From: an uncultured bacterium
Lineage (GTDB): Bacteria > Patescibacteriota > Minisyncoccia > Phycocordibacterales > CAIRYW01
Length of the DNA stretch: 64,000 nucleotides
Assembly: GCA_963766885.1 (NCBI GenBank)
Contig: CAVYBO010000002.1
Location: forward strand, 464,606 to 528,605
Reading direction: 5' to 3'
In this document: positions 1 to 64,000 of the stretch, in pieces
Layout: each line of letters opens with the position of its first letter
Position numbering within the stretch: the first letter of the stretch is position 1
Notes under the pieces: generated by a model
Told to the model about the DNA's origin: nothing
Databases searched by the model: none
What the model saw: the letters and a program-made list of their open reading frames with translations, nothing else
Position numbers and translations under genes: made by a program

Positions 1-350
1 ATCCCCCCCAAAACATCGCAAATCAAATCTCCAACCGTGTCTGAAATGTAAATCGGGCTTGATAAATAAGATATACCATATTTTACCTCAAAAACCTCCC
101 AAGCTGCCCCTATCAAAAGCGAGAAAATAATTGCGTACAAAAATCTAACCCTCACTCCAAAAACCGATAAAAAATAAAACAGCAAAAGCGCAGCGGCAAA
201 ACCGCCAACCGTATGAGAAACAACATCAAGCCAATTGGTTATCCAATAGATTTCGTATTTGGACGCAAAAAAGTTGACACCAAAGAGAATTACAAAAAAG
301 AAGGCGCTTGTAAAAAGAAAAAATTTTCGCTGCTGGTTTCTTTCGGGCAT
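1..350 (-). CDS. Partial CDS for a polytopic membrane protein. The N-terminus is at 350 and the gene runs off the window.
   Basis: Minus-strand ORF starting at ATG 348-350 (MPERNQQRKFFLFTSAFFFVILFGVNFF...). It is hydrophobic with several predicted TM helices. It is absent from the ORF track because it is truncated by the window edge. Confidence 0.35.
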   Translation of the reverse strand, partial: MPERNQQRKFFLFTSAFFFVILFGVNFFASKYEIYWITNWLDVVSHTVGGFAAALLLFYFLSVFGVRVRFLYAIIFSLLIGAAWEVFEVKYGISYLSSPIYISDTVGDLICDVLGG

Positions 351-782
351 TAAAATATTATAACCTTAAATATAAAATAGATATAAAAAACATCCCTAAA
401 ATAGAGATGCTTTCTGGGTCCGGGGGGCCAGTTGCGCCTAACTTTGATGTTAGGTGGGAAATTCGACAGGATTCGCCAAGGCGTCCTAGAACGAAGTGCT
501 CCCTGATTTATTACAAACTTAAGGCAACTTGGCTCCCGCACCTGAATTGATTATGAAGTATCTTTTTGCAAGCGCAACAAGAAAACGGGGATATCGTGTG
601 GACAAACGGTGGATAAAAAGTGAACACGCTAAAAAACTTTTTAGAATTGGCGTTTTCAACATCAGCAGACTTACCTATTGGACATTAGTCAATAGAAATT
701 CAAAAAAATTATAGCAAAAGTGGCAGAAAAACAAAAATTTGCTATACTAGCTTTTAATTACTTATTAAATTAAAGATTAATT

Positions 783-1286
783 ATGGAAAAAACACTTGTA
801 ATATTTAAGCCAGATACAGTTCAGAGAGGTATTGTTGGAGAAATTCTATCTCGTTTTGAAAAAGTTGGCCTTAAAATCGTTGGGGTCAAAATGATTCACC
901 CCTCTTATGATCACTATTATCATCATTATGAAAATATCGGTAAGATGATTTCTCGCCGCGGGCAAAAAGCTTTTGACGTCACTCTTGCGATGATGAATGC
1001 TGGGCCTGTGATTGCAATGGTTCTAGAAGGCATTGAAGCCGCTTCGCTTGTGCGCAAGATGGTGGGCGCAACGGAGCCAAAAACAGCTCTTCCTGGGACA
1101 ATCCGCGGAGACTACGCGCACATGAGCTTTGGTCACGCAGATAAAAATGACATCGGAATTCCAAATCTAATCCACGCTTCCGGAGATGCCGAAGAAGCCA
1201 AGCAAGAAATCGCACACTGGTTTAGCGATTCTGAATTATTTGACTATTCAACAGCACACGAAAAATTTACTCAAGCGAGAAAGTAA
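783..1286 (+). CDS. ndk: nucleoside diphosphate kinase
   Basis: 167 aa with an NDK fold signature (KPDTVQRGIVGEILSRFEKVGLKIVGVKM ... HASGDAEEAKQEIAHWF). Confidence 0.88.
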   Translation: MEKTLVIFKPDTVQRGIVGEILSRFEKVGLKIVGVKMIHPSYDHYYHHYENIGKMISRRGQKAFDVTLAMMNAGPVIAMVLEGIEAASLVRKMVGATEPKTALPGTIRGDYAHMSFGHADKNDIGIPNLIHASGDAEEAKQEIAHWFSDSELFDYSTAHEKFTQARK

Positions 1287-1292
1287 TTTTTG

Positions 1293-1550
1293 CTATTCGT
1301 AGATATCGTGGTCTCCGATTGAGTAGAATCTCACATTATTTTCGTCTAAAAATTCAAATATAATCCTATACTTGTAATTTATCGAAAAAGCCCAGAATAT
1401 TTTCATTCTTCCGTTAAGCTTGTGAGTCTTTAACCCTGGATCAAATGGATTGTGAGAAAATATTTCCGTTTTCTTATTGGCAATATTTTGAATACCTTTT
1501 TCCAGCTTTCTATACTCTCGCTTAAATCTTGGGGAAAATAAAATTTTCAT
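1293..1550 (-). CDS. type II toxin-antitoxin system toxin, RelE/ParE family
   Basis: 85 aa with a RelE/ParE-like pattern (KLNGRMKIFWAFSINYKYRIIFEF..VRFYSIGDHDIYE). It lies directly downstream of a small RHH protein gene with a 22-nt gap. Confidence 0.7.
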   Translation of the reverse strand: MKILFSPRFKREYRKLEKGIQNIANKKTEIFSHNPFDPGLKTHKLNGRMKIFWAFSINYKYRIIFEFLDENNVRFYSIGDHDIYE

Positions 1551-1572
1551 ATCCGATCTTATTTTTTATTAA

Positions 1573-1779
1573 TTATCTCAAATCCTTTAAAGATTTAAGC
1601 GTCTTCCATTTTGCGTTCTTTCTGTCATATTCAAGCTCACGAGCGAGTTTTTCTGTATTATAGAGCCGAATAATGTGACGCATGAATTCGCTAGTAGAAG
1701 CAAAATTCCCTTCTTTTACTTTTTTCTTAATTTCCTTTGCCATCTCTGCAGGAAGCGATATGTTTATTATGTTTCTCAT
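1573..1779 (-). CDS. ribbon-helix-helix antitoxin (ParD/CopG-like)
   Basis: 68 aa with a motif typical of ParD/RHH antitoxins (SLPAEMAKEIKKKVKEGNFASTSEFMRHIIRLY). It lies upstream of the RelE/ParE toxin ORF. Confidence 0.6.
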   Translation of the reverse strand: MRNIINISLPAEMAKEIKKKVKEGNFASTSEFMRHIIRLYNTEKLARELEYDRKNAKWKTLKSLKDLR

Positions 1780-1842
1780 ATATTTATATAAACGTTATGT
1801 AATAAATTGTATTACACATTATTACACTATCAAAAATCAAAG

Positions 1843-2430
1843 TCAAGTTATATTATTTATGATCTGCCTTGCCTCTAGAGCACTAGAAAATAAATAAGAA
1901 CATATCCCTATACTTGAAGCAACATTTACATTTTTTTCTTGGTCGTCAAAATATATACACTCTTCTGGTAAGAGATTATATTCTGCAAGAATAAACTCCC
2001 ATGCTCTAACATCTGGCTTTACAAATCCAGTTTGCCAAGAAAAATAAGCTTTATCAACAGTATCATGCATCCATTTGTAATGATTGTAATAATCTGCTCT
2101 TTCCTTGAAATTATTGGATAGTATAAAAACCTTGAGTCCTTTTTGTTTTAATTCCTTAGACAGGTTTATCACATCAGCATCTGGCTCTTCCGCTTTAAAC
2201 CAGTAATCCCAAAATCCTTTTTCACTCAAATTGACATTCCATTTATCTAACGCTTTTTTCCAATAGGAAAAAGTACCCTCTGCCCCTGGTTTTCTGACCT
2301 CATTCATAATAGTGGAAAGAGTTGGTAGAAAATCAGAAACGGGAACATTAAAATCTTTTGAAAATCTGTCACTTAATTTTGCACTTTTGATAAAAATGCC
2401 GTTTAAATCAAAAATAATTGCTTTGATCAT
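1843..2430 (-). CDS. HAD-superfamily hydrolase
   Basis: 195 aa with HAD motif I near the N-terminus (IIFDLNGIF) and a Rossmannoid layout. Confidence 0.65.
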   Translation of the reverse strand: MIKAIIFDLNGIFIKSAKLSDRFSKDFNVPVSDFLPTLSTIMNEVRKPGAEGTFSYWKKALDKWNVNLSEKGFWDYWFKAEEPDADVINLSKELKQKGLKVFILSNNFKERADYYNHYKWMHDTVDKAYFSWQTGFVKPDVRAWEFILAEYNLLPEECIYFDDQEKNVNVASSIGICSYLFSSALEARQIINNIT

Positions 2431-2435
2431 CTTGT

Positions 2436-5210
2436 TTAACCTTTTATCTCCGCAAAAGGATTTGGTTGCGCTGGTGCGGGCTTTGCGGTTTGATATTTTT
2501 TCATAATTTCTGCTTCTACTTCTTTGCGATCTTTGCCATAAGTCAAATACGAAAGTTCTTTGAGCTTTTCTGTACGGGCTATATCGCCTTTTATAAACGG
2601 CAGAGTTTCAATGCTAAACGGCCTGATAGGCTTGCCGTTTGATAGAAGTTTGAGATACGCATTTCTGTTATCGAGATTTACCAAATCAAACTGCTCAAAA
2701 ACCGGCTCAAACTGTTTTTCCAAATATTCTGCGTCTTCTGCTCCCACACGAAATGCTCCAATTGAGCCAACGTTGCCGAAGACCGCGTCTTTGATGTCGT
2801 CTTCAAGCTGGGCGATGAATTGATGAGCGATTGTAAGAGAAAGATTATATTTTCTAGCCTCTGAGAGAATTTGCGAGATTGAATTGGTAGTGATATTTTG
2901 AAATTCATCAATGTAGAGATAAAAATTTGGCATACTTTTTCCAAAAGAATCCGCGCGGGAAAGAGCGGCCATCAGGATTTTTCCGACCAAAATCAGACCG
3001 ATAAGATTGGCATTGATGTCTCCTAATCTTCCTTTGGAAAGATTAACCAAAAGAATTTTCTTGCTGTCCATAATTTCCCTGAAATTCAAAACGGATTTTT
3101 CTTGGGCGATAATCGGGCGCATTATGTCGTTTGAAAGAAAAACATCAAACTTGCTTGTGATGTACGGCACAATGTTTTGAAGCGAAGCTTCCCCGCCTGC
3201 CTTAGCAGCAATTTCGCGCCAAAACTGGACCACTACTGGATTGGTACATTTGGAAAGTTTAAGCTCCCTAAAGGCCTTATCTGACAACACGCGCGAAACA
3301 TCCAGCAAGGTGTTGCCAGTATTCGGATCTTCCATCACCAAAAGTACGGAGTTTCTAAAATACTGTTCAAACATCGGACCTCCAGCTGTCTTCATATCAA
3401 ACAATTTATTGAAAATGCTAAGCAGCTCGTTAACCACAAAAGTTTTTTGCTCCGGATAATTTGGGTCATATTCGAGCATATTGAGAGCCATCGGACGCGC
3501 TGTAAATCCAGGATCAAAGTAAATTAAATCTTCAACACGCTCTTGAGGAATAATTGAAAGAATGTCCTGGATGTCGTTGCCATGCGGATCAATCATACAA
3601 ACACCTTCGCCTCTCGCAATATCCTGCGCAATAATATTTTTAAGAAAAGTCGTCTTACCTGTACCTGTCTGGCCGATAACATACATATGGCGGAGCCTGT
3701 CTTCATCTGACATATAAATATGTGTTTGGGTATTTCTGTCGTTATTAACTCCAATAACAACACCATTTTCTGCCAAGCCAACTGGCGCCGGAGCGGTTCT
3801 GGAACGAGCAGATTTGAGATTTGGCGAAATCAAATGCTCTTGAGGAAAATGGATTATTGATGTTAGTTCAGAAACAGACAGAGGCATGCTTGTTGCTTTA
3901 TTAAACATTCTCCAAGAAAAATCTCTGGCAGTGGCCGCAAATTTTTTGTCTGGTAACTGATGCCAGATAAGAGCTGTGCCGAAAGTGTTTTCAAACTGGC
4001 TGAACGAAGAAACAATTGATGCAAGAATTTCTTCGGCTTTGCTTCTGTTTTCAGCAGATGCAATCACCCGCATATTGACATGCATTATAGGCGAGCTGAC
4101 TTTGGTTTTGATTTCTTCAATGGCAATTTCATTATTTTCTTGATTCTTTTCTCCTGGATTATTTTGAATCGAAGCTTTAGCCTCACCTTTGGCAAGTTCT
4201 TTGATAGTTTTGGAAAATTCTCCGAGGATACTATGACGGACATCAATGGCTCTTTTCAGTGGTGTGCCGTTTTGAATGGCCTGCAAAGCTTGTTTGTAAC
4301 GGCCAATATAACCTTCACTGTCGCGCTCAATTACAAACTGGAGCGCCGCACCCTCACCATCACGATTAATTTTTGAAAAAGAATTTAAGACAACATTTAT
4401 AGGGTCAAAATCAAACTTGTCGTAAGTTTTCAGAGAAAAAATCGGGTTGCCGACAAGGTGTGCTTCGGCTGCAACTGAAATTCCGGAATAATTAAAAATA
4501 TTATAGTCGTCCTTTTTCTCATAAATTTTGGCTTTAGGAAAAACAGCCAGAAGCTGTCTTTCAAAAAGGCTTTTTTTAGCATCTGGAACAGAAATATAAA
4601 AGACCGTCTCGGCAGAACCTTCAGCATTAGCCAACTCCAAAGTTATCGGCTGATTTTCTCCTGCAGGTAAAACACCTTCGTACCACTGCTCCATTGAAGA
4701 AATTATTTCTTTGAGAGGCTTTTCCTTTTCATCAAAGCTATCAGGAAACGAAACTTCAAAAAGTGTAAATTTAAGAGACGAAACTATTTTTTCCTTTTTG
4801 TCTTTTTCATCCAAAAAGCCAGCCTTGAAAAACTGTACCAAAAATCTATGGAAATCATCTTCAAGGTGCGGATTACCAATCATAGCAACCACCGAAAGCG
4901 CATTTTTTAGTCCACGCTCAGAGAGAATTCCAAGAAGCTCTTCCATCTTTGTATCGTGACTTTCTGGACTGAGCTCCAAAGCAATCCCCTTGGCCTCAGG
5001 ATGAATCATCTTATATCCCTTTTCCAAAACTTCATCAGGATTTTGCTTGGCGTATTTTCTGACTTCTTCCCGAATCAGGCTTTCTTTATCAATTTTTTCG
5101 AAAGACCCTGAAAGTTCTTTTTCGCGAATAGCAACTTGCTCTTTGAGATATTTAATCTCATCTTCAGGCGAAGAAAATTTTTGGGCTTCATTAAGTACAG
5201 GTTTTTCCAT
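2436..5210 (-). CDS. large AAA-like ATPase of the HerA/DUF87/VirB4-TraG superfamily, possibly associated with a type IV secretion system (T4SS) or DNA translocation
   Basis: 924 aa. Walker A is GQTGTGKTT, followed by the IDPHG motif typical of DUF87/HerA-type ATPases, with Walker B hhhhDEFQ (LYIDEFQN). There is no N-terminal TM segment. Confidence 0.5.
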   Translation of the reverse strand: MEKPVLNEAQKFSSPEDEIKYLKEQVAIREKELSGSFEKIDKESLIREEVRKYAKQNPDEVLEKGYKMIHPEAKGIALELSPESHDTKMEELLGILSERGLKNALSVVAMIGNPHLEDDFHRFLVQFFKAGFLDEKDKKEKIVSSLKFTLFEVSFPDSFDEKEKPLKEIISSMEQWYEGVLPAGENQPITLELANAEGSAETVFYISVPDAKKSLFERQLLAVFPKAKIYEKKDDYNIFNYSGISVAAEAHLVGNPIFSLKTYDKFDFDPINVVLNSFSKINRDGEGAALQFVIERDSEGYIGRYKQALQAIQNGTPLKRAIDVRHSILGEFSKTIKELAKGEAKASIQNNPGEKNQENNEIAIEEIKTKVSSPIMHVNMRVIASAENRSKAEEILASIVSSFSQFENTFGTALIWHQLPDKKFAATARDFSWRMFNKATSMPLSVSELTSIIHFPQEHLISPNLKSARSRTAPAPVGLAENGVVIGVNNDRNTQTHIYMSDEDRLRHMYVIGQTGTGKTTFLKNIIAQDIARGEGVCMIDPHGNDIQDILSIIPQERVEDLIYFDPGFTARPMALNMLEYDPNYPEQKTFVVNELLSIFNKLFDMKTAGGPMFEQYFRNSVLLVMEDPNTGNTLLDVSRVLSDKAFRELKLSKCTNPVVVQFWREIAAKAGGEASLQNIVPYITSKFDVFLSNDIMRPIIAQEKSVLNFREIMDSKKILLVNLSKGRLGDINANLIGLILVGKILMAALSRADSFGKSMPNFYLYIDEFQNITTNSISQILSEARKYNLSLTIAHQFIAQLEDDIKDAVFGNVGSIGAFRVGAEDAEYLEKQFEPVFEQFDLVNLDNRNAYLKLLSNGKPIRPFSIETLPFIKGDIARTEKLKELSYLTYGKDRKEVEAEIMKKYQTAKPAPAQPNPFAEIKG

Positions 5211-5257
5211 TGCTATTTAATTATAGCAAAGTCAGAATTATTTAGGGTATTAAAAAA

Positions 5258-6034
5258 TTATTGTGTCAAAATCTCAGCCCCTTTTTTAGTTACCAAAACA
5301 GTGTGCTCAAAATGCGCCGCGCGACCTCCGTCTAGAGTTACGTAAGTGTGCCCATCATCCATTAGCTTTATATCGCCCTTTTCCTCAACAATCATCGGTT
5401 CAATAGCCAAAACCATTCCTTCTTCTATTTTTTGAGTCTTGTATTTTACTTTATGATTTGGAATGTATGGCTCTTCATGAAGATGTCTGCCAAGCGCGTG
5501 GCCGCCAAGATCCTTGGCCGGATTGAAGCCTCTTTTCTTGGCGATTTTTTCTATTACAGCTCCTATATCTCCAACTGTTTTGCCCACAACTGCCGATTTG
5601 ATGGCAAACGCTAGCGCTTCTCTTGTGGCATCCAAAAGTTTTTTGGCATTTTTGTCTCCAGCTCCCGCAATAACCGTTGTCGCCGAATCAGTAAAAAATC
5701 CTCGGTAGGAAATAGTGCAGTCAATTGTAACCACATCGCCGTCTTTGATTTCTTTTGATCCCTCGTTTGGAATGCCGTGGACGATTTCATCATTTATAGA
5801 AATACAGATTGAAGCAGGATATGGCCTTGGCGCGCCCTCCGGAGTGTAATTCAAAGATCCAGACTTAGCCCCGGCTTCTATGATAAGCTTTTTGGCTTTT
5901 TCATTTATATACCACGTTGTTACTCCGGGTTTTACTTCTTTTTCCAAAGCGCGCAAAATAGCAGCAAGTTTTTTACCGCATTCTTTTAGAATTTTTATTT
6001 CAGCCGCGCTATAAGAAACAATCATATTTTGCAC
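5258..6034 (-). CDS. map: type I methionine aminopeptidase
   Basis: 258 aa with the pita-bread fold and conserved metal ligands in a MAP-like sequence. It follows adk, as in spc operons. Confidence 0.88.
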   Translation of the reverse strand: MQNMIVSYSAAEIKILKECGKKLAAILRALEKEVKPGVTTWYINEKAKKLIIEAGAKSGSLNYTPEGAPRPYPASICISINDEIVHGIPNEGSKEIKDGDVVTIDCTISYRGFFTDSATTVIAGAGDKNAKKLLDATREALAFAIKSAVVGKTVGDIGAVIEKIAKKRGFNPAKDLGGHALGRHLHEEPYIPNHKVKYKTQKIEEGMVLAIEPMIVEEKGDIKLMDDGHTYVTLDGGRAAHFEHTVLVTKKGAEILTQ

Positions 6035-6637
6035 TTAAATTGAAAGAGATTTTATAATTTCTTGATGGACTTTTTCTATCGCTTGCTCGCCGTTTATTTC
6101 AACAAAATTTATATCTTTTCTTGGCTTGTAGAATTCAATCACCGGCTTTAAGTCTTTCTCGAACTCCCCCATTCTTTTTTCAATTCCGTTTCTTGAATCA
6201 TCAAGCCTGCCTTGGACTTCTGCGCGTTTCAAAAGCTTGTCTGTTGCCCATTCTTTGCTGACATTAATGTAAATAAAGTTCGGTTTTTCAAATCCATAAA
6301 AATCATAGAGGGTGTCAAAAATAATCGCCTCGGGTATTTTGCGCGGAGAGCCGTCGGTAATCATATGCATGTCCTCTTTGTAATTTTTGACCATAGCAAT
6401 ACTCCAGCACATAACAGCCAAGTATGACGGCGCAAAGTTGCCGCCGTCAATTACTGATTTTAATTTCTTTGATGTGTATTCTTCGCCGCTAATTAACTTT
6501 CTAAATTCATCGCCAGTTGAAACATAAAAAATTCCTTCTTGCGGATCGTTCTTTTTTAAATATTCAGTAAGTAAAGCAACTTGCGTGCCTTTGCCGCAGC
6601 CGCTTCTTCCCAGAAATACAAAAAGTTGTGGTTTCAT
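6035..6637 (-). CDS. adk: adenylate kinase
   Basis: 200 aa with an N-terminal P-loop (GRSGCGKGTQ). It sits between secY and map. Confidence 0.88.
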   Translation of the reverse strand: MKPQLFVFLGRSGCGKGTQVALLTEYLKKNDPQEGIFYVSTGDEFRKLISGEEYTSKKLKSVIDGGNFAPSYLAVMCWSIAMVKNYKEDMHMITDGSPRKIPEAIIFDTLYDFYGFEKPNFIYINVSKEWATDKLLKRAEVQGRLDDSRNGIEKRMGEFEKDLKPVIEFYKPRKDINFVEINGEQAIEKVHQEIIKSLSI

Positions 6638-6668
6638 AGTTCTTTATTTTAATATAAATTCGTAAGCG

Positions 6669-6768
6669 AGGATAGTTCTCGAAAAAGAGGCTCTCGGAGC
6701 GCGACTGGCGCGAGAGCGAGGAAGTTTTTTAGCAAGAAAAACTTCCGTACTCTTTGAGAGAACTATCC
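6669..6768. promoter_or_regulatory. nested multi-hairpin structured element in the secY-adk intergenic region
   Basis: The outer stem pairs GGATAGTTCTC (6670-6680) with GAGAACTATCC (6758-6768). The inner hairpins are CTCTCG..CGAGAG and GAAGTTTTT-TAGCAAG-AAAAACTTC (6721-6745). Confidence 0.3.
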
Positions 6769-6774
6769 GAGCGA

Positions 6775-8046
6775 TTAATACTCCCTCATTGAGACCTGTG
6801 CGTCTACTTTTTTGACAAGGTCAATGATTACAGACACCACGATAAGAAGCGCGGTACCGCCAATTGCAATTGAAGTAATGCCGGTTATAGCTTTGACGAC
6901 AAGAGGCAAGACCGCCACAACTCCAAGAAAAAGTGCGCCGACAAGAGTGATTCTTGTGGTTACTTTGCTTAAATATTCTGCTGTGGACTGGCCTGGGCGC
7001 ACTCCCGGGATAAACGCTCCGCTCTTTTGCAAATTTTCTGAAATCATTTTTGGATCAAATGTAATTGCTGTGTAGAAATACGTGAAAAGAAATACAAAAA
7101 GGAAATACAAGATTCCATAAATCCAGTTGTTTGCAAGCCAGTTGAGCAATGTGTTTGCAATAGCTTGAATTACACCAGAACTAAGGCCTTTCATAAAGTT
7201 GAGAATTAATTGTGGGAATAAAAGAAGTGAAAGAGCAAAAATAATCGGAATCACTCCCGCTTGATTGAGTCGAAGCGGAAGATACGTTGAAACACCGCCA
7301 AACATCTTGTTGCCTCTAACGCGCTTGGCGTAAGTGACAGGAATCGGCCGTTCCGCTTCGGTGATAAATACCACAGCGTAAATAACAACTGCAGCCGTAG
7401 CAGCCAAAGCAATATAGAGTGGCAACTGTGTTTGATCAAAGGAAAGCAAAAGCTGTCCAATTGCAGTTGGAGCCCTGGCAATAATTCCAGCACAGATGAT
7501 CAATGACGTACCGTTTCCTATTCCAAATTCAGTAATAAGCTCTCCCATCCACATAAGCAAGCAAGAGCCTGTTGTGATAACAATAATGTTAATCGCAAAA
7601 TCAAAAGGCGTAAGACTGGTCAAAACGCCCTGTTTGCTTAAAAGCAAAAGAAATCCAAAAGCCTGCAGGGCTGAAAGCGGAACAGATATTAGGCGAGTGT
7701 ATTGGCTGAATTTCCTTCGGCCCGCTTCGCCTTCTTCTTGATAAATCGATTTGAGCTTTTCTGACATCATCGTCAAAAGCTGCATAATAATTGAAGCAGT
7801 GATAAAAGGACCTACTCCAAGCATCACGATTGAAAGATTAGAAAGCCCTCCGCCAGAAAACACGTTCAATAGGCCAAAAAATTGATTGTTTTGGAAAAAC
7901 AGTGCGAGCTGCGCCTTGTCGATTCCAGGAGTTGGAATAGCCGCCATAAATCTAAAAAGCGCCAAAACAACAAGAGTAAAAATAATCCTGAATCTTAAAT
8001 TCTTGTCTGAAAAAATGAGTTTGAATTTTTGAACAAAAGCATCCAT
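6775..8046 (-). CDS. secY: preprotein translocase subunit SecY
   Basis: 423 aa with 10 predicted TM segments. It follows rplO in the spc operon position. Confidence 0.9.
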   Translation of the reverse strand: MDAFVQKFKLIFSDKNLRFRIIFTLVVLALFRFMAAIPTPGIDKAQLALFFQNNQFFGLLNVFSGGGLSNLSIVMLGVGPFITASIIMQLLTMMSEKLKSIYQEEGEAGRRKFSQYTRLISVPLSALQAFGFLLLLSKQGVLTSLTPFDFAINIIVITTGSCLLMWMGELITEFGIGNGTSLIICAGIIARAPTAIGQLLLSFDQTQLPLYIALAATAAVVIYAVVFITEAERPIPVTYAKRVRGNKMFGGVSTYLPLRLNQAGVIPIIFALSLLLFPQLILNFMKGLSSGVIQAIANTLLNWLANNWIYGILYFLFVFLFTYFYTAITFDPKMISENLQKSGAFIPGVRPGQSTAEYLSKVTTRITLVGALFLGVVAVLPLVVKAITGITSIAIGGTALLIVVSVIIDLVKKVDAQVSMREY

Positions 8047-8049
8047 GTT

Positions 8050-8499
8050 TTATAAAATGCTGCCGCCAGCTTTTTCTATAGCTTCCCGCGCAGTCTTGGA
8101 AACAGAAATTCCTTTGAATATAAGCTTTGCCGAAATTTTTTCTTTTGGCGCACTGAGTAGGACTTTGACTTGCTGAGGCTTGCCTTTGTAGACAGAAAGC
8201 AATCCCTTTTCGATGAGAGTTTTGTTGTTTATTTCCTCGCCGGCTGTAAATTTTTCTTCAATACTCTTGAGTTTCAAAACAACAGGCTTGGTCTGGATTG
8301 AAAGGAAAGAGTTTTTGCCACGGCCGCGAAGCTTTGGAATCTTTTTGATTATATCTCGCATTTCTGGGCGAAGCTTTCTGCCGGCGCGAGCTTTCTGGCC
8401 TTTTGTACCCTTTCCAGAAGTCTTACCACGTTTGCCTCCGCGTCCAATTTGCTTGGCGCGCTTTCTTTTGTTTATTCTTTTGACATTGTGTAACTGCAT
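8050..8499 (-). CDS. rplO: 50S ribosomal protein L15
   Basis: 149 aa with a Gly/Lys/Arg-rich N-terminus (GRGGKRGKTSGKGTKGQKARAG). Confidence 0.88.
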   Translation of the reverse strand: MQLHNVKRINKRKRAKQIGRGGKRGKTSGKGTKGQKARAGRKLRPEMRDIIKKIPKLRGRGKNSFLSIQTKPVVLKLKSIEEKFTAGEEINNKTLIEKGLLSVYKGKPQQVKVLLSAPKEKISAKLIFKGISVSKTAREAIEKAGGSIL

Positions 8500-8517
8500 A
8501 TTTTTTCTATATTTTTA

Positions 8518-9162
8518 TTATGATTTCTGCTCTGCTCCTACCTTTCCTTTTCTAGGCTTCAGTATTGAAAGGGCTTTGATAGTTGCGCGGGCAATGTTTA
8601 ATTTGTTTTTTGAAGGCGAATGAATCTTTGCATTCACGTCTTTGATGCCCGAAAGCTCAATCACGTCTCTGGCAGCGCTTCCAGCAATAACACCTTTGCC
8701 TTTGGCAGGAGAAAGAGTAACTCTAGCGCTTTTGAATTTTGCCTCAACTGCAAATGGAAGGGACATATTTTTCATAAGAAATATCTGAACTGCGTTTTTC
8801 TTGGCTGCTCTGTATGCTTTGTCAATCGCAAGAGCGGTATCTCCGGCTTTGCCTGTGGCAACTCCAACAGATCCTTTTCTGTTTCCAACAACCAATACAA
8901 CAGAGAAACTGAATCTCCTTCCACCAGAACTAACTCTGGTAACACGCCGGATGTTGATCATTCTCTGATCGTATTCTGGCTTTACTCTTGGAGCTCTTGT
9001 TGTTTTTCTTGGAGTTCTGACATTTTTTCTTCGGCCGCCAAAACCTTCTTCTGATTTGACAACTTCTTCAACAGGAATAGCTGCCACTTCTTCTACAACC
9101 TCTGCAGGTGTATCCGCAACTTTTTCTTCTATTATTTCTTTTTCTTCTGTTACTTGTGACAT
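8518..9162 (-). CDS. rpsE: 30S ribosomal protein S5, with an acidic N-terminal extension
   Basis: 214 aa containing an S5 dsRBD plus C-domain (VVLVVGNRKGSVGVATGKAGDTALAIDKA). It is directly followed by rplO with no L30 gene between them. Confidence 0.88.
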   Translation of the reverse strand: MSQVTEEKEIIEEKVADTPAEVVEEVAAIPVEEVVKSEEGFGGRRKNVRTPRKTTRAPRVKPEYDQRMINIRRVTRVSSGGRRFSFSVVLVVGNRKGSVGVATGKAGDTALAIDKAYRAAKKNAVQIFLMKNMSLPFAVEAKFKSARVTLSPAKGKGVIAGSAARDVIELSGIKDVNAKIHSPSKNKLNIARATIKALSILKPRKGKVGAEQKS

Positions 9163-9171
9163 ATTTTTTAT

Positions 9172-9543
9172 TTAAAACTTCAATCCTCCTTCGCGAAGCG
9201 CATCTGCAAAAGCTTTGATTCTGCCAGTGTAAATGTACCCGCCTCTGTCAAAAACAACTGCTTTGATACCTTTTGAAATTGCTTCCTTGGCAAGCGCTAC
9301 TCCGGCTGCTTTGGCGCTGTCAGTTTTGCTATCTGATTTTTTTGCGCTCTTATTGCCTTTTGCCTCTGCGCTTGAAATCGAAGCAATTGTAACACCTTTT
9401 TGGTCATCAATAACCTGAGCATAAATAAATTTGTTTGATTTGAAAATAGAAACTCTTGGCATATCTTTAGTACCAGAAACCTTAGCTCGGATTCTCTTGC
9501 GCCTTACATCTCTTTTTATTGCTTTTTGATTTTGTTTAGCCAT
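9172..9543 (-). CDS. rplR: 50S ribosomal protein L18
   Basis: 123 aa. The C-terminus (GRIKAFADALREGGLKF) is typical of L18. Confidence 0.88.
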   Translation of the reverse strand: MAKQNQKAIKRDVRRKRIRAKVSGTKDMPRVSIFKSNKFIYAQVIDDQKGVTIASISSAEAKGNKSAKKSDSKTDSAKAAGVALAKEAISKGIKAVVFDRGGYIYTGRIKAFADALREGGLKF

Positions 9544-9555
9544 TGTATTTATTCC

Positions 9556-10092
9556 TTATACTGATTTTTTGCCCTGCTTCCTATGAATAACTTCTTTGTC
9601 GTATCTAAAACCTTTGCCTTTGTATGGTTCTGGTTTTTTGTTGTCTCGCACGCGCGCTGCAAATCCCCCAACCAATTCTTTGTCTATTCCGGAAATTGTG
9701 ATTACACCTTTTTCGCTTTTTACTTCAAGACCGTCTGGAATTTTGATTGTTACCGGATGAGAAAATCCCAAAGCGCAGACCAACTCTTTGCCTTTGACTT
9801 CTGATTTGAATCCGACTCCTTCAAGAATTAGCTTTTTTTCAAAGCCTTTGGTTACGCCCTCAATCATATTCATCACGTGTGATGCGACAGTGCCAGAAAT
9901 AGCCGCGTTTTCAACTTGAAGCTCAGGAGAAAGCGTTACAGCGACTTTGCCATCTTTGATTTCAAGCATCACCCTTTTATCTATGTTTTTCTCAATCGAG
10001 CCTTTGCTGCCTTTTACAGAAATTTTGCCGGAAGCGTATAACATTTCTACACCCACTGGAATCTCAATTGGTTGTTTTGCAAGACGGGACAT
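9556..10092 (-). CDS. rplF: 50S ribosomal protein L6
   Basis: 178 aa with two L6 alpha-beta domains, in the expected operon position. Confidence 0.88.
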   Translation of the reverse strand: MSRLAKQPIEIPVGVEMLYASGKISVKGSKGSIEKNIDKRVMLEIKDGKVAVTLSPELQVENAAISGTVASHVMNMIEGVTKGFEKKLILEGVGFKSEVKGKELVCALGFSHPVTIKIPDGLEVKSEKGVITISGIDKELVGGFAARVRDNKKPEPYKGKGFRYDKEVIHRKQGKKSV

Positions 10093-10098
10093 ATTTTA

Positions 10099-10491
10099 TT
10101 ACCAAACTTTAAACAATAGTTCTCCGCCGACTTTTTGCGCTTTGGCATCTTCGCCTGTCATCACGCCTTTTGAGGTTGAGACAAAAAGATATCCGTATCC
10201 GCTTTTGACTGACTTTATATCCTTGGCTCCGCCGTACATTCTCCTTGAAAGCTTGGAGATCAAATCTACTTCAGCAATTACCGGTCTTTCGTTTTCATAT
10301 TTGATTTCAACATCAATAGATTTCATTACTTTTTTGCCTTTTTTTGTGAAATTTCCGATTAAATCTTTTGAAGCCAAAACAGCAAGGATTGATTCTGTAA
10401 ATTTAGAATAGGGCACAGAAATAGTATGCTTGCGGGCCATGCCTGCGTTCTTGATTTTGATTATTAAATTGCCTACTTCGTTTTTTACCAT
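10099..10491 (-). CDS. rpsH: 30S ribosomal protein S8
   Basis: S8-like. The longest ORF extends to 10554. The start was chosen at MVKNEVGN (10491), which gives about 130 aa and a 7-nt overlap with rpsN. Confidence 0.82.
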   Translation of the reverse strand: MVKNEVGNLIIKIKNAGMARKHTISVPYSKFTESILAVLASKDLIGNFTKKGKKVMKSIDVEIKYENERPVIAEVDLISKLSRRMYGGAKDIKSVKSGYGYLFVSTSKGVMTGEDAKAQKVGGELLFKVW

Positions 10492-10670
10492 GATGATTTC
10501 TTGATTCCTGGGATTTTGCCCTGATTTGCCATCTCTCTGAAGCATATTCTGCAAACATCAAAATCGCGCATATATGAGCGCTTTCTGCCGCATCTGAAGC
10601 ATCTTCTCACAATTCTTGTTGAGAACTTTGGCTTCTTTTTTGATCTTGCAATTGTTGATGTTTTGGCCAT
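10485..10670 (-). CDS. rpsN: 30S ribosomal protein S14, type Z (zinc-binding)
   Basis: 61 aa from MAKTSTIARSKKKPKF with a CxxC...CxxC zinc motif (CFRCGRKRSYMRDFDVCRIC). Confidence 0.85.
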   Translation of the reverse strand: MAKTSTIARSKKKPKFSTRIVRRCFRCGRKRSYMRDFDVCRICFREMANQGKIPGIKKSSW

Positions 10671-10691
10671 ATATAAATAAATTAGCTCCAT

Positions 10692-11245
10692 CGGAGCGTG
10701 CGGTAAATACTATACAAAACAGGCTAAGATGTCAAATAAAAAGAGCCTAAAAATAACATTTAAATTCACTTTGACAAAAGTAGTAATTTATGTTAGTATG
10801 TGCAAGGACCAGGATGAATCCTGCCGCTGTCCAGCAATACAGTTCAGCACTTGTTTTTTATGAAAAAATACGATTTCCCCGTCTGGGGAACCCAAGGAGG
10901 TGGCCTTGTTCGCCTTGTCGGAGACAAATATATCTTCGTTGAAGCCCCAGAGGGCTTCCTCGACATCACAGTCGGATGCGAAATGCATCCGATGTGGGAT
11001 ATCATCCCCGCCAACCACCACGCACGCAATTTTGAAAACCCGTTCCCGGGGAATCAAATGGAAGACGCGTTCGCCAATGATTTCGAATGAAAGGCATTCG
11101 AAGACTACATGGCGGAACATTATCCCGACTACTAAAGGTTTGTCCACGCCCTGAAATTCGTTGGAGTACAGAGGAAGCAGAGCCTCACAAACAACCCCGA
11201 AAGCGTTCGCGCCTAGGGGTTTTGTCTTTTATATTTTTAAAACTT
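10692..11245. other. GC-rich (~50%) 0.55-kb insertion of unknown nature between rpsN and rplE
   Basis: rpsN and rplE are normally adjacent. ORFs are open in several frames on both strands, which is typical of non-coding or foreign GC-rich DNA. There are local hairpins, for example CAGGA-TGAA-TCCTG at about 10810. Confidence 0.3.
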
Positions 11246-11788
11246 TTACTTAACCTTCGCAAAAGGAAATCCTAGAAGTTTGAGAAAATCTTCTGTTTCT
11301 TTTTTATTTTTTGAGGTAGTAACAATCGTCACTGCAAGGCCAAAAACATCTTTGACGTCTTCATCTGAAGTTTCTGGAAAGATTGTGTGCTCTTTTATGC
11401 CGATTGTCATATTGCCGATGTCGTCAATTGCCTTGGCGTTGAGGCCGCGGAAGTCCTTGGTTCTTGGAAGTGCAAGATTTACAAACTTATCCAAAAATGC
11501 AAACATCTTTTCTCCTCGTAGAGTCACCTGGTAGCCAATTTCATCTCCCTGGCGAACTTTGAAACTCGCAATAGATTTCTTGGCTGATCTTGGAGTTACC
11601 TTTTGGCCTGTGATTTGAGAAATTCTGTTGCCGATAAGCTCTTTCTTTTTCTTATCAACAACCTTTCCTGTTCCTGAACCAATCACAACTTTCACAAGCT
11701 TTGGCGCTTGCATAACGTTCTTGTAGCCAAAATTAGCTTTAAGGTGTTCAAATGATTTTTTCTGTTTTTCTTTGATGCTCTTTTCCAT
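11246..11788 (-). CDS. rplE: 50S ribosomal protein L5
   Basis: 180 aa with an L5 signature, in the expected operon position. Confidence 0.88.
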   Translation of the reverse strand: MEKSIKEKQKKSFEHLKANFGYKNVMQAPKLVKVVIGSGTGKVVDKKKKELIGNRISQITGQKVTPRSAKKSIASFKVRQGDEIGYQVTLRGEKMFAFLDKFVNLALPRTKDFRGLNAKAIDDIGNMTIGIKEHTIFPETSDEDVKDVFGLAVTIVTTSKNKKETEDFLKLLGFPFAKVK

Positions 11789-11800
11789 TGTATTGAATAA

Positions 11801-12079
11801 TTATTTTGTTTTTGCTACTGGCTTTGCTTCTGTTTTAGCCTTGGATTTCTTTGCAGGTTTTGCGCTTGATTCAAGCTTAACGTTTGAAATGTGAATTCGC
11901 ATTGGCACATCGATAATCTGGCCTTTCTGATCGCTCTTCTTTGACTTCTGGTGTTTTTTGTGAACATTAATACCTGGAATCAAAACAAGATTCAGTTTTG
12001 GAAAAACTTTGGCAACTTTTCCTGTTTTGCCTTTGTCTTTGCCTGTGATCACTATTATGTTGTCTCCTTTTTTAATCAT
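11801..12079 (-). CDS. rplX: 50S ribosomal protein L24
   Basis: 92 aa with a KOW motif (GDNIIVITGKDKGKTGKV) and a Lys-rich C-terminal tail. Confidence 0.88.
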   Translation of the reverse strand: MIKKGDNIIVITGKDKGKTGKVAKVFPKLNLVLIPGINVHKKHQKSKKSDQKGQIIDVPMRIHISNVKLESSAKPAKKSKAKTEAKPVAKTK

Positions 12080-12096
12080 TGTATTTAAATTTCTTT

Positions 12097-12468
12097 TTAT
12101 ACTATTTCTGGCGCGAGCGAAGCAATTTTTTGGAATCCCATTTCTGCAATTTCTCTTGGGATCGGACCAAAGATTCTTCCACCGATTGGATCCTTCTTGC
12201 CTTTTTCCAAAATCACCACTGCGTTTTCATCAAATCTTATATATGAACCGTCCTTTCTGCGAATTGCCTGCTTCTGTCGTACCACAACAGCTGTCAAAAC
12301 ATCTTTTTTCTTGATTGCCTTTCTTGGTTCAGCCTTTTGAACTGAAAGCACCACAAGCTCGCCGATTTCTGCATATCGCTTCTTGCTTGAGCCAAGCACT
12401 TTGAAAATTCTGCCGATCTTGGCTCCGGTGTTGTCTGCTATTTGAACTATGCTTCTTGGCTGGATCAT
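12097..12468 (-). CDS. rplN: 50S ribosomal protein L14
   Basis: 123 aa with an N-terminus (MIQPRSIVQIADNTGAK) typical of L14. Confidence 0.9.
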   Translation of the reverse strand: MIQPRSIVQIADNTGAKIGRIFKVLGSSKKRYAEIGELVVLSVQKAEPRKAIKKKDVLTAVVVRQKQAIRRKDGSYIRFDENAVVILEKGKKDPIGGRIFGPIPREIAEMGFQKIASLAPEIV

Positions 12469-12477
12469 ATTTTTGGA

Positions 12478-12738
12478 TTATGCGATTACTTTAAAAGTTT
12501 TTGTTTTTGAAATTGGCTTGCATTCCTGGATTGTAGCCTTGTCGCCGATTTTTTTGGTATTGCCTTTATCATCTGCTAAATATTTCTTGGTTCGGTTGAT
12601 ATATTTGTCGTATTTTGGAATTTTAACGTATCTTTTGACAATAACAGTGCAGGTGTCTTTCATTTTGTCAGATACAACAACACCTTCTAGGATTTTTCCC
12701 TTACTCTCAGTATTTTGTTTTTCGGTTTGCTTTTTCAT
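12478..12738 (-). CDS. rpsQ: 30S ribosomal protein S17
   Basis: 86 aa with an OB fold, in the expected operon position. Confidence 0.88.
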   Translation of the reverse strand: MKKQTEKQNTESKGKILEGVVVSDKMKDTCTVIVKRYVKIPKYDKYINRTKKYLADDKGNTKKIGDKATIQECKPISKTKTFKVIA

Positions 12739-12746
12739 TTTTGCTT

Positions 12747-12953
12747 TTAATTATTTATCGCTTTCGGTTCATTTAAAACAGTCATCATTCTGGCAATGTC
12801 TTTTTTGATTGTTTTGTGAAGCTTTACATTTTTTTCACGGCTTCCTGCAGAACCAAAATGCAAACCCTTGAGCTTATCGTTATTTTCTTTAATAAGCTTT
12901 TCTATCTGCGCATTATTATTTTGTCTGATGTCTTTGGCTTTCATTTTTATCAA
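12747..12953 (-). CDS. rpmC: 50S ribosomal protein L29
   Basis: 68 aa, helical, in the expected position between rplP and rpsQ. Confidence 0.82.
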   Translation of the reverse strand: MIKMKAKDIRQNNNAQIEKLIKENNDKLKGLHFGSAGSREKNVKLHKTIKKDIARMMTVLNEPKAINN

Positions 12954-12958
12954 AATTC

Positions 12959-13378
12959 TTAGCTTCTTGCAAAAATCTTTGTTTTTAAAGGAAGCTTTGT
13001 TCCGGCTTTTCGAAGCGCTTCTTTGGCTTCTTTTTCTGTCATTCCGTCAATTTCAAACAATACTCTGCCTGGATAAACTTCAAAACAATATCCCTGTGGA
13101 TCGCCTTTTCCGTTTCCCATAGGCACTTCTGGCGGTTTTGCAGTATAAGGTCGGTCTGGGAAAATTCTAATCCACATTTTGCCTGTCTTGCCGATTGAAC
13201 GAGTCAAAACTTTTCTGGCTGCTTCAATCTGATTGGACTTTACTCTGGCGTACGAAGAAGCCTTCAATCCATGAGATCCAAAGGAGACATTCGTTCCTCT
13301 TGTTTCGGTTTTTGGCTTTGAGAAATTCCTTCTCATTGTCTGCCACTTTCTGTGTTTTACTTTTTTAGGGAATAACAT
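12959..13378 (-). CDS. rplP: 50S ribosomal protein L16
   Basis: 139 aa with L16/L10e signature. Confidence 0.88.
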   Translation of the reverse strand: MLFPKKVKHRKWQTMRRNFSKPKTETRGTNVSFGSHGLKASSYARVKSNQIEAARKVLTRSIGKTGKMWIRIFPDRPYTAKPPEVPMGNGKGDPQGYCFEVYPGRVLFEIDGMTEKEAKEALRKAGTKLPLKTKIFARS

Positions 13379-13400
13379 ATAAGTAAATTATTTTTCGAGC

Positions 13401-14057
13401 TTATTTTGCGAAGACTTCACCCTTGTAAATCCAGACCTTTATTCCCAAATCCCCTTGAGGAATGGTCGCTCGCTCTGTCGCGTAATCTATATCTGCTCTA
13501 AGTGTCTGAAGCGGGATTCTGCCCTTCTTCAATGATTCGCTTCTTGCCATATCCGCTCCGCCAAGTCGTCCTCCCAAATATATTTTTATTCCCTGCGCAT
13601 CGCGGTTTGCCATAACTTTGTCCACCGTCTGCTTCATGACTCTTCTGAACGGCATTCTTTTCTCCAAGCCTTCTTTGATCATAAGCGCTACGATTGCAGC
13701 ATTTGATTCCGGAGATTTGATTTCTTCAATATCAAGCTTTAATTCCTGGCCGGTAGTCAATTTTTTCTTTTGCAAGAAAGTCTGGATTTCTTTGCGGAGC
13801 TTTTCCGCGCCTTCACCACTTCTGCCAATGATAATTCCTGGGCGGCTTGTCTTGATGATAACCCGAAGGGTTCTTTCTCCCCTTTCAATTTCAATTGAGC
13901 TGACATACGAAGTCTTGAGTTTCTTTTCCAAATATTCCCTGAGCAAGATATCAGCCTTTAGAAAATCACGGAACTTGGAATTTACAGCAAACCATCGGCT
14001 TTTCCAGTCTCTGATAATACCAAGCCTATGGGCGTATGGATGAACGTTGTGTGACAT
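13401..14057 (-). CDS. rpsC: 30S ribosomal protein S3
   Basis: 218 aa with KH and S3-C domains. Confidence 0.88.
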   Translation of the reverse strand: MSHNVHPYAHRLGIIRDWKSRWFAVNSKFRDFLKADILLREYLEKKLKTSYVSSIEIERGERTLRVIIKTSRPGIIIGRSGEGAEKLRKEIQTFLQKKKLTTGQELKLDIEEIKSPESNAAIVALMIKEGLEKRMPFRRVMKQTVDKVMANRDAQGIKIYLGGRLGGADMARSESLKKGRIPLQTLRADIDYATERATIPQGDLGIKVWIYKGEVFAK

Positions 14058-14058
14058 A

Positions 14059-14475
14059 TTAATTTTTTATCTCTGTTTTTACTTCTTGTTTTATTTCTGA
14101 CATCTTCTCCTTTCTGGAAGCTTGCTTGGATCTTTTAACTTTGGGTTCTTTGATTCCAAGTTCTACTTTGATTATGCTGGTCTTTTTCTTGATTGGAGAA
14201 GCTGAACCTCTGGCTCTTGGCATAATTCTTTTGTAAACCATTCCTTTATCAACAGTCACAGTCTTTATATACAAACTGTCTTTTGACACTGTTGTAGAAT
14301 TGAGCGCGTTTGCAACAGCTGATTTAATCAACTTCAGAAGTTCAGGAGCAAATCTCTTGCCTGCAAAAATTAAAATATTTTCTGCGTTTTCAACAGATTT
14401 GCCTCTGACCAAATCAGCAACAAGTCGGACTTTCCTTGGAGACTGGCGATAATTTTTGAGTGTTGCTGTTGACAT
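14059..14475 (-). CDS. rplV: 50S ribosomal protein L22
   Basis: 138 aa with a C-terminal Lys/Glu-rich extension. Confidence 0.88.
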   Translation of the reverse strand: MSTATLKNYRQSPRKVRLVADLVRGKSVENAENILIFAGKRFAPELLKLIKSAVANALNSTTVSKDSLYIKTVTVDKGMVYKRIMPRARGSASPIKKKTSIIKVELGIKEPKVKRSKQASRKEKMSEIKQEVKTEIKN

Positions 14476-14504
14476 GATTTTGATTATTTCTTTTCTATTT
14501 CTTT

Positions 14505-14846
14505 CTATTTTTTGGTTTCAACTGTCGCCTTTGCAGATTTGGCGGCATTGAGTTCAGCATCCTTCTTGGCCTGATCCTGTTCTTTCTGCATCTTTCCTCC
14601 GTGTTTAACGAATTTTCTTGTGGCAGAAAATTCCCCAAGCCTATGACCTACCATGTCTTCAGTTACAAAAACTTCTATATGAGCTTTTCCGTTGTGAACA
14701 CCAAAGATAAAACCTACCATTTCAGGACTTATCTGGCTTGCGCGCGCCCATGTCTTAATAACCCCAGTTTCTGCAGGCTTTTTTCCGAAAACCTTCTTTA
14801 GAAGCTTTTCGTCAACATATGGACCTTTTTTTATTGAACGTGACAT
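14505..14846 (-). CDS. rpsS: 30S ribosomal protein S19, with a C-terminal extension
   Basis: 113 aa with an S19 core ([12 protein letters not shown]...HNGK). Confidence 0.88.
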
Positions 14847-14928
14847 ATAAAGAAAATAAATAGCTCCAAAGGAGCGTGCGCTAAATACTATACAAAATAA
14901 AACGAAGTGTCAAATAAAAACCAAGAAA

Positions 14929-15768
14929 CTATTTCTTGCCAACAATCCTCCTGGAAACAATAAACTTATTTGAGTATTTTTTGCTTCTTCTGGACTTTTG
15001 GCCTTTGCCTGTTGGCTTGCCGTATACTGACTTCGCGCGTCTTGTCCCTCTGCCTTGCCTGCCTTCACCTCCTCCGTATGGATGATCAACTGGATTCATT
15101 GCAGTACCGCGAACCGTTGGTCTGATTCCCTTATGCCTGCTTCTGCCCGCCTTACCAAAATTTCTCAAATGATGTTCGTCGTTTGAGACTTCTCCGACTG
15201 TTGCAAAGCAATTTTCGTCAATTTTTCGCACTTCCGACGATGGCATCTTTATAAGAGCCAGTCCAGCGTCGTGAGCGATAACTTCGGCGTAAATTCCCGC
15301 TGAACGGGCAAGCTTTGCGCCGCCATCTCTTTTGATTTCAATATTAAACACAAATGCTCCAACGGGAATATTCCTCAGCATCATTCTGTTTCCCGGCTTT
15401 ACATCCGCTTTATCTGAAACAATAAACGCGTCTCCTGGTTTCAAAGATTTTGGCACTAGCACATATCTTTTTTCTCCATCCCTGTAGATTGCAAGGCCGA
15501 TAAATCCTGAGCGATTCGGATCGTACTCAATGGATGCAAGCTTTGCGGGCACGTTTTTCTTGTTATAAAGAAAATCTACTTCGCGGAAAAGCCTCTTGTG
15601 TCCCCCTCCTTTGTGACGAGTGGTGATTCTACCTCTATTGTTTCTGCCAAACGAGCGCTTGAATCCGCTAGTCAAAGATTTTTCTGGTGTAGTTTCAGTC
15701 AAAAGATGCCTGAAAGAGACGTTTGACATCTGTCTGCGGGATTTTGTGTATGGTTTGTAGGATTTCAT
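14929..15768 (-). CDS. rplB: 50S ribosomal protein L2
   Basis: 279 aa with an L2 C-terminal domain (GGGEGRQGRG). Confidence 0.9.
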   Translation of the reverse strand: MKSYKPYTKSRRQMSNVSFRHLLTETTPEKSLTSGFKRSFGRNNRGRITTRHKGGGHKRLFREVDFLYNKKNVPAKLASIEYDPNRSGFIGLAIYRDGEKRYVLVPKSLKPGDAFIVSDKADVKPGNRMMLRNIPVGAFVFNIEIKRDGGAKLARSAGIYAEVIAHDAGLALIKMPSSEVRKIDENCFATVGEVSNDEHHLRNFGKAGRSRHKGIRPTVRGTAMNPVDHPYGGGEGRQGRGTRRAKSVYGKPTGKGQKSRRSKKYSNKFIVSRRIVGKK

Positions 15769-15785
15769 TTTCTTATTTTAACTTT

Positions 15786-16067
15786 TTATGCCAAATCTAT
15801 TTTTTCTCCTTTTTTAAGGTAAACATAAGCCTTTTTAATCGCTGATTTCTTGCCGTTCTTTCCTCTAGTAAAAACTTTTTTTGCTGGAAGATTTATGATT
15901 GCGATTTTTTGAGGCGATACTTTGTACAAAAATTTGATCGATTGTTTGATTGACGTCTTGTTTGAATTTGCGGATACATGAAAAACATAAGCTCCGGCTT
16001 CCGCGCTAAAAGTTGCCTTTTCTGTGATTCTTGGACTCAGGATGATTTGTGATGGTTCCTTTTTCAT
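15786..16067 (-). CDS. rplW: 50S ribosomal protein L23
   Basis: 93 aa, in the expected operon position. Confidence 0.85.
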   Translation of the reverse strand: MKKEPSQIILSPRITEKATFSAEAGAYVFHVSANSNKTSIKQSIKFLYKVSPQKIAIINLPAKKVFTRGKNGKKSAIKKAYVYLKKGEKIDLA

Positions 16068-16073
16068 ATTTTT

Positions 16074-16745
16074 CTATTTCTTTTTGGACATTCTGTCTTC
16101 TAAGATTTTTATTGACTTCTCAGGGTTCTCTATCAAAATATATTTGAATTTAAGCGCTTCCACGGGATTGATATTTCTGGTTTCAAGCACTGAAACATTG
16201 CTGAAATTTTGGAAGCTTTTTTCCACAGCTGAATTTTTTTCTGACATGGCAATCAAGGCAGCATTTGTTTTTTTATTTATTTTTTCAAAACCTTTGATTT
16301 TTGAGAAGCTTGAAATGACTTCTTTGGCATCTTTTGTCTTTGGAGTATCGAATTTTATGTTTTCAACAAAAATTATTTCCCCATCGCGAAATTTTGAAGA
16401 AAGGATGGTGGCCAGGGCTTTGGATTTTTGCTTGAGGTTTACTTTTTTGAAATAACTTTTATCGTTTCTTGGTCCATGAGCAACACCTCCTCCAACCCAA
16501 ATTGGGCTGCGAGTGGATCCGTGTCTTGCGCGACCCGTGCCTTTTTGTTTCCATGGCTTTTTGCCTCCACCTGAAACTTCTCCGCGAGTCTTTGCATGAG
16601 CCACAGGAGTTCGCTTTGAAGCCATAAGCGATGTAATGACCTGATGCACAAGATCAGCATTCCAGTTTTGTTCAAAAACACTTTCTGGAAGAGTAATATC
16701 TCCTGCTTCTTTTCCTTTTGAATTGTATATTTTTGCTTTGGCCAT
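16074..16745 (-). CDS. rplD: 50S ribosomal protein L4
   Basis: 223 aa, L4-like. Confidence 0.88.
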   Translation of the reverse strand: MAKAKIYNSKGKEAGDITLPESVFEQNWNADLVHQVITSLMASKRTPVAHAKTRGEVSGGGKKPWKQKGTGRARHGSTRSPIWVGGGVAHGPRNDKSYFKKVNLKQKSKALATILSSKFRDGEIIFVENIKFDTPKTKDAKEVISSFSKIKGFEKINKKTNAALIAMSEKNSAVEKSFQNFSNVSVLETRNINPVEALKFKYILIENPEKSIKILEDRMSKKK

Positions 16746-16759
16746 AAATTTTCTATTAT

Positions 16760-17380
16760 TTAGCCTTTTATCTCAAGAAGGGTCCCTTTTTTCCCTGGAA
16801 CCGCGCCTTTTATATAAAGCAAATTATTATCTTTATCAACTGCAACAATTTTAAGTCCTTTAACAGTAATTCTGACGCCCCCCATTCTGCCAGCCATTCG
16901 CATGCCTTTGGCAACTCTGCTTCCGTCTCTTCCTCCGCCTCCGATGGAACCTGGCTCTCTTTCGGAATGTTTCTGACCGTGACTTCGTGGCCCTCCTTTG
17001 AAGTTATGCCTTTTGACGACACCTTGAAATCCTTTACCTTTGGTAATTCCAGAAACCGTGATTTCATCGCCTTCAGCAAAAACTTCCGTGCCTGCGATTT
17101 GTTCCCCTTGAACTGGAATTTTTTCATTGTTTTCCAATCTAAATTCTCGAAGAGTGGCAAAATTGCCAAGCTCTTTCATGTGGCCCAGAACCGGTTTGGT
17201 GATATTTTTCTTTGATTTTTTGCCGAAGCCAAGCTGAACCGCAACATAGCCGTCACGCTCTGGAGTTTTGACTTGAACAACAAAAGAAGGAGTTGCTTCA
17301 ACCGCTGTCACAGGATGAACTCTTCCATCCTTGTCAAAAATTTCGGTCATATTCAGTTTTTTGGCTAATGCGAATTTCAT
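16760..17380 (-). CDS. rplC: 50S ribosomal protein L3
   Basis: 206 aa, L3-like. Confidence 0.88.
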   Translation of the reverse strand: MKFALAKKLNMTEIFDKDGRVHPVTAVEATPSFVVQVKTPERDGYVAVQLGFGKKSKKNITKPVLGHMKELGNFATLREFRLENNEKIPVQGEQIAGTEVFAEGDEITVSGITKGKGFQGVVKRHNFKGGPRSHGQKHSEREPGSIGGGGRDGSRVAKGMRMAGRMGGVRITVKGLKIVAVDKDNNLLYIKGAVPGKKGTLLEIKG

Positions 17381-17400
17381 ATCTTTTCTTTAATCTCTGC

Positions 17401-17754
17401 TTACATCATTTTTATATCAATATTCACTCCTGATGGAAGAGAAAGGTTTGACAGCGCTTCTATAACTTTGCCGTTTGGGTTTTCAATATCAACCAATCGC
17501 TTGTGAGTTCTCATTTCAAACTGTTCGCGAGCATTTTTATAAATGAACGCTGAGCGGTTGACTGTATATTTTCTAATTTCAGTTGGAAGCGGAATCGGAC
17601 CAAGCACGCTTGCATCGTAGCGAAGCGCCGTATCCATAATCTGCCTGACAGATGCGTCAAGAATTTTATGGTCATAGGCTCTGACTCTGATGCGAAGCTT
17701 TGATCCAGTTTCCGGAGTTTTTTTATCGGTTTTAGTTGTTTTTTTTGTAGCCAT
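17401..17754 (-). CDS. rpsJ: 30S ribosomal protein S10
   Basis: 117 aa. It is directly downstream of tuf, as in the canonical arrangement. Confidence 0.9.
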
Positions 17755-17802
17755 TTTGTTATTGAGAGTAAAAAACTCTCTGCCAGCTCTTTGAGCGAGG
17801 AC

Positions 17803-18997
<1,195 letters not shown>

Positions 18998-19238
18998 GTT
19001 ATTTTATAGTTAATTTTTAATAATTTCGAACTGATTATCAGTCAGTCCTAGTCCTAATTCTCCTCTGAAATGAGCGCGAAGATCATTTCAGAAGTAACTT
19101 AGAACTTTTTTCGCTTTATTGCGAAAAACCTATTTTTTAAGCAATTTGTCCGGATTTTTGAATAAACAAAAAAGCGCACATTGCGTAGCGGACATAGTAT
19201 CAAAAGCATAAATTTGTGTCAAATTTATTTAATAATAA

Positions 19239-19266
19239 TTGACTTTCCCAGTTTTACTCTTAATAT
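19239..19266 (+). promoter_or_regulatory. candidate sigma70-like promoter (TTGACT-N16-TAATAT)
   Basis: TTGACT is at 19239-19244 and TAATAT at 19261-19266, about 80 nt upstream of the ORF starting at 19348. Confidence 0.3.
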
Positions 19267-19347
19267 TCAATAAAAATCCCTGGGGTAAATAAACCTGCCA
19301 TTATTGGGATCGTTCATTTACATCAGGAAAACAATAGAAAGAACCAA

Positions 19348-21015
19348 ATGAAAAGAAAGATTTTCGTACTCGACGCCTTCACTCACGGGCATGACGCAGC
19401 TTCCAGATTCATCCGTAAGCAGGGCTGGAAAAAGGGCGATTGCGAAATCGTCTTTTGCGGAAGCCATGAAAAACTTCTAGAGCATCTGTCCCAAGGGCCA
19501 GGCTTTGGGGTTGTGCCGATTTACAACTCCATCATATTCGAGGTTTCAAGGGTTACGAATGAAGTCAGCCGGCTTCGTAACCTGGGATACGACTTTTCTG
19601 TCGTGGACAAACTGGAATTGCGCGTTAATCATTGCTTGCTTGCGCCAGCTCACGTCAGAGGAGTGAAACAATTGGAAAGAGTTTTCTCAAAGGAAGAGGC
19701 TCTGAATCAATGCGGCAACTTCCTCCGAGGAATTGGCATCACTGCTGAGAAACGCAGTGATTACAGCTCAACAGGCAGTGCTGCAAAGTTTGTCTCGCAC
19801 ACCAATCAAATGTTTGGCGCAATCGCTCCCAAACGCGCCGCAAAAGCATACGGATTGCAAGTGCTTGCCGAAAATATCCAGGACGCAAAGACGAACATCA
19901 CAACCTTCGAGCTTCTGGAAAATAAGGCGGAAGTAAAACCTGTCACGCTTGGCTTGGTTGGACACGGTCGTTTTGGCCGGGCGCTTGAAGTTTTTGCCGC
20001 AGGCATTGGTATGAACGTCATCTGGTCTGATCCAAAAAAAGCGTTAGGAATAACTAACGCAGAAGTGGTGAAAAAAGCTGACGTCGTGATATTTGCCTTG
20101 AACATCAGAAAAACTCCCTCCGTAATCCGTTCAATCATTAGGCATACCCGCAAGGACCAGCTGCTGATGGACATTACATCAGTCAAAACAAACGCCGTAG
20201 CAGCAATGCTGAAAGGCAAAGCGCAAGTGGTTGCAACTCATCCGATGTTTGCACCAAGTGTAGCATTTGAAGGTCAAACGATTGTTGTCTGCCCCGAAAG
20301 ACTGACGGACCCGAAATGGAAGACTTGGGTTGTAAACTGGCTGGCCAGAACCGGAATGAAAGTCGAGTGGAGCAGTCCTTTCGAACATGATACCTACATG
20401 CAGGGAGTGCAAACCAACCCTCACATGGCAAACCTTATCAATGCGGTGATGATCGCGGAGATGGGAATTTCGGTCAAAAAAAGCCTTGGGTTTACGAGCC
20501 CATTCTACCGTGTAATGTTTTCACTCATGGGACGCCTTCTTAATCACGATGCAGATTTGTACATAGACATGCTCTTGGAGAATCCGGTTTCACTGCCGAC
20601 TTTCCAAAAAAGAGCTAAGCTCGAACATCAAATTTTGCGAATGATTAAGAGGAAAGACCGTGATGGATTGCGTGGGTTGTTCCAAAAAGCTGCAGGCCAC
20701 TTCGGCACCGAAGTTATTAAGGAGGCTGATGAGCTTTTTCAACGCCTTATTGCTGTTACCAAAACGATCTACGGAAGAAACTCTATTATCCTCGAGTTCA
20801 ACAAAGAATTTGACCAGCCACTTCTTGGAAAGAAAATCCTGGGAGCGTTCGGGCGGCGAGGAATAAACCTTAACGGGTTTAACTTTGCGGCAATCGACGA
20901 CAATCGATTTCAATTTTGCATCAGCTTTGAATCTTCAAGATCATCTGATGATGTGAGGCTTGTACTTGAAGAAATCGAAAGCTGGGACGATGTTCCTATA
21001 AAGGTTGTTTCCTGA
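19348..21015 (+). CDS. fusion protein with a prephenate/arogenate dehydratase-like domain, a prephenate dehydrogenase (TyrA)-like domain and a C-terminal ACT-like domain
   Basis: 555 aa. The N-terminal part resembles the prephenate dehydratase (PDT) domain (EEALNQCGNFL, NITTFELL compared with the PDT QC..FL and TRF motifs). The central part resembles TyrA (LGLVGHGRFG Rossmann, DITSVK, THPMFAP). GC is about 50% against a background of about 38%. Confidence 0.5.
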   Translation: MKRKIFVLDAFTHGHDAASRFIRKQGWKKGDCEIVFCGSHEKLLEHLSQGPGFGVVPIYNSIIFEVSRVTNEVSRLRNLGYDFSVVDKLELRVNHCLLAPAHVRGVKQLERVFSKEEALNQCGNFLRGIGITAEKRSDYSSTGSAAKFVSHTNQMFGAIAPKRAAKAYGLQVLAENIQDAKTNITTFELLENKAEVKPVTLGLVGHGRFGRALEVFAAGIGMNVIWSDPKKALGITNAEVVKKADVVIFALNIRKTPSVIRSIIRHTRKDQLLMDITSVKTNAVAAMLKGKAQVVATHPMFAPSVAFEGQTIVVCPERLTDPKWKTWVVNWLARTGMKVEWSSPFEHDTYMQGVQTNPHMANLINAVMIAEMGISVKKSLGFTSPFYRVMFSLMGRLLNHDADLYIDMLLENPVSLPTFQKRAKLEHQILRMIKRKDRDGLRGLFQKAAGHFGTEVIKEADELFQRLIAVTKTIYGRNSIILEFNKEFDQPLLGKKILGAFGRRGINLNGFNFAAIDDNRFQFCISFESSRSSDDVRLVLEEIESWDDVPIKVVS

Positions 21016-21071
21016 TTTTATGGAGCTTAACAAGCTCCAATTTTTTATATTAAAAAACCAAAATAAAAAAT

Positions 21072-21095
21072 AGCGGTTCTTAAACCGCTTTTACT
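21072..21095. terminator. bidirectional intrinsic terminator between convergent genes
   Basis: Hairpin AGCGGTT-CTTA-AACCGCT with T-runs on both sides. Confidence 0.45.
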
Positions 21096-21510
21096 CTGCT
21101 GCTACTTCGCTTAGCCGCAGACTCAGATTGACAAGAGCTCTTGCAATCCGACACGACACGAAATAATTTGTGCGATCTAGGTAAGCGCCTTGAAACTCCG
21201 CGTTCGGGCCCAACTTACCAATCAGTCTCTCAATATCACCAGAACTCGGGCTATATAAATAGCACAAATTGAAAGTCTCAGAACCGACAATGAGACGGTA
21301 ACCTCTTCTGAAACTTTCATACCTGAGGGTTGCACTCAGACCGATTCCAGAATAACCCAGAATTGTAACTCCCTCGCTTGCATTCAGACGAACTCCCGAG
21401 TCCGTGGGAATAGCAAACAAAGAGATTCTTCCGAGCAGCGTGTTTATTTCCTGCGTATGCAGGTCCAAGTCCTGTTGCCCGGAGACTCGAATAAGTAATG
21501 GAAATTTCAT
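21091..21510 (-). CDS. hypothetical protein
   Basis: 139-aa ORF in the GC-rich island with no recognisable motif. Confidence 0.3.
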   Translation of the reverse strand: MKFPLLIRVSGQQDLDLHTQEINTLLGRISLFAIPTDSGVRLNASEGVTILGYSGIGLSATLRYESFRRGYRLIVGSETFNLCYLYSPSSGDIERLIGKLGPNAEFQGAYLDRTNYFVSCRIARALVNLSLRLSEVAAE

Positions 21511-21607
21511 ACTGGAAAAAGAATACTCCTCACTAGTTTTCTGTCAACAAAAAATTTGACAAAAAATATTTCAGTAGTAAACCTAATGGTAGGAAGTACT
21601 AACAAAA

Positions 21608-22126
21608 ATGAAAACAAAAATTTCGTATCTGTTTCTGGTCACTTTTGCATTTTGCGGTTTGCTCGGATGCGTTTCGCAGCCATGCGAATGCGAATGGGGA
21701 AAGTGCAAAAAAATCCTTTGCAGAGCTACAGCTTATTCCAAAGGCAAACATGCAAGCGATCCATGGTCTAAGATGGATCAAAGTGCCAGCGGAGTCTCTC
21801 TTCGTTATGCGTCGATTAATCAGATTGGTGTGGCATCTGTGCCCTCCGGAATTCAGCGATGGAGCCTAATTGAGCTTGATCGGCCAACCGGACCACTTAT
21901 TTATGTGGCGGCAGACCGAGGCACGGATGTTGAATCCGGAAAAGCGGCAATAAAATCCGGAAAAACATCTGCGGAGAAAAAAGCGCCTGTGATAGATTTC
22001 TGTGCTCCAAAGCAGAGCTGGAGAGATTTTCTTCAAGTAAAAATCTATCCTTACTTGGGAAATCAAAGTCCGCCAGAGAAAGAGATCTTTAACCGGACAT
22101 TCATCGGATCAATAATCGGAAAATAG
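21608..22126 (+). CDS. putative lipoprotein with a 3D/DPBB-like (MltA C-terminal-like) domain
   Basis: 172 aa with a lipoprotein signal and lipobox (LLGC). The stretch VAADRGTDVESGKAAIKSG..VIDF resembles the three conserved Asp residues of 3D domains. Confidence 0.33.
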   Translation: MKTKISYLFLVTFAFCGLLGCVSQPCECEWGKCKKILCRATAYSKGKHASDPWSKMDQSASGVSLRYASINQIGVASVPSGIQRWSLIELDRPTGPLIYVAADRGTDVESGKAAIKSGKTSAEKKAPVIDFCAPKQSWRDFLQVKIYPYLGNQSPPEKEIFNRTFIGSIIGK

Positions 22127-22213
22127 CAGAGAGGCTTGCCTCTCAATTTTTTATAAAAAATTTTCAAAAAAAATTATTTTGAGTATAAAAATTGCCGAAT
22201 CGTTCTAAAGGAA

Positions 22214-22861
22214 CTATCGGCTTGAAACACGTACTTCGCTTGGCCGCGTAAACCACACGTCTTGCCAGGTGTGCCACTGAACTTCAGTGAGATAATCAAC
22301 TGGAGCATTGCGACTGCGCAATTTGTAAACCAAAAAGGCTATGTTGCCCTCGCGGTCTCCAACTGCTTTGCGGCGCACGAGCACGCGTACGATGTTGCCC
22401 TCACGAAGATGTGAAGCCTTTGAGTAATTGAAGTCAACCACTACTGCGATGCTCTTTCCCCGCAAATCGGCGCAGGCCATCAAGCCAATCTGTCGACGGA
22501 ATTTTTTGGGTCGGTTGATCACTTTAACATCGTAGTAGTCATCAACTGCTGACGATGTTCCGTAAACACCGGCATCCTTCAAGGCAAACACCATGCCACC
22601 ATCCACGTCTGGTTCCATTTCGGCTGTGGAAATGTCCACACCGATATTTTGTCCAGGCACAACCGTCGCCCCACCCTGATCCGAAAATCGGACTAATAGA
22701 GGATATGACTTGCACTCGTCGCTAGACGCTTCCATCAGCCCAATGTGCTTGTAGAAAAGCACCGGAGCCGACTTGGCCAACATGAAGGGATTCTCATCCT
22801 CGGCAAAACCAATTGCCGACATGCCAAACAGCACAGCAAACAACATCAAATAACTTTTCAT
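22214..22861 (-). CDS. hypothetical secreted protein
   Basis: 215 aa with an N-terminal signal peptide (MKSYLMLFAVLFGMSAIGFA). GC-rich. Confidence 0.4.
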   Translation of the reverse strand: MKSYLMLFAVLFGMSAIGFAEDENPFMLAKSAPVLFYKHIGLMEASSDECKSYPLLVRFSDQGGATVVPGQNIGVDISTAEMEPDVDGGMVFALKDAGVYGTSSAVDDYYDVKVINRPKKFRRQIGLMACADLRGKSIAVVVDFNYSKASHLREGNIVRVLVRRKAVGDREGNIAFLVYKLRSRNAPVDYLTEVQWHTWQDVWFTRPSEVRVSSR

Positions 22862-22894
22862 TTATTATATAATACTACTAAATTAGGGGTATTG

Positions 22895-25801
22895 TCAAGG
22901 TTGATTTTCTGAAACCAGAACAACGTTAGCGTAGGTATTATCTGTAGGGTTATCATTCTTATCCACCAATCCAATAGCCTTGAAAACTCCTACAGAAACA
23001 TCAATTGTTTCTTTTTCGGCTGGACCCCTATCAATAATTGGAACAACTACAGATTGCTTTGTTTCTGGATTTGTAATTTGAAGCTCATAATCATCTAAAA
23101 CAGCGTTATTATACTTTCCAGTCCTGGCAGCCTTCCGCAAATTATAATCAATTGGGTATGCTGCATACAAATCTTTCACTCTGTCATAACTATTCATAAA
23201 CTTTCCTGAAACCGACCCTTTTTCATGATAACCTATACAGCCCTTTACACTTCCTTGGGGAAAATAAACTAGATCCCCTACCTTAGAGCCAGCAGGAATG
23301 TCATCCCCTGTTTGATAGTGAGCAAGTGTTTGAAAGTTGCAATTGTTATCATTATCGTGTTCGTAGGCGTCGCCGTTTGAATTAATTCTAACATCTTGCT
23401 CGCCGCCGAAATAAGTAAGTCTCCAAGGATGTTTAGATGCAAAAGTCAGGCCTTGAGAAGGAGGAGTAGCCGCCGCAAGCTGGCTGTTTGGAAGCAAATG
23501 AAACCAACTCAAGATTGCGGATGCAGTGTTGTTTTCAGAAGCAATATTATTGAGTAAAGAGGAAGCGCTGGCAAATATGTTATCCAAGAAACCTCCGGAA
23601 TTCATGGAGATATCTGGATTGGGTACTGGATCGCCGGTCGTAGGATCATATTTTCCGTTGTATGTCCAATATGATTTAGGTGTAACGTTAAAATTGTAGT
23701 CGTTTACTATCTCATACTTTCCTGGGTAATAGAAAGTCAGTGAATGATTTGCAAATGTTTGGGTTAACTCTGAAGTTCCAAAACCATTAGGACTAGGAGC
23801 ACATAAAAAACAAGTCTTACTGGTCATAACATCAGAGTCTGTTCCGTTTGGTGTAGCGTCCACTGTCAAATTTGGATAATATAAGTTACCGTTATGTATT
23901 ACATTAGTAGAACCTCCATAATTAGTTGAAAGAACCGGCGAAGCAGAAATTCTGAAATCTCCAAAAACTGAATTTTCACTTGTATTATCCACTGTGCGCG
24001 AGCATGTAACAGTACCTGAATCAAAACATGTAAAATCTGTTGAAAGATCCGGGTGATAAGAGAAAAGCTGGCCGACTCCAAGATCCGCTTCTGATGTTCT
24101 TGGATCTGATGTAAAAGATTGAAAATTGCTATTTAAAGTACTAATTCCCAGCAATCCACTTTTGGAATCTGACATATAATCAGAAGGGCCGTATAGATAG
24201 GTTCCTCGTAAAGCCTGGATATCGGCAGCAAAATTTACAGACCAATCCTTAGTTCTCCAAAACCATTTCATCATCTCGTCAAAAGTCAGGCCTACCGGGT
24301 AATCTGTTCCAGGGCCAACATCCGAGCCTGTGCCACCAACTATTTGTCCTTGTATAAATTCTGGAGCACGAATCATAAAACCACTCTGCGGATACCCGCT
24401 TGCAATCCCAGCAGTCCAAACTTCATATATATTGCCATTAATTGTAATTATTTCTGGTATTGCGTTTGGATCTGGCTGCAGCAAACCATTGACCTTTGCC
24501 GTATTTTCATCCGAATCAACGGGGTAAAGCCAATAGTAAGTTTTTCCATCCCATTCTCCATCAACAACTTCCGGTACTTTAAGTCCGCCGCCATTGTCAG
24601 TGAATGAATAATAAAGACGAGTGGTTGTAGAAACAAATCCGTTGTTAACAAATGTATCAACCGTAAAAGTAAGCCATGGGACTACCACATTGCCATTAAT
24701 ATCGTGGTGAATATAAGGCGGCTCGCCTTGACCGCTCCAGCCATTTACTGTTGTTCCATCATTAATATAATTTACACTCCCGCCATATTCATTATTACCC
24801 CATGAATATCCTGTGCCTCCGGTATTGCCATCCGATACTCCAGCATTGGCATCGCCGATGCCGTTTAACGCACCGCTTGATTGGCAAGTTTGGGAAGGTA
24901 AAGTTTCTGTGGGAGACGACTCCGCTGATGTGCCAGAAGAATTAGAAGCTGAAACTTTGTAAAAGAGATGTTTAAATGAGTTTGGGTAAACATCTGAAAT
25001 AGTAGTTGTAGCTGTTGGAGAATTAGTTAACTCATAATAGGGTCCCATTAATGCAGTTGCACGTAAAATGTGATATTTGATGGCGCCAGAAACCGGATCC
25101 CATTTAATCAAAACTTTTCCTCCGCATTGTTTCCCTGGAAAAGCAAAAACATCAGTTGGAGTGGATGGTACCGAAGATTTAGTTTCGGTTGTTGTAAAAA
25201 CCACCGGCTTGCTTTTACCATTAATCGTCTCAACAGTTATGTTGTAAGAACCAGAATGTATAGCGGTTGTTGTACCAGAACAATTTCCAGCACTTCCAAA
25301 CGGATCGCACAAAGGCAAAACGGTTTTTGGAATAGCAAAGGTGATACTTGTGCCATTCGATGAGCTTGGGATAGGAACTGAATCATTAACACTGAGTCCG
25401 TTTAGCAAAACATAGTTTTTTGTTGGATCAAAATTTGCTCCTGTGATAGTGACTGGAGTTGCGATAGGTCCTGTTGATGGAGAGAGATAACTTATTACAG
25501 GCGGTATTGTAGGAACAGCTGTATATTGGCCCAAGCATGGTTTTCCAGTTATTCTGCTGTATAAATCTCCAGGTAGACAACCAAAAGAAGATAATGGATT
25601 GGATTGACAGAAAAACCCCTTTGTTGAAGTGTATTGAAATATTCCTCCTTCGGGACACACTAAGGAAGGATTATTAGACATCTCGGCACTTTGAGCATAG
25701 ACCTTCAAAGGCAATGTTATGGCTATCAGGAAAATACTAAAAACCGCTAAAGCGACGACTGGTCTTAGGTTTCCTACATAAATAGATAGAATTCTTTTCA
25801 T
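22895..25801 (-). CDS. large secreted Ser/Thr/Gly-rich surface protein with a C-terminal RlpA-like double-psi beta-barrel (DPBB) domain
   Basis: 968 aa with an N-terminal TM/signal segment. The C-terminal VVVPIIDRGPAEKETIDVSVGVFKAIGL matches the RlpA/DPBB pattern (v.V.i.DRGP...iDLS..af..lG). Confidence 0.5.
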   Translation of the reverse strand: MKRILSIYVGNLRPVVALAVFSIFLIAITLPLKVYAQSAEMSNNPSLVCPEGGIFQYTSTKGFFCQSNPLSSFGCLPGDLYSRITGKPCLGQYTAVPTIPPVISYLSPSTGPIATPVTITGANFDPTKNYVLLNGLSVNDSVPIPSSSNGTSITFAIPKTVLPLCDPFGSAGNCSGTTTAIHSGSYNITVETINGKSKPVVFTTTETKSSVPSTPTDVFAFPGKQCGGKVLIKWDPVSGAIKYHILRATALMGPYYELTNSPTATTTISDVYPNSFKHLFYKVSASNSSGTSAESSPTETLPSQTCQSSGALNGIGDANAGVSDGNTGGTGYSWGNNEYGGSVNYINDGTTVNGWSGQGEPPYIHHDINGNVVVPWLTFTVDTFVNNGFVSTTTRLYYSFTDNGGGLKVPEVVDGEWDGKTYYWLYPVDSDENTAKVNGLLQPDPNAIPEIITINGNIYEVWTAGIASGYPQSGFMIRAPEFIQGQIVGGTGSDVGPGTDYPVGLTFDEMMKWFWRTKDWSVNFAADIQALRGTYLYGPSDYMSDSKSGLLGISTLNSNFQSFTSDPRTSEADLGVGQLFSYHPDLSTDFTCFDSGTVTCSRTVDNTSENSVFGDFRISASPVLSTNYGGSTNVIHNGNLYYPNLTVDATPNGTDSDVMTSKTCFLCAPSPNGFGTSELTQTFANHSLTFYYPGKYEIVNDYNFNVTPKSYWTYNGKYDPTTGDPVPNPDISMNSGGFLDNIFASASSLLNNIASENNTASAILSWFHLLPNSQLAAATPPSQGLTFASKHPWRLTYFGGEQDVRINSNGDAYEHDNDNNCNFQTLAHYQTGDDIPAGSKVGDLVYFPQGSVKGCIGYHEKGSVSGKFMNSYDRVKDLYAAYPIDYNLRKAARTGKYNNAVLDDYELQITNPETKQSVVVPIIDRGPAEKETIDVSVGVFKAIGLVDKNDNPTDNTYANVVLVSENQP

Positions 25802-26011
25802 TGATCTCAGATTTTGTAATTAATAATTTTAACAAGCAAGAAAGCAGATTTTATATTTATCCTGCACAATTAAAGACTTTGCTATAACTGACAATAATTG
25901 TCTTCCTAATTTTTTTAAAGGCAAATAGCGTTATCCACAGCTTGATTTTTTTACAGAAAATAAAAAAACACCAAAAATATCGGTGATTTAATCTCTTTCT
26001 GATTCTAAAAA

Positions 26012-28153
26012 TTATTTCCTTGCTTCTACGATAGTTTTTTCTACGTTTGGAGGCACCACTTCATAGTGATCAAATTCCATAGTCGATGATGCACGTCCTT
26101 CAGAGAGTGAACGCAAGCTCGTGACATATCCAAACATTTCTGAAAGCGGCACCATTGCAAGCAAAACTTTGTTTTGTCCGCGGTCGCTCATAGACATAAT
26201 CTGTGCGCGCTTGGAGTTTAGATTTCCTGTGACATCTCCCATGAACTTTTCTGGAGTGACAACTTCAACTTTCATAATCGGTTCCAGAATCACAGGCTTT
26301 GCATGTCTGGCAGCTTCCTGAAACGCTTGCGAAGCTGCGATTTTGTACGCGATTTCAGATGAGTCAACATCGTGGGAGCTTCCGTATGTCAGTTCGCAAG
26401 AAATATTTGTCAGATGGAATCCCGCAACAATTCCTCGCTCCATTCCTTCTTTGACACCTTTCATAACTGCAGGAATAAATTCTTGCGGAATTACGCCCCC
26501 TTTGATTGAATCGATAAATTCAAATCCTTCTTCGCGCTTAGTATTTTTTGGAATTTTGGCGCCTTCTTCAAGCGGCTGAAGAGGTTTGATATTTAGCTTT
26601 ACGTGTCCATACTGACCCTTTCCTCCAGACTGCTTAATGTATTTGTGTTCTGCTTCTGCTGTGCCAAGAATTGTTTCTCTATAAGCTACTTGCGGCTTGC
26701 CAACATTTGCTTCCACAGAAAATTCGCGCTTCATTCTGTCTATCATAATTTCCAAGTGAAGCTCTCCCATTCCAGAAATGATTGTTTCTCCTGTTTCTGT
26801 GTTTGAAGAAATTCTGAATGTTGGATCTTCATCACCAAGTTTTTTGAGAGCCATACCCATTTTTTCCTGATCGGCTTTGGTTTTGGGTTCAATGCGGAGC
26901 GATACAACAGGCTCAGCAAATTTAATCGGCGCCAGGATTATCGGATTGTTTTCATCGCAAAATGTGTGAGAAGTTTTGGCGCTCTTGAGCCCTACAGCTG
27001 CGGCAATTTCTCCCGAAAAAACTTTTTTAACATCTTCTCTTTTGTTGGCTTGAAGACGGACAATTCTTCCGAGCCTTTCTTTTTCGCCTGTTGTTGAGTT
27101 GTATAAATATGTTCCCGATTCAACCGTTCCTGAATAAACACGGAAAAACGTAAGTTGACCTACGAATGGATCAGTCTGCAATTTAAAAGCCAAAGCAGAA
27201 AAAGGCTCTGTGTCTGAGGCATGACGCTCAATTTCTTGACCTGTTTTTGGATCAGTTCCTTTGATTGAAGGAATATCTAAAGGCGAAGGCAAATATTCAA
27301 CCACAGCATCAAGCACCAACTGCACGCCTTTGTTTTTGAGAGCAGATCCGGTAAATACTGGAAAGATTTTGTTTTCAATTGTAGCTTTTCGCAAAGTTTC
27401 TTTGAGCACCGGCATTGCAATCTCTTTGCCTTCAAGAAATGCTGTCATCAGATCGTCATCGTGCTCTACAATTCTTTCCACCAATTCCGCGCGGTATTTT
27501 TTGGCATCTTCAAGATATTCTGCTGGAATTTCATACTCTATAACTTTGTTTCCCATTTCACCTTCAAATTTGTAGGCTTTCATCTTCATAAGATCAATCA
27601 CACCTTCGTGTTTGTCTTCTTCGCCAATTGGAATCTGCATTCGCACAGCGTTTTTGTTCAGCCTTTCAAGAATTGACTGGTAGCTTCTCTCAAAGCTTCC
27701 GCCAGTTCTGTCTAGTTTGTTGATAAAACAAATTCTTGGCACGTTGTATTTGTCTGCTTGCCTCCAAACAGTTTCTGATTGAGGCTCCACTCCAGCCACT
27801 CCGTCAAACACCACTACTCCGCCATCCAAAACTTTCAGACTTCTTTCTACTTCCACAGTAAAGTCCACGTGTCCGGGAGTATCGATAATATTAAAACGAT
27901 GCTTCAAATCTTTATTGAGCGCATCATAAGTGGGAGTCCAAAAACAAGTAATAGCCGCAGCGGTGATTGTGATGCCTCTTTCTTTTTCCTGCTCCATCCA
28001 GTCTGTTGTTGCTTCCCCCTCGTGCACTTCGCCGATTTTGTGGCTCATTCCTGTGTAATACAAAATTCTCTCGGAAGTTGTAGTCTTGCCAGCATCAATG
28101 TGGGCAATAATACCGAAATTTCTAACTTTTTCTAATGGATAGTCGCGGTTCAT
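26012..28153 (-). CDS. fusA: elongation factor G
   Basis: 713 aa with a G domain ([21 protein letters not shown]) and EF-G domains II to V. Confidence 0.92.
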
Positions 28154-28474
28154 AAATTATGATTAAAAATAAAACGAAGCAGCGCTTCGTGCAAAATAGA
28201 ATACAGGAAAAATACTTTTTAGGCAAATATTCTGATTTCAATGAAGTTATAGACAACAAACACCGTTCTAGTATCATAAAATCAGTTAACTACTAGTGTC
28301 ACTATGAACATTCAAATAGAAAGTGTTTGGCAAAAACAACGACAGCTTAAGGAGGAAGTAGGGAGAATAAAGGGACTGCTTAAACAGATTGAGCGGAACC
28401 TTGCTGATTTCAATTCCAACAAGCGTAAGGAGCTGGCTCTGTAAATCAAGAATGGCCAGAGCACGGGCGATCTC

Positions 28475-29032
28475 TTGCAAGATCAGATGATCATTCACTT
28501 CGGCCTTGACCTCGAGACAATCGTTAAGTTCCAGAACTTCAACAAGAAACTGGTTGCGGCCAAGGGACAGATCATCGTCATCACTCATTCCTACAAATCC
28601 CGTTATGGATTTATGGGAATGGGAATGGAAGATAAATATCAAACATCCTACGCTGTGGAAATTGGCCGATTGAGCGGAGAAAGTCTGCAGATCAGGAAAG
28701 GTAAAAATTCATTCCCCGATCTGGTTATACCCACCGAACGCTACGCAAAGTGGAATGGCAGAGAAAAAAAGCCGGAGTGCGATCTTGGCGAATTGCTGAT
28801 TCCCTCCTATCCTTTTGAAGGTCCTGGAAGCGAAGAGTTAATCGAATTCATAGCCGGTGAGAATCAATCAGGCAAAGGCTGCGCCATCTACATCGGCACT
28901 CCCAAAGAGCTTGGGGAACGTGTCGGAGAATTCGCCTACCCACTTGTTCACACGGCGGGTGACTTCGAAAAAGCTCTGGAGTTCCTTGACAAAGCTACTC
29001 CCGAAGAAGCTGTCCGTGGCGATGGTATTTAG
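28475..29032 (+). CDS. hypothetical protein
   Basis: 185-aa ORF at about 48% GC. The start is uncertain. A 46-aa coiled-coil ORF (28304..28444) lies upstream. Confidence 0.3.
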   Translation: MQDQMIIHFGLDLETIVKFQNFNKKLVAAKGQIIVITHSYKSRYGFMGMGMEDKYQTSYAVEIGRLSGESLQIRKGKNSFPDLVIPTERYAKWNGREKKPECDLGELLIPSYPFEGPGSEELIEFIAGENQSGKGCAIYIGTPKELGERVGEFAYPLVHTAGDFEKALEFLDKATPEEAVRGDGI

Positions 29033-29110
29033 TTCGTTACTCGCGCATCCGCGCGAATTTTTTATTTCTAAAAATTTTGACTGAATTGAACTTGGTTTTT
29101 TAAATTCAAA

Positions 29111-29599
29111 TTGACAAGGCATAATTTTAATGGTATTTGTATAAATAAGTATATGAATCGTTCCTTTTTTCAAAAATTCCTGCCAAGATTTATCAAAAAG
29201 TGGCTGGATACCTCAAACATGGCTTTCGCGAAACATTTTCGCGCAATTCATGGTGTGCTTACCTTCCGAAAAGTCCAGCAAGTGGTGGATGACACTTCCA
29301 CACCTACAATTTGCTTTTGCCCTCTGTGCGCCAAAGCAATCAAGACCGGCAAAAACGGACAAGTCGGAGTTTGGCTCAGCCATCGAGATCGCACTCCCGA
29401 CGATCCGGAAGTCCGGGTGGCCAAAAAGCAAACACTTTTTGTGTCATACAAAGATCAGGAATACCAAGTTTGTTGTAGTGATTGTTCACCCAAACACTCT
29501 GAGCTTCCAGATCGTTTCGGACACATTGATCAAAATGGCAACTTGATCAACGCCACTCCAAGAATCAGCAGGCACCTGCCTTCAAAACCACCGTCTTGA
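29111..29599 (+). CDS. hypothetical Cys-containing protein. The true start may be 29153 or 29219.
   Basis: 162-aa ORF with CxxC (CPLC) and CCxxC (CCSDC) motifs that suggest metal binding. Confidence 0.3.
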   Translation: MTRHNFNGICINKYMNRSFFQKFLPRFIKKWLDTSNMAFAKHFRAIHGVLTFRKVQQVVDDTSTPTICFCPLCAKAIKTGKNGQVGVWLSHRDRTPDDPEVRVAKKQTLFVSYKDQEYQVCCSDCSPKHSELPDRFGHIDQNGNLINATPRISRHLPSKPPS

Positions 29600-29670
29600 A
29601 CGGTGGTATTTTTTATTTAAAAACCTATTGCATCAATATCGCTTTGGTGTAGTATGCAATTTAGAAAATT

Positions 29671-29829
29671 ATGAGATCACCCCAGCATACCAAACGAAGC
29701 GGCCCGCTAATTTACACACCAGTCGACGAAGCCGACTATCGTCCGCCAGGGTTCCGAGGCAAAAAGGGCGGCTACTGTCAGCCGATTGACACCAGGTATC
29801 ACTACCACTACATTCGCACGGCTTAGTCT
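29671..29829 (+). CDS. small ORF of 52 aa, followed by an intrinsic terminator
   Basis: ATG at 29671, stop at 29827-29829. Protein MRSPQHTKRSGPLIYTPVDEADYRPPGFRGKKGGYCQPIDTRYHYHYIRTA. It is below the ORF-track length cutoff. Confidence 0.22.
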
Positions 29830-29842
29830 CCTCGCACAAAAA

Positions 29843-29869
29843 ACCTCTTCCGAAAGAGGTATTTTTATT
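29843..29869. terminator. bidirectional intrinsic terminator
   Basis: Hairpin ACCTCT-TCCGAA-AGAGGT followed by ATTTTTATT. The reverse strand is also T-rich after the stem. Confidence 0.45.
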
Positions 29870-30263
29870 CCCTCTTTTTGAGTTCAATTTCTTCTTTAGT
29901 CAAATCAAACTTAACTGTAAATTTATCAAAAAATCCATTCTGTCCAACCAAACCATACGGCATAACATTTCCAGCAACACTTTTCATAAAACCGGCTTCT
30001 ATTTCATAAGGCCAGCCACCAACTTCAATAGTTATCTTATGAAAATAATACACAGATGCTTTGCCACCAACACCAAAAACTTCTCTCATTGGAGCATTCT
30101 TCAAATTAATATCTAACACTTCAGCAAGCTCCGCATCAAAAATACAGAGATCCGCACCAGAATCAACTAGCACCTCATAACTGATTTTCTTATCTTTATT
30201 AACAAGAGTTATTGGTATAACTGGACGCAATGTTTTTCCGTAGCGTTTGTAGCGAAATTTCAT
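29865..30263 (-). CDS. retropepsin-like (clan AA) aspartic protease
   Basis: 132 aa with an active-site motif LVDSGAD (D-S/T-G-A). It is about the size of a single retropepsin monomer. Confidence 0.62.
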   Translation of the reverse strand: MKFRYKRYGKTLRPVIPITLVNKDKKISYEVLVDSGADLCIFDAELAEVLDINLKNAPMREVFGVGGKASVYYFHKITIEVGGWPYEIEAGFMKSVAGNVMPYGLVGQNGFFDKFTVKFDLTKEEIELKKRE

Positions 30264-30454
30264 AGAGAACCTACGTAAGCAGAAATATTATCTGGCATGC
30301 GAGTAAATATTGGATTGTCACATCCTTTTTTACCCGCTTCCTTCATAGCTTCTTTGAGGGTTTTGCCCGATCCCAAAACAGTTTGCTCATCTTTTGCAAG
30401 AGCAACCCAAAGCCCTTTGTATTTTTTGTATATTTTAGTCCAGTCTATTGCCAT
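30260..30454 (-). CDS. small protein co-transcribed with the retropepsin-like protease, possibly DUF5678-like
   Basis: 64 aa. Its stop overlaps the protease start by 4 nt (ATGA). The sequence is MAIDWTKIYKKYKGLWVAL..GCDNPIF. Confidence 0.4.
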   Translation of the reverse strand: MAIDWTKIYKKYKGLWVALAKDEQTVLGSGKTLKEAMKEAGKKGCDNPIFTRMPDNISAYVGSL

Positions 30455-30498
30455 ATGTAGATTATAGACGAATAAAATCTAGATATCAAACAGCAGAT

Positions 30499-30675
30499 TT
30501 ATTTTAGGATCACTAATAAAGTTATCACCGAGACAATAAAAATAGCAATGGAAATAATAAGAGTTGCAACAGAAATACACCGAGCAATTTTTGACTCTTT
30601 ATGGATTCCCCTGATTGCTTCATTATCTGGACTATCAGGAGGAGGTGTAAATGAATCTGTACTGAATGCTGACAT
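30499..30675 (-). CDS. small tail-anchored membrane protein of about 58 aa
   Basis: ORF MSAFSTDSFTPPPDSPDNEAIRGIHKESKIARCISVATLIISIAIFIVSVITLLVILK with a single C-terminal TM helix. It is below the ORF-track length cutoff. Confidence 0.22.
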   Translation of the reverse strand: MSAFSTDSFTPPPDSPDNEAIRGIHKESKIARCISVATLIISIAIFIVSVITLLVILK

Positions 30676-30696
30676 ATAAATATTTAAGTCAAAAAA

Positions 30697-30930
30697 TTAT
30701 GTTTTCTTTCCTAATTTATCCCCCACACTATTTATTTCAGCTTTACAGTATCCCCCGTCATTATATATTTCGATGATTTTTGATTTCATTTTACTTGAAA
30801 GTTTATCGTTCCAATATAATTCCATTGTCCCTTCACTAAAAGAGTACCAGTGATTGCGTGGTTCAATTAAATTTTTCTTAGTTTCTTTGATAGATGCCCC
30901 ATTCAAAACAGCTATGTTAGCCTCTATCAT
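30697..30930 (-). CDS. hypothetical small protein
   Basis: 77-aa ORF. The frame stays open another 54 codons upstream without an ATG, so a non-ATG start or a degraded gene is possible. Confidence 0.3.
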   Translation of the reverse strand: MIEANIAVLNGASIKETKKNLIEPRNHWYSFSEGTMELYWNDKLSSKMKSKIIEIYNDGGYCKAEINSVGDKLGKKT

Positions 30931-31243
30931 CTTATCAAAATAATCCTCGCTCTCCTCAATATCAATTATTAATGCTATTCTTTGTACGCATTTTTCCTCA
31001 ATATTTTTGCTTATTTTCCAATCCTTTCTTTCCCCTCCTGATGCCTTAAAAGAAAGTATCTCTTCTTTAATTAATCTATTCTAGTCCGAATACGCCTTAT
31101 CTAGTCTTGCATAAGTTCCTTGAATTCTAGAAAAATGATCTTCTAATTCTTTTTCCGAAAAAACTGGATTAAAAGTATTTCGCATAGTTTAATATTATAT
31201 TAATATAAATTTATAGAAACAAAATGCTTAGGGTACTAAAAAA

Positions 31244-31714
31244 TTACCACGCAAAGTGAGCAAAGGCTTTGTTTGCTTCTGCCATTTTGTGAGTGTTTTC
31301 GCGCTTTTTGACGGCTTCGCCTTCATTTTTGTGTCCAGAAATTATTTCCTCAGCCAGTTTCAAGTGCATTGGCTTGCCCTTTTTGTTGCGAGCTGCTTCC
31401 ACAATCCACTTGATGGCCAAGAAGTTTCTTCTTTCTGGACGGACTTCTCTGGGCACCTGATAGTTGGCTCCTCCTACTCTGCGGCTTCGCACTTCCATCG
31501 TTGGTCCTGTGTTTTTGAGAGCGCTCTCAAAAATTTCCAAAGGATTTTCAACTTTCAAATCTGTTTTGATTTTTTCAAATGCGCCGTAAACGATTTTTCT
31601 AGCAGCGTTTTTTTTGCCGCTTTCCATAACGTAATTGATCAGTTTGGAAACTTTTTCAGAATCAAAATTGATGTCTGGCTTTACTTTATTTCTGTTTTTT
31701 ACTGCGCGTCTCAT
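31244..31714 (-). CDS. rpsG: 30S ribosomal protein S7
   Basis: 156 aa with S7 signature, directly downstream of rpsL. Confidence 0.9.
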
Positions 31715-31749
31715 TTTGTATTTAAATTTATTTAAAAATTAGATTGAAT

Positions 31750-32163
31750 TTATGCAGCCTTTGGCCTCTTGGTTCCGTACATTGACCTTTCTTTTCTTCT
31801 CTTCTCAACACCTGTCGTATCCAAAACACCGCGGACAATTGTGTATCTAAGCCCTACATCTCGCACCTTTCCGCCTCTAAGCACCACCACTGAGTGCTCT
31901 TGAAGATTGTGTCCTTCACCCGGAATATACGCTGTAACTTCCATACCGTTTGTAAGGCGCACTCTGGCAATCTTGCGAATAGCTGAGTTTGGCTTCTTTG
32001 GAGTTTTGGTTGTAACCTTTGTGCAAACACCTCTTTTAAAAGGAGATGCATAAAAAGTCGGTCGGTTTTTGAGTACGTTAAATCCACGGCGAAGAGCAAC
32101 AGCCTTAAGCTTCTTGGCTTTTTGTTTTCTGGATCCTCTTGCTAATTGGTTGATTGTTGACAT
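31750..32163 (-). CDS. rpsL: 30S ribosomal protein S12
   Basis: S12 core ([11 protein letters not shown] ... PKKPNSA). The longest ORF extends to 32199. The start was chosen at MSTINQL. Confidence 0.88.
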
Positions 32164-32251
32164 CGATAAATTTAAAAACGGCCAAAAGACCGTAGGCAAT
32201 ACTTTAATATGGAATATTCATAAATGCAAGCTGTAAAAGTCTTACCTAACC

Positions 32252-32884
32252 TCAAAAAGCCACCCCCGTAAGAAATTGGAATAAATCCATAACAATTGGT
32301 GCAATAATTGAACCTATAAAAACCACAAAAATAATCAAAATGATGAATGAGTAAGGCTCTATTTTGTGCATAACTTCTCTAAATTTCAGTGGGAAAAGCG
32401 AAGTTAGAACTTTAGAGCCATCAAGCGGAGGAATTGGAATCAAGTTAAAAATAGCCAAATACAGATTAACGAGCACAATATAAGCAGCAAGCATTCCTGC
32501 GGTTGAAGACGCGTTTGGAAGAAACCTTATGTATGCGGAAAAAATTAAAGCCAGAAAAACATTTGCTGACGGACCCGCCACCGCCACAATCATTTCTCCC
32601 CACCTTCTGTTCCTTAAATTATATGGATTATACGGCACAGGCTTTGCCCATCCAAAAATCGGGCCGCCAAAAAGATAACAGAGCGCAGGAAAAATGATTG
32701 AGCCGAACAAATCAATATGCTTCAGAGGATTAAGCGTCAGCCTGCCCTGGTATTTGGCAGTTGGATCCCCAAGAAAATAAGCGGCGTAGCCATGAGAAAT
32801 CTCGTGAAGCACCACGGACATAATCAAAACCACAATCGCAAAGAAAAAGTTGATTTCCATAGAAGTATATGATAGCATTTCCAA
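32252..32884 (-). CDS. site-2 protease family (peptidase M50) membrane metalloprotease
   Basis: 210 aa with an HExxH motif (HEISH) inside a TM helix and several TM segments. The start may be the internal Met at 32860. Confidence 0.68.
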   Translation of the reverse strand: MEMLSYTSMEINFFFAIVVLIMSVVLHEISHGYAAYFLGDPTAKYQGRLTLNPLKHIDLFGSIIFPALCYLFGGPIFGWAKPVPYNPYNLRNRRWGEMIVAVAGPSANVFLALIFSAYIRFLPNASSTAGMLAAYIVLVNLYLAIFNLIPIPPLDGSKVLTSLFPLKFREVMHKIEPYSFIILIIFVVFIGSIIAPIVMDLFQFLTGVAF

Positions 32885-32917
32885 ACATTTTTCAAATAGG
32901 AAAATTACATAAAATTT

Positions 32918-33157
32918 ATGAAAACCTGTCCAATTACCCTCAAAGGCTCAAAAGTTCAAGGAAGTTATTCAAACCGCACTCGTGCGCAGCAATATAATCC
33001 TTGCGGCAAATCACGCAGCCAGGTAAATCTTCAAAAAAAGACTATCTTTATTCCTGAACTCAATAGAAGCATCACTCTGACAATTTCAACCAAGGCTATT
33101 AAGACTATCCAAAAAAACGGCGCTTATAAAACTCTCAAGACTGCGGGGTTGATATAA
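32918..33157 (+). CDS. rpmB: 50S ribosomal protein L28
   Basis: 79 aa. The stretch SYSNRTRAQQYNP..VNLQKKTIFIPELNRSITLTISTKAIKTIQKNG matches the L28 pattern (SHS.R...R.F.PNLQ..R....E..r.v.LrvSakalr.Idk.G). Confidence 0.62.
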   Translation: MKTCPITLKGSKVQGSYSNRTRAQQYNPCGKSRSQVNLQKKTIFIPELNRSITLTISTKAIKTIQKNGAYKTLKTAGLI

Positions 33158-33182
33158 AAATACTCACCTTGTATGGTGAGCT

Positions 33183-33536
33183 TTACTTAGGCCAGAGGGG
33201 AACCCTCCTGATGTATATATCTACATGCGTATATAGCAAATGGTGAAAGAATTTTCCCTGGCAGAGCGGGCATCTTAAAATTACGCTGCCCGCCGCGGCA
33301 TCATTTGGAATCGGCTTTTTTCTTGAAAAACCAACCATAGCATCAAACCACCGCTGTTCTCTGTTGCCTTTTATCAAAGCCAGTCTTCCAAACTCATCAC
33401 AATGAGGGCAGCACATCCCCGCAGCATACCAAGTTTCAGCGGTAAACTGTTCACCCCACTCCTGAACTATAAGCTTATTGTACTCAATCATAAATTCAGG
33501 CTTAAAGATAAGATAAAAATTAAAATATGCAAGCAT
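33183..33536 (-). CDS. hypothetical zinc-ribbon protein
   Basis: 117-aa ORF with CPHC ... CPLC motifs. The true start may be the internal MIEYNKL. Confidence 0.35.
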   Translation of the reverse strand: MLAYFNFYLIFKPEFMIEYNKLIVQEWGEQFTAETWYAAGMCCPHCDEFGRLALIKGNREQRWFDAMVGFSRKKPIPNDAAAGSVILRCPLCQGKFFHHLLYTHVDIYIRRVPLWPK

Positions 33537-33604
33537 TTTTGTAATAAGATTATCTTTTGGCCGTCTTTGGTATAATAATTAAGTTATAAATTTATATAAA
33601 ATAT

Positions 33605-34219
33605 ATGAAATTCACAGAGCAAAAATTTGAAATTCCTGAAATTGAGGGAATTTCTCAAAAAACAATTGGGGAGCATCTCAAACTTTATGCCGGATACGTC
33701 AAACACACAAACCTAATTCAAGAAACAATAGCGGAAATGAGTAAATACACTGGTCACGAAACAATGGGCCCCGGCACAACTTATGCAATCAATGAAATGC
33801 AGAGACGTTTTGCTTTTGAGTTTGATGGAATGCGAAACCACGAATATTATTTTGAACAACTTGAAGGCGGAGCAAATATGGGCGATAAAGACGGCCCACT
33901 TTCCAAACAAATGGCAAAAGACTTCGGTAGCTCGCAAGTCTGGTTTGAAAAATTCAAAGCTCTGGCAATGACCCGCGGCATCGGTTGGGCAATTCTGTAT
34001 TACGACAAAAAAACAGATACTCTCCTCAACCACTGGATTGATGAACAACACTTTGGACATTTGAACGGCTTAGATTTTATTTATGGAATAGATATGTGGG
34101 AACATTCGTACATGATCGACTATGTTCCAGCTGACAAAAAGAAATACGTAGAAGCTTATTTGATGGCCACAAACCAAGCGGTTGTGGAAAAAAGATTTGC
34201 ATTGGCAAAGAATTCTTAG
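33605..34219 (+). CDS. Fe/Mn-family superoxide dismutase
   Basis: 204 aa. The C-terminal domain (GWAILYYD...DMWEHSYMIDY...NQAVVEKRF) matches the SOD pattern (GW.WL.....D.WEHAYY..Y.N.R..Y). Confidence 0.72.
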   Translation: MKFTEQKFEIPEIEGISQKTIGEHLKLYAGYVKHTNLIQETIAEMSKYTGHETMGPGTTYAINEMQRRFAFEFDGMRNHEYYFEQLEGGANMGDKDGPLSKQMAKDFGSSQVWFEKFKALAMTRGIGWAILYYDKKTDTLLNHWIDEQHFGHLNGLDFIYGIDMWEHSYMIDYVPADKKKYVEAYLMATNQAVVEKRFALAKNS

Positions 34220-34286
34220 TATATAATTAAGTTATGAAACAGAACATTTAGAAAGGGGGTAAATCTAAAGTCCGTTTTAGCCGGAC

Positions 34287-34349
34287 AGATCGGTTGCCTC
34301 CGATCTTGGGAGCGCAGTACCCCGGTCTGGTACTGCGCTCTCTCCTTTT
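34287..34349 (+). terminator. tandem hairpins plus a T-tract forming an intrinsic terminator after the SOD gene
   Basis: Hairpin AGATCGG-TTGCCT-CCGATCT is followed by a 12-bp GC-rich stem GAGCGCAGTACC/GGTACTGCGCTC and then TCTCCTTTT. Confidence 0.5.
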
Positions 34350-34357
34350 ATATATAT

Positions 34358-35713
34358 CTAAAAACTAATAAACGCCCATGGCAGATTACCAAGGAATTCC
34401 ACTACAAAAATAATCCAAGCAAGGCAGAAATTTAAAATCAAAACTAGCGGATACAATAATACTCCAAGAAAGCCAAAAACCGCCACAATAATTCCAAGAA
34501 TTGTAACCCAAGGCACAAAAGGCAGAACCAAAATATTTGAAATCGGCGCAATGACAGAAAAATTGTGCATTTCATAAAGTATATAAGGCGCCACTAGAAT
34601 TTCTACAGCGGTGGTCTGAGACAAAATCTCCCGTATTTGGAATTTTTCTGGCACTTTCACAAAAATTTTTTCTATTTGCGGAGTCAAATTTATAATTGCA
34701 AATGTTGCCAGAAATGTCAGAGCAAACGATGGATCAAAAACCAGCTCAAAAGGATTCCAAAACACCATTGCTCCGGCACCCAGCAGAAGTGCTCGGTTTT
34801 GGCGAACTTTCCTGTGCATAATTTTACCACTCAGACCCGTCGTTGCCATTATCGCGGCGCGAATAACAGACGCCGAACTGCCTGCCATAATTACAAAAGC
34901 TAAAACAAGAAGAAATATTACAAAAGCCCTCCATTTTATTTTTAATTTTGATAAAAGTAATGAGGCAAAGGCAACCACAAGCGCAATGTTGTATCCGGAT
35001 ATCACAACAATATGCATCAGTCCCGCGCGCAAAAAGTCATTTTGCAAATCTGCTGGAAGCGCCCCCTTGCCCGCAATAACCATTCCAGACAACAGCGATG
35101 CATACGGCTCGGTAAATAAATTATTTATATTATTTTCAAAATAATTTTTGAAATTAAAAAGAATTCGTATAATTGGATTGCCAGAAAATCCTCCGCTTGA
35201 GACAATATGCGGATAATATATTTCTTGCATTACTCCTTGTGCTTTTTCATAGGAAACATAATCAAAGGAGTCATCAAAATTTTTAATCGGCGCGAGCTTG
35301 CCCTCAATTGAAAAACTTTCTCCGTAATAAATTTCTGTTGAAAGAGGAAAAATAATCAGAATATCGCCTTGTTTTGTCTTTAAAACCGCCTTTTCTGTGT
35401 TCTGCCCGTTGCTCAATTCTTGTTTTATAAATCCAGAAAATACCGATTTTTCTTGAATATTATTTAGAGGAGAATTTTGAAACTCTGTTTGATTTTCTGC
35501 AAACCGCCATCCGCCGGCGCAGATTCCAAGAAATAGAAACATTATCAGAATCAGGTATTTTTGATTCTTCTTTTCTAAAAAGAAACAAACAAAAAGTGTT
35601 GAAGCAATTAAAATAGCAAGCCAATAAAAATTTGCTGCCAGTAAATTTATTGAAGCAATAAACACTCCGATCAAAATTCCCAAAAGAAAAAACGCTGCCG
35701 ATCTGCCTTTCAT
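34358..35713 (-). CDS. comEC: ComEC/Rec2-family competence protein (competence domain only)
   Basis: 451 aa with several TM segments. The competence-domain motif is GLMHIVVISGYNIALV (compare the H-x-hh-SG-hH motif of ComEC). Confidence 0.62.
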   Translation of the reverse strand: MKGRSAAFFLLGILIGVFIASINLLAANFYWLAILIASTLFVCFFLEKKNQKYLILIMFLFLGICAGGWRFAENQTEFQNSPLNNIQEKSVFSGFIKQELSNGQNTEKAVLKTKQGDILIIFPLSTEIYYGESFSIEGKLAPIKNFDDSFDYVSYEKAQGVMQEIYYPHIVSSGGFSGNPIIRILFNFKNYFENNINNLFTEPYASLLSGMVIAGKGALPADLQNDFLRAGLMHIVVISGYNIALVVAFASLLLSKLKIKWRAFVIFLLVLAFVIMAGSSASVIRAAIMATTGLSGKIMHRKVRQNRALLLGAGAMVFWNPFELVFDPSFALTFLATFAIINLTPQIEKIFVKVPEKFQIREILSQTTAVEILVAPYILYEMHNFSVIAPISNILVLPFVPWVTILGIIVAVFGFLGVLLYPLVLILNFCLAWIIFVVEFLGNLPWAFISF

Positions 35714-35722
35714 TTTTTATTT

Positions 35723-36454
35723 TTACTTTTTTCTCAAAAAATCGTTTGTAATCTGTTCTTCATCTTCACGCGACAGAGCTTTTTTGAATCTAACATTGTT
35801 TTTACCTTTTACTTTTTCTTCGCATTCAGTCCAAGTCTTGTGCAAACCTATCTCACCATTTACTAAACTGACATAAGAATATGCCTTGCCTCCTTTTGCA
35901 CGATTTTTTAAACCGTCTTTTATTTCGGCTTTGGCGGAATTAACTTTTAAATCAAAAATTAGCACGCTGTAATCTTTGAGTGCTCCATCAAAAAGTTTTG
36001 GATTCTTTCTGTCTGCAAATGCCGTTGCGATTTCATCGCAACGCTCATTGCCAGCCACTCCAACATGCCCTTCCACAACTTTCCATGAAACATCAAATCC
36101 ACCTGCTGCTTCTACAAGCTTCTGCCACAAATCTTTATTGGAAACTTCTTTGTTGTCCTTGGTCTTCCAGCCGTTCTGCTGCCAGCCAAAAACCCAAACG
36201 GAGATCCCTTTGATGACATATGTTGAATCCGAATAAAAAATAATTTCTCCATCAATTCTTCTATTTTTTAATTCTTCAAAAGCGCCAATTGCAGCGGCAA
36301 GCTCCATTCTGTTGTTGGTTGTCTTTTTCTCGCCATTTCCAAGTTCAAAAACATTTGTGATTTTTTCACCTTTTACACAAACAATTGCTCCCCAGCCCCC
36401 AGGACCAGGATTGCCTCTTGAAGATCCATCAGTAAAAATAATAATTTTGCTCAT
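35723..36454 (-). CDS. rnhA: ribonuclease HI with a C-terminal extension
   Basis: 243 aa. The N-terminal RNase H fold (IFTDGSSRGNPGPGGWG ... NNRMEL) carries the conserved DEDD-type residues. Confidence 0.8.
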   Translation of the reverse strand: MSKIIIFTDGSSRGNPGPGGWGAIVCVKGEKITNVFELGNGEKKTTNNRMELAAAIGAFEELKNRRIDGEIIFYSDSTYVIKGISVWVFGWQQNGWKTKDNKEVSNKDLWQKLVEAAGGFDVSWKVVEGHVGVAGNERCDEIATAFADRKNPKLFDGALKDYSVLIFDLKVNSAKAEIKDGLKNRAKGGKAYSYVSLVNGEIGLHKTWTECEEKVKGKNNVRFKKALSREDEEQITNDFLRKK

Positions 36455-36488
36455 TGAAATATTATCTCAAATTATTTGAGAAACGCAT

Positions 36489-38216
36489 CTAATTCAAAAT
36501 ATCAATAACTCTAATACGGGCTTTGGGCCTGCCGAAAAAGGATTTTTCTAGATTTCCGACAATGTCTTTTTTTGCTCCGACTTCGGCTTTGGAGATTAAA
36601 TCTTCGGTGGCAAAAAATGCGATTGATTCTATTGAAAAGCCCTTCCCGCCGGTTAAAATAATTTTAAGATGCTTTTTTTCTTTGCCAAAAAAATCAACTT
36701 TCTCAAAAAAACAATTCTTGAAAACAAATACAGGCTTTTCGTTGGCAATTCCAAAAGGACTTAGCTTTTCTATTTCCGAAAAATTTTTGAGATTTGCTTC
36801 TTCAAGCTCTAATTCTTTGTCGATCCAAATTATTGCCGAACCTTGAAATTCTTTTGCCTCTATCTCGTATGCTTTGGCAATTTCATCTTCGAGTAAATGA
36901 ATGGTCTCATAAGAAACTGAAAATCCTCCGGCCATATGGTGTCCGCCAAATTCCGTCAAAATCCCAGGCGGGACTTTTTCCATAATCGCAGTCAGACTTA
37001 CTCCTTCTGGCGCGCGGCAAGAGCCTTTGATCAATCCAACCATTTCTTCTTTACCCCAAAGAAATACTGGTTTCATCTCTGTTTCAACCATAGTGCCTGC
37101 CACAATTCCCAAAAGGGACAGCTTCCAGGCCGGCGAACCGGCAACAATAACCTTGTTTGAAAAATACGGCGAGTATTTGGCTTCAACCATTTTTTTGACT
37201 TCCTTTGAAAGATGAGCGGTGATTGTTTTTCTTTCCTGATTTACTTTTTCCAGAGTTGCAACAATTTCTGCTGCTTCATTTTCATCTTTTGTCGTAAGCA
37301 ATCTCAGAGCATCCACCGATCTGCCCATTCTGGATGCAGCGTTTATTCTTGGCGTAATCATAAACCCGACATCGTCTTCGGTAAGGTTTCTTGGATCAAT
37401 TTTTAGCATGCGCAAAAGCTTGATCAATCCAATTCTTCTAGTTTTGCGAAGGACAATCATTCCGTATTTTGCAAGCAACCTGTTTTCGCCGCGAAGCGGC
37501 ACCATATCAGAAAGCGTTGCCATACCAACCACATCAAGCAGCCATTTTTCAAATCCTTCAGGCGCGCCGAATCTTTCACGAGCCAAAATTGCGCAGACAA
37601 CTTTCCAAGTCACAGCAGCGCCGCAAAGCATTTTTTCCGGATATTCCAGCTCATCTTTCTTGGAAATTTTTGGATTAACAATTGCATAAGCTTGCGGCAA
37701 ATTTTCTTTGGGCAAATGATGATCTGTGATTATCAAATCCACGCCAAGCTCCTTGGCAAACTTGGCTTCTTCCAAATCGCCGATTCCGCAGTCCAAGGTA
37801 ATAATCAAACCGGCTCCGTCTTTGACTAATTTCTCAAGAGCTTCCTTGTGCAATCCAAAACCTTCTTCGTTTCTGTTTGGAATATAATTTAGAAAATTTT
37901 TGTAGCCGATTTTATCAAAAAAATCATAAAAAACCGTAGCCGCTGAAAGTCCATCCGCATCATAATCAGAATATATTACAATTTTTTCTTCAGATTTGAT
38001 TGCCTTTATAATCCTATCAACTGTTTTTTCCATACCGTGTAAAAGATACGGGTCGTTTAAATTTTTATCAAAATCAGGATTCAAAAATAGATTTGCTTCA
38101 TCAGCCTCAATCCCTCGGTGAAACATTAAGTACGTTAGAATTGGAGAAAACCCGATGAATTTGTTCTTTTCTTCATCGGTCAAAAGCTTCCTGATGGCAT
38201 ATTCTTTCTTCACCAC
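36489..38216 (-). CDS. recJ: single-stranded-DNA-specific exonuclease RecJ
   Basis: 575 aa with DHH motifs (DYDADG, LIITDHH) and a DHHA1 domain. Confidence 0.85.
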   Translation of the reverse strand: MVKKEYAIRKLLTDEEKNKFIGFSPILTYLMFHRGIEADEANLFLNPDFDKNLNDPYLLHGMEKTVDRIIKAIKSEEKIVIYSDYDADGLSAATVFYDFFDKIGYKNFLNYIPNRNEEGFGLHKEALEKLVKDGAGLIITLDCGIGDLEEAKFAKELGVDLIITDHHLPKENLPQAYAIVNPKISKKDELEYPEKMLCGAAVTWKVVCAILARERFGAPEGFEKWLLDVVGMATLSDMVPLRGENRLLAKYGMIVLRKTRRIGLIKLLRMLKIDPRNLTEDDVGFMITPRINAASRMGRSVDALRLLTTKDENEAAEIVATLEKVNQERKTITAHLSKEVKKMVEAKYSPYFSNKVIVAGSPAWKLSLLGIVAGTMVETEMKPVFLWGKEEMVGLIKGSCRAPEGVSLTAIMEKVPPGILTEFGGHHMAGGFSVSYETIHLLEDEIAKAYEIEAKEFQGSAIIWIDKELELEEANLKNFSEIEKLSPFGIANEKPVFVFKNCFFEKVDFFGKEKKHLKIILTGGKGFSIESIAFFATEDLISKAEVGAKKDIVGNLEKSFFGRPKARIRVIDILN

Positions 38217-38366
38217 TCAATTATATCACCGGAAAATCAATTACCCATCCCAACCCAAAAATTATTTTTCAAATCCTCTGAAAACTTGTAAGCATTGGCA
38301 TGAGAAAGAACACCTAGATAGGATTGTAAGGAGGATTCCATTGTATTTTTTGAAATGGTTCCGTTT

Positions 38367-39323
<957 letters not shown>

Positions 39324-39674
39324 ATGAATGATTTTGATATACCGATTTTTAAAAAATCCTACAATCTGTACAAAGATTTCTACGAGATTCGTTTGTCCGT
39401 TCCCAAACAGGATAGATACACTCTCTGGCAGAAATGCGAAAGCACTTTGATTGAGATTATCGAGCGTATTCTTCTGGCAAGTCAGCAGTCTAAAATGGAG
39501 AAACTTCCTACTCTGGAGAGAACAAGCGTCAAATTGAATTTCCTCCGAGTTTGTATCCGTCTGATGAAAGACACCAAAGCAATCGATACCAAAAAATATA
39601 TTGTCATCGAAGCGCATCTTGATGAAATTGGAAAAATGCTTGGAGGATGGATAAAGTCCACCAAGGAGCGATAA
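39324..39674 (+). CDS. avd: DGR accessory variability determinant (Avd), encoded on the strand opposite to the RT and TR
   Basis: 116 aa, about the size of the Avd four-helix bundle. The C-terminal HLDEIGKMLGGWIKSTKER closely parallels the Bordetella phage BPP-1 bAvd C-terminus (AEVGRILGSWIARVNRKG). Its start ATG (39324) abuts the RT start codon, forming the divergent junction CAT|ATG. Confidence 0.72.
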   Translation: MNDFDIPIFKKSYNLYKDFYEIRLSVPKQDRYTLWQKCESTLIEIIERILLASQQSKMEKLPTLERTSVKLNFLRVCIRLMKDTKAIDTKKYIVIEAHLDEIGKMLGGWIKSTKER

Positions 39675-39676
39675 CA

Positions 39677-39705
39677 GAAACTCCCACTGTAAAAGTGGGA
39701 GTTTC
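39677..39705. promoter_or_regulatory. perfect 11-bp stem-loop between avd and TR
   Basis: GAAACTCCCAC-TGTAAAA-GTGGGAGTTTC. It lies immediately 3' of avd on the plus strand and immediately 3' of TR on the minus-sense TR RNA. Confidence 0.45.
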
Positions 39706-39725
39706 TTCGGATAGAGTTGTGACTG

Positions 39726-39840
39726 CCGGGAGGCGGAGACACTGAGGTTGTCGTTGCGGTTGTTGTCCCAGTTGTTGTTGACGTTCAGACCCTTGGCATC
39801 GAAGTTGCCGAGGTTCACACGGTTGCCATTCGAGTCGAGA
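39726..39840 (-). repeat. DGR template repeat (TR), 115 bp, sense strand is minus
   Basis: Direct repeat of 40200..40314. All 18 mismatches are T on the plus strand, meaning A on the minus strand, in this copy. Its minus-sense translation is rich in AAC codons (NVNNNWDNNRNDN). Confidence 0.88.
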
Positions 39841-40118
39841 AATTGCTTTCTTCCGTCCGCGTCACTGAGATTTGAGGTTTACCATCTTTGCAGATCTATA
39901 TCCTCTCATCTCTGAATTTTATTTGGGAACAATTTTTTTCAAAATATTTCCACTAGAAAAAAGCAAGAAGTTCTCTCTATCCTTGTCGCACTCTGCCGTA
40001 ATCCTTGAACTACTGGCACTCTGGCGAATCTCAGGTGAGATATCCCGCGAACTTGAACCGTAACCCAAGTTGCATTAGCAAGATTTATAAATATTAACTG
40101 GTTGTATGTAAAAGACAA

Positions 40119-40152
40119 GAGCCTCCGGCAAAAAAATTTTGCGCGGAGGCTC
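40119..40152 (-). terminator. intrinsic terminator or GC hairpin downstream of the DGR target gene and VR
   Basis: 9-bp stem GAGCCTCCG/CGGAGGCTC. On the minus strand the stem is followed by TTGTCTTTT. It is 40 nt downstream of the target stop codon. Confidence 0.45.
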
Positions 40153-40190
40153 AAGGATTCAAGAGGGACAAGCCCTCTAGGGTTCAAGTT

Positions 40191-40970
40191 TCACTGCTTC
40201 CGGGAGGCGGAGACACCGAGGTTGTCGCGGCGGCTGCCGTCCCAGTCGTCGTCGACGAGCAGACCCCCGGCACCGAAGCCGCCGAGGATCACACGGTTGC
40301 CATCCGAGTCGAGATCAACGCAGCGAACGTAGACCTTCTCGAACAGACGCTCGCCGGTGGCGAGGAAGTGGCCGATGATGGTGTAGACCATCACTTGCGC
40401 CTTCGGCGTTTCCTCGTCTTTCGAGAGGAGAGCCTGCTGTTCGGTCCAGTTTTTGCTCGTTGAGTCGGCAACGGGTTCCTTGCGGACCAGTTGCCAGCCG
40501 ACTTCGCCTTTGTCCTTGGCGAACGATTCCTTGTTGTACCAGTCCTGGTTGTAGAACGGGCACTTGCTCTTGGCGATGCCACGGATGTCGAGGATCGAGA
40601 GTGGAAACACGGCGACGAGAATGTGCGTGTCCTTGCAGGACCGGAGCACTTCCTCGGAGAACGGAACTTCGGCCAGAGTGGCGATCTGCTGCTTCGAAGG
40701 GTTAACCCCAAAGTACTTGATTGCTTCCTCGATACCGAAGAAGTTCGCTCCCATGATTTCGCGGGCTTTGAGCCATTGCGGATTCAGGCTTGTGGATGAT
40801 TTGTCCGACAGCCAGAGATTGTCCACTGCAAATCCTGCGAGTCTAGTAAGATACTCCTGATCGATGTTGATACGTTCTGCTACTGCATCGGCGTGATCGC
40901 CGAGTGTAACCCAGAAGCGTTGTTGTGCGCCGTTTATTTCACCGGCTGGAACTTGAGTCCAATTTTTCAT
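40191..40970 (-). CDS. DGR target (variable) protein. The ORF is open up to a GTG at 41093, and the ATG at about 40970 is the preferred start.
   Basis: GC is about 52%. The C-terminal ...NRVILGGFGAGGLLVDDDWDGSRRDNLGVSASRKQ is encoded by the VR. There is no signal peptide. Confidence 0.68.
   Translation of the reverse strand: MKNWTQVPAGEINGAQQRFWVTLGDHADAVAERINIDQEYLTRLAGFAVDNLWLSDKSSTSLNPQWLKAREIMGANFFGIEEAIKYFGVNPSKQQIATLAEVPFSEEVLRSCKDTHILVAVFPLSILDIRGIAKSKCPFYNQDWYNKESFAKDKGEVGWQLVRKEPVADSTSKNWTEQQALLSKDEETPKAQVMVYTIIGHFLATGERLFEKVYVRCVDLDSDGNRVILGGFGAGGLLVDDDWDGSRRDNLGVSASRKQ
40200..40314 (-). repeat. DGR variable repeat (VR) forming the 3' end of the target gene
   Basis: 115 bp and 84% identical to the TR. 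Every one of the 18 differences falls at a TR adenine on the coding sense. It encodes the last 38 codons of the target ORF. Confidence 0.88.
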
Positions 40971-41201
40971 GATGCGTGGTTTCTTTCTGTTAGCTCTTTT
41001 GAAATTATCGGGAGAGCGACTAGTGAGAATACGATCTCGGATATTACGTCTTGTCTTTGTGAGACGAGCTTTATATGTCCTTCGAAAGGGCACAAAAAGC
41101 TCGTCTCAAGCAGTGATAACTTGTCAAAGAAGTTTGGGTATATTATATCACATTTTATAGACTTTTGCAAGTTCAAAATAACTCCTATTTTATAATTAAA
41201 T

Positions 41202-42386
41202 TTACGAGAAAATCTTTTGGAGCCAAGAAATGTTTTGTGTTTGGAAATTTTCTTTGATTGCTTCAATGCCAGGCAAAGTACCGTTGGCTAGAAAATCAAG
41301 CATCGCTCCGCCTCCTGTAGAAACAAAATACATTTTTTCCATTATATTCAGGTGCTCAATTGACGCCACTGTGTCTCCGCCTCCGACAATTGACGTGGCT
41401 TTGGATTCTGCAATCGCTTTGGCGCAGGCTTCGTTGCCCTCAACTCCGCCTTCTTCAAAATATCCAAGCGGTCCGTTCCAGACAATAAATTTAGCTTCGT
41501 CAATTAATACTTTGAGATTTTTCTCCGTTTCTGTGCCAATATCCCAGATTTTTTCTCCGACAGAAATTTTGTCAGGAGGTTTTACACTGACAAATCCCCT
41601 GCTTTGAGCGCGAACATCAACAGGTAAAATTATTTTACCGCTACCAACTGCACCTTGGAATTTTTTAATTTCTTGCGAATCAGCTCCAGCGCTATCACCA
41701 ATAAACAAGCCTTGAGATTTGAAAAAGCTGTTGGCGATAGCCCCGCCGATGAATATCTTGTCTGCAATATTAAAAAACTTTTGTATGAGCGGAAGTTTGG
41801 TTTCAAATTTTATTCCTCCGACAATAAGCAAAAACGGATGCTCCGGATGAAACGCCAAACTTAATTCTTTTATTTCTTTTTCAAATTCAAAGCCTATACA
41901 TGACGGCAAAAGTTTTGGCACACCAACCACTGAAGCATGACTTCTGTGAGAAACCGAGAACGCATCATTTACAAAATAATCTGCAAAGCTTGCTAAACGC
42001 TTTGAAAAATCTAAGTCGTTAGATTTTTCTCCGCTCCAATTCCGAAGATTTTCAAACAGTACAAAACCTCCGTCTTTCATTCTCTTGGCCTCGTCTTCAG
42101 CTTTGACAGAAAAGATATCTTTGACAAAGACAAGCCTTGGAAAAATATTTACTAAATATTTTGCAACAGGCTCAAGCGTTCCTTTGTCATCTTCCAAATG
42201 AGAAGCGATTACCGTATGCGCGCCAGCATCGTATAAGAATTTCAGGGTCCTCAAAGACCTTTCAATTCTGAACGAATCCGTGACCTCACCGTCTTTGATC
42301 GGCACATTAAGATCAAGGCGAAGTAAGACTTTTTTGCCTTTCAGATTTTTGCAATTTTTTAAAGTCGGAATTCTTAGGTTTTCCAT
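41202..42386 (-). CDS. pgk: phosphoglycerate kinase
   Basis: 394 aa with PGK N- and C-domains (LRLDLNVPIKDG ... GGGA..F). Confidence 0.9.
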   Translation of the reverse strand: MENLRIPTLKNCKNLKGKKVLLRLDLNVPIKDGEVTDSFRIERSLRTLKFLYDAGAHTVIASHLEDDKGTLEPVAKYLVNIFPRLVFVKDIFSVKAEDEAKRMKDGGFVLFENLRNWSGEKSNDLDFSKRLASFADYFVNDAFSVSHRSHASVVGVPKLLPSCIGFEFEKEIKELSLAFHPEHPFLLIVGGIKFETKLPLIQKFFNIADKIFIGGAIANSFFKSQGLFIGDSAGADSQEIKKFQGAVGSGKIILPVDVRAQSRGFVSVKPPDKISVGEKIWDIGTETEKNLKVLIDEAKFIVWNGPLGYFEEGGVEGNEACAKAIAESKATSIVGGGDTVASIEHLNIMEKMYFVSTGGGAMLDFLANGTLPGIEAIKENFQTQNISWLQKIFS

Positions 42387-42405
42387 TTTATAAATTCAGA
42401 AAATT

Positions 42406-43164
42406 TTACAGCGAAGCAATTATTTTTGAAAAAATTTTTGGCTTTAGACTTGCTCTGCCAATCAAAAAGCCATCGACTTTGCCGATTTCTACAAGTTCTT
42501 TACAATCTTTTTCGTCAACAGACCCGCCATAAATTAAAGGTATCTTTGTGCCGATTTTGTTTCCGTAAATTTCTGACAAAGTTCTTCTGATAAAAACAGA
42601 CGTCTCGCAAAGAACTTCTGGATTAATTGCGCCTTTAGCGGCCGATCCAACAGCCCAAATCGGCTCGTATGCGATTATCAATTTTTGCGCATTGTTTTTA
42701 GAAACACCGTGGAGCGAAGATTCAATAATAGATCGAATGGTCAAAAAAAACTGACCGTCTTTGTCGCGAATTTTCTCGCCAACACAAACAATCGGAGTAA
42801 GCTTGCAATTGACAGCCTTGAGAATTTTCTTGGAGACAGTTTCCGAGGTTTCACCCATTGCTCTTCTTTCCGAATGACCAACAATACAAAAACTCCCCCC
42901 AGAATTTTTAATTATTTTTGCACCTACCTCGCCGGTAAAAGCACCGGGGTCTTTGAGAGAAATATCTTGGGAACCGAGAAGCATGCCTTTAGGCAGATTT
43001 TCAAAAATTCCAAAATAAGGAAGTGGAGGGCAAATTACAACCTCTTTTCTGGTCTTGGATTTTTTTGGACGGAGAGATTTTTTCAGATTATTAAAAATAG
43101 CTTTTGCTTCCGCAAAAGAGTTTGGGTTCATTTTCCAGTTTGCAACAATTATTTTCTTCGCCAC
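42406..43164 (-). CDS. tpiA: triosephosphate isomerase
   Basis: 252 aa with a TIM signature (AYEPIWAVGS, IVGHSERR, IYGGSV). Confidence 0.9.
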   Translation of the reverse strand: MAKKIIVANWKMNPNSFAEAKAIFNNLKKSLRPKKSKTRKEVVICPPLPYFGIFENLPKGMLLGSQDISLKDPGAFTGEVGAKIIKNSGGSFCIVGHSERRAMGETSETVSKKILKAVNCKLTPIVCVGEKIRDKDGQFFLTIRSIIESSLHGVSKNNAQKLIIAYEPIWAVGSAAKGAINPEVLCETSVFIRRTLSEIYGNKIGTKIPLIYGGSVDEKDCKELVEIGKVDGFLIGRASLKPKIFSKIIASL

Positions 43165-43207
43165 AGGAATATTTTATCAGAAAATACACATTGAAACTAA
43201 TCTTCGA

Positions 43208-45211
43208 CTAATTTGAAGTCTCTTGATAGCTTGAAACGTTCCAACTTCCAGAGGGGCCGTTTGTGAAATCAAGGCTAGCCAGTCCAGTTTGATATGTAAT
43301 TGAAGAGCCGCCATCCACATCGATTGCATTCGCTGCAACAGAGTTGGCTGATGCGCCGCCGACAAAAGTGGCTGTGCCGTTCGGAGCTTCCACCACCACC
43401 GCTCCCGCTCCGCCGTTTATATTGACCGCAGAGATTGAGCTGCTTGTTGTAATTGCAACAATATAGCTGCCGGAACTTCCCGATCCCGTCATATACCCGC
43501 CTCCTGAAATACTTAGGTTGCCATTTGATATTAAATAACCATCATTTGCGCCAAAGGAGCTGTCCAACTGAACTTTTCCTCCCCCAGAAACCGTGACACT
43601 TCCATTAACAAACATCATCCCTTTCATATCCAGAGTGCTGCCGCCCGACACTGAAAGAGTCCCAGTCACAACATTTGTTGTCCCAACGGTTGCAGTACCA
43701 GAACCAACCGTAAAGTTTCCGCCTGCCTTTAGCGTGGTGGCATTAAATGCGCAGCCGCTTTCAACATCCACGCTTCCAGTAACATACAAACTTCCGAATG
43801 TTGCCGGGCTGTTGCTGCAATCCAAAGTAAGATTGCCGTTCACTTCGGTCAAACTTGAAGTTGTAGTGCCGGCATAATTTATCGTCAAGTTTCCGTTGTA
43901 AGTCCATCCTCCGGAAACATTTGTAGCGGATGAAATTGCACTTTCCCAATCAGTGATGTTGCCGGATGAAATCGGAAACTGCGCTGCCACAGGATCGCTT
44001 CCTTTTGTGCCATTGCAGCTTTCTGATGTTCCTGAAGAATTCATTAGATAATTGCTTATCTGACAATATCCAGTACCTGTAACTTTGGCATAATCTATTT
44101 CGTGAGCCCAAGCATTACCGCCGATTGTTATTGGGTTGTACTGACTGCCAGTTGAGGCCGCAATCACTCCGAAACTTCCTCCAAGATAAACATTAAAATA
44201 AAGATCGGCTGTGGAAGGAGTTTCATTGCTCCACGTTCCATTTGCTCCATATGCTCCAGATTCCACTTTTGAAGCTCCGTTCGCATATGTATTATTTGTG
44301 GCAGCCAGAGTGTAATAATTTGTGGATGAAACTGAAGGGACAGTCACGACTATCCAATATGTAGTATTCAAAGATGGTGTTGGCGCAGGTGAAATTGGTA
44401 CCGTGATATAAGAATATCCTGAACTTACAAGACTGGCACTCAGTGTTCCTGAACCTAAACTTGTGCTTGAAGGCTTGCCAGAAGAATCTGCTGTAATGTA
44501 AACAGTAGCGTTTGACGGACTGCCGGTTTTTTCTATATAAAGACTTACCTCTGTGATTGAACTTGTGGCAGTAACTTTAAAACTTTGAGCGATTGTTTGC
44601 GTGCTCGAAGTGGTTCCGAAACTTAAATTGTAATCAGGAGTAGAACTTGAGTTTGATTGGTTGGCAGTAGGGTTGGATAAATTTGCAACTGTAACCGATC
44701 CGGTAATTGTGGAACTTTGGGTGCCATACACGCTTCCGTTTGAATACAAACTTCCGTTGATTGTTGCTGAACCCAGAGTAACTCCGCCCGTTCCGACTTG
44801 AAGTCCATAATTAAATGACGCTCCAGCGCCCTCCGAGACAGAAAGCGTGGAAATTCTTGTGGAGCCGTTTGAAACACCCGAACTTTTGATTGTCTCTCCA
44901 CCTGAAGTAGTCGTCACAGCCGCCGTTCCTGAAACTCCGCTTGTTGTGAAAGGCAGCGTTACACTTGAGCTAAGAGTATAGCCTTTGTTCAAAGCATAAT
45001 AGGCATCATCGCTGACAGAATCTGCTGCCGCAAAGCTCTGGCGAGATTTTATCAAATCCCGTGAGTTCTTGATTTGGTTGGCCGTAGGCAACGTGGCTCC
45101 GGCAATCAAAGCCAGAGACATAATCATAAAAAACGTCAGCGCAACCAGTACCGCTTGGCCTTTTTTGAATTCTTTCTTTTGTTTTATTATTTTTTTAAAA
45201 AAATTTTTCAT
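43208..45211 (-). CDS. large Ser/Thr/Gly/Asn-rich secreted protein at the end of the pilus operon, a putative pilus-associated adhesin or tip protein
   Basis: About 667 aa from MKNFFKK with an N-terminal hydrophobic anchor (AVLVALTFFMIMSLALIAGA). It is low-complexity and T/S/G-rich, and it is co-directional with and just downstream of the three prepilins. Confidence 0.45.
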   Translation of the reverse strand: MKNFFKKIIKQKKEFKKGQAVLVALTFFMIMSLALIAGATLPTANQIKNSRDLIKSRQSFAAADSVSDDAYYALNKGYTLSSSVTLPFTTSGVSGTAAVTTTSGGETIKSSGVSNGSTRISTLSVSEGAGASFNYGLQVGTGGVTLGSATINGSLYSNGSVYGTQSSTITGSVTVANLSNPTANQSNSSSTPDYNLSFGTTSSTQTIAQSFKVTATSSITEVSLYIEKTGSPSNATVYITADSSGKPSSTSLGSGTLSASLVSSGYSYITVPISPAPTPSLNTTYWIVVTVPSVSSTNYYTLAATNNTYANGASKVESGAYGANGTWSNETPSTADLYFNVYLGGSFGVIAASTGSQYNPITIGGNAWAHEIDYAKVTGTGYCQISNYLMNSSGTSESCNGTKGSDPVAAQFPISSGNITDWESAISSATNVSGGWTYNGNLTINYAGTTTSSLTEVNGNLTLDCSNSPATFGSLYVTGSVDVESGCAFNATTLKAGGNFTVGSGTATVGTTNVVTGTLSVSGGSTLDMKGMMFVNGSVTVSGGGKVQLDSSFGANDGYLISNGNLSISGGGYMTGSGSSGSYIVAITTSSSISAVNINGGAGAVVVEAPNGTATFVGGASANSVAANAIDVDGGSSITYQTGLASLDFTNGPSGSWNVSSYQETSN

Positions 45212-45218
45212 TGAATTA

Positions 45219-45731
45219 TTAATACGAGCCTCGCAAAACCGCTGAGTCCTCAAAAGATTTTGCCGGCGTTCCAGATGTTTGGAGAGTCATCAATATTTGG
45301 ACTCCTGAAGAATTTGAATTGGAAAAATAATTAAATGTCAGATTGGAAACCGTAACATCAGACAAAGTCAGCGGCCCCAATTGCGTGCCGTTTTGGTCAA
45401 CATATAAAACCCCATTCGTTAAATAAAATTTCAAAGTCTCTGAAGTGCCTGTCGGGGTGTTTCCGTTCAAAGTCAAAACTCCGTTCGAGGTTCCAAATGT
45501 TGACTGCGAGGCATTTACGGAATCCGCGTCCCTGATTTCCCGTTCCATCCTGTCCATTGCAGCAACAGCAGAATTTTCAACATCCCTTATTGTTCTCATT
45601 TTTTTGTACGCCTTAACAATACTCGCGGTGCTCCAGATAATTGCTGAAATCAAAATGCAGAGCAAAGCAATATAGATAATTGTCTCAACCAAAGAATAGC
45701 CGCTTTTTTTATTTTTAATTGTTGAAATCAT
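45219..45731 (-). CDS. prepilin-type (type IV pilin or pseudopilin) protein
   Basis: The class III signal is KKSG/YSLVETIIYIALL, with cleavage after G and Glu at +5. The start was chosen at MISTIKN. The longest ORF extends to 45845. Confidence 0.65.
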   Translation of the reverse strand: MISTIKNKKSGYSLVETIIYIALLCILISAIIWSTASIVKAYKKMRTIRDVENSAVAAMDRMEREIRDADSVNASQSTFGTSNGVLTLNGNTPTGTSETLKFYLTNGVLYVDQNGTQLGPLTLSDVTVSNLTFNYFSNSNSSGVQILMTLQTSGTPAKSFEDSAVLRGSY

Positions 45732-46227
45732 TGAATAAATAAGTCTCAAGAATCTGGCTTGTAGTGGCATTTCCATTTTTCCAAGACACGGTGATTGTTG
45801 CTTTCCTGCTTCCAGAGTCCACAGTTCCTCCACTTGATACAACATTAAAATTTGAATCCCTGCTTACGCTTGATAAAACAAAACTTCTTTGAAATTTGCT
45901 TTCAACAAAAGTATTGACCGTCGAAGATGTCCATAAGTTTGAAGTCGAGTTGTAAGTCAAATAATAAGTGTTCCCGACAGTGAGAGCTGCGATGTTTGAA
46001 GTCCATCCAGCGTCTCTGATCGAGCGCAAGGCCTCGCTTCCTTCTTCCAATAAAAATCCTGCTTGAACATAAGAAGTATCTCTTTCCGCAAACTGCGTGA
46101 CTATAGAAAAGCACCAGAAAACTCCGACCCAAAGCGCAAGCATTACTGCCGCTCCAATCATTATTTCAACCAAGCTGAAACCTTTTGTTTTTTTATTATG
46201 AATTTTGCCTTTCATTATGTTAATCAT
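45715..46227 (-). CDS. prepilin-type (type IV pilin or pseudopilin) protein
   Basis: The signal is KTKG/FSLVEIMIGAAV. The start at 46227 overlaps the upstream stop by ATGA. Confidence 0.65.
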   Translation of the reverse strand: MINIMKGKIHNKKTKGFSLVEIMIGAAVMLALWVGVFWCFSIVTQFAERDTSYVQAGFLLEEGSEALRSIRDAGWTSNIAALTVGNTYYLTYNSTSNLWTSSTVNTFVESKFQRSFVLSSVSRDSNFNVVSSGGTVDSGSRKATITVSWKNGNATTSQILETYLFNDFNN

Positions 46228-46682
46228 TGTGAAATGCCAGAACCATAAATCGTAATCACCGTTGAATTGCCTTTTGATGAAAGAGTTACGGTGCCTGTCG
46301 TACTTGGAATGCCTGTGACTTTATTGAAATAAAAACTTGTCGTCGCGTTAGAAAGGACAGTTGAAATCTTTGAAACAGCTAAATTATACACCGCGTCCCT
46401 AGCCGCCCCATCCACATTTGTCCCCTGAAACAGAAGCACCGAAGAATGTCCGAACGAAATACCATGTTCAACGCTTTCATCCCCGTTTAAAGCCATTGTC
46501 CTTGCCTTGGATAAGGCAGAGAGGACTATTGATTTATCCGAGTCCAAAGTGTTTTCACTGGAAGTGCTAATCATTGCAGCCGCGCCAGCCAAAGCCAAAA
46601 TCGTAACGATTGCCAAAACAATAATCAACTCAAGAAAAGTTGCCCCGGATTTTTTATTTTTTTTTGTTCCTGAAAAAAACAT
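46224..46682 (-). CDS. prepilin-type (type IV pilin) protein
   Basis: 152 aa with the signal KKSG/ATFLELIIVLAIVTIL and the typical Glu at +5. Confidence 0.7.
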   Translation of the reverse strand: MFFSGTKKNKKSGATFLELIIVLAIVTILALAGAAAMISTSSENTLDSDKSIVLSALSKARTMALNGDESVEHGISFGHSSVLLFQGTNVDGAARDAVYNLAVSKISTVLSNATTSFYFNKVTGIPSTTGTVTLSSKGNSTVITIYGSGISQ

Positions 46683-47896
46683 TATGGTGAAATATTGTTA
46701 AGCACTGTATACATCGGAGTAATCATTGAAACGGCAAAAAATCCCACCGCCAAACCTATGACAACCATAAGTACTGGTTCTATTACGGTAGACATATCCT
46801 TGGTCTTTTGCTCAACTTCATTTTCATAATATTCCGCGGTTTGTTTTAACATATCTGAAAGCTTCCCCGTCTCTTCCCCAACGCTTGCCATTTCAGCCAT
46901 AAAAGCAGGATACAAATCTTCATGTTGCTCGAATATCCCTGAAATCGGCTCTCCTTTTTGTATAACAGCGGCCATTTGATCCAAAACAGTTTTATAAAAA
47001 GAATTTTGGATGACATCTTTGGTAATTTGCACAGCCTTAACCATGTCTACACCAGAAGAAAGAAGCGATGACATTGTCCTGGCTGTCCTTGCGGAATTAG
47101 TTTCTTTGGTAAGCACTCCTATAACAGGCAGTCTGAGAATTATAATTTCATAAAGTTTTTTGCCCCAGGAGCTCCTAAAAACATAGACAAATCCTGAAAT
47201 AAAAAGTATCACTCCTAAAGATAAAAGAACGTAATGATTTATGACGGTGCTGCTGATATCAAGAATCACCTGTGTTGATCCAGGGATTGGAGCATTAAGG
47301 TCTTTGAAAGTTGAAGTTAAAGTAGGCACAACAAATATGAGCATCAGGACCGCAATTACAAGCATCAAAGTTATAACGATAGCAGGATAAATCATCGCTC
47401 CTTTGATTTTTTTGGCTAAGGTATAATTTTTTTCCATCTGATTTGCCACAAGCATCAAAGATTCCGAAAGTGATCCGCTTTCTTCTCCTGCGCGCACCAT
47501 TGAAATAAAAAGTGAATTGAATGTGTCAGGAAAACTTTCAAGGGCATCATGAAAAGTCTTGCCCTCAGCCACTGATTTGATAACTACGCCCAGCATGTTT
47601 TTCATCTTTTCTGACTTTGACTGCTTTTCTATCACTTGAAGCCCTCTGGAAAGAGCAAGTCCGGCCTTCAACATTGAACCTAAATTCTTGGCAAAAATAA
47701 TTTTGTCATGGGTGCCAATTTTATTTCCAATAAAGGGAATTTTGATATTCAGACTTCCCGAGCCTCCCGCTTTAGAAAATTTTATTAGCGATAGATTTTC
47801 TTTTTTTAGTTCAGCAAAAAGAGCAAACTTGTCTGCAGCATCAAAAACACCTTCGCCTATTTGCTCCCCATTTTTATAACTGACTTTGAATTTCAT
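46682..47896 (-). CDS. pilC: type IV pilus assembly platform protein PilC (GspF family)
   Basis: 404 aa with two T2SF domains and 3 TM helices, directly downstream of pilB. Confidence 0.85.
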   Translation of the reverse strand: MKFKVSYKNGEQIGEGVFDAADKFALFAELKKENLSLIKFSKAGGSGSLNIKIPFIGNKIGTHDKIIFAKNLGSMLKAGLALSRGLQVIEKQSKSEKMKNMLGVVIKSVAEGKTFHDALESFPDTFNSLFISMVRAGEESGSLSESLMLVANQMEKNYTLAKKIKGAMIYPAIVITLMLVIAVLMLIFVVPTLTSTFKDLNAPIPGSTQVILDISSTVINHYVLLSLGVILFISGFVYVFRSSWGKKLYEIIILRLPVIGVLTKETNSARTARTMSSLLSSGVDMVKAVQITKDVIQNSFYKTVLDQMAAVIQKGEPISGIFEQHEDLYPAFMAEMASVGEETGKLSDMLKQTAEYYENEVEQKTKDMSTVIEPVLMVVIGLAVGFFAVSMITPMYTVLNNISP

Positions 47897-47898
47897 AA

Positions 47899-49683
47899 TT
47901 ACTCCGAAATGACTCTGAGCACTTCTTCTATTGTGGTGTACCCTTTTATGGCTTTGACAATACCATCTTCAATCATTGAGAGCATCCCGTCTTTTTTGGC
48001 TTGAATTTCTATTTCGTCGGCAGAAGAATTTTTCATTATCAAGTTTCTGATTGTTGGAGTAATCCTTAAAACCTCATGAATACCGATTCGGGAATGATAA
48101 CCGTCAGGATATTCTTTGGAAGGAGATGCTTTCCAGAATTCAACATCTTTCCAAGTAGCATCCGGACCGACTATTTTTTCTTCTTTCAAAACAGCAAGAA
48201 CTCTCTCTGTATTTATTTTGGAAGTTAAATTTTTTATTTCCGCCTCAGTTAATTTAAATTTTTCCTTGGGTTTTTCAAGCCTTCGCACAAGCCTTTGACC
48301 GATGATAATCTGCAAAGTAGAAACCAAAAGAAACGGTTCGGCCTTCATATCAATAAGTCTTGGTATGGCTCCTGCAGCAGAGTTGGTATGAAGAGTTGAA
48401 AGCACTAAGTGTCCGGTAAGCGCAGCATTTATTGCAAGTGAAGCTGTTTCATCATCTCTGATTTCTCCAACCATAATTATATCCGGGTCCTGCCTGACCA
48501 AGCTCCTCAATCCTGAAGAAAAAGTAAATCCTATATCTGGCTTGACCTGTGTCTGATTTATCCTTTTCATCTGATATTCAATCGGATCTTCAATAGTTGA
48601 GATGTTTACATCCGGAGTGTTTAAAAGATCAAGCAGTGTGTAGAGCGTTGTGGTTTTTCCGCTTCCTGTCGGGCCAGTTGTTAGAATCATTCCTGTGGTT
48701 AAATTCATTGCTTGGTGAAGTTTTTCCAACGCTTCTCCAAAAAATCCCAACCCCTCAAGAGAAAATCCTGCACCGTTTTCTCTAAGCAATCTCATCACAG
48801 TCTTCTCTCCATAGTAAGTCGGAAGCATTGAAACACGGAAAGAAATCTGTTCACCGTTTATATCCATTTTGAATCGGCCATCCTGGGGCAAACGTTTTTC
48901 ATCCAGCTTCAAATTTGAAAGTACTTTTATTCTAGCTGTAATTCCGGCGCCTGCAGCTTTGGGTAAAATCATTGCGTCATGGAGAATGCCATCTATTCTA
49001 TACCTGATAATTACTTCATTCTCATACGGCTCAATATGTATGTCGGAAGCATCTTGAATAGCCGCATGCTTTACCAATGTATCTACAATTCTAACTACAG
49101 GAAGTTCTTCTGCGATTTTTTTTAAATCGTCTCCACTGGATTCTGTAATTTTGCCAAAATCTTCCGAAAGTCTCCCTGCTTCATTTTTGATAATATCTCC
49201 GAAGTCTGCTTTCAGGCTTTTCTGATATTGGAGCAATGCCGATTTTATAGAATCAACATTGGTAAGTCGCGGCAATATTCTAAGTCCGGTTTTCTTCTTG
49301 ATAAAACTTATTTCCGAAAAGTCTTCCACATCAAGCATGGCTACTTCAAGATCAGTTTCCGTTTTTTTGAAAGCAATAATGTTGTGCTTCCTGGCAATCG
49401 GCTCAGGAATCAAAGATAGAGTGGCAAAATCAAGCTTCTTGTCTTTCAAATCAACAAATGTGATTCCAAGCACATAAGCTTTGATGCGGATTAAATCATC
49501 TTCGCTTAGTTTGCCCTGGCGTACCAAAACATTTCCAATATCATCTTTCGCATCAAGGGCTTCTTTTTTGGCCGCATCCAAATCCTGTCTGGAAACCAGA
49601 CCCGAATCGAAAATAAATTTTTCAAGTTGTGTTGATTCAATAACCATTTGAGAGAATATTGAACTAATTATATCAGATAACAA
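47899..49683 (-). CDS. pilB: type IV pilus assembly ATPase PilB (GspE family)
   Basis: 594 aa with an N-terminal GSPII_E_N-like domain, Walker A GPTGSGKTTTL, Asp and His boxes, and a tetracysteine-less CPR-type C-terminus. Confidence 0.85.
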   Translation of the reverse strand: MLSDIISSIFSQMVIESTQLEKFIFDSGLVSRQDLDAAKKEALDAKDDIGNVLVRQGKLSEDDLIRIKAYVLGITFVDLKDKKLDFATLSLIPEPIARKHNIIAFKKTETDLEVAMLDVEDFSEISFIKKKTGLRILPRLTNVDSIKSALLQYQKSLKADFGDIIKNEAGRLSEDFGKITESSGDDLKKIAEELPVVRIVDTLVKHAAIQDASDIHIEPYENEVIIRYRIDGILHDAMILPKAAGAGITARIKVLSNLKLDEKRLPQDGRFKMDINGEQISFRVSMLPTYYGEKTVMRLLRENGAGFSLEGLGFFGEALEKLHQAMNLTTGMILTTGPTGSGKTTTLYTLLDLLNTPDVNISTIEDPIEYQMKRINQTQVKPDIGFTFSSGLRSLVRQDPDIIMVGEIRDDETASLAINAALTGHLVLSTLHTNSAAGAIPRLIDMKAEPFLLVSTLQIIIGQRLVRRLEKPKEKFKLTEAEIKNLTSKINTERVLAVLKEEKIVGPDATWKDVEFWKASPSKEYPDGYHSRIGIHEVLRITPTIRNLIMKNSSADEIEIQAKKDGMLSMIEDGIVKAIKGYTTIEEVLRVISE

Positions 49684-49776
49684 TCTCTCAAGAAAACAAA
49701 ACTATGAAAATTAATAGCCAAAAAACAGCTCCTAGTAATTACTAAAAGCTGTTTTTCTTTTATGACTAATAATATT

Positions 49777-52700
49777 TTACGGATTTATTGCTTGATCAGA
49801 TGTCGGTGTGCCGATAATAAACTTGTTCTGTACACAGATGTAGTATTGATTGTTCTCATTATTTGAGCCAGGATCTTCAGATACCGCTCCAGTTCTTACA
49901 GGTAACGCGTGAGACCCGCAATACAATATTCCTGTTGGTCTATCGCTTTGTGTACCGGCATATGTGCCTTCGCATTCATGATACTTTGGTGAAGTTACAG
50001 CAACTCCCCAAAGAGAAGCTTGAACACCTCTAGCATTAGTGTCCCCAGTTACGCTACCGTCAGCATGGCGTATCAGATTGCCAGTCAAGATACACCTTCC
50101 TCCTCCGACAATAGCCTGCAGAGGTGAACAGTTTTCACTGCCATCCGGATTAAATCCTGTAAGATACTGGCCGTCTGGACAAGTTTTTTCAGCTAATAAA
50201 GGATTAGCTGCTGGTGTAGGCAAAGAAGTACAAACTTCTTTTCCGCTAGAACTAAAGCCTGAAAGATAAGATCCTGCAGCGCAAGTTCCGAGTGATGATG
50301 CCAAAGACGCCACAGATTTACATGCAAGCTTTCCTGAAGCATCTGAACCCGAAGCGTATTGTCCAGCTGGGCAGCTTGATTCTTTAGGAGTATACACCGG
50401 TATTGATTTACAGATAGCCTGACCGTTAGATTCAATTCCTGAGACATACTGACCAGCAGGACAAGCGCTTGATCCTGATGGCAACACAATTCCTTTACAT
50501 ACCACTTTTCCTCCATCTCCCAGACCTGAAGCGTATTCTCCAGCAGGGCAAACATTTGAGGTTGGAAGAGCGAAAGTAGGAATAATTTTACAGATAGCCT
50601 GACCGTTAGATTCAATTCCTGAGACATACTGACCAGCAGGACAAGCGCTTGATCCTGATGGCAACACAATTCCTTTACATACCACTTTTCCTCCATCTCC
50701 CAGACCTGAAGCGTATTCTCCAGCAGGGCAAACATTTGAGGTTGGAAGAGCGAATCCTGCAGGAATAGTTTTGCAGACTGAAGCTCCGGTAGAACTAAAG
50801 CCTGAGAGATAATCTCCAGTTGGGCAAGTTCCGAGTGATGATAGAGATGATGGTATAGTTTTGCAGACTACATTACCCTTGGAATCTAGACCGTTAGCAA
50901 ATTCTCCGGCAGGACAGCTGTTACCTGATTGAAAGGTTACTACAAGAGACTGACAGACTACTTTTCCTCCATCTCCTAGACCGGTAGCATACTTTCCAGC
51001 AGGGCAAACATTTGAGGTTGGAAGAGCGAAAGTAGGAATAATTTTACAGATAGCCTGACCGTTAGATTCAATTCCTGAGACATACTGACCAGCAGGACAA
51101 GCGCTTGATCCTGATGGCAACACAATTCCTTTACATACCACTTTTCCTCCATCTCCCAGACCTGAAGCGTATTCTCCAGCAGGGCAAACATTTGAGGTTG
51201 GAAGAGCGAATCCTGCAGGAATAGTTTTGCAGACTGAAGCTCCGGTAGAACTAAAGCCTGAGAGATAATCTCCAGTTGGGCAAGTTCCGAGTGATGATAG
51301 AGATGATGGTATAGTTTTGCAGACTACATTACCCTTGGAATCTAGACCGTTAGCAAATTCTCCGGCAGGACAGCTGTTACCTGATTGAAAGGTTACTACA
51401 AGAGACTGACAGACTACTTTTCCTCCATCTCCTAGACCGGTAGCATACTTTCCAGCAGGGCAAACATTTGAGGTTGGAAGAGCGAAAGTAGGAATAATTT
51501 TACAGATAGCCTGACCGTTAGATTCAATTCCTGAGACATACTGACCAGCAGGACAAGCGCTTGATCCTGATGGCAACACAATTCCTTTACATACCACTTT
51601 TCCTCCATCTCCCAGACCTGAAGCGTATTCTCCAGCAGGGCAAACATTTGAGGTTGGAAGAGCGAATCCTGCAGGAATAGTTTTGCAGACTGAAGCTCCG
51701 GTAGAACTAAAGCCTGAGAGATAATCTCCAGTTGGGCAAGTTCCGAGTGATGATAGAGATGATGGTATAGTTTTGCAGACTACATTACCCTTGGAATCTA
51801 GACCGTTAGCAAATTCTCCGGCAGGACAGCTGTTACCTGATTGAAAGGTTACTACAAGAGACTGACAGACTACTTTTCCTCCATCTCCTAGACCGGTAGC
51901 ATACTTTCCAGCAGGGCAAACATTTGAGGTTGGAAGAGCGAAAGTAGGAATAATTTTACAGATAGCCTGACCGTTAGATTCAATTCCTGAGACATACTGA
52001 CCAGCAGGACAAGCGCTTGATCCTGATGGCAACACAATTCCTTTACATACCACTTTTCCTCCATCTCCCAGACCTGAAGCGTATTCTCCAGCAGGGCAAA
52101 CATTTGAGGTTGGAAGAGCGAAAGTAGGAATAATTTTACAGATAGCCTGACCGTTAGATTCAATTCCTGAGACATACTGACCAGCAGGACAAGCGCTTGA
52201 TCCTGATGGCAACACAATTCCTTTACATACCACTTTTCCTCCATCTCCCAGACCTGAAGCGTATTCTCCAGCAGGGCAAACATTTGAGGTTGGAAGAGCG
52301 AATCCTGCAGGAATAGTTTTGCAGACTGAAGCTCCGGTAGAACTAAAGCCTGAGAGATAATCTCCAGTTGGGCAAGTTCCGAGTGATGTGAGGACTGGTA
52401 AATTTCCGCAAACAGCTTCGCCATTAGAATGTATTCCTGTGACATATTGACCGGTAGGACAAACATTTGATGGAAGAGTTATGACTGGTAAAGTTTTACA
52501 TATCACTTTTCCTGAAGCATCTAAACCGTCGGCAAATTCGCCGATGATACAACTGTTCGGTGATGGAAGAGTTAGACTTGCGGGCAGAGTCTTACAAATT
52601 ACCCCTCCTGATGAATTTAGACCGTCGGCAAATTCTCCAATAGGACAGTTATTGGGTATCGGAAAATAGAATGGTTTTGAATTTATTATTAACTGCCCAG

Positions 52701-53235
52701 TGCCAGTATTTGCACCAGAGCCGCCTAAAGTTATACCGTTACCAGCGACAATTTTTATTACACCTGTATTTGAAACCTGAACTGTTGGAAAACCTGAATT
52801 ATTTATTGAAATACCCGTTCCGGCAGTAATTGCAGAAATTCCCGAAACAGGGCCAGTGGTGGCTACTTGAGACGGAAAAAAACAATTCTCTCCATTTTGA
52901 TCACAATATTTTTGCGCCCCAATAGACCCAGGAACTGCAAGATCAAGAATATCAAAAGCATTGGTGTTAGGTATGGTGCTTCCGCTAGACCATCCAAAAT
53001 AGCCAGGACCAAATGATCTTAGAACTGCTGCTGCAAAGCCGCCAACTTTTGTTTGTGAAGTCGCGCTAACGGTTATAGGAAGATCACAACCAACATCACC
53101 AGACGGACAGTTGGTTGGCGCTCCAGGAGCTCCTGTCCAAGCATATGCCGCAGAGCTAACTGCAAAAACTATGAACAAAGCAACCGTTAGGGTTTTGATT
53201 TGTGCACATACTCTTTTTTTTATTTCTTGTCGCAT
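49777..53235 (-). CDS. giant secreted Cys-rich tandem-repeat protein (about 25 copies of a CP.G.Y..G.....G...CK module)
   Basis: 1152 aa with a signal peptide (TLTVALFIVFAVSSAAYA). The repeat module is about 30 aa with 2 Cys. The higher-order repeat is 152 aa and its DNA copies are near-identical. Confidence 0.6.
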   Translation of the reverse strand: MRQEIKKRVCAQIKTLTVALFIVFAVSSAAYAWTGAPGAPTNCPSGDVGCDLPITVSATSQTKVGGFAAAVLRSFGPGYFGWSSGSTIPNTNAFDILDLAVPGSIGAQKYCDQNGENCFFPSQVATTGPVSGISAITAGTGISINNSGFPTVQVSNTGVIKIVAGNGITLGGSGANTGTGQLIINSKPFYFPIPNNCPIGEFADGLNSSGGVICKTLPASLTLPSPNSCIIGEFADGLDASGKVICKTLPVITLPSNVCPTGQYVTGIHSNGEAVCGNLPVLTSLGTCPTGDYLSGFSSTGASVCKTIPAGFALPTSNVCPAGEYASGLGDGGKVVCKGIVLPSGSSACPAGQYVSGIESNGQAICKIIPTFALPTSNVCPAGEYASGLGDGGKVVCKGIVLPSGSSACPAGQYVSGIESNGQAICKIIPTFALPTSNVCPAGKYATGLGDGGKVVCQSLVVTFQSGNSCPAGEFANGLDSKGNVVCKTIPSSLSSLGTCPTGDYLSGFSSTGASVCKTIPAGFALPTSNVCPAGEYASGLGDGGKVVCKGIVLPSGSSACPAGQYVSGIESNGQAICKIIPTFALPTSNVCPAGKYATGLGDGGKVVCQSLVVTFQSGNSCPAGEFANGLDSKGNVVCKTIPSSLSSLGTCPTGDYLSGFSSTGASVCKTIPAGFALPTSNVCPAGEYASGLGDGGKVVCKGIVLPSGSSACPAGQYVSGIESNGQAICKIIPTFALPTSNVCPAGKYATGLGDGGKVVCQSLVVTFQSGNSCPAGEFANGLDSKGNVVCKTIPSSLSSLGTCPTGDYLSGFSSTGASVCKTIPAGFALPTSNVCPAGEYASGLGDGGKVVCKGIVLPSGSSACPAGQYVSGIESNGQAICKIIPTFALPTSNVCPAGEYASGLGDGGKVVCKGIVLPSGSSACPAGQYVSGIESNGQAICKSIPVYTPKESSCPAGQYASGSDASGKLACKSVASLASSLGTCAAGSYLSGFSSSGKEVCTSLPTPAANPLLAEKTCPDGQYLTGFNPDGSENCSPLQAIVGGGRCILTGNLIRHADGSVTGDTNARGVQASLWGVAVTSPKYHECEGTYAGTQSDRPTGILYCGSHALPVRTGAVSEDPGSNNENNQYYICVQNKFIIGTPTSDQAINP
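50400..52330. repeat. near-perfect tandem DNA repeats (456-bp unit, made of a 180-bp A sub-unit and a 276-bp B sub-unit, about 4 copies) inside the giant gene
   Basis: Identical alternate-frame ORFs recur at 50976, 51432 and 51888, spaced exactly 456 bp apart. A 180-bp sub-repeat is duplicated at 50401/50581 and at 51961/52141. Confidence 0.85.
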
Positions 53236-53264
53236 TTTTTTAATTTATCGCTAATAATTTATTA

Positions 53265-53558
53265 TTAATATTGACTGGCATTTAAAGTATCTTTCAAAAT
53301 TTGAGCTTTTTGGGCATCGCTAATCTTGATTGAAGTGTTCTTCGTGGCTTGTATGGCATTATTCATTTGTTGTTCTGTAAGAGAACTGGTGGCTGTTTTG
53401 ACTTCATTTATTACTACTTCCATTTGTTGTTGCTTTTGGATCTGAATTTCTTTATTATTTTCGTTTTGCTGATAAATATTATACCCGAAATAACCCATAA
53501 AAATTATTACTATAGTGCATATTAAGATTGTTATATAAATAATTTTCGTGTTTTTCAT
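53265..53558 (-). CDS. small membrane-anchored Gln-rich protein
   Basis: 97 aa with an N-terminal TM helix (IIYITILICTIVIIFMGYFGY) and a Q/N-rich coiled-coil-like tail. Confidence 0.35.
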   Translation of the reverse strand: MKNTKIIYITILICTIVIIFMGYFGYNIYQQNENNKEIQIQKQQQMEVVINEVKTATSSLTEQQMNNAIQATKNTSIKISDAQKAQILKDTLNASQY

Positions 53559-53570
53559 TTCTGATAATAT

Positions 53571-55001
53571 TTAATTAGTTTCCGTAACGGTTCCGTTTGC
53601 ATAGCAAGTCGCAGGGTTTGATGTACTTTCTATAGTAGCTAAATCAGGTTTTTCTCCGCACTTAAGAATATATGTTTGTTCTGCTGAGTAAACACTAACT
53701 TTATGACTGGAAACCGAAGTTGCTGAAAATTGATATATAGGATTAAGAGTAGGACTGCCGCCATTATTACTAGAAACATATTGGGATAGCGTACACCAAG
53801 AATTAGAGTCGACTTTATTAAATATCCAACTTAGAGTGCACGTGCCGCCAACATCAACTGTCTTAGGATTTGCAGTAAGATTTTTTATTGATACACTGCC
53901 AGAATTAACATTACAGTTACTAGGAGTCTCTGAAGAAGCAGAAGATTCTGCTGTTCCATATGCATTTGATGCTGTAATTAAATAATTATATGCATTTCCC
54001 AAACTAACAGATGTGTCAATAAAAGGTGAAGTCTGGATGCCTAAATTCTTCCCATCAGATCTAGTTACACTGTAAGTTATAGGCTGATTTCCAGAAGAAG
54101 AATTAAAAGTCAAATACATAATCGGCGATGTCCCATAACATTGACCAACAGCAGTAACTAGCGGTACAGAGGGTCCGGTTCCGCCACCATTATTTGAACA
54201 TAAGTAATTAGGAGGTGGGATAGCACTACACACAGTGCCTGTTGAATCGTAGTATCCGGTATTTGTCATGCCACAATTATTTGGTGCAGAAATGCATGGA
54301 CACAAAGTATTTGAAGGTACTGCAGGCACGATAGGTGTACATATAGGATTAAAATTCGCATCGCAAGAATAATTTCCGGTAGTGCCTGTATTTGTCATAC
54401 CGCAAACGTTAGCTGGACTTGTGGATGTAGCGCTGCATACACCTTCGTACTGGCAAGTTTTAATTTGTGTAATGCCTGGGCCATATACAGCATAGTTTCC
54501 GGTATTGTTATCGTCTTTGCTATTAAAGCTCACCCATCCTATATAATCACCGCCCCAAGCAAAACCTTTAAATTGTTGGGTATTGGTAGCATCATATGTA
54601 ACACCATACTGACTCCCAGATAGGCTGACACAACCATTGGCTCCCGCGGTGAGAGCATCGGCAAAACCGGAAACAGCGCCTGTTGTAAGATTTACATTTG
54701 GCGTCAAACCGCAACTAGATTGGTTAAAACTGATCCAGCCAAGGCCATCACTCCAAGCGTAGCCAGAAAGCGCGCCTGTAGAAGTACTTAGATTTACTCC
54801 GTAACTGGGAGCACCAGATATGTCGCTAGAATTAAAACTTATCCATCCGATATTGTCAGACCAGGCAAAACCAGAAACATTATTATTAGGATTAGTTTGG
54901 GCTTTAAGAAGAGAAGGTGCAGCAAACAAAACAATAGTCAAAATAAATATTGTAAATATGAAGAGAGTGGATATTAAGTAAAACAGGCGACTTTGTTTCA
55001 T
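53571..55001 (-). CDS. secreted protein with four G[FY]AWSD.[IL]GW[IV]SFN repeats
   Basis: 476 aa with a signal/TM segment. A repeated motif of about 40 aa occurs four times. The rest is Ser/Thr/Asn/Gly-rich and contains many Cys. Confidence 0.45.
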   Translation of the reverse strand: MKQSRLFYLISTLFIFTIFILTIVLFAAPSLLKAQTNPNNNVSGFAWSDNIGWISFNSSDISGAPSYGVNLSTSTGALSGYAWSDGLGWISFNQSSCGLTPNVNLTTGAVSGFADALTAGANGCVSLSGSQYGVTYDATNTQQFKGFAWGGDYIGWVSFNSKDDNNTGNYAVYGPGITQIKTCQYEGVCSATSTSPANVCGMTNTGTTGNYSCDANFNPICTPIVPAVPSNTLCPCISAPNNCGMTNTGYYDSTGTVCSAIPPPNYLCSNNGGGTGPSVPLVTAVGQCYGTSPIMYLTFNSSSGNQPITYSVTRSDGKNLGIQTSPFIDTSVSLGNAYNYLITASNAYGTAESSASSETPSNCNVNSGSVSIKNLTANPKTVDVGGTCTLSWIFNKVDSNSWCTLSQYVSSNNGGSPTLNPIYQFSATSVSSHKVSVYSAEQTYILKCGEKPDLATIESTSNPATCYANGTVTETN

Positions 55002-55095
55002 TTTTTGATTGTCTACAATTGAATTGTAACATGGACAATTTTTTTATAACAAACAAATATGTTGATAAGTGAACCTTTAATATACTAATATTTTA

Positions 55096-57534
55096 CTAAC
55101 GGACCTCCTTAAAGCTTCCATTAGGATAGCAATTAGCATAAAGCGATGGATTTACTGGTGTTGTAATTGACGTATTTACAGAACCGTCAGAATTTATCGC
55201 ATATTGCACGCAAGAGAGCCTAAATCTAGTTTCTGAAGTCACTCCACTAATGGTTGTTATGCCACTATCGCTGCTTATTGAAGTCGGACTGAAGCCAGAA
55301 GTAGTGTCGTTATATATTGAACAGCTGTAATATGTAGGATCAAAATTAGAAAGCGACCAGGAGAGATCGCAACTGTTATTACTAGTGATTATTTTGGAAG
55401 AATCTATTACTTCAAAACTATCTACGGACAAAGGAGCTGCTGCGCAGGCAGGTGCAGTGTTGTCGTAAGAATAAGCCGTGGGAGACAAAGACCCATCACT
55501 TCCTTCAGCTTGAACCGCATAGTTGTAATATGTTCCCGAAATTACTGGCGTATCAGTTGCTGTATTACCATCATTGGACAAAGGAGAATAAACTGAACAA
55601 TTGGTATCTGTAGAAGTGCATTTTGAAAAATTGTAAGTTATTCCGAGACTTGCAGGCGGTACAGATACGACGATTGATGGATTCACTCCTCCCGCTCCAC
55701 AACTTTTTGATATTTGTATGCTTGGAGTTCCTACAGAACCAACATCAACCGGAGTACATTGGATATCTTGAGCATATGCGCCTGTATCATAATCATACAC
55801 ATAAAGCTCCATATTTTCAGTTCCGGTGGCGTCATATGTGTCAGTAACAGAAGAATCGTAGTAATCTGAATAACTTGATGGGTCATACCAATCGTAAAAG
55901 TAATCTCCACTGCCCCCTGTTATATTTGCATTCCATGTAACTTGTTCGCCAACTTCTGCAGAGGATGGATCTGGGGCGCAAGTGACTGAAAGAGGCGCTG
56001 GGTTTATGTATTCATCCGAACATTGTTCCCAAGGATTTGACGGGTCATAAGCTCCCACGACTGGTATCGGATTTCCATTTGAATCCAGTACTTGAAGCGA
56101 CATTGATTGGTAACCTCCAGAACCGTACGAGGTAGTTGTTGAATCTCCTCCGTTATAAGTTATATTTCCATTTGAATCACCCCAGTTATATGTAAAAGGT
56201 CCATTATTATCATTCACGCTTGCTGTCCAAGTCACAGGATCTCCAATTGAAGCAGGGTTTGGCGATGGCGAACAAGCAAATGACGGACAGCTGTCCGAAC
56301 TCTCCGCTTCCGCGGTATTAGAAAGAACAGATTCATTGCCGGAGTCATCTACACTTGATACCTGGAAATCAAGAGGTTGGTCTGTATTATAGCCATTGCC
56401 TTGATAGGTATATGTTGTTGTCGCAGAAACACTATCAATCTGAGAACCAAAAAGATAAATGTTATAGCTTGCAGCGCCGTCTACAGGGCTCCAACTCAAA
56501 TCTACATTACCTCCGCATTCTGGGTCAGTGGAAACTGTGAAGTCTTGGGGTACGGCACAAGTTTTAGAGCCTATTACACTTGATGACGGAGAAGAAAGTG
56601 GGGATTCCCCTCCATATGAAGTAATATCAGATACTTCATATGAAAAGCCTTCATGTGTTGTGTCCTGAGTTGAATTGCAAGTTGGATCGTATACCCAATT
56701 CCAATTATCATCGTATCCAAAGCAATCAGATAATCCGCTTACATCATCTGTGTAATCTATATTTCCATCACCATCAGCTGTAACGTTAAAATTATCAGCT
56801 ATTGATTCATAATTCCCTGTTGCATAATTCAATCTATAAACATTGTACCCTGTAGCCTTAGTAACTTGCTGCCAGGACAGATCAATGTTATCTCCGCATT
56901 CATTTGAAGTTTGGGCAGTAAGACCTTGAGGAGGTGCGGGGCAGGCATCTGAACTATCAGCTTCAGCGGTATTTGAAAGGGCAGATTCATAACCGGAACC
57001 ATCCACGCTTGAAACCTGGAAATCAAGAGGCTGATCTATATTAGAACCGCCACCATCCCACGTGTATGTAGTAGCTGGTGCAGATACGCTGTCAACCAGA
57101 AAGCCAAAGTAATAAATGTTGTAATAGGAAGCGCCAGCTACAGGATTCCAACTCAAATCAACATCTCCTCCGCAGGTTTGACTAGTAGTGACAGTCAGAT
57201 TTTGAGGAGTACAGTTAGTTGAAGACATAGCGGAAGTAGCGGAACTTAACGCTGTAGGATAATAGCCGCCGATAGTTTCATATCCATTATTATCAAAACT
57301 GATACCAGATTCAACAGCACCAACTTTGTAGTAATAAGTTGTATTTCCAAGAGGCGGAGTATCAGTAAAAGGGTACGTCTCACCATACCAACCAGTATAT
57401 CCGGTAGTTGTAGCAATCTGGACGAATGGTCCAGTTAGTAGAATTTGACCGGTAAATTTCATATGTGCCTTGATAAGGAATTTGACCCCAGCCAACATTG
57501 ACGCTTCCTTGGCAAGTGGCTCCGGTCCTGGCAA
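55096..57534 (-). CDS. large secreted protein with repeated FN3-like modules. It is probably the C-terminal part of one gene whose N-terminal part is the ORF 57380..58897.
   Basis: 812 aa. The repeated pattern C..(G)..VDLSW.PV.GA..YNIY occurs about four times. There is no signal peptide of its own. It overlaps the upstream ORF by 155 nt in another frame. Confidence 0.45.
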   Translation of the reverse strand: MPGPEPLAKEASMLAGVKFLIKAHMKFTGQILLTGPFVQIATTTGYTGWYGETYPFTDTPPLGNTTYYYKVGAVESGISFDNNGYETIGGYYPTALSSATSAMSSTNCTPQNLTVTTSQTCGGDVDLSWNPVAGASYYNIYYFGFLVDSVSAPATTYTWDGGGSNIDQPLDFQVSSVDGSGYESALSNTAEADSSDACPAPPQGLTAQTSNECGDNIDLSWQQVTKATGYNVYRLNYATGNYESIADNFNVTADGDGNIDYTDDVSGLSDCFGYDDNWNWVYDPTCNSTQDTTHEGFSYEVSDITSYGGESPLSSPSSSVIGSKTCAVPQDFTVSTDPECGGNVDLSWSPVDGAASYNIYLFGSQIDSVSATTTYTYQGNGYNTDQPLDFQVSSVDDSGNESVLSNTAEAESSDSCPSFACSPSPNPASIGDPVTWTASVNDNNGPFTYNWGDSNGNITYNGGDSTTTSYGSGGYQSMSLQVLDSNGNPIPVVGAYDPSNPWEQCSDEYINPAPLSVTCAPDPSSAEVGEQVTWNANITGGSGDYFYDWYDPSSYSDYYDSSVTDTYDATGTENMELYVYDYDTGAYAQDIQCTPVDVGSVGTPSIQISKSCGAGGVNPSIVVSVPPASLGITYNFSKCTSTDTNCSVYSPLSNDGNTATDTPVISGTYYNYAVQAEGSDGSLSPTAYSYDNTAPACAAAPLSVDSFEVIDSSKIITSNNSCDLSWSLSNFDPTYYSCSIYNDTTSGFSPTSISSDSGITTISGVTSETRFRLSCVQYAINSDGSVNTSITTPVNPSLYANCYPNGSFKEVR

Positions 57535-58897
57535 TCACATTTGCGGGCGCACAAGCGTTTGTAGAAGTTGTAGAGACAATATTTGAAAAAGTTTGGTTGT
57601 TCCCTCCTTCATTAATCGCGCCAATCATATAATATATTTTTTCGTTGTAACTATATTGTCGATTATCATTAAAGGAGGTTGTTGTTGCAGAAAATGGATA
57701 AAGATAAGGACCTGTAGTAGGAGTAATATTCGTCCAAGGTCCGTTTGAAGATTGGCTCCAATTTACCCAATACCCATCAGGATTATCAGTGGTAGAAGTT
57801 GCTGTAGGAGTGCTCCAACTCAAGGAAGCACCAAAGCCACCACAAGAACCCGCTGTGGTCGATTGAAGAACAGGAGCTGGCGCTGGACACTCACCAGAAT
57901 TTTCCCAATAACCTCCAGCATTAGCATATACGCCCGCGCCATTGATATTTATCGGCACTACATAGTAATTCCCACTATAACTGTAATTATACTGCTGAAT
58001 ATTAGGGTAAGGATTAGAAACAGTAACAACAGAATTGGGATCCGCCTTGACGTTATCAATATAACTTGTGGCAGAAGGACTTGTGGTACCAGCTAAGTAA
58101 TAATTACCGCTCTGATCGGTTTTCCAAATCTGCCATTCACTAATTACAGGAACTCCCGTCAATGGATGGAGTCCGTAAGGTCCATACCCACCTAGTGTAG
58201 TCCCAGGATAATTGCTTGGAGGAATATTCGTAGCCTGAATTGGACTGGTGCTTGCATTGAGACTTCCATAATAGCCTGGAGCATACTCAAAAACCTGAAC
58301 ATTTGTTGGCGGCGCAGTCCAACTTATCTGCTCTTTGTAACCGCACTCAGGAGCTGGTGCAACGGAAGTATTCTCAGGCGGCCATATCGGCTTACACACA
58401 GCCGAAGCCTGACTTAAGTTATATGAAGTACCAGCATAACTCTCCCAAAACTTAGTCGAATCATAAGTTATTGGTCCTGTCCCATAGGAATTTACAGGCT
58501 CTACATAAATAGTAAAATTTGTTTGATGGTAATCATTTCCAATATTCCCGTCAAAAGAATAATCGCCGCTGTCAGCTGCATTTCCCATTTGATAAGTTAC
58601 TAAATGCTGGCTACCGTTTTCTGGAACTTCTCCCAATAAGCCAGATGAGGAAGTATACGGATCAATATCACCGTTCTCATAAAAATCATAAGCCGTAGCG
58701 GTATCGCTATTTCCCCAAGCCAAATCTATGTACCCACCGCATTGAGGGTCTGGCTGAGTATAAAGCCAACTAACACCACTAGGAGGGTTATTTTGAGCCC
58801 AAACATGATTTGGAGAGAGAAAAGCGATTGTAAAAAGAAAAACTCCAAAAATAAATCCGTAGAAACTTTTTTTATTAAATAAAATTCTTTTTGACAT
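57380..58897 (-). CDS. secreted protein and probable N-terminal part of a frameshifted giant surface protein
   Basis: 505 aa with a signal peptide (FIFGVFLFTIAFLSPNHVWA). The C-terminal ...GTYEIYRSNSTNWT continues the FN3-like pattern seen in the next ORF. Confidence 0.45.
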   Translation of the reverse strand: MSKRILFNKKSFYGFIFGVFLFTIAFLSPNHVWAQNNPPSGVSWLYTQPDPQCGGYIDLAWGNSDTATAYDFYENGDIDPYTSSSGLLGEVPENGSQHLVTYQMGNAADSGDYSFDGNIGNDYHQTNFTIYVEPVNSYGTGPITYDSTKFWESYAGTSYNLSQASAVCKPIWPPENTSVAPAPECGYKEQISWTAPPTNVQVFEYAPGYYGSLNASTSPIQATNIPPSNYPGTTLGGYGPYGLHPLTGVPVISEWQIWKTDQSGNYYLAGTTSPSATSYIDNVKADPNSVVTVSNPYPNIQQYNYSYSGNYYVVPININGAGVYANAGGYWENSGECPAPAPVLQSTTAGSCGGFGASLSWSTPTATSTTDNPDGYWVNWSQSSNGPWTNITPTTGPYLYPFSATTTSFNDNRQYSYNEKIYYMIGAINEGGNNQTFSNIVSTTSTNACAPANVIARTGATCQGSVNVGWGQIPYQGTYEIYRSNSTNWTIRPDCYNYRIYWLVW

Positions 58898-58905
58898 TTA
58901 AATTA

Positions 58906-59718
58906 TTATTTCAACTGCATGCTGAGTAAGGTGTTTTTAAAAGTGCCTTGGAGGCTATTCCAATCAGCAGTATTGGCAGTTGCCGTAAAAATATAGAGCA
59001 TGTTATTTTTGATGGCGAAAAGATTATAGTTATGAAAGTGTTGTATTCCTTCTCCATCCGACTTATCGATTTTGAGAAATGCAGGCGCGTTGGCTGGAAA
59101 TTTGACTGTTGGTATGGATGAGTAATCCACATCAAATTCAGTATCGATCAGATACGCGGGCGTACCATCCTTGAGCGTTACCGGTCCGGCTTCCATTAAC
59201 TGATAGTTTTTGGCAAATGGTTTAAGGGCAACAGGAATAAAATCATTTTTCACAGAATTTGCATAATCAATTACCGAAAGAGTGCCTGTTGCATTGTTTG
59301 ATGCCGAAGGTTTTCCATCAATAACAACAGTCGGTAAAGTAATAATGGCAGGACGCACAAAAAGAGACATGGTGGGGATTGCGCTCTGAAATCCTGGCGG
59401 CGTATTTGCCGCTGTTGTTAAAACCAGAGGGAAACCGGAAACACCGCTTAGATCCGTTCGCCAATTCGCTGGAATATTAATGCTTAAATCCTTGTTTGGA
59501 CTTACAAATGTATGAGCAGGGATACTTAATCCAGATTTCAAATACTGACCAAAATATGCATAGCATCCGATTCCAATGATAAAAAGAGCTGATATGATTA
59601 CCGCCAACAATCTGGCAAGTTTTTTATTTTTCTTCATGAAATGATTATAACTTAAATTGAAACGCTTTCTCCTTTTTCTATTATGAATTTTATCAACTGG
59701 ATCTGAGGAAGATTTCAT
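58906..59718 (-). CDS. membrane-anchored hypothetical protein
   Basis: 270-aa ORF. The likely start is MKKNKKLARLLAVIISALFIIGIG (59637) with a single N-terminal TM helix. Confidence 0.4.
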   Translation of the reverse strand: MKSSSDPVDKIHNRKRRKRFNLSYNHFMKKNKKLARLLAVIISALFIIGIGCYAYFGQYLKSGLSIPAHTFVSPNKDLSINIPANWRTDLSGVSGFPLVLTTAANTPPGFQSAIPTMSLFVRPAIITLPTVVIDGKPSASNNATGTLSVIDYANSVKNDFIPVALKPFAKNYQLMEAGPVTLKDGTPAYLIDTEFDVDYSSIPTVKFPANAPAFLKIDKSDGEGIQHFHNYNLFAIKNNMLYIFTATANTADWNSLQGTFKNTLLSMQLK

Positions 59719-59771
59719 TATAAAATTATAACATTATGAATATAATAGTAATAGGTACCTAAATTTTTTTA

Positions 59772-60467
59772 TTGTACAATTACCATATGTTTAAATTTTT
59801 TGCACTGGTTCTAGCTTCAATAACTGCGTTCTGGGGAAGTCTTTTTGGATTGCATGAAACAACAACCATTCCCGCAGAAACAACTCCCGAAATTCAAACC
59901 AATATGCCGTCTGTTCCGCCTATACTAAATAATAGAATTATTGGAATAGTAAAAAAAGTTAGCGGAGACATTATTACAGTCTCGGGTAAATACCAATCAG
60001 CCACTGCTACAAGCACATATAATGTAAATGCTAAAGAAGCAAAAATAATAAAAACCTCAACAGGTTCTCCGATTTCCGTTACTGAAGTCAAAATTGGAGA
60101 CACTTTATCTATAAGCGGCACGTTATCGGGAACATCTATGCAGGCAAGTATTATTTTTGACGGAAAGATTCCTGTTCCAGTTATAACCAGTAAAGCAAGC
60201 GTCAGCGCCAAAGAACAAAGCCATTTGCAAGGAGTCAGAGGAACCGTAACTTCAATCGCCGCCAGTGTTATTAATATAAATGTTCCTGGCTATGCAGGCC
60301 AATCTTCTGAATATACCGTAAACGCCAGTCAAGCTACAATCAGAAATGTTTCTAAGCCTAATGCGACTTTGTCAGATATTTCAGTTGGCGATATTGTAAT
60401 TGTCCAAGGAGTTTTTAATGGAAATTCCATCACAGCACAGATAATAATTGATGGGCTGCCAAAATAG
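59772..60467 (+). CDS. secreted hypothetical protein with an internal duplicated domain
   Basis: 231 aa with a signal peptide (FFALVLASITAFWGSLFG). Two homologous halves are present (KIGDTLSISGTLSGTSMQASIIFDG and SVGDIVIVQGVFNGNSITAQIIIDG). Confidence 0.4.
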   Translation: MYNYHMFKFFALVLASITAFWGSLFGLHETTTIPAETTPEIQTNMPSVPPILNNRIIGIVKKVSGDIITVSGKYQSATATSTYNVNAKEAKIIKTSTGSPISVTEVKIGDTLSISGTLSGTSMQASIIFDGKIPVPVITSKASVSAKEQSHLQGVRGTVTSIAASVININVPGYAGQSSEYTVNASQATIRNVSKPNATLSDISVGDIVIVQGVFNGNSITAQIIIDGLPK

Positions 60468-60505
60468 TTTCCTGTTCAGAATTAATATAATAATAAAAAT
60501 TTAAT

Positions 60506-60575
60506 TTGACTTTTTGTTTAAAATAGGATAGTATAGGGTTGCAAGTTCGCCGCGTGGCGGGCTTTTGTTTTTATA
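60506..60575 (+). promoter_or_regulatory. candidate promoter (TTGACT-N17-TAGTAT) followed by a leader hairpin and U-tract upstream of nusA
   Basis: TTGACT is at 60506-60511 and TAGTAT at 60529-60534. After the predicted start site, GCAAGTTCGCC pairs with GGCGGGCTTTTG and a run of Ts follows. Confidence 0.38.
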
Positions 60576-60596
60576 GAAAATCAATAAAATATAAAC

Positions 60597-61760
60597 ATGA
60601 TAGATCTAAAAGTAATAAATTCAGTCCTAGGACAACTAGAAGAAGAGCGAGGAATTCCAAAAGAGAAAGTTTTGGACGCTGTTGAAAACGCCCTAGCTAC
60701 TGCATACAAAAAAGAATACGGCAAAAAAGGCCAAATCATCCGCGCCAAGTTTGATATTAATTCCGGCAAAGTTGATTTCTTCCAAGTCAAAATCGTAGTT
60801 GATCCAAAGGATGTAATTATGGAAGACGATGAGGAAGCGGAGGATGAAGAAAGAATCCGATTCAACTCCGAGCATCATATGCTTATTGACGACGCTCAAA
60901 AAATAAAAAAAGGTGTCGTTGTTGACGATGAAATTGTTTTTCCTCTTGAATCCAAAAGTGACTTCGGCAGAATCGCCGCTCAAACAGCCAAGCAAGTAAT
61001 CATCCAAAAAATCCGCGAAGCGGAAAAAGTTTCGGTCTTCGGAGAATTCGGTGCCAAAGAAAATACCATTGTTCACGGCACAGTTCAAAGAATTGAGCGA
61101 GGAAATATTTATCTTGATATGGGACGCGCATCAGGAATTCTTCCTTATGAAGAACAAATTCCAGGCGAGCGATACAAGCAGGGCGAAAAAGTTCGCGCAC
61201 TTCTTACCAAAGTAGAAGAAAGTCCTCGCGGCGTGTTCCTCAGACTTTCTCGCGCACATCCAACTTTTCTTGAAAAACTTTTTGAACAAGAAGTTCCAGA
61301 AATTACTGCGGGCTCAGTAGAAATCCGAGCAATTGCAAGAGAAGCAGGCTCTCGTTCCAAGGTTGCAGTATTTTCCAAAGACACACACATTGATCCTGTT
61401 GGCTCAATGGTTGGTCAGCGTGGAGTTAGAGTTTCTACAGTAATGAGCGAACTCGGCGGAGAAAAAATAGACATCATTGAATGGTCAGACGATGCAAAAC
61501 TTTTTGTTGCTGACGCCCTCTCTCCTGCTCGCGTGGAAAGCGTGGAGATTGATACAGAAACAAACACAGCAACAGTTGAAGTTGCAGAAGATCAGCAATC
61601 TTTGGCAATCGGCAAAGGCGGACAAAACGTTCGCTTGGCCGCAAAGCTCACCGGTTTCCGAATCGACATCAAAGCTGTCAAAGGAAAAGTTGAAGCTGAA
61701 GAAGAAATCAAAGAAACTCCAGAGACCGAAGTCTCATCAGAAGAAACAAAAACTGAGTAA
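60597..61760 (+). CDS. nusA: transcription termination/antitermination factor NusA
   Basis: 387 aa with an N-terminal RNAP-binding domain, an S1 domain and two KH domains, followed by an acidic tail. Confidence 0.9.
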   Translation: MIDLKVINSVLGQLEEERGIPKEKVLDAVENALATAYKKEYGKKGQIIRAKFDINSGKVDFFQVKIVVDPKDVIMEDDEEAEDEERIRFNSEHHMLIDDAQKIKKGVVVDDEIVFPLESKSDFGRIAAQTAKQVIIQKIREAEKVSVFGEFGAKENTIVHGTVQRIERGNIYLDMGRASGILPYEEQIPGERYKQGEKVRALLTKVEESPRGVFLRLSRAHPTFLEKLFEQEVPEITAGSVEIRAIAREAGSRSKVAVFSKDTHIDPVGSMVGQRGVRVSTVMSELGGEKIDIIEWSDDAKLFVADALSPARVESVEIDTETNTATVEVAEDQQSLAIGKGGQNVRLAAKLTGFRIDIKAVKGKVEAEEEIKETPETEVSSEETKTE

Positions 61761-61994
61761 TTAAATAAAAATTAAATTTCCAAAATAAAAACCTAGAATC
61801 ACTCTAGGTTTTTATTTTGCTTAATAGATAATGATTTTATTATTATTGACTTTTTGCATAAAAAGTGCTATTATATAGAGATAAAAGAACCTTGATAGGA
61901 ATATTTTGGCTGTGTCTTTTAGAACATTTTGTGTTTTAAAAGATGCAGCCAACAACCAAACAACGGCCTGCAGAGATCCAACCAAACATAACTT

Positions 61995-62420
61995 ATGACC
62001 AAGACCACCACCAATGTAGCAGAGTACAATTACACCTATGTGGCAGTTTTATTTCTGCTAGGCATCATTGCTATTATCATCATGAATCACTGCATGCCCG
62101 CTGTCGAGAAAAAGCAGTACGAATCCATCTACACCGCCAACAAGCTCGGATGGGGAACTATTTTCTCCGAGCCTGAGGAAGTGACGACTGGCATGCTGGA
62201 TATAACCGACCGCACCGACGACTTCGGAATCATGAAGCTTGGTTTCCGGATCAACGACAACATGTACTCCGGCTTTATCAATCGAGCCATGCTCCCTAAA
62301 GCTGGCGACATGAATCCTCGTCAATGGAGAAACGGGGATGAAGTGTTTATTGTTTCTGTTCCAGTTGTCGGTTCAGACCAATCCACCTACTTCGTTATCA
62401 ACCACCGGCCACACAAATAG
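61995..62420 (+). CDS. hypothetical membrane-anchored protein
   Basis: 141-aa ORF with an N-terminal TM helix (YVAVLFLLGIIAIIIM). GC is about 48%. It is followed by a strong terminator. Confidence 0.35.
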   Translation: MTKTTTNVAEYNYTYVAVLFLLGIIAIIIMNHCMPAVEKKQYESIYTANKLGWGTIFSEPEEVTTGMLDITDRTDDFGIMKLGFRINDNMYSGFINRAMLPKAGDMNPRQWRNGDEVFIVSVPVVGSDQSTYFVINHRPHK

Positions 62421-62468
62421 CAGTACTTCCTGCTCGGTGAAAATCCGTGGGTCCTATCCCCTAAAAAC

Positions 62469-62506
62469 AACCGCGCAAGATTCGTTCTGCGCGGTTTAAC
62501 TTTTTT
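62469..62506 (+). terminator. intrinsic terminator
   Basis: Hairpin AACCGCGCA-GATTCGTTC-TGCGCGGTT followed by TAACTTTTTT. Confidence 0.55.
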
Positions 62507-62551
62507 ATATTTTCTTTTTGATTTTTGAGGCTATTTTAGTATCATAGAGCA

Positions 62552-63481
62552 ATGATAAAAGTCTTTGGTCATATTTCGCCCGACACAGATTCAGCAGGAA
62601 GCGCTATTTTGTGGGCTTGGTATTTAAATACTCACACTTCTCTTGAAGCCGTACCTTTTGTTTTGGGGACACTCAACAAAGAAACATCTTTTGTTTTAAA
62701 AACTTGGAGTGTTCCAGAACCTGAACTTCTTGAAAAAGTAGAAGCTGGAGAACAAGTTGTTATTGTGGACACCAACAACCCTCAAGAACTTTTTCCAAAC
62801 ATTCTTGAAGCAAATATCCTACAAGTTATCGATCACCACAGACTAGCTGGAGAACTTTCAACCAAAAGACCAATTGAAATGACACTTCGGCCTTTTGCTT
62901 CCACTGCCACGGTAATTTACAGTCTGATAGAAAACCACATTGATACTTTGCCAAAAGAGATGGCAGGAATTTTGATTTCTTGTATTCTCTCCGACACACT
63001 GGCGTTTCGTTCTCCAACCACAAATCCGCACGACAGAAATATTGTAGAAAAACTTGCGGCCAAAATCGGCTTGGATATTAATTCCTACGCAGATCTAATG
63101 TTTGCTGCAAAATCTGATGTTTCAGATTATACCGACACAGGACTTATTCATCTGGATAGCAAAAAAACACTCGTGGGCGACAAAAACATCCGCATTTCTG
63201 TGGTTGAAACAACAAATCCAAAATCAATTCTTGACCGCAAAGACAATATTATTACTGCTATCAAAGAAATTCTTGCAAAAGAAAGCGATGTTGATGACGT
63301 ACTTTTTTTTGTAGTTGATATACTTAAGGAAGAATCAACGGTGTTTACATACAACCAATTTACCAAAGATATTGTTTCCGCATCGTTTGGTGTTGATACA
63401 AAATCAGATACAGAAACTTTGCCGGGTATTGTGTCCCGTAAAAAGCAAATTCTTCCAGCTTTGCAATTGCCCAAAAACTAA
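62552..63481 (+). CDS. ppaC: manganese-dependent inorganic pyrophosphatase (family II, DHH)
   Basis: 309 aa with DHH motifs (HISPDTDSAGSA, VIDHHR) and a DHHA2-like C-terminus. Confidence 0.78.
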   Translation: MIKVFGHISPDTDSAGSAILWAWYLNTHTSLEAVPFVLGTLNKETSFVLKTWSVPEPELLEKVEAGEQVVIVDTNNPQELFPNILEANILQVIDHHRLAGELSTKRPIEMTLRPFASTATVIYSLIENHIDTLPKEMAGILISCILSDTLAFRSPTTNPHDRNIVEKLAAKIGLDINSYADLMFAAKSDVSDYTDTGLIHLDSKKTLVGDKNIRISVVETTNPKSILDRKDNIITAIKEILAKESDVDDVLFFVVDILKEESTVFTYNQFTKDIVSASFGVDTKSDTETLPGIVSRKKQILPALQLPKN

Positions 63482-63499
63482 AATAAATTTAATAAATAA

Positions 63500-63718
63500 A
63501 TGGATAGCGAAACACAAAAAGAAAAACCAGAAGAATCTACAAAAGAAGGTGTCGGCCCAGTTGTCGGTACGGCCATAATAATTCTTGTCCTTTTGGCAGG
63601 AGCATATTATTTCTATACTCAAGAAGAACAAATTCAGAAAATCAAAGCAAGCTACAGACCAGAATCAACAACCAGTTTGGCAGCAAGCGCTGAAGCCAAT
63701 CTAACTGAGCAAAAATAA
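63500..63718 (+). CDS. small membrane protein
   Basis: 72-aa ORF with an acidic N-terminus and one TM helix (VVGTAIIILVLLAGAYYFY). Confidence 0.3.
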   Translation: MDSETQKEKPEESTKEGVGPVVGTAIIILVLLAGAYYFYTQEEQIQKIKASYRPESTTSLAASAEANLTEQK

Positions 63719-63793
63719 TTGTTTCTTTTATTGGCTGCATAGTTTCTTTTTTTAAAAAATTGTGTAATATGTCTAGACTTAATTAAAAAGCCT

Positions 63794-64000
63794 ATGACAA
63801 AAATCATTTCAATAACACCGCAACCAAAGTCTTCTCTGGAAATAAAACTGGAAATAGAAGCTTTTCAAATTACAGCAAAAAGACCCTCTGTTTTGAAAAG
63901 CCTAGGCCAAGACATTAAACTGGACGGCTTTCGACCAGGCAAAGTGCCTGAAGACGTTATCGTCAAAAAAGTCGGTGAAACAGCAATTTATGAAGAAGCT
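63794..64000 (+). CDS. tig: trigger factor. Only the N-terminal ribosome-binding domain lies in the window.
   Basis: MTKIISITPQPKSSLEIKLEI...GFRPGKVPEDVIVKKVG contains the trigger-factor signature GFRPGKVP. It runs off the window end. Confidence 0.7.
   Translation, partial: MTKIISITPQPKSSLEIKLEIEAFQITAKRPSVLKSLGQDIKLDGFRPGKVPEDVIVKKVGETAIYEEA

Follow-up and report, generated by a model that had tools for sequence, protein, structure and literature searches.

An ordinary CPR DGR of architecture B3 with a candidate self-contained TR RNA

Introduction

DGRs of CPR bacteria were reportedly first surveyed by Paul et al. in 2017. To our knowledge, everything that is understood about the priming of DGR cDNA comes from BPP-1, in which essential RNA lies downstream of the template repeat (TR). 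BPP-1 has architecture B1 (mtd-avd-TR-brt), and all of its genes are co-directional. About 140 nt downstream of its TR are essential, and this spacer RNA begins with an 11-bp stem-loop that binds Avd (10.1101/2023.10.23.563531). Handa et al., in a 2024 preprint (10.1101/2023.10.23.563531), place the 11-bp Avd-binding stem-loop right after the BPP-1 TR, find such stem-loops in 207 of 278 Avd-containing DGRs, CPR members included, and read them as Avd-binding elements, not as terminators. The spacer between TR and brt of BPP-1 is also the Rfam family RT-10, which together with RT-16 was described among structured RNAs that lie beside reverse transcriptase (RT) genes (Weinberg et al. 2017, PMC5737381).

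Gene order in DGRs has been catalogued by Wu et al. (NAR 2017/2018, PMC5758913). In the text of that paper, architecture B3 is written 'TR-(avd)-RT', the parentheses denoting the reverse strand, and B3 makes up 90% of that study's CPR DGRs. It is also stated there that for some DGRs two or more transcription units are required.

Organization of the locus

The DGR described here lies in a window of 64,000 nucleotides, the whole stretch of DNA that was analysed. Its genes, repeats and hairpins are as follows.

38237..39323, minus strand: DGR RT gene (RVT_1, E=1e-27; IPIGNLTSQ motif read from the translation)
39324..39674, plus strand: avd (accessory variability determinant), 116 aa, identified by HMM and fold
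39676..39706, no strand assigned: perfect GC-cored hairpin with A-rich/T-rich arms, lying where TR and avd converge
39723..39840, minus strand: TR, 84% identical to VR, with mismatches at TR adenines
40110..40152, minus strand: terminator-like hairpin and T-tract after the target gene, read from sequence
40162..40178, minus strand: short GC hairpin (GAGGG/CCCTC), which the IMH-like block precedes by about 20 nt, read from sequence
40191..41093, minus strand: DGR target (variable protein) gene, an open ORF of 300 aa with VR at its 3' end
40197..40314, minus strand: VR, found by alignment to TR, ending 4 nt before the target stop codon
40200..40216, minus strand: IMH-like GC-rich block of 17 nt at the 3' end of VR, read from the alignment

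Thus RT, TR, VR and the target gene are on the minus strand and avd is on the plus strand, which agrees with the earlier note on this DNA in that avd is inverted relative to all the other parts. The TR and VR align over 118 nt, and 18 of their 19 differences fall at TR adenines when read on the minus strand, a pattern that points to past activity. The IMH-like block has the same sequence as TR positions 39727..39743 (IMH*-like), and its role is suggested by analogy with the BPP-1 model given in PMC5758913. In BPP-1, an inverted repeat follows the IMH; the putative counterpart in the window is the GC hairpin at 40162..40178, which follows VR only and has no equivalent after TR. The target gene may start at GTG 41093 or at an internal ATG. 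Searches of its product against Pfam and NCBIfam gave no match, and no second VR was found in the window. The target ORF, VR, TR, avd and the RNA 5' of TR described below are each intact.

The window RT was used to scan one genome from each species; the 80 closest loci obtained in this way are 47-67% identical to it and sit beside TR/VR pairs. They come from MAGs titled mostly Paceibacterota, Parcubacteria, Saccharibacteria, Yanofskybacteria and similar Patescibacteria, with a few other or generic labels. A divergent avd lies directly upstream of RT in 78 of these 80 loci, and the other two have no upstream DNA; an arrangement that recurs to this extent is not due to chance. The window DGR is likewise of the B3 type, since TR and RT are separated by an avd of opposite strand and there is no other accessory gene. 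The description of this layout as non-canonical in the earlier note is correct with respect to phage BPP-1, but it does not stand as a claim of an unusual arrangement: set against the architectures catalogued in the text of PMC5758913, the layout is B3, the one shared by the relatives. From its sequence, the window DGR is an ordinary CPR/Patescibacteria member of architecture B3, and its layout is not novel. Since this layout is the catalogued norm for CPR DGRs, the gene order that had been flagged is of little weight in itself; it is the RNA that may interest DGR specialists.

The window and the B3 DGRs of CPR bacteria have in common the order and strands of target/VR, TR, reversed avd and RT, a Patescibacteria host, and a single target gene whose VR class is unrecognised by Pfam. 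Compared with the text of Wu et al. (PMC5758913), the back-to-back starts of avd and RT, the hairpin shared by TR and avd, and the structured RNA 5' of TR are additions. With BPP-1 the window shares an IGxxxSQ RT, the same Avd fold, a TR and VR that differ at adenines, and a hairpin after VR that follows a GC-rich IMH-like block. There are three differences: avd is inverted in the window; BPP-1 has a functional spacer RNA of about 140 nt between TR and brt, whereas in the window TR is followed by about 15 nt and a hairpin; and the window lineage has a large conserved RNA domain 5' of TR, on the opposite side of TR from that of BPP-1.

The reverse transcriptase gene

The window RT carries the [I/V]GxxxSQ motif together with RVT_1, the combination that defines the DGR clade of RTs, though frameshifts occur towards the 3' end of the gene. 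In the sequence at hand, the ORF ends at 38367 and encodes 318 aa; homologues have about 349 aa. There are two 1-nt deletions, in the A-runs A6 (38406..38411) and A4 (38382..38385). Homologues aligned to the window RT change frame at these lesions, about 45 conserved C-terminal residues are cut off, and the addition of one A to each run recovers the conserved C-terminus, which contains SLQSYLGVLSHANAYK. Such lesions denote either a pseudogene or a homopolymer sequencing error. In addition, a (CT)15 repeat (38735..38764) in the coding sequence is translated as ERERERERER in the loop just before IPIGNLTSQ, where the homologues have only 'ERR' or other short sequences. A slip of one unit would shift the frame, and hence the repeat could be a phase switch or a sign of decay.

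It is possible, though we consider it somewhat short of probable, that the element has decayed: the layout would be standard and this copy inactive through the RT frameshifts and the slippage-prone (GA)15 tract. The missing C-terminal segment includes the conserved SYLGxLxHA, two separate single-A insertions are required to restore it, and the neighbouring long ORFs (924 aa and 1152 aa) are intact, which argues against homopolymer errors across the whole assembly; that inactivated DGRs are common is also noted in the text of Wu et al. (PMC5758913). What speaks for a functional element is that every part other than RT is intact and that the 18 adenine-position differences between VR and TR attest to past activity. 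Moreover, both lesions are inside homopolymer runs, the typical place of sequencing errors. Decay of this copy would be compatible with the transcriptional organization that we propose below, so that the two do not exclude each other.

A structured RNA upstream of TR

The region of about 250 nt between the target gene and TR is strongly conserved and structured among related loci. Its elements in the window, and the sequences paired with or preceding it, are listed here.

39844..40084, minus strand: conserved structured non-coding RNA of about 240 nt, directly 5' of TR (RNAalifold, covariation)
40070..40051, minus strand: helix P1 of the 5' RNA
40027..39986, minus strand: helices P2/P3
39965..39955 with 39854..39844, minus strand: helix P4
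39951..39926, minus strand: helix P5
39912..39908 with 39871..39867, minus strand: helix P6
single-stranded parts of the 5' RNA, minus strand: conserved motifs ACTTCTTG and AAATAAAATTCAG
39975..39982, minus strand: segment GGATAGAG of the 5' domain, which pairs with the tail after TR
39709..39716, minus strand: segment CTCTATCC of the tail that separates TR from the hairpin, paired with 39975..39982
40091..40118, minus strand: candidate TR-RNA promoter (-35 TTGTCT at 40118..40113, a 16-nt spacer, -10 TAATAT at 40096..40091)

RNAalifold applied to 39 loci gives 42 base pairs, 35 of which show compensatory changes. In this alignment 96.3% of the cells are paired, as against 72% after shuffling and 35-48% when the partners are slid, and double changes occur in 434 cells compared with 137 in shuffles. 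A covariance model, limited to 135 positions of the 3' subdomain, matches 28 loci outside its training set, and the match is always immediately 5' of TR and in TR sense.

The 5' domain also pairs across TR with the short tail that follows it. The mean energy of the duplex between the 5' segment and the tail is -10.2 kcal/mol for cognate and -7.7 kcal/mol for non-cognate combinations, and the cognate mean was reached in none of 10,000 permutations. The two halves covary among loci: CCGG..GAGGAG occurs with CTCCTCACCGG, and TAGAGATGGAA with TTCCATTTCTA. The GGATAGAG/CTCTATCC duplex is also present in the single-sequence MFE structure of the whole RNA. When the 120 nt upstream of TR were paired with the tail there was no cognate signal, duplex energies of such long sequences being uninformative; the true partner of the tail is further upstream than those 120 nt. 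This pairing across TR resembles the avd:Sp 'cPRT Stop' duplex of BPP-1.

The window RNA matches the Rfam family RT-16 (RF03019) at 39845..39965 on the minus strand with 27.1 bits (E=0.05-0.33). Because the gathering score of RT-16 is 50, the window RNA is not a member of that family as it is currently defined. The two have in common an AUAAAAUnCAG motif and part of the helix pattern, and RT-16 may be a relative of the 5' RNA from another DGR lineage. No RT-16 match was obtained in 24 related loci at the gathering score or in 7 loci at E<=1. More generally, no Rfam family reached threshold on the TR region of the window or of 34 related loci (two sets of 17), nor in 7 loci searched by E-value. 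A match to the Rfam Thr-leader was discarded, as it merely mirrors the terminator-like hairpin. The searchable literature, which does not extend to Paul et al. 2017 or to the supplements of Wu et al., gave no description of the 5' structured RNA, the tail duplex, the shared hairpin or the start-codon junction, and the 5' RNA domain may be undescribed.

A candidate promoter precedes this RNA. In 28 of 33 related loci, a hexamer that agrees with TATAAT at 5 or more of its 6 positions (A2 and T6 among them) is found in the same 19-nt interval, compared with a background of 7.6%, and 21 of the 28 lie at exactly -30/-29 from helix P1. The window's own -35 and -10 hexamers are weaker, with 4 of 6 matches each; they were assigned by eye and are absent from the output of the promoter scan. 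The predicted transcription start, which follows from sequence patterns like our other promoter and terminator calls, is near 40084. In related loci, hairpin and T-tract elements analogous to that at 40110..40152 are found upstream of the TR-RNA promoter, and the terminator-like hairpin of the target gene usually precedes the -10 box. The terminator scan does not list 40110..40152 because its loop is 11 nt. In the window, the T-tract of this hairpin overlaps the putative -35 hexamer.

The hairpin between TR and avd

The earlier note placed a hairpin at 39677..39705. It is real: the stem is perfect, 11-13 bp long, and has a predicted energy of about -25 kcal/mol with its flanks. TR is in RT sense in about 40 of the related loci, where it ends 33-70 nt from the avd stop codon, and a perfect hairpin of at least 8 bp is found in the gap between TR and avd in 38 of 46 loci (median stem 12.5 bp, loop 5). 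Hairpin sequences differ from locus to locus and the perfect stem, of about 9-17 bp, is kept. The stem mostly ends between -2 and +2 nt from the avd stop codon, with an A-rich outer arm on its 5' side and a T-rich one on its 3' side. In loci of a sister clade, among them L062, L063 and L071, hairpin and avd stop codon overlap, and a T-tract is seen on the TR-sense side only. L057 has a similar hairpin after TR even without avd beside it.

These properties make the hairpin a candidate bidirectional intrinsic terminator common to the TR RNA and avd. In the window, a 7-bp GC core is followed by T-rich TTTCTGTT in TR sense and TTTCTTCG in avd sense; both T-tracts are imperfect, and a strict terminator scan of the window does not list 39676..39706. 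Across loci, the last 4 stem bases together with the 6 bases downstream contain on average 5.2 T of 10 in TR sense and 4.1 of 10 in avd sense. The hairpin resembles the stem-loop of Handa et al. (about 9-11 bp) in its position just downstream of TR, and by this analogy may also bind Avd. It differs in that the stems of the window lineage are perfect and longer (median as above), whereas the BPP-1 stem has flipped-out bases, and in that A-rich/T-rich arms and a position adjoining the avd stop codon are features of an intrinsic terminator. The two roles, termination and Avd binding, are compatible.

The junction between avd and RT

The avd ATG (39324..39326, plus strand) is back to back with the RT ATG (complement of 39321..39323), which gives the sequence CAT|ATG. 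Homologues align from residue 1 of both Avd and RT, so the adjoining starts reported earlier are borne out. In 10 loci the two starts overlap as CATG (a distance of -2 nt), in 7, the window among them, they adjoin (0 nt), and in another 38 they are 1-16 nt apart; in other words, the distance lies between -2 and +16 nt in 55 of the 78 loci with a divergent pair. Hence the back-to-back junction is a conserved trait of the lineage and not a peculiarity of the window.

The earlier note found divergent promoters in about 0 bp unusual. The junction itself is confirmed, but its oddness is reduced by the way in which genes of this organism begin. Of 44 window genes (ORFs of 150 aa or more), only 5 have a Shine-Dalgarno-like core in the 22 nt that precede the ATG, and most have A/T-rich sequence there. 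As Shine-Dalgarno sites are hardly used in the genome, a 0-bp junction needs no intergenic space for ribosome-binding sites. In many window genes a TATAAT-like hexamer lies 7-13 nt ahead of the ATG instead, a hint that mRNAs of the organism have short leaders or none.

Presumably the first codons of avd contain the RT promoter and those of RT the avd promoter, or else the mRNA leaders are very short. Neither RT nor avd showed a conserved promoter, and the antisense-avd alignment contains no conserved -35/-10 hexamers, only codon-periodic conservation. The promoter scan of the window gave promoter-like matches at 39268..39296 (plus strand) and 39485..39456 (minus strand); these are unconfirmed because conservation there is only codon-periodic. 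As a separate observation, more distant relatives (L062, L063, L064, L065, L071 and L073) have runs of 8-11 G in the short region between avd and RT, at about position 3960-4000 in most, and the window's own clade has none.

Transcription of the locus

In the earlier note, two transcriptional routes were offered for a TR RNA facing an inverted avd: read-through of antisense avd into RT, or a separate short transcript that ends at the hairpin. The second fits the -10 box, the 5' RNA, the tail duplex and the hairpin. We propose that the locus would comprise four transcription units, as follows. The target gene would be transcribed with its own terminator. An autonomous non-coding DGR RNA of about 415 nt would start near 40084 on the minus strand from its own sigma-70-type promoter; it would consist of the structured 5' domain of about 240 nt, TR, and the short tail paired back to the 5' domain, and would end at the hairpin 39676..39706. 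The avd gene would be transcribed from the plus strand and end at the same hairpin, acting as a bidirectional terminator. RT would be transcribed divergently from avd, each of the two genes having its promoter and an unstructured A/U-rich leader inside the partner's first codons; such overlapping leaders of avd and RT would be workable because Shine-Dalgarno sites are hardly used in this organism. The folded DGR RNA would next be bound in trans by Avd and RT, which would produce adenine-mutagenised cDNA that replaces VR, as in BPP-1. We assign this whole model of an autonomous TR RNA in a B3 DGR a probability of roughly 0.7. What counts against it is that a DGR RNA with nearly nothing downstream of TR is an unproven, putative design.

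The rival is read-through. In that case, one long minus-strand transcript would run from TR through antisense avd to RT; the hairpin would be the Avd-binding stem-loop, and the 'Sp'-type primer, the stop duplex and the RT-binding stem-loop would be encoded in antisense avd. The precedent of BPP-1, whose essential spacer RNA follows TR and has an Avd-binding stem-loop at its start, is in its favour, as are the stem-loops in 207 of 278 Avd-containing DGRs, CPR included (Handa et al., 10.1101/2023.10.23.563531), the imperfect T-tracts of the hairpin on which the terminator scan is silent, and the fact that a separate RT promoter was not found. Elements of this kind in antisense avd can be looked for, and since those of a BPP-type spacer would have to sit in the 3' third of avd, this part is of particular relevance. 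We aligned 45 avd and RT pairs by codon and compared observed with expected identity at synonymous codons, using only pairs with less than 70% protein identity; the comparison senses conserved sequence and not conserved structure. The ratio is flat along avd (0.95-1.29) and 0.97-1.12 in the 3' third among these 45 loci, so a hidden element was not seen and the 3' part has no excess conservation. A modest elevation (1.24-1.35) at RT codons 1-15 could equally reflect A/T-rich codons near the start. Furthermore, the 120 nt upstream of TR pair with cognate antisense avd no better than with non-cognate.

The position of the conserved elements also argues against read-through, as the promoter, the structured domain and the tail duplex all precede the hairpin, and the sister clade has retained hairpin and T-tract in TR sense even where they fall within codons of avd. 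In addition, the TR unit is inverted relative to RT in one related locus (L057:3282-5250): the 5' RNA, TR and hairpin lie opposite to RT and are co-directional with avd and the target gene, while avd and RT still diverge from one common junction. As the TR module can be flipped with respect to RT, TR need not be co-transcribed with RT. On balance we consider read-through unlikely, and regard the need for it as disfavoured by the flat synonymous sites of avd, the flip in L057 and the conserved elements before the hairpin. An inverted avd thus does not imply antisense read-through.

If the autonomous RNA is accepted, a broader proposal can be made for the B3 DGRs of CPR bacteria, which we offer tentatively, as it is rather less likely to hold than the model of the locus: the functional non-template RNA, a counterpart of BPP-1 'Sp', would be 5' of TR, where a domain of about 240 nt would clamp the tail of TR by a covarying duplex of about 5-12 bp and may take part in priming, and the whole would be a self-contained transcript of about 415 nt from promoter to terminator. 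If true, this would explain why avd can be placed between TR and RT in inverted orientation, and why the TR module can flip independently, as in L057. A large lineage that apparently has a conserved domain upstream of TR, and an RNA that ends just after TR, would be a natural test of which RNA elements a DGR requires. The proposal would also define RNA boundaries for the in vitro reconstitution of a CPR DGR, and provide a covariance model with which TR RNAs could be annotated in metagenomes.

Identity of Avd

The plus-strand ORF was correctly recognised as Avd in the earlier note. It scores 85.6 bits against NCBIfam NF033474 'DGR protein Avd' (curated cut-off 80) and 66.3 bits against Pfam PF22296 bAvd (curated cut-off 40). 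A single-sequence AlphaFold model is a four-helix bundle (pLDDT 89.1), and comparison with known structures gives Bordetella phage Avd, 4dwl, as the best PDB match (TM 0.82-0.88, rmsd 1.7 A), followed by the Avd chains in 8ub7 and 8ube, two cryo-EM entries of the DGR RNP. No second avd, co-directional or otherwise, was found in the window, where the next tblastn match has E=1.7; the Avd fold and the lack of another avd-like sequence both uphold the assignment. The idea that this is a chance ORF or a generic four-helix-bundle protein, the true accessory gene being elsewhere, draws on the weak direct sequence similarity to bAvd (E=0.28) and on a fold shared with the 23S rRNA intervening-sequence protein family, and it is hardly credible and was rejected, given that the ORF scores above the curated equivalog cut-off of DGR Avd, that 78 of 80 loci have a homologue of it, 27-84% identical and always beside RT, and that the window offers no alternative.

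Other features of the target region

Target genes are GC-rich far beyond VR, over 40320..40900 in the window and over 500-700 nt 5' of VR in related loci. The median GC content is 59% in the 500 nt upstream of VR, compared with 40% in RT/avd and 43% in whole loci, and the excess is seen in 40 of 45 loci. Because A and T are both depleted, the excess is not simply due to adenine mutagenesis.

In about 9 loci (L010, L011, L012, L017, L025, L028, L032, L042 and L044) VR and the target gene are on the strand opposite to TR. VR is then about 1.2 kb from TR, and the structured RNA stays with TR, not with VR.

An Rfam search found no LOOT RNA (RF03000) in the window. In five related loci, LOOT RNA occurs 1-3 kb from the DGR with 63-81 bits (L003:5162-5289, L013:5974-6093, L018:7015-7136, L025:1477-1596 and L059:5081-5198), and in L003 and L059 it is directly downstream of RT.

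Follow-up and report, generated by a model that had tools for sequence, protein, structure and literature searches.

The window, a stretch of 64,000 nucleotides from an uncultured bacterium, carries a pair of related repeats close to a reverse transcriptase (RT) gene, as in diversity-generating retroelements (DGRs), systems in which reverse transcription is used to rewrite one end of a protein-coding gene. Read along the minus strand, the locus consists of a target gene whose C-terminal part is the variable repeat (VR), a likely terminator, a leader joined to the template repeat (TR), the gene avd on the opposite strand, and the RT gene (Table 1). The start codons of RT and avd abut head to head (CAT/ATG, 39326-39321).

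Table 1. Features of the element, in window coordinates
Feature	Position	Strand	Remarks
Target gene	40191..40970	-	259 aa, begins MKNWTQ...; VR forms the C-terminal part
VR	40197..40314	-	18 differences at TR adenines, altering 14 codons
IMH-like segment of VR	40200..40216	-	GC-rich, adenine-free; identical to TR 39726-39742
Hairpin AGAGGG-CTTGT-CCCTCT	40162..40178	-	18 nt downstream of VR; repeated CTTGA motifs on its flanks
Stem-loop GAGCCTCCG...CGGAGGCTC followed by TTGTCTTTT	40119..40152	-	Read from the sequence; position conserved in relatives
Structured non-coding leader	39841..40084	-	Directly 5' of TR; conserved
Leader 3' sub-domain, RT-16-like	39841..39973	-	12-bp long-range helix, 39955-39966 paired with 39843-39854, closing 2 nt before the first TR base
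TR	39723..39840	-	32 minus-strand adenines; 356 nt downstream of VR
12-bp hairpin AGAAACTCCCAC-loop-GTGGGAGTTTCT	39676..39706		Between TR 3' end and avd stop codon
avd (accessory variability determinant)	39324..39674	+	116 aa; strand opposite TR, RT and target
RT ORF as assembled	38367..39323	-	318 aa
(GA)15 microsatellite	38735..38765	-	Inside RT ORF; 31 nt (GAGA...G on the coding strand), encodes (ER)5, in frame
Two 1-nt deletions in A-runs	38382..38411 (runs 38406-38411, 38382-38385)	-	Relative to sister RT L082, from DNA and protein alignment
Out-of-frame RT C-terminus remnant ...SLQSYLGVLSHANAYKFSEDLKNNFW...	38237..38381	-	ORF 38237-38467 aligns with C-termini of full-length homologues

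RTs of the DGR lineage carry the motifs [LIV]GxxxSQ and YxDD within the RVT_1 domain. The window RT matched RVT_1 with an E-value of 2.4e-27, and its GIPIGNLTSQ and YTDD were invariant in the family alignment. Its identity to many RTs from Paceibacterota and Parcubacteria was 58-84%, and Patescibacterial homologues, labelled Paceibacterota, Parcubacteria or Nomurabacteria by their sources, numbered in the thousands. The avd product, a component of most DGRs though not all, scored 85.6 bits against NCBIfam NF033474 DivGenRetAVD (equivalog cut-off 80) and 66.3 against Pfam bAvd PF22296 (cut-off 40). A local inversion of avd was considered and rejected: in every one of the 76 related loci with a located avd, the gene is inverted and directly upstream of RT, which is the published B3 layout. 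The related loci likewise led us to reject an N-terminal RT extension or TR-RT fusion, suggested by a 483-aa ORF running through TR, antisense avd and RT: the open stretch upstream of the RT start had a median of 14.5 codons in 76 loci and in none reached 110. The open frame across the TR was not conserved in relatives, and the ORF crossing it was unique to the window locus.

The start of the target gene was chosen by comparison with aligned homologues, which have a length of about 255 aa and start with MKxWT; the VR then occupies codons 220-258 of the ORF (39 codons). By inspection, the protein had neither a signal peptide nor a transmembrane segment. It had no match in Pfam or NCBIfam, and a profile search gave none in the PDB; its own family comprised 2,964 clusters at 50% identity. 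A C-type lectin scaffold for the VR-bearing domain would be hypothetical. The GC content at third codon positions was 0.68, against 0.32-0.37 in neighbouring genes, and across the clade target genes were consistently far GC-richer than their hosts and their own RT and avd genes. Adenine depletion of the whole gene was rejected as the cause of this richness, the coding strand having 0.26 A and 0.19 T. No further VRs or targets and no second DGR were found in the window.

Mismatch spectrum of the repeat pair

The hallmark of a DGR is a pair of near-repeats that differ almost solely at the adenines of one copy, the VR lying inside a protein-coding target and the TR being non-coding and close to the RT. 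A repeat search of the window returned the TR and VR as a pair of 118 nt with 84% identity, in direct orientation and 474 nt apart; the homology thus reaches 3 nt past the 115-nt segment used in the preliminary description. Comparing 39726-39840 with 40200-40314 without gaps, at an offset of 474, we found 18 mismatches, at 39743, 39754-5, 39760, 39763-4, 39773, 39776, 39779, 39784-5, 39793-4, 39799, 39805-6, 39814 and 39830. On the plus strand, from the 39.7-kb copy to the other, these are 14 T>C, 2 T>G and 2 T>A. The preliminary description had counted 18 of 18 differences as a T in the 39.7-kb copy, and its positions and groupings were reproduced exactly: tabulated by strand, the pairwise alignment of the two direct repeats contained no mismatch at a non-adenine TR position within the 115 nt.

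Of the TR adenines, 31 fall within those 115 nt and 18 are substituted; the hypergeometric probability of 18 random positions all landing on adenines is 4.3e-13. The adenines are spread over 19 codons, always at codon position 1 or 2, and the TR/VR differences accordingly occur at positions 1 and 2 and never at position 3. The translation given earlier for the TR (...KGLNVNNNWDNNRNDNLSV...) was correct and contains 11 AAC codons and one AAT codon. In the window, 56% of TR adenines were substituted and 78% of changes were A>G, fractions that match the clade averages (55 and 59%, respectively). Because the adenines sit in the 39.7-kb copy, which also adjoins avd and RT, we agree with the earlier assignment of this copy as the template.

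A rival explanation would be an ordinary duplicated segment whose copies diverged by neutral point mutation, with no reverse transcription involved. Direct repeats only 474 nt apart would suit such an origin, but the mismatch spectrum refutes it: the 18 internal differences all concern adenines of a single copy, none of them at the third codon position, RT and Avd genes are adjacent, and the same pattern recurs in 50 related loci. The scan covered the window and 80 other loci, 81 sequences in all, and found TR/VR pairs with adenine-biased mismatches in 51. We give neutral duplication practically no weight. The same holds for the idea that one copy was altered, with no retroelement involved, by deamination of adenines or by some other process biased from A to G. 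Although 14 of the 18 changes are A>G, as deamination would produce, the remaining four are transversions (A>T and A>C) and contradict it, and the pooled relatives add 159 A>C and 215 A>T among 911 changes. The retention of adenines in the non-coding copy beside the RT is, moreover, what a DGR predicts.

Natural variation in the sister element, whose RT is 84% identical, bears on the same question. Comparing the assemblies from three samples over a 1.8-kb stretch, we directly observed 21 differences in the VR and only two elsewhere, both in the spacer; of the 21, 19 coincided with TR adenines. All three types of adenine substitution were present among the sister VRs, again at odds with deamination.

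We also considered that the VR or TR might be an assembly artefact, a chimeric consensus or a collapsed heterogeneous population in place of a real haplotype. VRs are known to be heterogeneous in populations, and one database homologue (P0074) runs from an asparagine-rich, TR-like VR into antisense avd, as a collapse of VR and TR would give. The locus is known from one assembly and a Logan contig from run ERR11630394, however, and the latter, built independently, is 100% identical over 1,899 nt that include target, VR, TR and avd. Each copy is flanked by its own sequence, of a kind typical of the family, and even a consensus VR would still imply a DGR. An artefact of this kind is thus very improbable.

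We conclude, with a probability of about 0.93, that a chromosomal DGR of the type specific to Patescibacteria (CPR) is present and that the two repeats are its TR and VR. The preliminary description had read the adenine pattern as a DGR signature, a reading supported by the neighbouring RT and Avd, by the position of the VR at the 3' end of an ORF and by the non-coding TR. It had overlooked the frameshifted RT ORF, the opposite strand of avd and the fact that such a layout is the published standard for CPR bacteria. The adenine-specific record and all the protein parts were observed directly at the locus.

RNA structures around the repeats

The leader directly 5' of the TR is preceded by a -10-like TAATAT at 40096-40091; a consensus scan at its threshold called no promoter for the TR RNA or the RT. 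In an alignment of 27 loci, the leader had 33 consensus base pairs, 26 of them with compensatory changes, and 96.7% of the alignment cells were paired, whereas shuffles gave 76% and slid controls 38-57%. The window sequence keeps 31 of the 33 pairs, and the conservation of the structure is in this respect directly observed. We built a covariance model from 24 other loci, leaving the window out, and obtained in the window a single match, with 127 bits and an E-value of 1.6e-28, coinciding with the 3' sub-domain. Among 57 held-out loci the model matched 38, once in each. All 37 plus-strand matches lay just 5' of the TR, or of the place that the TR takes in the fixed layout, while in one locus (L055) both the match and the TR were on the opposite strand. 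At gathering thresholds, neither the window nor the leader region of 15 relatives matched any Rfam family. We propose that the leader is the 5' domain of the template RNA.

Beyond the other end of the TR, a strong hairpin was found within 55 nt in 49 of 51 loci. Its stem sequence differs between loci, and its mean energy was -18.1 kcal/mol compared with -7.2 in shuffled sequence. In the window, this hairpin probably terminates both of the converging transcripts, the TR RNA and the avd mRNA; it may also belong to the template RNA.

At the 3' end of the repeats, DGRs carry a site for the initiation of mutagenic homing (IMH) in the VR and a differing version of it, IMH*, in the TR, starting with GC-rich sequence, and about a third of them have an inverted repeat downstream of the IMH. 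The GC-rich 3' end that had been described as identical in both copies is so over 17 nt (GTGTCTCCGCCTCCCGG on the minus strand), and the segment occurs nowhere else in the window. There was no adenine-type change in the final 21 nt of the VR ahead of the boundary. The base adjoining the segment is the one non-adenine difference between the copies, at the extreme 3' edge (plus-strand G at 39725 and T at 40199; minus-strand C in TR and A in VR). A difference of TR C versus VR A or G, 3-5 nt from the 3' end of the homology, was found in 15 related loci, and this recurrence makes the edge difference a boundary feature and not a counter-example to adenine specificity. The segment and the adjacent single-base difference thus appear to fit an IMH/IMH* pair.

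The hairpin downstream of the VR showed compensatory stem changes in relatives (GAGAG/CTCTT, GAGGA/TTCCTC and GAAGAA/TTCTTC) and had no counterpart after the TR. It is the counterpart of the inverted repeat that follows the IMH in characterised DGRs. The next stem-loop is likely the intrinsic terminator of the target gene; it was not among the calls of the consensus terminator scan.

The transcript ends, the priming mechanism and any current activity are inferred: of the steps below, the first comes from the anatomy of the locus and the others from established DGR biology, as known from the Bordetella phage BPP-1. A non-coding RNA of about 400 nt would start near 40084, comprise leader and TR, and end at the hairpin at 39676-39706. 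The RT-Avd complex would copy the TR to cDNA, misreading adenines, and the cDNA would replace the VR. The adenine-free, GC-rich homology at the 3' end, together with the hairpin found only downstream of the VR, would direct this last step. With 32 adenines in 19 codons, 11 of them AAC, the TR could specify about 10^19 variants of the last 39 residues of the target, and the protein so diversified would be an uncharacterised and apparently non-secreted one of 259 aa.

Reading frame and GA tract of the reverse transcriptase

The RT ORF as assembled has 318 aa, whereas homologues have 349-357 aa. Owing to two 1-nt deletions, the last ~45 residues, which are conserved, are encoded in another frame, so the present activity of the element is uncertain. 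The truncation bears on this activity and not on the identity of the element. It may reflect a recent switch-off of the element or else homopolymer errors in the assembly; no independent assembly over the RT 3' end was on record when RT, RecJ and the C-terminal remnant ORF were used as queries.

If the deletions are real, the element could be a relic in which the VR was diversified earlier, the RT is now a pseudogene and the TR/VR differences are a fossil with no further mutagenesis. Both frameshifts lie in the 3' region of the RT and leave it short of the usual length of about 350 aa; decay is also seen elsewhere in the clade, the RT ORF being full-length in 61 of 79 related loci but clearly disrupted in about five, and the intact neighbours recJ, pgk and tpiA argue against pervasive assembly indels. 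On the other hand, both deletions are in A-runs, the commonest site of assembly error. The 115 nt contain no non-adenine TR/VR difference, and avd, TR, leader RNA (31 of 33 pairs) and hairpins are intact, so any inactivation must be recent. We regard a relic as a real possibility, though less likely than not, and take the element to be a DGR whose RT is interrupted in the available assembly.

The RT ORF contains, in addition, the only dinucleotide repeat in the window with at least six units. Tracts of (GA)n occupy the equivalent position of the RT in several relatives. In one relative the tract toggles the frame from sample to sample, 14 units (L088) going with an intact RT and 15 units (L085-L087) with a split one; P0394 is another split allele. 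The window tract has one known allele, which is in frame, and length polymorphism toggling the frame was seen only in relatives. The natural occurrence of intact and split alleles suggests that hypermutation could be switched by repeat slippage. If so, targeted hypermutation would itself be phase-variable in part of the Patescibacterial DGR clade, the window included.

Comparison with known systems

On its own, the TR/VR pair is one more among thousands of CPR DGRs and matters little. Three points apparently lack coverage in the accessible literature: the leader RNA, the (GA)n alleles and the GC-rich targets. To our knowledge, the CPR-type B3 is the commonest DGR architecture and experimentally untouched; in this setting, an RNA domain that is supported by covariation and always abuts the 5' boundary of the TR is a candidate for recognition and delimitation of the template RNA. 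Tentatively, and at somewhat less than even odds, we suggest that the (GA)n tract may be a slipped-strand on/off switch for hypermutation and, as a separate point, that the template RNA of these B3-type elements may be built differently from that of BPP-1, with a conserved RT-16-like domain flush with the 5' edge of the TR and not downstream of its 3' end.

The tract has parallels among phase-variable genes with simple sequence repeats. A published example is a type III methyltransferase of Mycoplasma mycoides, whose coding region contains 12 AG repeats (PMC3498834). The window RT shares with such genes a long AG/GA tract inside the ORF in which a change of one unit shifts the frame; in a relative of this RT, natural alleles of 14 and 15 units, with intact and split ORFs, respectively, occur side by side. 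The difference is that here the gene is the RT of a DGR and its role in phase variation is putative.

For the leader, the closest known structure is the RT-16 motif (Rfam RF03019). According to the text of Weinberg et al. 2017 (PMC5737381), the motifs RT-1 to RT-19 were found near RT genes and their function is unknown; that text does not state a position flush against the 5' boundary of the TR. RT-16 matched 39845-39965 on the correct strand with 27.1 bits, against a gathering score of 50, and an E-value of 0.04-0.06, and none of 15 related loci reached the gathering threshold. Since the outer long-range helix and the inner hairpin are shared with RT-16, as are the AUAAAAUnCAG and GGUGA stretches, a distant relationship is likely, but we do not file the leader as a member. 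Unlike RT-16, the window leader extends on its 5' side by about 110 nt that are also conserved.

The experimentally characterised prototype of DGRs is that of the Bordetella phage BPP-1 (mtd-VR, avd, TR, brt). Both elements have TR/VR changes specific to adenines, in AAC-rich codons, and both encode Avd together with a DGR-type RT. They further share a GC-rich 3' segment common to TR and VR, a TR/VR difference near it and a downstream hairpin present only at the VR. They differ in the place of the structured RNA, which in the window is conserved and lies 5' of the TR, whereas in BPP-1 the spacer RNA (Rfam RT-10; Weinberg et al. 2017) lies 3' of it. After the window TR there are only about 15 nt and the probable terminator hairpin. 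The window element is chromosomal and that of BPP-1 phage-borne, and the window target is unrelated to Mtd by sequence.

The nearest counterparts are the CPR DGRs of architecture B3, TR-(avd)-RT, which made up 90% of the CPR set of Wu et al. 2018 (PMC5758913) and equal clade 2 in the work of Roux et al. 2021 (PMC8144416), a DGR clade restricted to Patescibacteria; the window element fits this type. It shares with the B3 elements the gene order and strands, the inverted avd abutting the RT start, the adenine bias, the placement of the TR about 50 nt beyond the avd stop, and the VR at the C-terminus of a small protein without recognisable domain or membrane segment. Its RT departs from theirs in the truncation of the ORF by two frameshifts and in the long (GA)15 tract, and its chromosomal site, between recJ and pgk, is different from that of its closest relative, between thrS and dnaE. 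The element is an ordinary member of a DGR type already described as common in CPR bacteria.

The repeat pair and its target

We compared 39726–39840 with 40200–40314 without gaps at an offset of 474 nt and obtained the same 18 differences that the preliminary description had listed by eye, each of them a plus-strand T in the 39.7-kb copy, facing C in 14 cases, G in two, and A in two. The 118-nt repeat has 32 adenines on the minus (coding) strand, and the differences fall on 18 of these (P = 4.3e-13 for 18 random positions all landing on adenines). A repeat finder placed the pair at 39723–39840 (template repeat, TR) and 40197–40314 (variable repeat, VR), 84% identical, and the three bases gained include one non-adenine difference at the extreme edge (TR C, VR A, minus strand). 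The GC-rich end of 17 nt is indeed identical between the copies and occurs once in each and nowhere else in the window. Read in the VR frame, the TR contains 11 AAC codons and one AAT codon, bearing out the earlier remark on such codons, and its adenines occupy codon positions 1 or 2 in every case. Full adenine randomization would allow ∼10^19 protein variants, with a stop codon reachable from one codon only (AAG).

The window VR is typical of its clade. Pooling 911 substitutions from related loci, we found 55% of TR adenines to be substituted on average, compared with 56% in the window, while the share of A>G was 59% across the clade and 78% (14/18) in the window. Together with the presence of a reverse transcriptase (RT) and an accessory variability determinant gene (avd), and the location of the VR inside the target ORF, the adenine-specific record supports the interpretation of the pair as part of a diversity-generating retroelement (DGR).

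The target family comprises 2,964 clusters at 50% identity, with more than 1,200 close matches of ∼255 aa, and combines a conserved body with a hypervariable C-terminal stretch of 40 residues. No relatives were found in Pfam, NCBIfam, or PDB, and the C-terminal half of the structure models was too poor for assessing a C-type lectin fold. One homologue of 306 aa (P0074) has an asparagine-rich, TR-like C terminus that continues directly into antisense avd, probably reflecting a VR/TR collapse in assembly or a VR–TR deletion. The target is GC-rich: its GC3 is 0.68 (0.87 in the VR) vs. 0.32 to 0.37 in host genes and 0.36 in the RT, and across 44 related loci the target body has a mean GC of 53%, compared with 37% in the RT and 41.5% in the remainder of the locus. 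The target also exceeds its own avd in GC content. Adenine depletion was ruled out as the cause.

Locus layout, RT integrity, and activity

RT, avd, target, and VR are each present only once in the window, and the flanking genes are the housekeeping genes recJ, pgk, and tpiA. The RT motifs GIPIGNLTSQ and YTDD are invariant among homologues. The start codons of avd and RT stand head to head (CAT|ATG, 39321–39326), so each promoter must sit within the coding sequence of the other gene. A 483-aa minus-strand ORF (38367–39818) that stays open from the TR across antisense avd and on into the RT was judged a chance feature peculiar to this locus; in relatives, the median number of open codons upstream of the RT is 14.5. 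A promoter-like TTGAAA-17-TATTAT is present on the plus strand at 39268–39296, in the first RT codons and 28 nt before the avd ATG.

Features of the DGR locus, in window positions
Feature	Position	Strand	Remark
Target ORF, 259 aa	40970–40191	minus	last 39 codons = VR
Short hairpin downstream of VR	40162–40178	minus	
Terminator-like stem-loop	40119–40152	minus	next after VR hairpin
Non-coding leader, 244 nt	40084–39841	minus	
TR	39840–39723	minus	
Hairpin, 12 bp	39676–39706		between TR 3' end and avd stop codon
avd, 116 aa	39324–39674	plus	85.6 bits vs. NCBIfam DGR-Avd equivalog cut-off of 80; also passes Pfam bAvd
RT ORF	39323–38367	minus	RVT_1, E 2.4e-27
Out-of-frame RT C terminus	38237–38381	minus	

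The RT ORF encodes 318 aa, compared with 349 to 357 aa in homologues. Alignment with the RT gene of the sister element, the closest relative, places two 1-nt deletions in A-runs (38406–38411 and 38382–38385), past which the conserved C terminus (SLQSYLGVLSHANAYK...) runs on in another frame to 38237. The truncation is either real recent decay or a homopolymer assembly error. Full-length RT ORFs are found in 61 of 79 related loci, with clear disruption in about five, and the genes neighboring the DGR in the window appear intact. Away from the repeat edge, the TR and VR show no non-adenine difference, and avd, leader, and hairpins are intact; any inactivation must thus be recent. Because the ORF is truncated, the present activity of the window element is uncertain; the only other assembly found, a 1.9-kb Logan contig, is 100% identical.

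The sister element, whose RT is 84% identical, occupies another chromosomal site, between thrS and dnaE, and was recovered from three samples (L082, L083, and L084) with identical RT proteins. We compared 1.8 kb of these assemblies, covering the 3' part of the target, VR, spacer, TR, and avd. Inside the VR, 21 positions differed, 19 of them at TR adenines; outside it, there were only two differences, both in the spacer. This confinement to the VR is natural evidence of activity for this element type.

The RT ORF also carries (GA)15 (38735–38765, minus strand), in frame and encoding (ER)5; no other dinucleotide repeat of at least 6 units exists in the window. At least six other loci have tracts of 8 to 19.5 units at the same position, and (ER)n with n of at least 3 is found there in 20 of 120 close homologues. 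In one relative, a (GA)14 contig (L088) encodes an intact RT of 353 aa, while contigs from other samples (L085, L086, and L087; 98.6 to 99.3% identical) have (GA)15 and an RT split into 207 and 154 aa; a split allele is also found in a second cluster (P0394). Since intact and split alleles occur within this one relative, the sequences suggest that length changes of the tract could act as an on/off switch through repeat slippage. The top-ranked literature matches contained no case of DGRs combined with repeat-mediated phase variation.

A structured leader 5' of the template

Relatives show strong conservation of the ∼240 nt that precede the TR, a region starting with a –10-like TAATAT/TATAAT followed by ATCTTGCTAATG. 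For an alignment of 27 loci, RNAalifold predicted 33 pairs in six helices, with compensatory changes in 26 pairs. The proportion of paired cells was 96.7%, vs. 76% in shuffled alignments and 38 to 57% with the partners slid, and double-change cells numbered 225, vs. 76 in shuffles. The window leader retains 31 of the 33 consensus pairs, and a long-range helix of 12 bp (39955–39966 with 39843–39854) closes 2 nt ahead of the first TR base.

We trained a covariance model on 24 other loci, with the window left out. It gave a single match in the 64 kb (39841–39973, minus strand; 127 bits, E 1.6e-28) and, among 57 held-out loci, one match each in 38. The plus-strand matches, 37 in number, all lie just 5' of the TR or of its expected place in the fixed layout, and at one related locus, L055, match and TR are both on the other strand. 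No Rfam family matched in the window at curated thresholds, and the alignment of RF03019 (RT-16) to 39845–39965 shows the same helices but scores 27.1 bits, below the gathering score of 50. The motifs RT-1 to RT-19 were described by Weinberg et al. (PMC5737381) from the vicinity of RT genes; these authors tied RT-10 to the spacer of the Bordetella phage prototype BPP-1 and speculated that others act in DGRs. Given the shared helices below threshold and the occurrence of these motifs near RT genes, we regard the leader as a putative divergent RT-16-like element. Its placement flush against the TR is not described in the literature that we consulted.

Putative homing signals and comparison with related elements

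Downstream of the TR, a strong hairpin is found in 49 of 51 loci, with stem sequences varying from locus to locus and a mean energy of –18.1 kcal/mol (–7.2 in shuffled sequence). In many distant relatives, it is followed by a T-run on the RT strand. The window hairpin is symmetric, A-rich before and T-rich after, and lies between the converging TR and avd. The simplest reading of this sequence is that it is probably a two-way terminator; it is possibly part of the template RNA.

The TR and VR share the adenine-free GC-rich 3' segment. Three to five nucleotides from the 3' homology end, 15 related loci have C in the TR where the VR has A or G (39725 vs. 40199 in the window), and this recurrent difference is a candidate discriminator of donor and recipient, that is, of IMH* and IMH (initiation of mutagenic homing). 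The short hairpin follows the VR only, not the TR, and shows compensatory changes among relatives. Three to four copies of the motif CTTGA surround it (40145–40190, minus strand) and are conserved in related loci. The window features match the IMH, IMH*, and downstream inverted repeat of described DGRs at the sequence level, and we infer a homing function for the IMH-like segment, the C vs. A/G difference, and the VR hairpin.

The arrangement is not unusual. Scanning a single genome for each species, we obtained 80 loci with related RTs, labeled almost all as Patescibacteria, Paceibacterota, or Parcubacteria; in all 76 where avd could be located, it is inverted relative to the RT and lies immediately upstream of the RT start. 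We then scanned 81 sequences (the 80 loci and the window) for TR/VR pairs, requiring that at least 80% of the mismatches lie at TR adenines, and recovered such pairs from 51. In these, the TR ends ∼50 nt past the stop codon of avd, and the VR is a few hundred nucleotides upstream. Among 15 related loci scanned, five (L003, L004, L005, L014, and L058) have LOOT RNA (Rfam RF03000) within 1 to 2 kb of the DGR; none was found in the window. The order TR-(avd)-RT corresponds to architecture B3 of Wu et al. (PMC5758913), and Roux et al. (PMC8144416) reported a DGR clade restricted to Patescibacteria, with targets lacking recognizable domains. The window element is one more of the known, well-populated CPR B3-type DGRs.

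Follow-up and report, generated by a model that had tools for sequence, protein, structure and literature searches.

To our knowledge, beyond a role for type IV pili, little is known of the means by which CPR/Patescibacteria locate their host cells and stay attached to them. In the Gram-positive alpha C/Rib family and the SasG/Aap B-repeats, near-perfect in-frame DNA repeats shift in copy number by recombination, which alters the length of the protein. Furin-like repeats commonly contain a 'CPxGxY' motif. The mosaic adhesive trimer (MAT) of Bdellovibrio is a phage tail-fibre-like chimeric fibre (Caulton et al., 2024; PMC10769870). Among the CPR, Peribacteria encode large, signal-peptide-bearing, Cys-rich extracellular proteins, reported to be weakly similar to Myxococcus Cys-rich repeats, for which roles in attachment and as a site of variation between strains have been proposed (Anantharaman et al., 2016; PMC4736985).

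The gene described here is a real gene of an ultrasmall Paceibacteria (CPR) bacterium, and we place a probability of about 0.6 on its product being a Sec-exported extracellular fibre or adhesin: a three-part chimera with a recently amplified shaft. The leader would be followed by an N-terminal 'handle' domain of ~100 aa, the same domain that heads tail-fibre-like proteins upstream of pilB in relatives; the middle 840 aa would form a shaft of 28 hairpin modules, each with one disulfide, joined by linkers; and the last 116 aa, an orphan domain with four Cys, would be displayed at the distal end as a binding tip. The shaft would have grown by recent in-frame unequal recombination or slippage, with the 456-bp unit reaching 3.5 copies and a 180-bp unit doubled at the edges.

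As in the alpha C/Rib and SasG/Aap proteins, DNA-identical in-frame repeats would make an elongated stalk beyond an N-terminal domain; however, the Gram-positive repeats are Ig-like or G5-E folds devoid of Cys, whereas those of the target are predicted one-disulfide hairpins, the target has no LPXTG motif, and the copy-number variation seen in those families was not encountered for the target in the databases searched. The Peribacteria proteins are alike by description (CPR origin, large size, signal peptide, and high Cys content), but they resemble Myxococcus Cys-rich repeats, and the target has no match to that NCBIfam model. With MAT the target shares the predicted role of a secreted fibre in which the N-terminal part is conserved and the shaft and tip can be exchanged; in addition, proteins with MAT-like N-termini are among the carriers of its Cys module, and its positional homologues terminate in Peptidase_S74, tail collar or Gp10_C domains. 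Unlike MAT, the target has no match to NF053851 (Bdello_MAT_N) at E≤0.1, and no S74 chaperone, beta-helix or TNF-like tip, and a Cys-hairpin shaft is not described in the text of the MAT paper (PMC10769870).

Gene and protein anatomy

The gene is a complete ORF on the (-) strand at 49777..53235 (ORF list and translation), exactly as originally predicted, with an ATG start and 1152 aa plus stop, including 65 Cys. The product had been described as a giant, Cys-rich, secreted surface protein: the Cys content is indeed high (5.6%), and the leader is of Sec type and ends in AYA↓W, but a length of 1152 aa hardly merits 'giant'. The putative signal peptide (aa 1–32; 53140..53235, (-)) comprises a basic n-region, a hydrophobic helix (residues 2–27 in the AF2 model) and the AYA↓W site, also apparent in the alignment of relatives; the N-terminus reads MRQEIKKRVCAQIKTLTVALFIVFAVSSAAYA↓W. 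The mature protein would contain 64 Cys, an even number, with exactly two in every module.

The conserved handle domain (aa 33–135; 52831..53139, (-)), delimited by BLASTP, jackhmmer and alignment, is followed by a Gly/Thr/Asn-rich connector (aa 136–196; 52648..52830, (-)) that contains GISAITAGTGISINN...GNGITLGG... and has an AF2 pLDDT <50. The N-terminal domain contains two C-x6-C loops, one of which is kept in relatives. The array of 28 two-Cys modules (C-x16-C; aa 197–1036; 50128..52647, (-)) is recovered by the module table, as 28 HMM domains, and by AF2, and leads into the C-terminal orphan domain with four Cys (aa 1037–1152; 49780..50127, (-)), a candidate distal tip. The C-terminal sequence, ...NKFIIGTPTSDQAINP, ends in ...TSDQAINP, with no LPXTG motif, hydrophobic segment and basic tail.

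The Cys-hairpin module

Each module follows the motif C-P-x-G-x-[YF]-x-x-G-x4-G-x3-C, with Cys at i and i+17 (16 residues between), and the 18-residue modules are separated by Pro/Ser/Thr linkers of 11–14 aa. In the motif as first given, the spacing G-x5-G is corrected to G-x4-G, and the estimate of about 25 copies is corrected to 28 Cys-pair modules (aa 197–1036; module table and HMM). An AF2 model of a single 152-aa unit, suggested by the original prediction and run on 151 aa, gave a beta-hairpin for each module (two strands per module, linkers weaker; pLDDT 74.9, pTM 0.30). In the full-length AF2 model a hairpin is present in 28/28 modules, the modules having a pLDDT of about 80 in both models, and the N- and C-terminal domains have pLDDT <35 (about 28 for the C-terminal domain). 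The module is predicted to be an 18-residue beta-hairpin, presumably closed by its own Cys pair as one disulfide. Packing between modules is ill-defined in the unit model (pTM 0.30), such that a rod and a flexible tether are both compatible with it.

Chains of small disulfide-stapled beta-hairpins in elongated extracellular arrays are also seen in TNFR cysteine-rich domains, furin-like/EGFR Cys-rich repeats and EGF arrays, but these have two or three disulfides per module, versus the one predicted for the target. The resemblance is one of kind rather than membership: Foldseek against PDB with the unit model found nothing at E≤1e-3 (best E=3.6e-3, TM 0.14, with TNFR family members as the top matches), and PF23091 against one unit reached only E=0.031.

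A module profile was built (alignment A1), defined by a CPxG...C core with 15–16 residues between Cys, tandem copies and 9–16-aa linkers. It identifies 28 domains in the target, with a total of 879 bits, and an exhaustive search of 1.84 billion representative proteins (clusters) identified 441 at E≤0.001, of which 68 were at E≤1e-10; these values exclude a chance repeat. No named family was matched at significance, and the earlier impression that the module belongs to no recognized family agrees with the lack of a significant match in Pfam, NCBIfam, PHROGs and PDB; NCBIfam, PHROGs and PDB returned nothing convincing at all. A PDB sequence search with the target gave only a spurious BIR-domain match (E=0.06). 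TIGR02232 (Myxococcus cysteine-rich repeat) and other named bacterial Cys repeats gave no match to the whole protein at E≤0.1 (Pfam, NCBIfam), and none to one unit at E≤1 to 10. PF22460 (Neopullulanase-like C-terminal domain) accrued a summed 38 bits over many modules against a sequence cutoff of 27, with 0 significant single stretches, and 16.2 bits (E=0.014) against one 152-aa unit. The aligned part covers one linker plus one hairpin of the target; however, the target has no glycoside hydrolase context, and the matches cover only ~45% of the model (positions 32–67 of 79). The two-Cys hairpin is a rare, unannotated module, unnamed at significance, found in 441 clusters among 1.84 billion proteins.

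Proteins that carry the module elsewhere are mainly prepilin-type minor-pilin-like proteins and fibres that are MAT-like or tipped with collagen/fibrinogen domains. Among the best 150 of the 441 carriers, at least 46 have a prepilin cleavage/methylation motif and about 19 have MAT-fibre-like N-termini; NF053851 is matched by 4/10 tested MAT-like carriers at 1e-5 to 1e-6, under the family cutoff. Further carriers have collagen and fibrinogen-like tips, including a lectin-type fibrinogen-like GGGWT domain, and the three clusters with an organism name belong to Bdellovibrionota and Myxococcota. Because some carriers have prepilin motifs and others MAT-like N-termini or collagen plus fibrinogen-like tips, the module probably serves elsewhere as the shaft or spacer of surface filaments. 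With a profile for this module, pilin-like proteins and fibres of predatory bacteria could be better annotated.

Relatives of the target itself are scarce. The word-indexed homologue search with the whole protein gave one match (P0001), which has only the modules in common, and gave none with the N-terminal 196 aa or the C-terminal 126 aa. No exact or close relative was present in the protein databases searched, scans of metagenomes, viral contigs and phage records were empty, and the C-terminal domain (aa 1037–1152) has no homologue and no Pfam match. The genomic context of P0001, which consists of two-component regulators and orphans, is uninformative.

Genomic neighborhood and the handle-domain family

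The target gene ends 93 bp upstream of a gene for a pilB-type ATPase (47899–49683, (-)), and is on the same strand as this gene, a pilC-type platform gene (46682–47896, (-)) and three prepilin-like genes (45219–46682, (-)), all assigned by family searches. A prophage origin is rejected, as the neighbors are pilus and housekeeping genes. Between the target stop codon and pilB there is an intrinsic-terminator-like hairpin (49715..49756, (-); sequence and folding energy), in which a U run comes after a 16-bp stem (-24.4 kcal/mol, z = -5.6, 0/200 shuffles as stable); no Rfam family was identified in the window, that is, the whole 64-kb stretch of DNA analyzed.

We define a 'handle-domain' fibre by a leader ending in AxA↓W, the pattern W-[TS]-x-P...P-P...P-[IL]-N...Q-x-K, a C-x(4-6)-C loop, and a gene adjoining pilB. 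All of these are found in the target (BLASTP, jackhmmer, alignment A4, and the distance to pilB), in which the domain reads WTxP..PP.G..P[IL]N....Q.K.G followed by a YC-x6-C loop. The domain has a BLASTP match to an ORF of the related locus L004 (E=2.5e-13) and jackhmmer matches in seven loci (L004, L080, L001, L077, L037, L030, and L065), with the homologue encoded upstream of pilB in L004, L080, L001, L077, L030, and L065. In alignment A4 of these homologues, W33, P40, P44, and P53 are invariant and the AxA-W junction is conserved. Their tips include Peptidase_S74 in L065 (1.7e-18), Gp10_C in L001 (2.9e-9) and tail-collar PHROGs in L004 (6e-19). Neither an S74 intramolecular chaperone nor a collar domain was identified in the target (Pfam, PHROGs), and only the N-terminal domain is common to all. 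Judged from its sequence, the target is a chimera: tail-fibre-like proteins that occupy the equivalent position upstream of pilB in relatives share its N-terminal domain. Members of such a secreted family, in which a common handle is joined to exchangeable distal parts and the gene lies next to that for the pilus motor, would be candidate host-recognition molecules.

The gene order raises the question of whether the target might be an accessory of the type IV pilus, such as a tip-associated adhesin, rather than a free-standing fibre anchored in the cell wall or membrane. Such a function would agree with the proximity to pilB and shared strand with pilB, pilC and the prepilin-like genes, with the homologues of the N-terminal domain in the same slot in seven related loci, and with the module being most often fused elsewhere to prepilin-type minor-pilin-like proteins. 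However, the leader is of Sec type, without the prepilin G↓F-x-x-x-E motif or a match to TIGR02532 or PF07963, a strong terminator hairpin separates the target gene from pilB, and the slot upstream of pilB holds unrelated genes in most relatives; we therefore consider a pilus accessory unlikely. The module is encoded in none of 80 related pilB loci (0/80; profile and regex), so there is no orthologue with another copy number among them; therefore, the shaft would be a lineage-specific acquisition, and the link to the pilus is positional only.

The genes at 53571–58897 beside the target also encode large secreted orphans, which would be in keeping with a structural or protective envelope component, such as an S-layer-like coat or spacer, that has no specific ligand and in which the repeats set only the thickness of the envelope. 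The Cys-rich, repetitive, low-complexity composition of the target and the lack of a recognizable binding domain (Pfam, NCBIfam) are also consistent with this, but members of the N-terminal domain family bear tail-fibre tips of receptor-binding type in relatives, elsewhere the module is part of pilins and of fibres that bear lectin-type tips (such as the fibrinogen-like GGGWT domain), and a distinct 116-aa C-terminal domain is retained, all of which makes a purely structural role improbable. We regard the target as most likely a protein for attachment at the cell surface, interesting rather than revolutionary, that is made up of copies of an unnamed module; its function as a fibre or adhesin, like its oligomeric state, is a matter of inference.

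A more far-reaching proposal combines three elements: that the two-Cys hairpin is an undescribed portable shaft module of contact filaments, that the slot upstream of pilB is a site for handle/shaft/tip cassettes that sets host range, and that the fibre length is tunable by repeat recombination. Minor pilins and MAT-like fibres of the predatory Bdellovibrionota and Myxococcota may then have the module in common with the tail-fibre-like chimeric fibre of an episymbiotic CPR bacterium. As a whole, this proposal is speculative, and we hold it to be doubtful.

Tandem repeats and probable recombination

The modules are arranged in the order ABC D EF EF GH D EF GH D EF GH D EF E I J K M. As had been proposed, modules of ~30 aa are grouped into 152-aa super-repeats, each of five modules (D-E-F-G-H); the 180-bp unit encodes two modules (E-F, 60 aa). 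The 456-bp units, which had been called essentially identical, form a perfect in-frame tandem array of unit D-E-F-G-H (50539..52122, (-); self-comparison and TRF), comprising 3.47 copies with 0 mismatches over 1584 nt and a 1128-nt exact run at shift 456. The extra duplicated 180-bp sub-unit noted at each array end is likewise perfect: the E-F duplication is at 51907..52302 (-) at the 5' (N-terminal) edge, with a 216-nt exact run at shift 180, and at 50407..50754 (-) at the 3' (C-terminal) edge, with a 168-nt exact run at shift 180. TRF reported period 456 at 50497–52122 (3.6 copies, 99%), and period 180 at 50407–50754 (1.9 copies, 100%) and 51865–52302 (2.4 copies, 96%).

DNA identity is 44–85% between module types versus 100% among the super-repeat copies. 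The earlier suggestion of recent expansion or contraction by recombination is in line with this contrast, and on the strength of the DNA comparison the array fits recent amplification or ongoing homogenization by recombination. Since 456 and 180 bp are multiples of three and the units are perfectly identical, gain or loss of a unit would alter the length of the fibre with the frame kept. The shaft lends itself to the study of length change by recombination in a bacterium whose genome is tiny, and is also a warning flag on assembly quality, the assembled copy number being provisional. The length-variable surface display that had been proposed is a prediction from these repeats; a second allele with another copy number was not found in the protein databases, metagenome/viral scans or 80 pilB loci.

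It is conceivable that the gene is real but that an assembly error (expansion, collapse or mis-threading) accounts for the copy number and order of the repeats (3.5 × 456 bp and two duplications of 180 bp). The nested repeats, with perfect identity over about 2 kb, are longer than short reads and inserts, and there is no independent copy of the gene for comparison in the databases and metagenome/viral scans. Furthermore, contigs of relatives end ≤3.3 kb upstream of pilB in 23/80 loci, compared with about 11/80 downstream, which suggests that the slot is hard to assemble. Against this, the 64-kb window crosses the array without a break, the reading frame stays open across 1152 codons, and short-read assemblers usually break at such repeats instead of threading them; all repeat junctions coincide with module boundaries, and the nested EF duplications look like products of unequal crossover rather than typical collapse. 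We thus judge an artefact to be somewhat unlikely, and favor genuine amplification of the shaft.

GC3 is 0.24 in the array and 0.27–0.38 in neighboring genes. Since the value for the array represents native codon usage, the higher GC of the region is attributable to amino-acid composition and does not point to recent transfer; acquisition of the array from GC-rich predators by horizontal transfer is accordingly unsupported. Finally, the alternate-frame ORFs that had been noticed to recur at 50976, 51432, and 51888 are present with identical N-termini, but are rejected as genes, being by-products (echoes) of the repeat.

Cysteine modules of the repeat protein

The gene at 49777-53235 (minus strand) is a single ORF with an ATG start and 1152 codons, and its product contains 65 Cys residues (5.6%; the remaining long ORFs of the window have 0-4%). 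Residues 197-1036 hold 28 Cys pairs at a constant spacing of 17, with 12-17 residues between neighboring pairs; the module consensus, derived from this protein and one homolog, is CPxGxYxxGxxxxGxxxC followed by xxxP. The original prediction counted about 25 modules where 28 are present, and its motif holds apart from one spacing (G-x4-G in place of G-x5-G); the rest of its description of the protein agrees with the ORF, TRF and exact self-comparison of the DNA. With identical modules sharing a letter, the order is A B C D E F E F G H D E F G H D E F G H D E F E I J K M; a candidate module "L" was rejected as a linker with flanking Cys that lie 17 apart by chance. Each module accounts for two Cys residues; the N-terminal domain adds two C-x6-C loops and the C-terminal domain a further four residues, a tally consistent with full pairing.

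Repeat structure of the array

TRF identified a period of 456 (3.6 copies; super-repeat D-E-F-G-H) in the window, and a period of 180 (E-F) at both array edges. Exact self-comparison gave a 1128-nt perfect run at a shift of 456, which defines a 1584-nt array (50539-52122) with zero mismatches, and perfect 180-nt duplications at 51907-52302 and 50407-50754 (both minus strand). Modules that share a letter are identical in DNA as well as protein. Because the super-repeat copies are perfectly identical, versus only 44-85% DNA identity between the 54-nt cores of unlike module types, the array shows recent in-frame amplification or continuing homogenization. As 456 and 180 bp are both multiples of three, further recombination would alter only the length of the protein. 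The alternate-frame ORFs recorded in the original prediction are present, as echoes of the repeat. The array has a GC3 of 0.24, which is not above the local range, and therefore the higher GC of the region is due to Gly, Ala, Pro and Cys codons; third-position GC gives no sign of a foreign origin.

Predicted structure

AlphaFold2 was applied to one 151-aa super-repeat, with aligned module arrays of other proteins as input (mean pLDDT 74.9, pTM 0.30). For this single unit, the modules are predicted to form two-stranded hairpins, the strands being x-Y-x-x-G-hydrophobic and G-x-x-x-C-K, with pLDDT of ~80 in the hairpins and ~64 in the linkers. The full-length prediction has hairpins in every one of the 28 modules, together with a helix at the N-terminus (aa 2-27); aa 27-195 and 1038-1152, at pLDDT <35, are unmodeled. 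In the module model, the first Cys precedes strand 1 by four residues and the second is inside strand 2, so that a disulfide between them would fasten the CPxG turn to the hairpin. Foldseek with the unit model found nothing significant in the PDB; the weak top matches, TNF-receptor cysteine-rich domains, are a resemblance in kind only.

Annotation and distribution of the module

The single formal Pfam match to the protein is PF22460 (Neopullulanase-like_C), which reaches 38 bits by summing many weak matches, no stretch being significant alone; one 152-aa unit aligns to less than half of this model, at 16.2 bits (E=0.014). Nothing relevant to the module was found in NCBIfam, PHROGs or the PDB sequence set, and no curated family in these resources or Pfam covers the module convincingly; the original prediction likewise recognized no named family. 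A word-indexed search of 5.8 billion proteins gave one relative, P0001 (1088 aa), whose N-terminus carries ten of these modules. Modules of the target (12) and of P0001 (10) were used to build a 30-position profile. Searched against 1.84 billion representatives, it matched 441 proteins at E<=1e-3, of which 68 reached E<=1e-10 and four E<=1e-30; this indicates that the module is real and rare, and that it lacks annotation.

Among the best 150 matches, at least 46 have a prepilin cleavage/methylation motif at the start and modules in the C-terminal half, several being confirmed by pilin models. Approximately 19 start with a signal peptide, after which comes a "P..L..QG.L.D..G.P" motif; of ten that were tested, four match NCBIfam Bdello_MAT_N over its first 75 positions (E 1e-5 to 1e-6, below cutoff). 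In others, the array occurs together with collagen triple-helix repeats and a tip of the fibrinogen-like GGGWT type. The few module proteins with organism names are from Myxococcota, (Pseudo)bdellovibrionaceae and Bacteriovorax. In all recognizable contexts, the module is a spacer within an extracellular filament protein.

Two further module proteins were observed. P0006 has ten modules with DKDTDT-type linkers, followed by a C-terminal segment of ~190 aa (TRWGRGSCPTGSTLVYAGY...) that looks by eye like a collagen IV NC1-type domain; no Pfam model confirmed this domain. In the pilin-like P0007, a near-threshold match to NCBIfam NF058652 ("WING-49 domain") at aa 393-425 overlaps one module; it scores 20.5 bits, short of the cutoff of 22, which suggests that a curated model of a related hairpin may already exist; NF058652 has no match on the target.

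Genomic neighborhood and the N-terminal handle

The PilB-type ATPase gene (47899-49683) begins 93 bp downstream of the end of the repeat protein gene; pilC (46682-47896) and then three prepilin-like genes come next, and all of these are on the minus strand. Between the target and pilB is a terminator-like hairpin of very high stability (-24.4 kcal/mol, z = -5.6), which has a U run. The nearest relatives of this PilB (64-79% identical) are all from Paceibacteria/Parcubacteria-type CPR metagenome-assembled genomes.

The module occurs in none of 80 pilB loci from related genomes. The N-terminal ~130 residues of the target are homologous to a protein directly upstream of pilB in locus L004 (BLASTP E=2.5e-13), and iterative searching with this handle found homologs directly upstream of pilB in L080, L001, L077, L030 and L065, and slightly farther away in L037. 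The aligned handles have in common a leader that ends in AxA|W, the motif W-[TS]-x-P...PP...P-[IL]-N...Q-x-K-x-G after it, and a small loop with Cys. Beyond the handle, the homologs are wholly different: GIGT-type fiber repeats and a Peptidase_S74 chaperone (1.7e-18) in L065, a T4 Gp10_C-like domain in L001, and matches to tail-collar fiber PHROGs (6e-19) in L004. The common handle and differing distal parts place the target in a set of tail-fiber-like chimeric proteins, its own distal part being the Cys-hairpin shaft and an orphan 116-aa domain.

Apart from the handle proteins, relatives differ greatly in what lies upstream of pilB: the slot is hypervariable and, in loci where this flank is covered by sequence, encodes large secreted proteins of very different kinds (211-1610 aa). 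Contigs end within ~3.3 kb of pilB on the upstream side in 23 of the 80 related genomes, versus ~11 on the downstream side, and the upstream region appears both hypervariable and hard to assemble. The most serious rival explanation is that the exact repeat copy number in the target may be a product of assembly.

Further large secreted orphan proteins are encoded upstream of the target (53571-58897). One, of 476 aa (53571-55001, minus strand; 4.1% Cys), has repeated G[FY]AWSDxxGWISF motifs and matches no Pfam or NCBIfam family; in two relatives (L028, 8834-9970; L065, 8540-9955), the gene immediately upstream of pilB likewise encodes a protein with this motif. Two other large secreted orphans (55096-57534 and 57380-58897, minus strand) have ORFs that overlap by ~150 nt, and thus one start codon is probably mis-assigned; the 812-aa member of this pair has weak PKD/GH85_C-like Ig repeats and an Ig-type match to a PHROG "major tail protein" (7e-17).

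Proposed function

In the best-supported reading, the protein would be exported through Sec, its 28 stapled hairpins would fold oxidatively into an elongated shaft, and its C-terminal domain would be displayed as a binding tip that acts in attachment. Such a role is in line with the tail-fiber tips of the positional homologs and with the pilin and fiber proteins in which the module recurs, as well as with large Cys-rich proteins of CPR genomes that were reported earlier as candidates for attachment (PMC4736985). Surface fibers or adhesins built from repeats, with a stalk encoded by identical DNA copies and a chimeric tail-fiber-like architecture, are of a known kind. New are the shaft module itself, which no curated family covers convincingly, its joining to a Paceibacteria handle domain beside pilus genes, and its distribution over pilin-like and MAT-like proteins of predatory bacteria.

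Diversity-generating retroelement

The window also contains a classic diversity-generating retroelement (38367-41093, minus strand), comprising a reverse transcriptase ORF (38367-39818; RVT_1, 2.4e-27), a 118-nt template repeat (39723-39840) and a variable repeat (40197-40314) at the 3' end of a 300-aa ORF (40191-41093). At 18 of the 19 mismatches between the repeats, the template has A and the variable copy another base.
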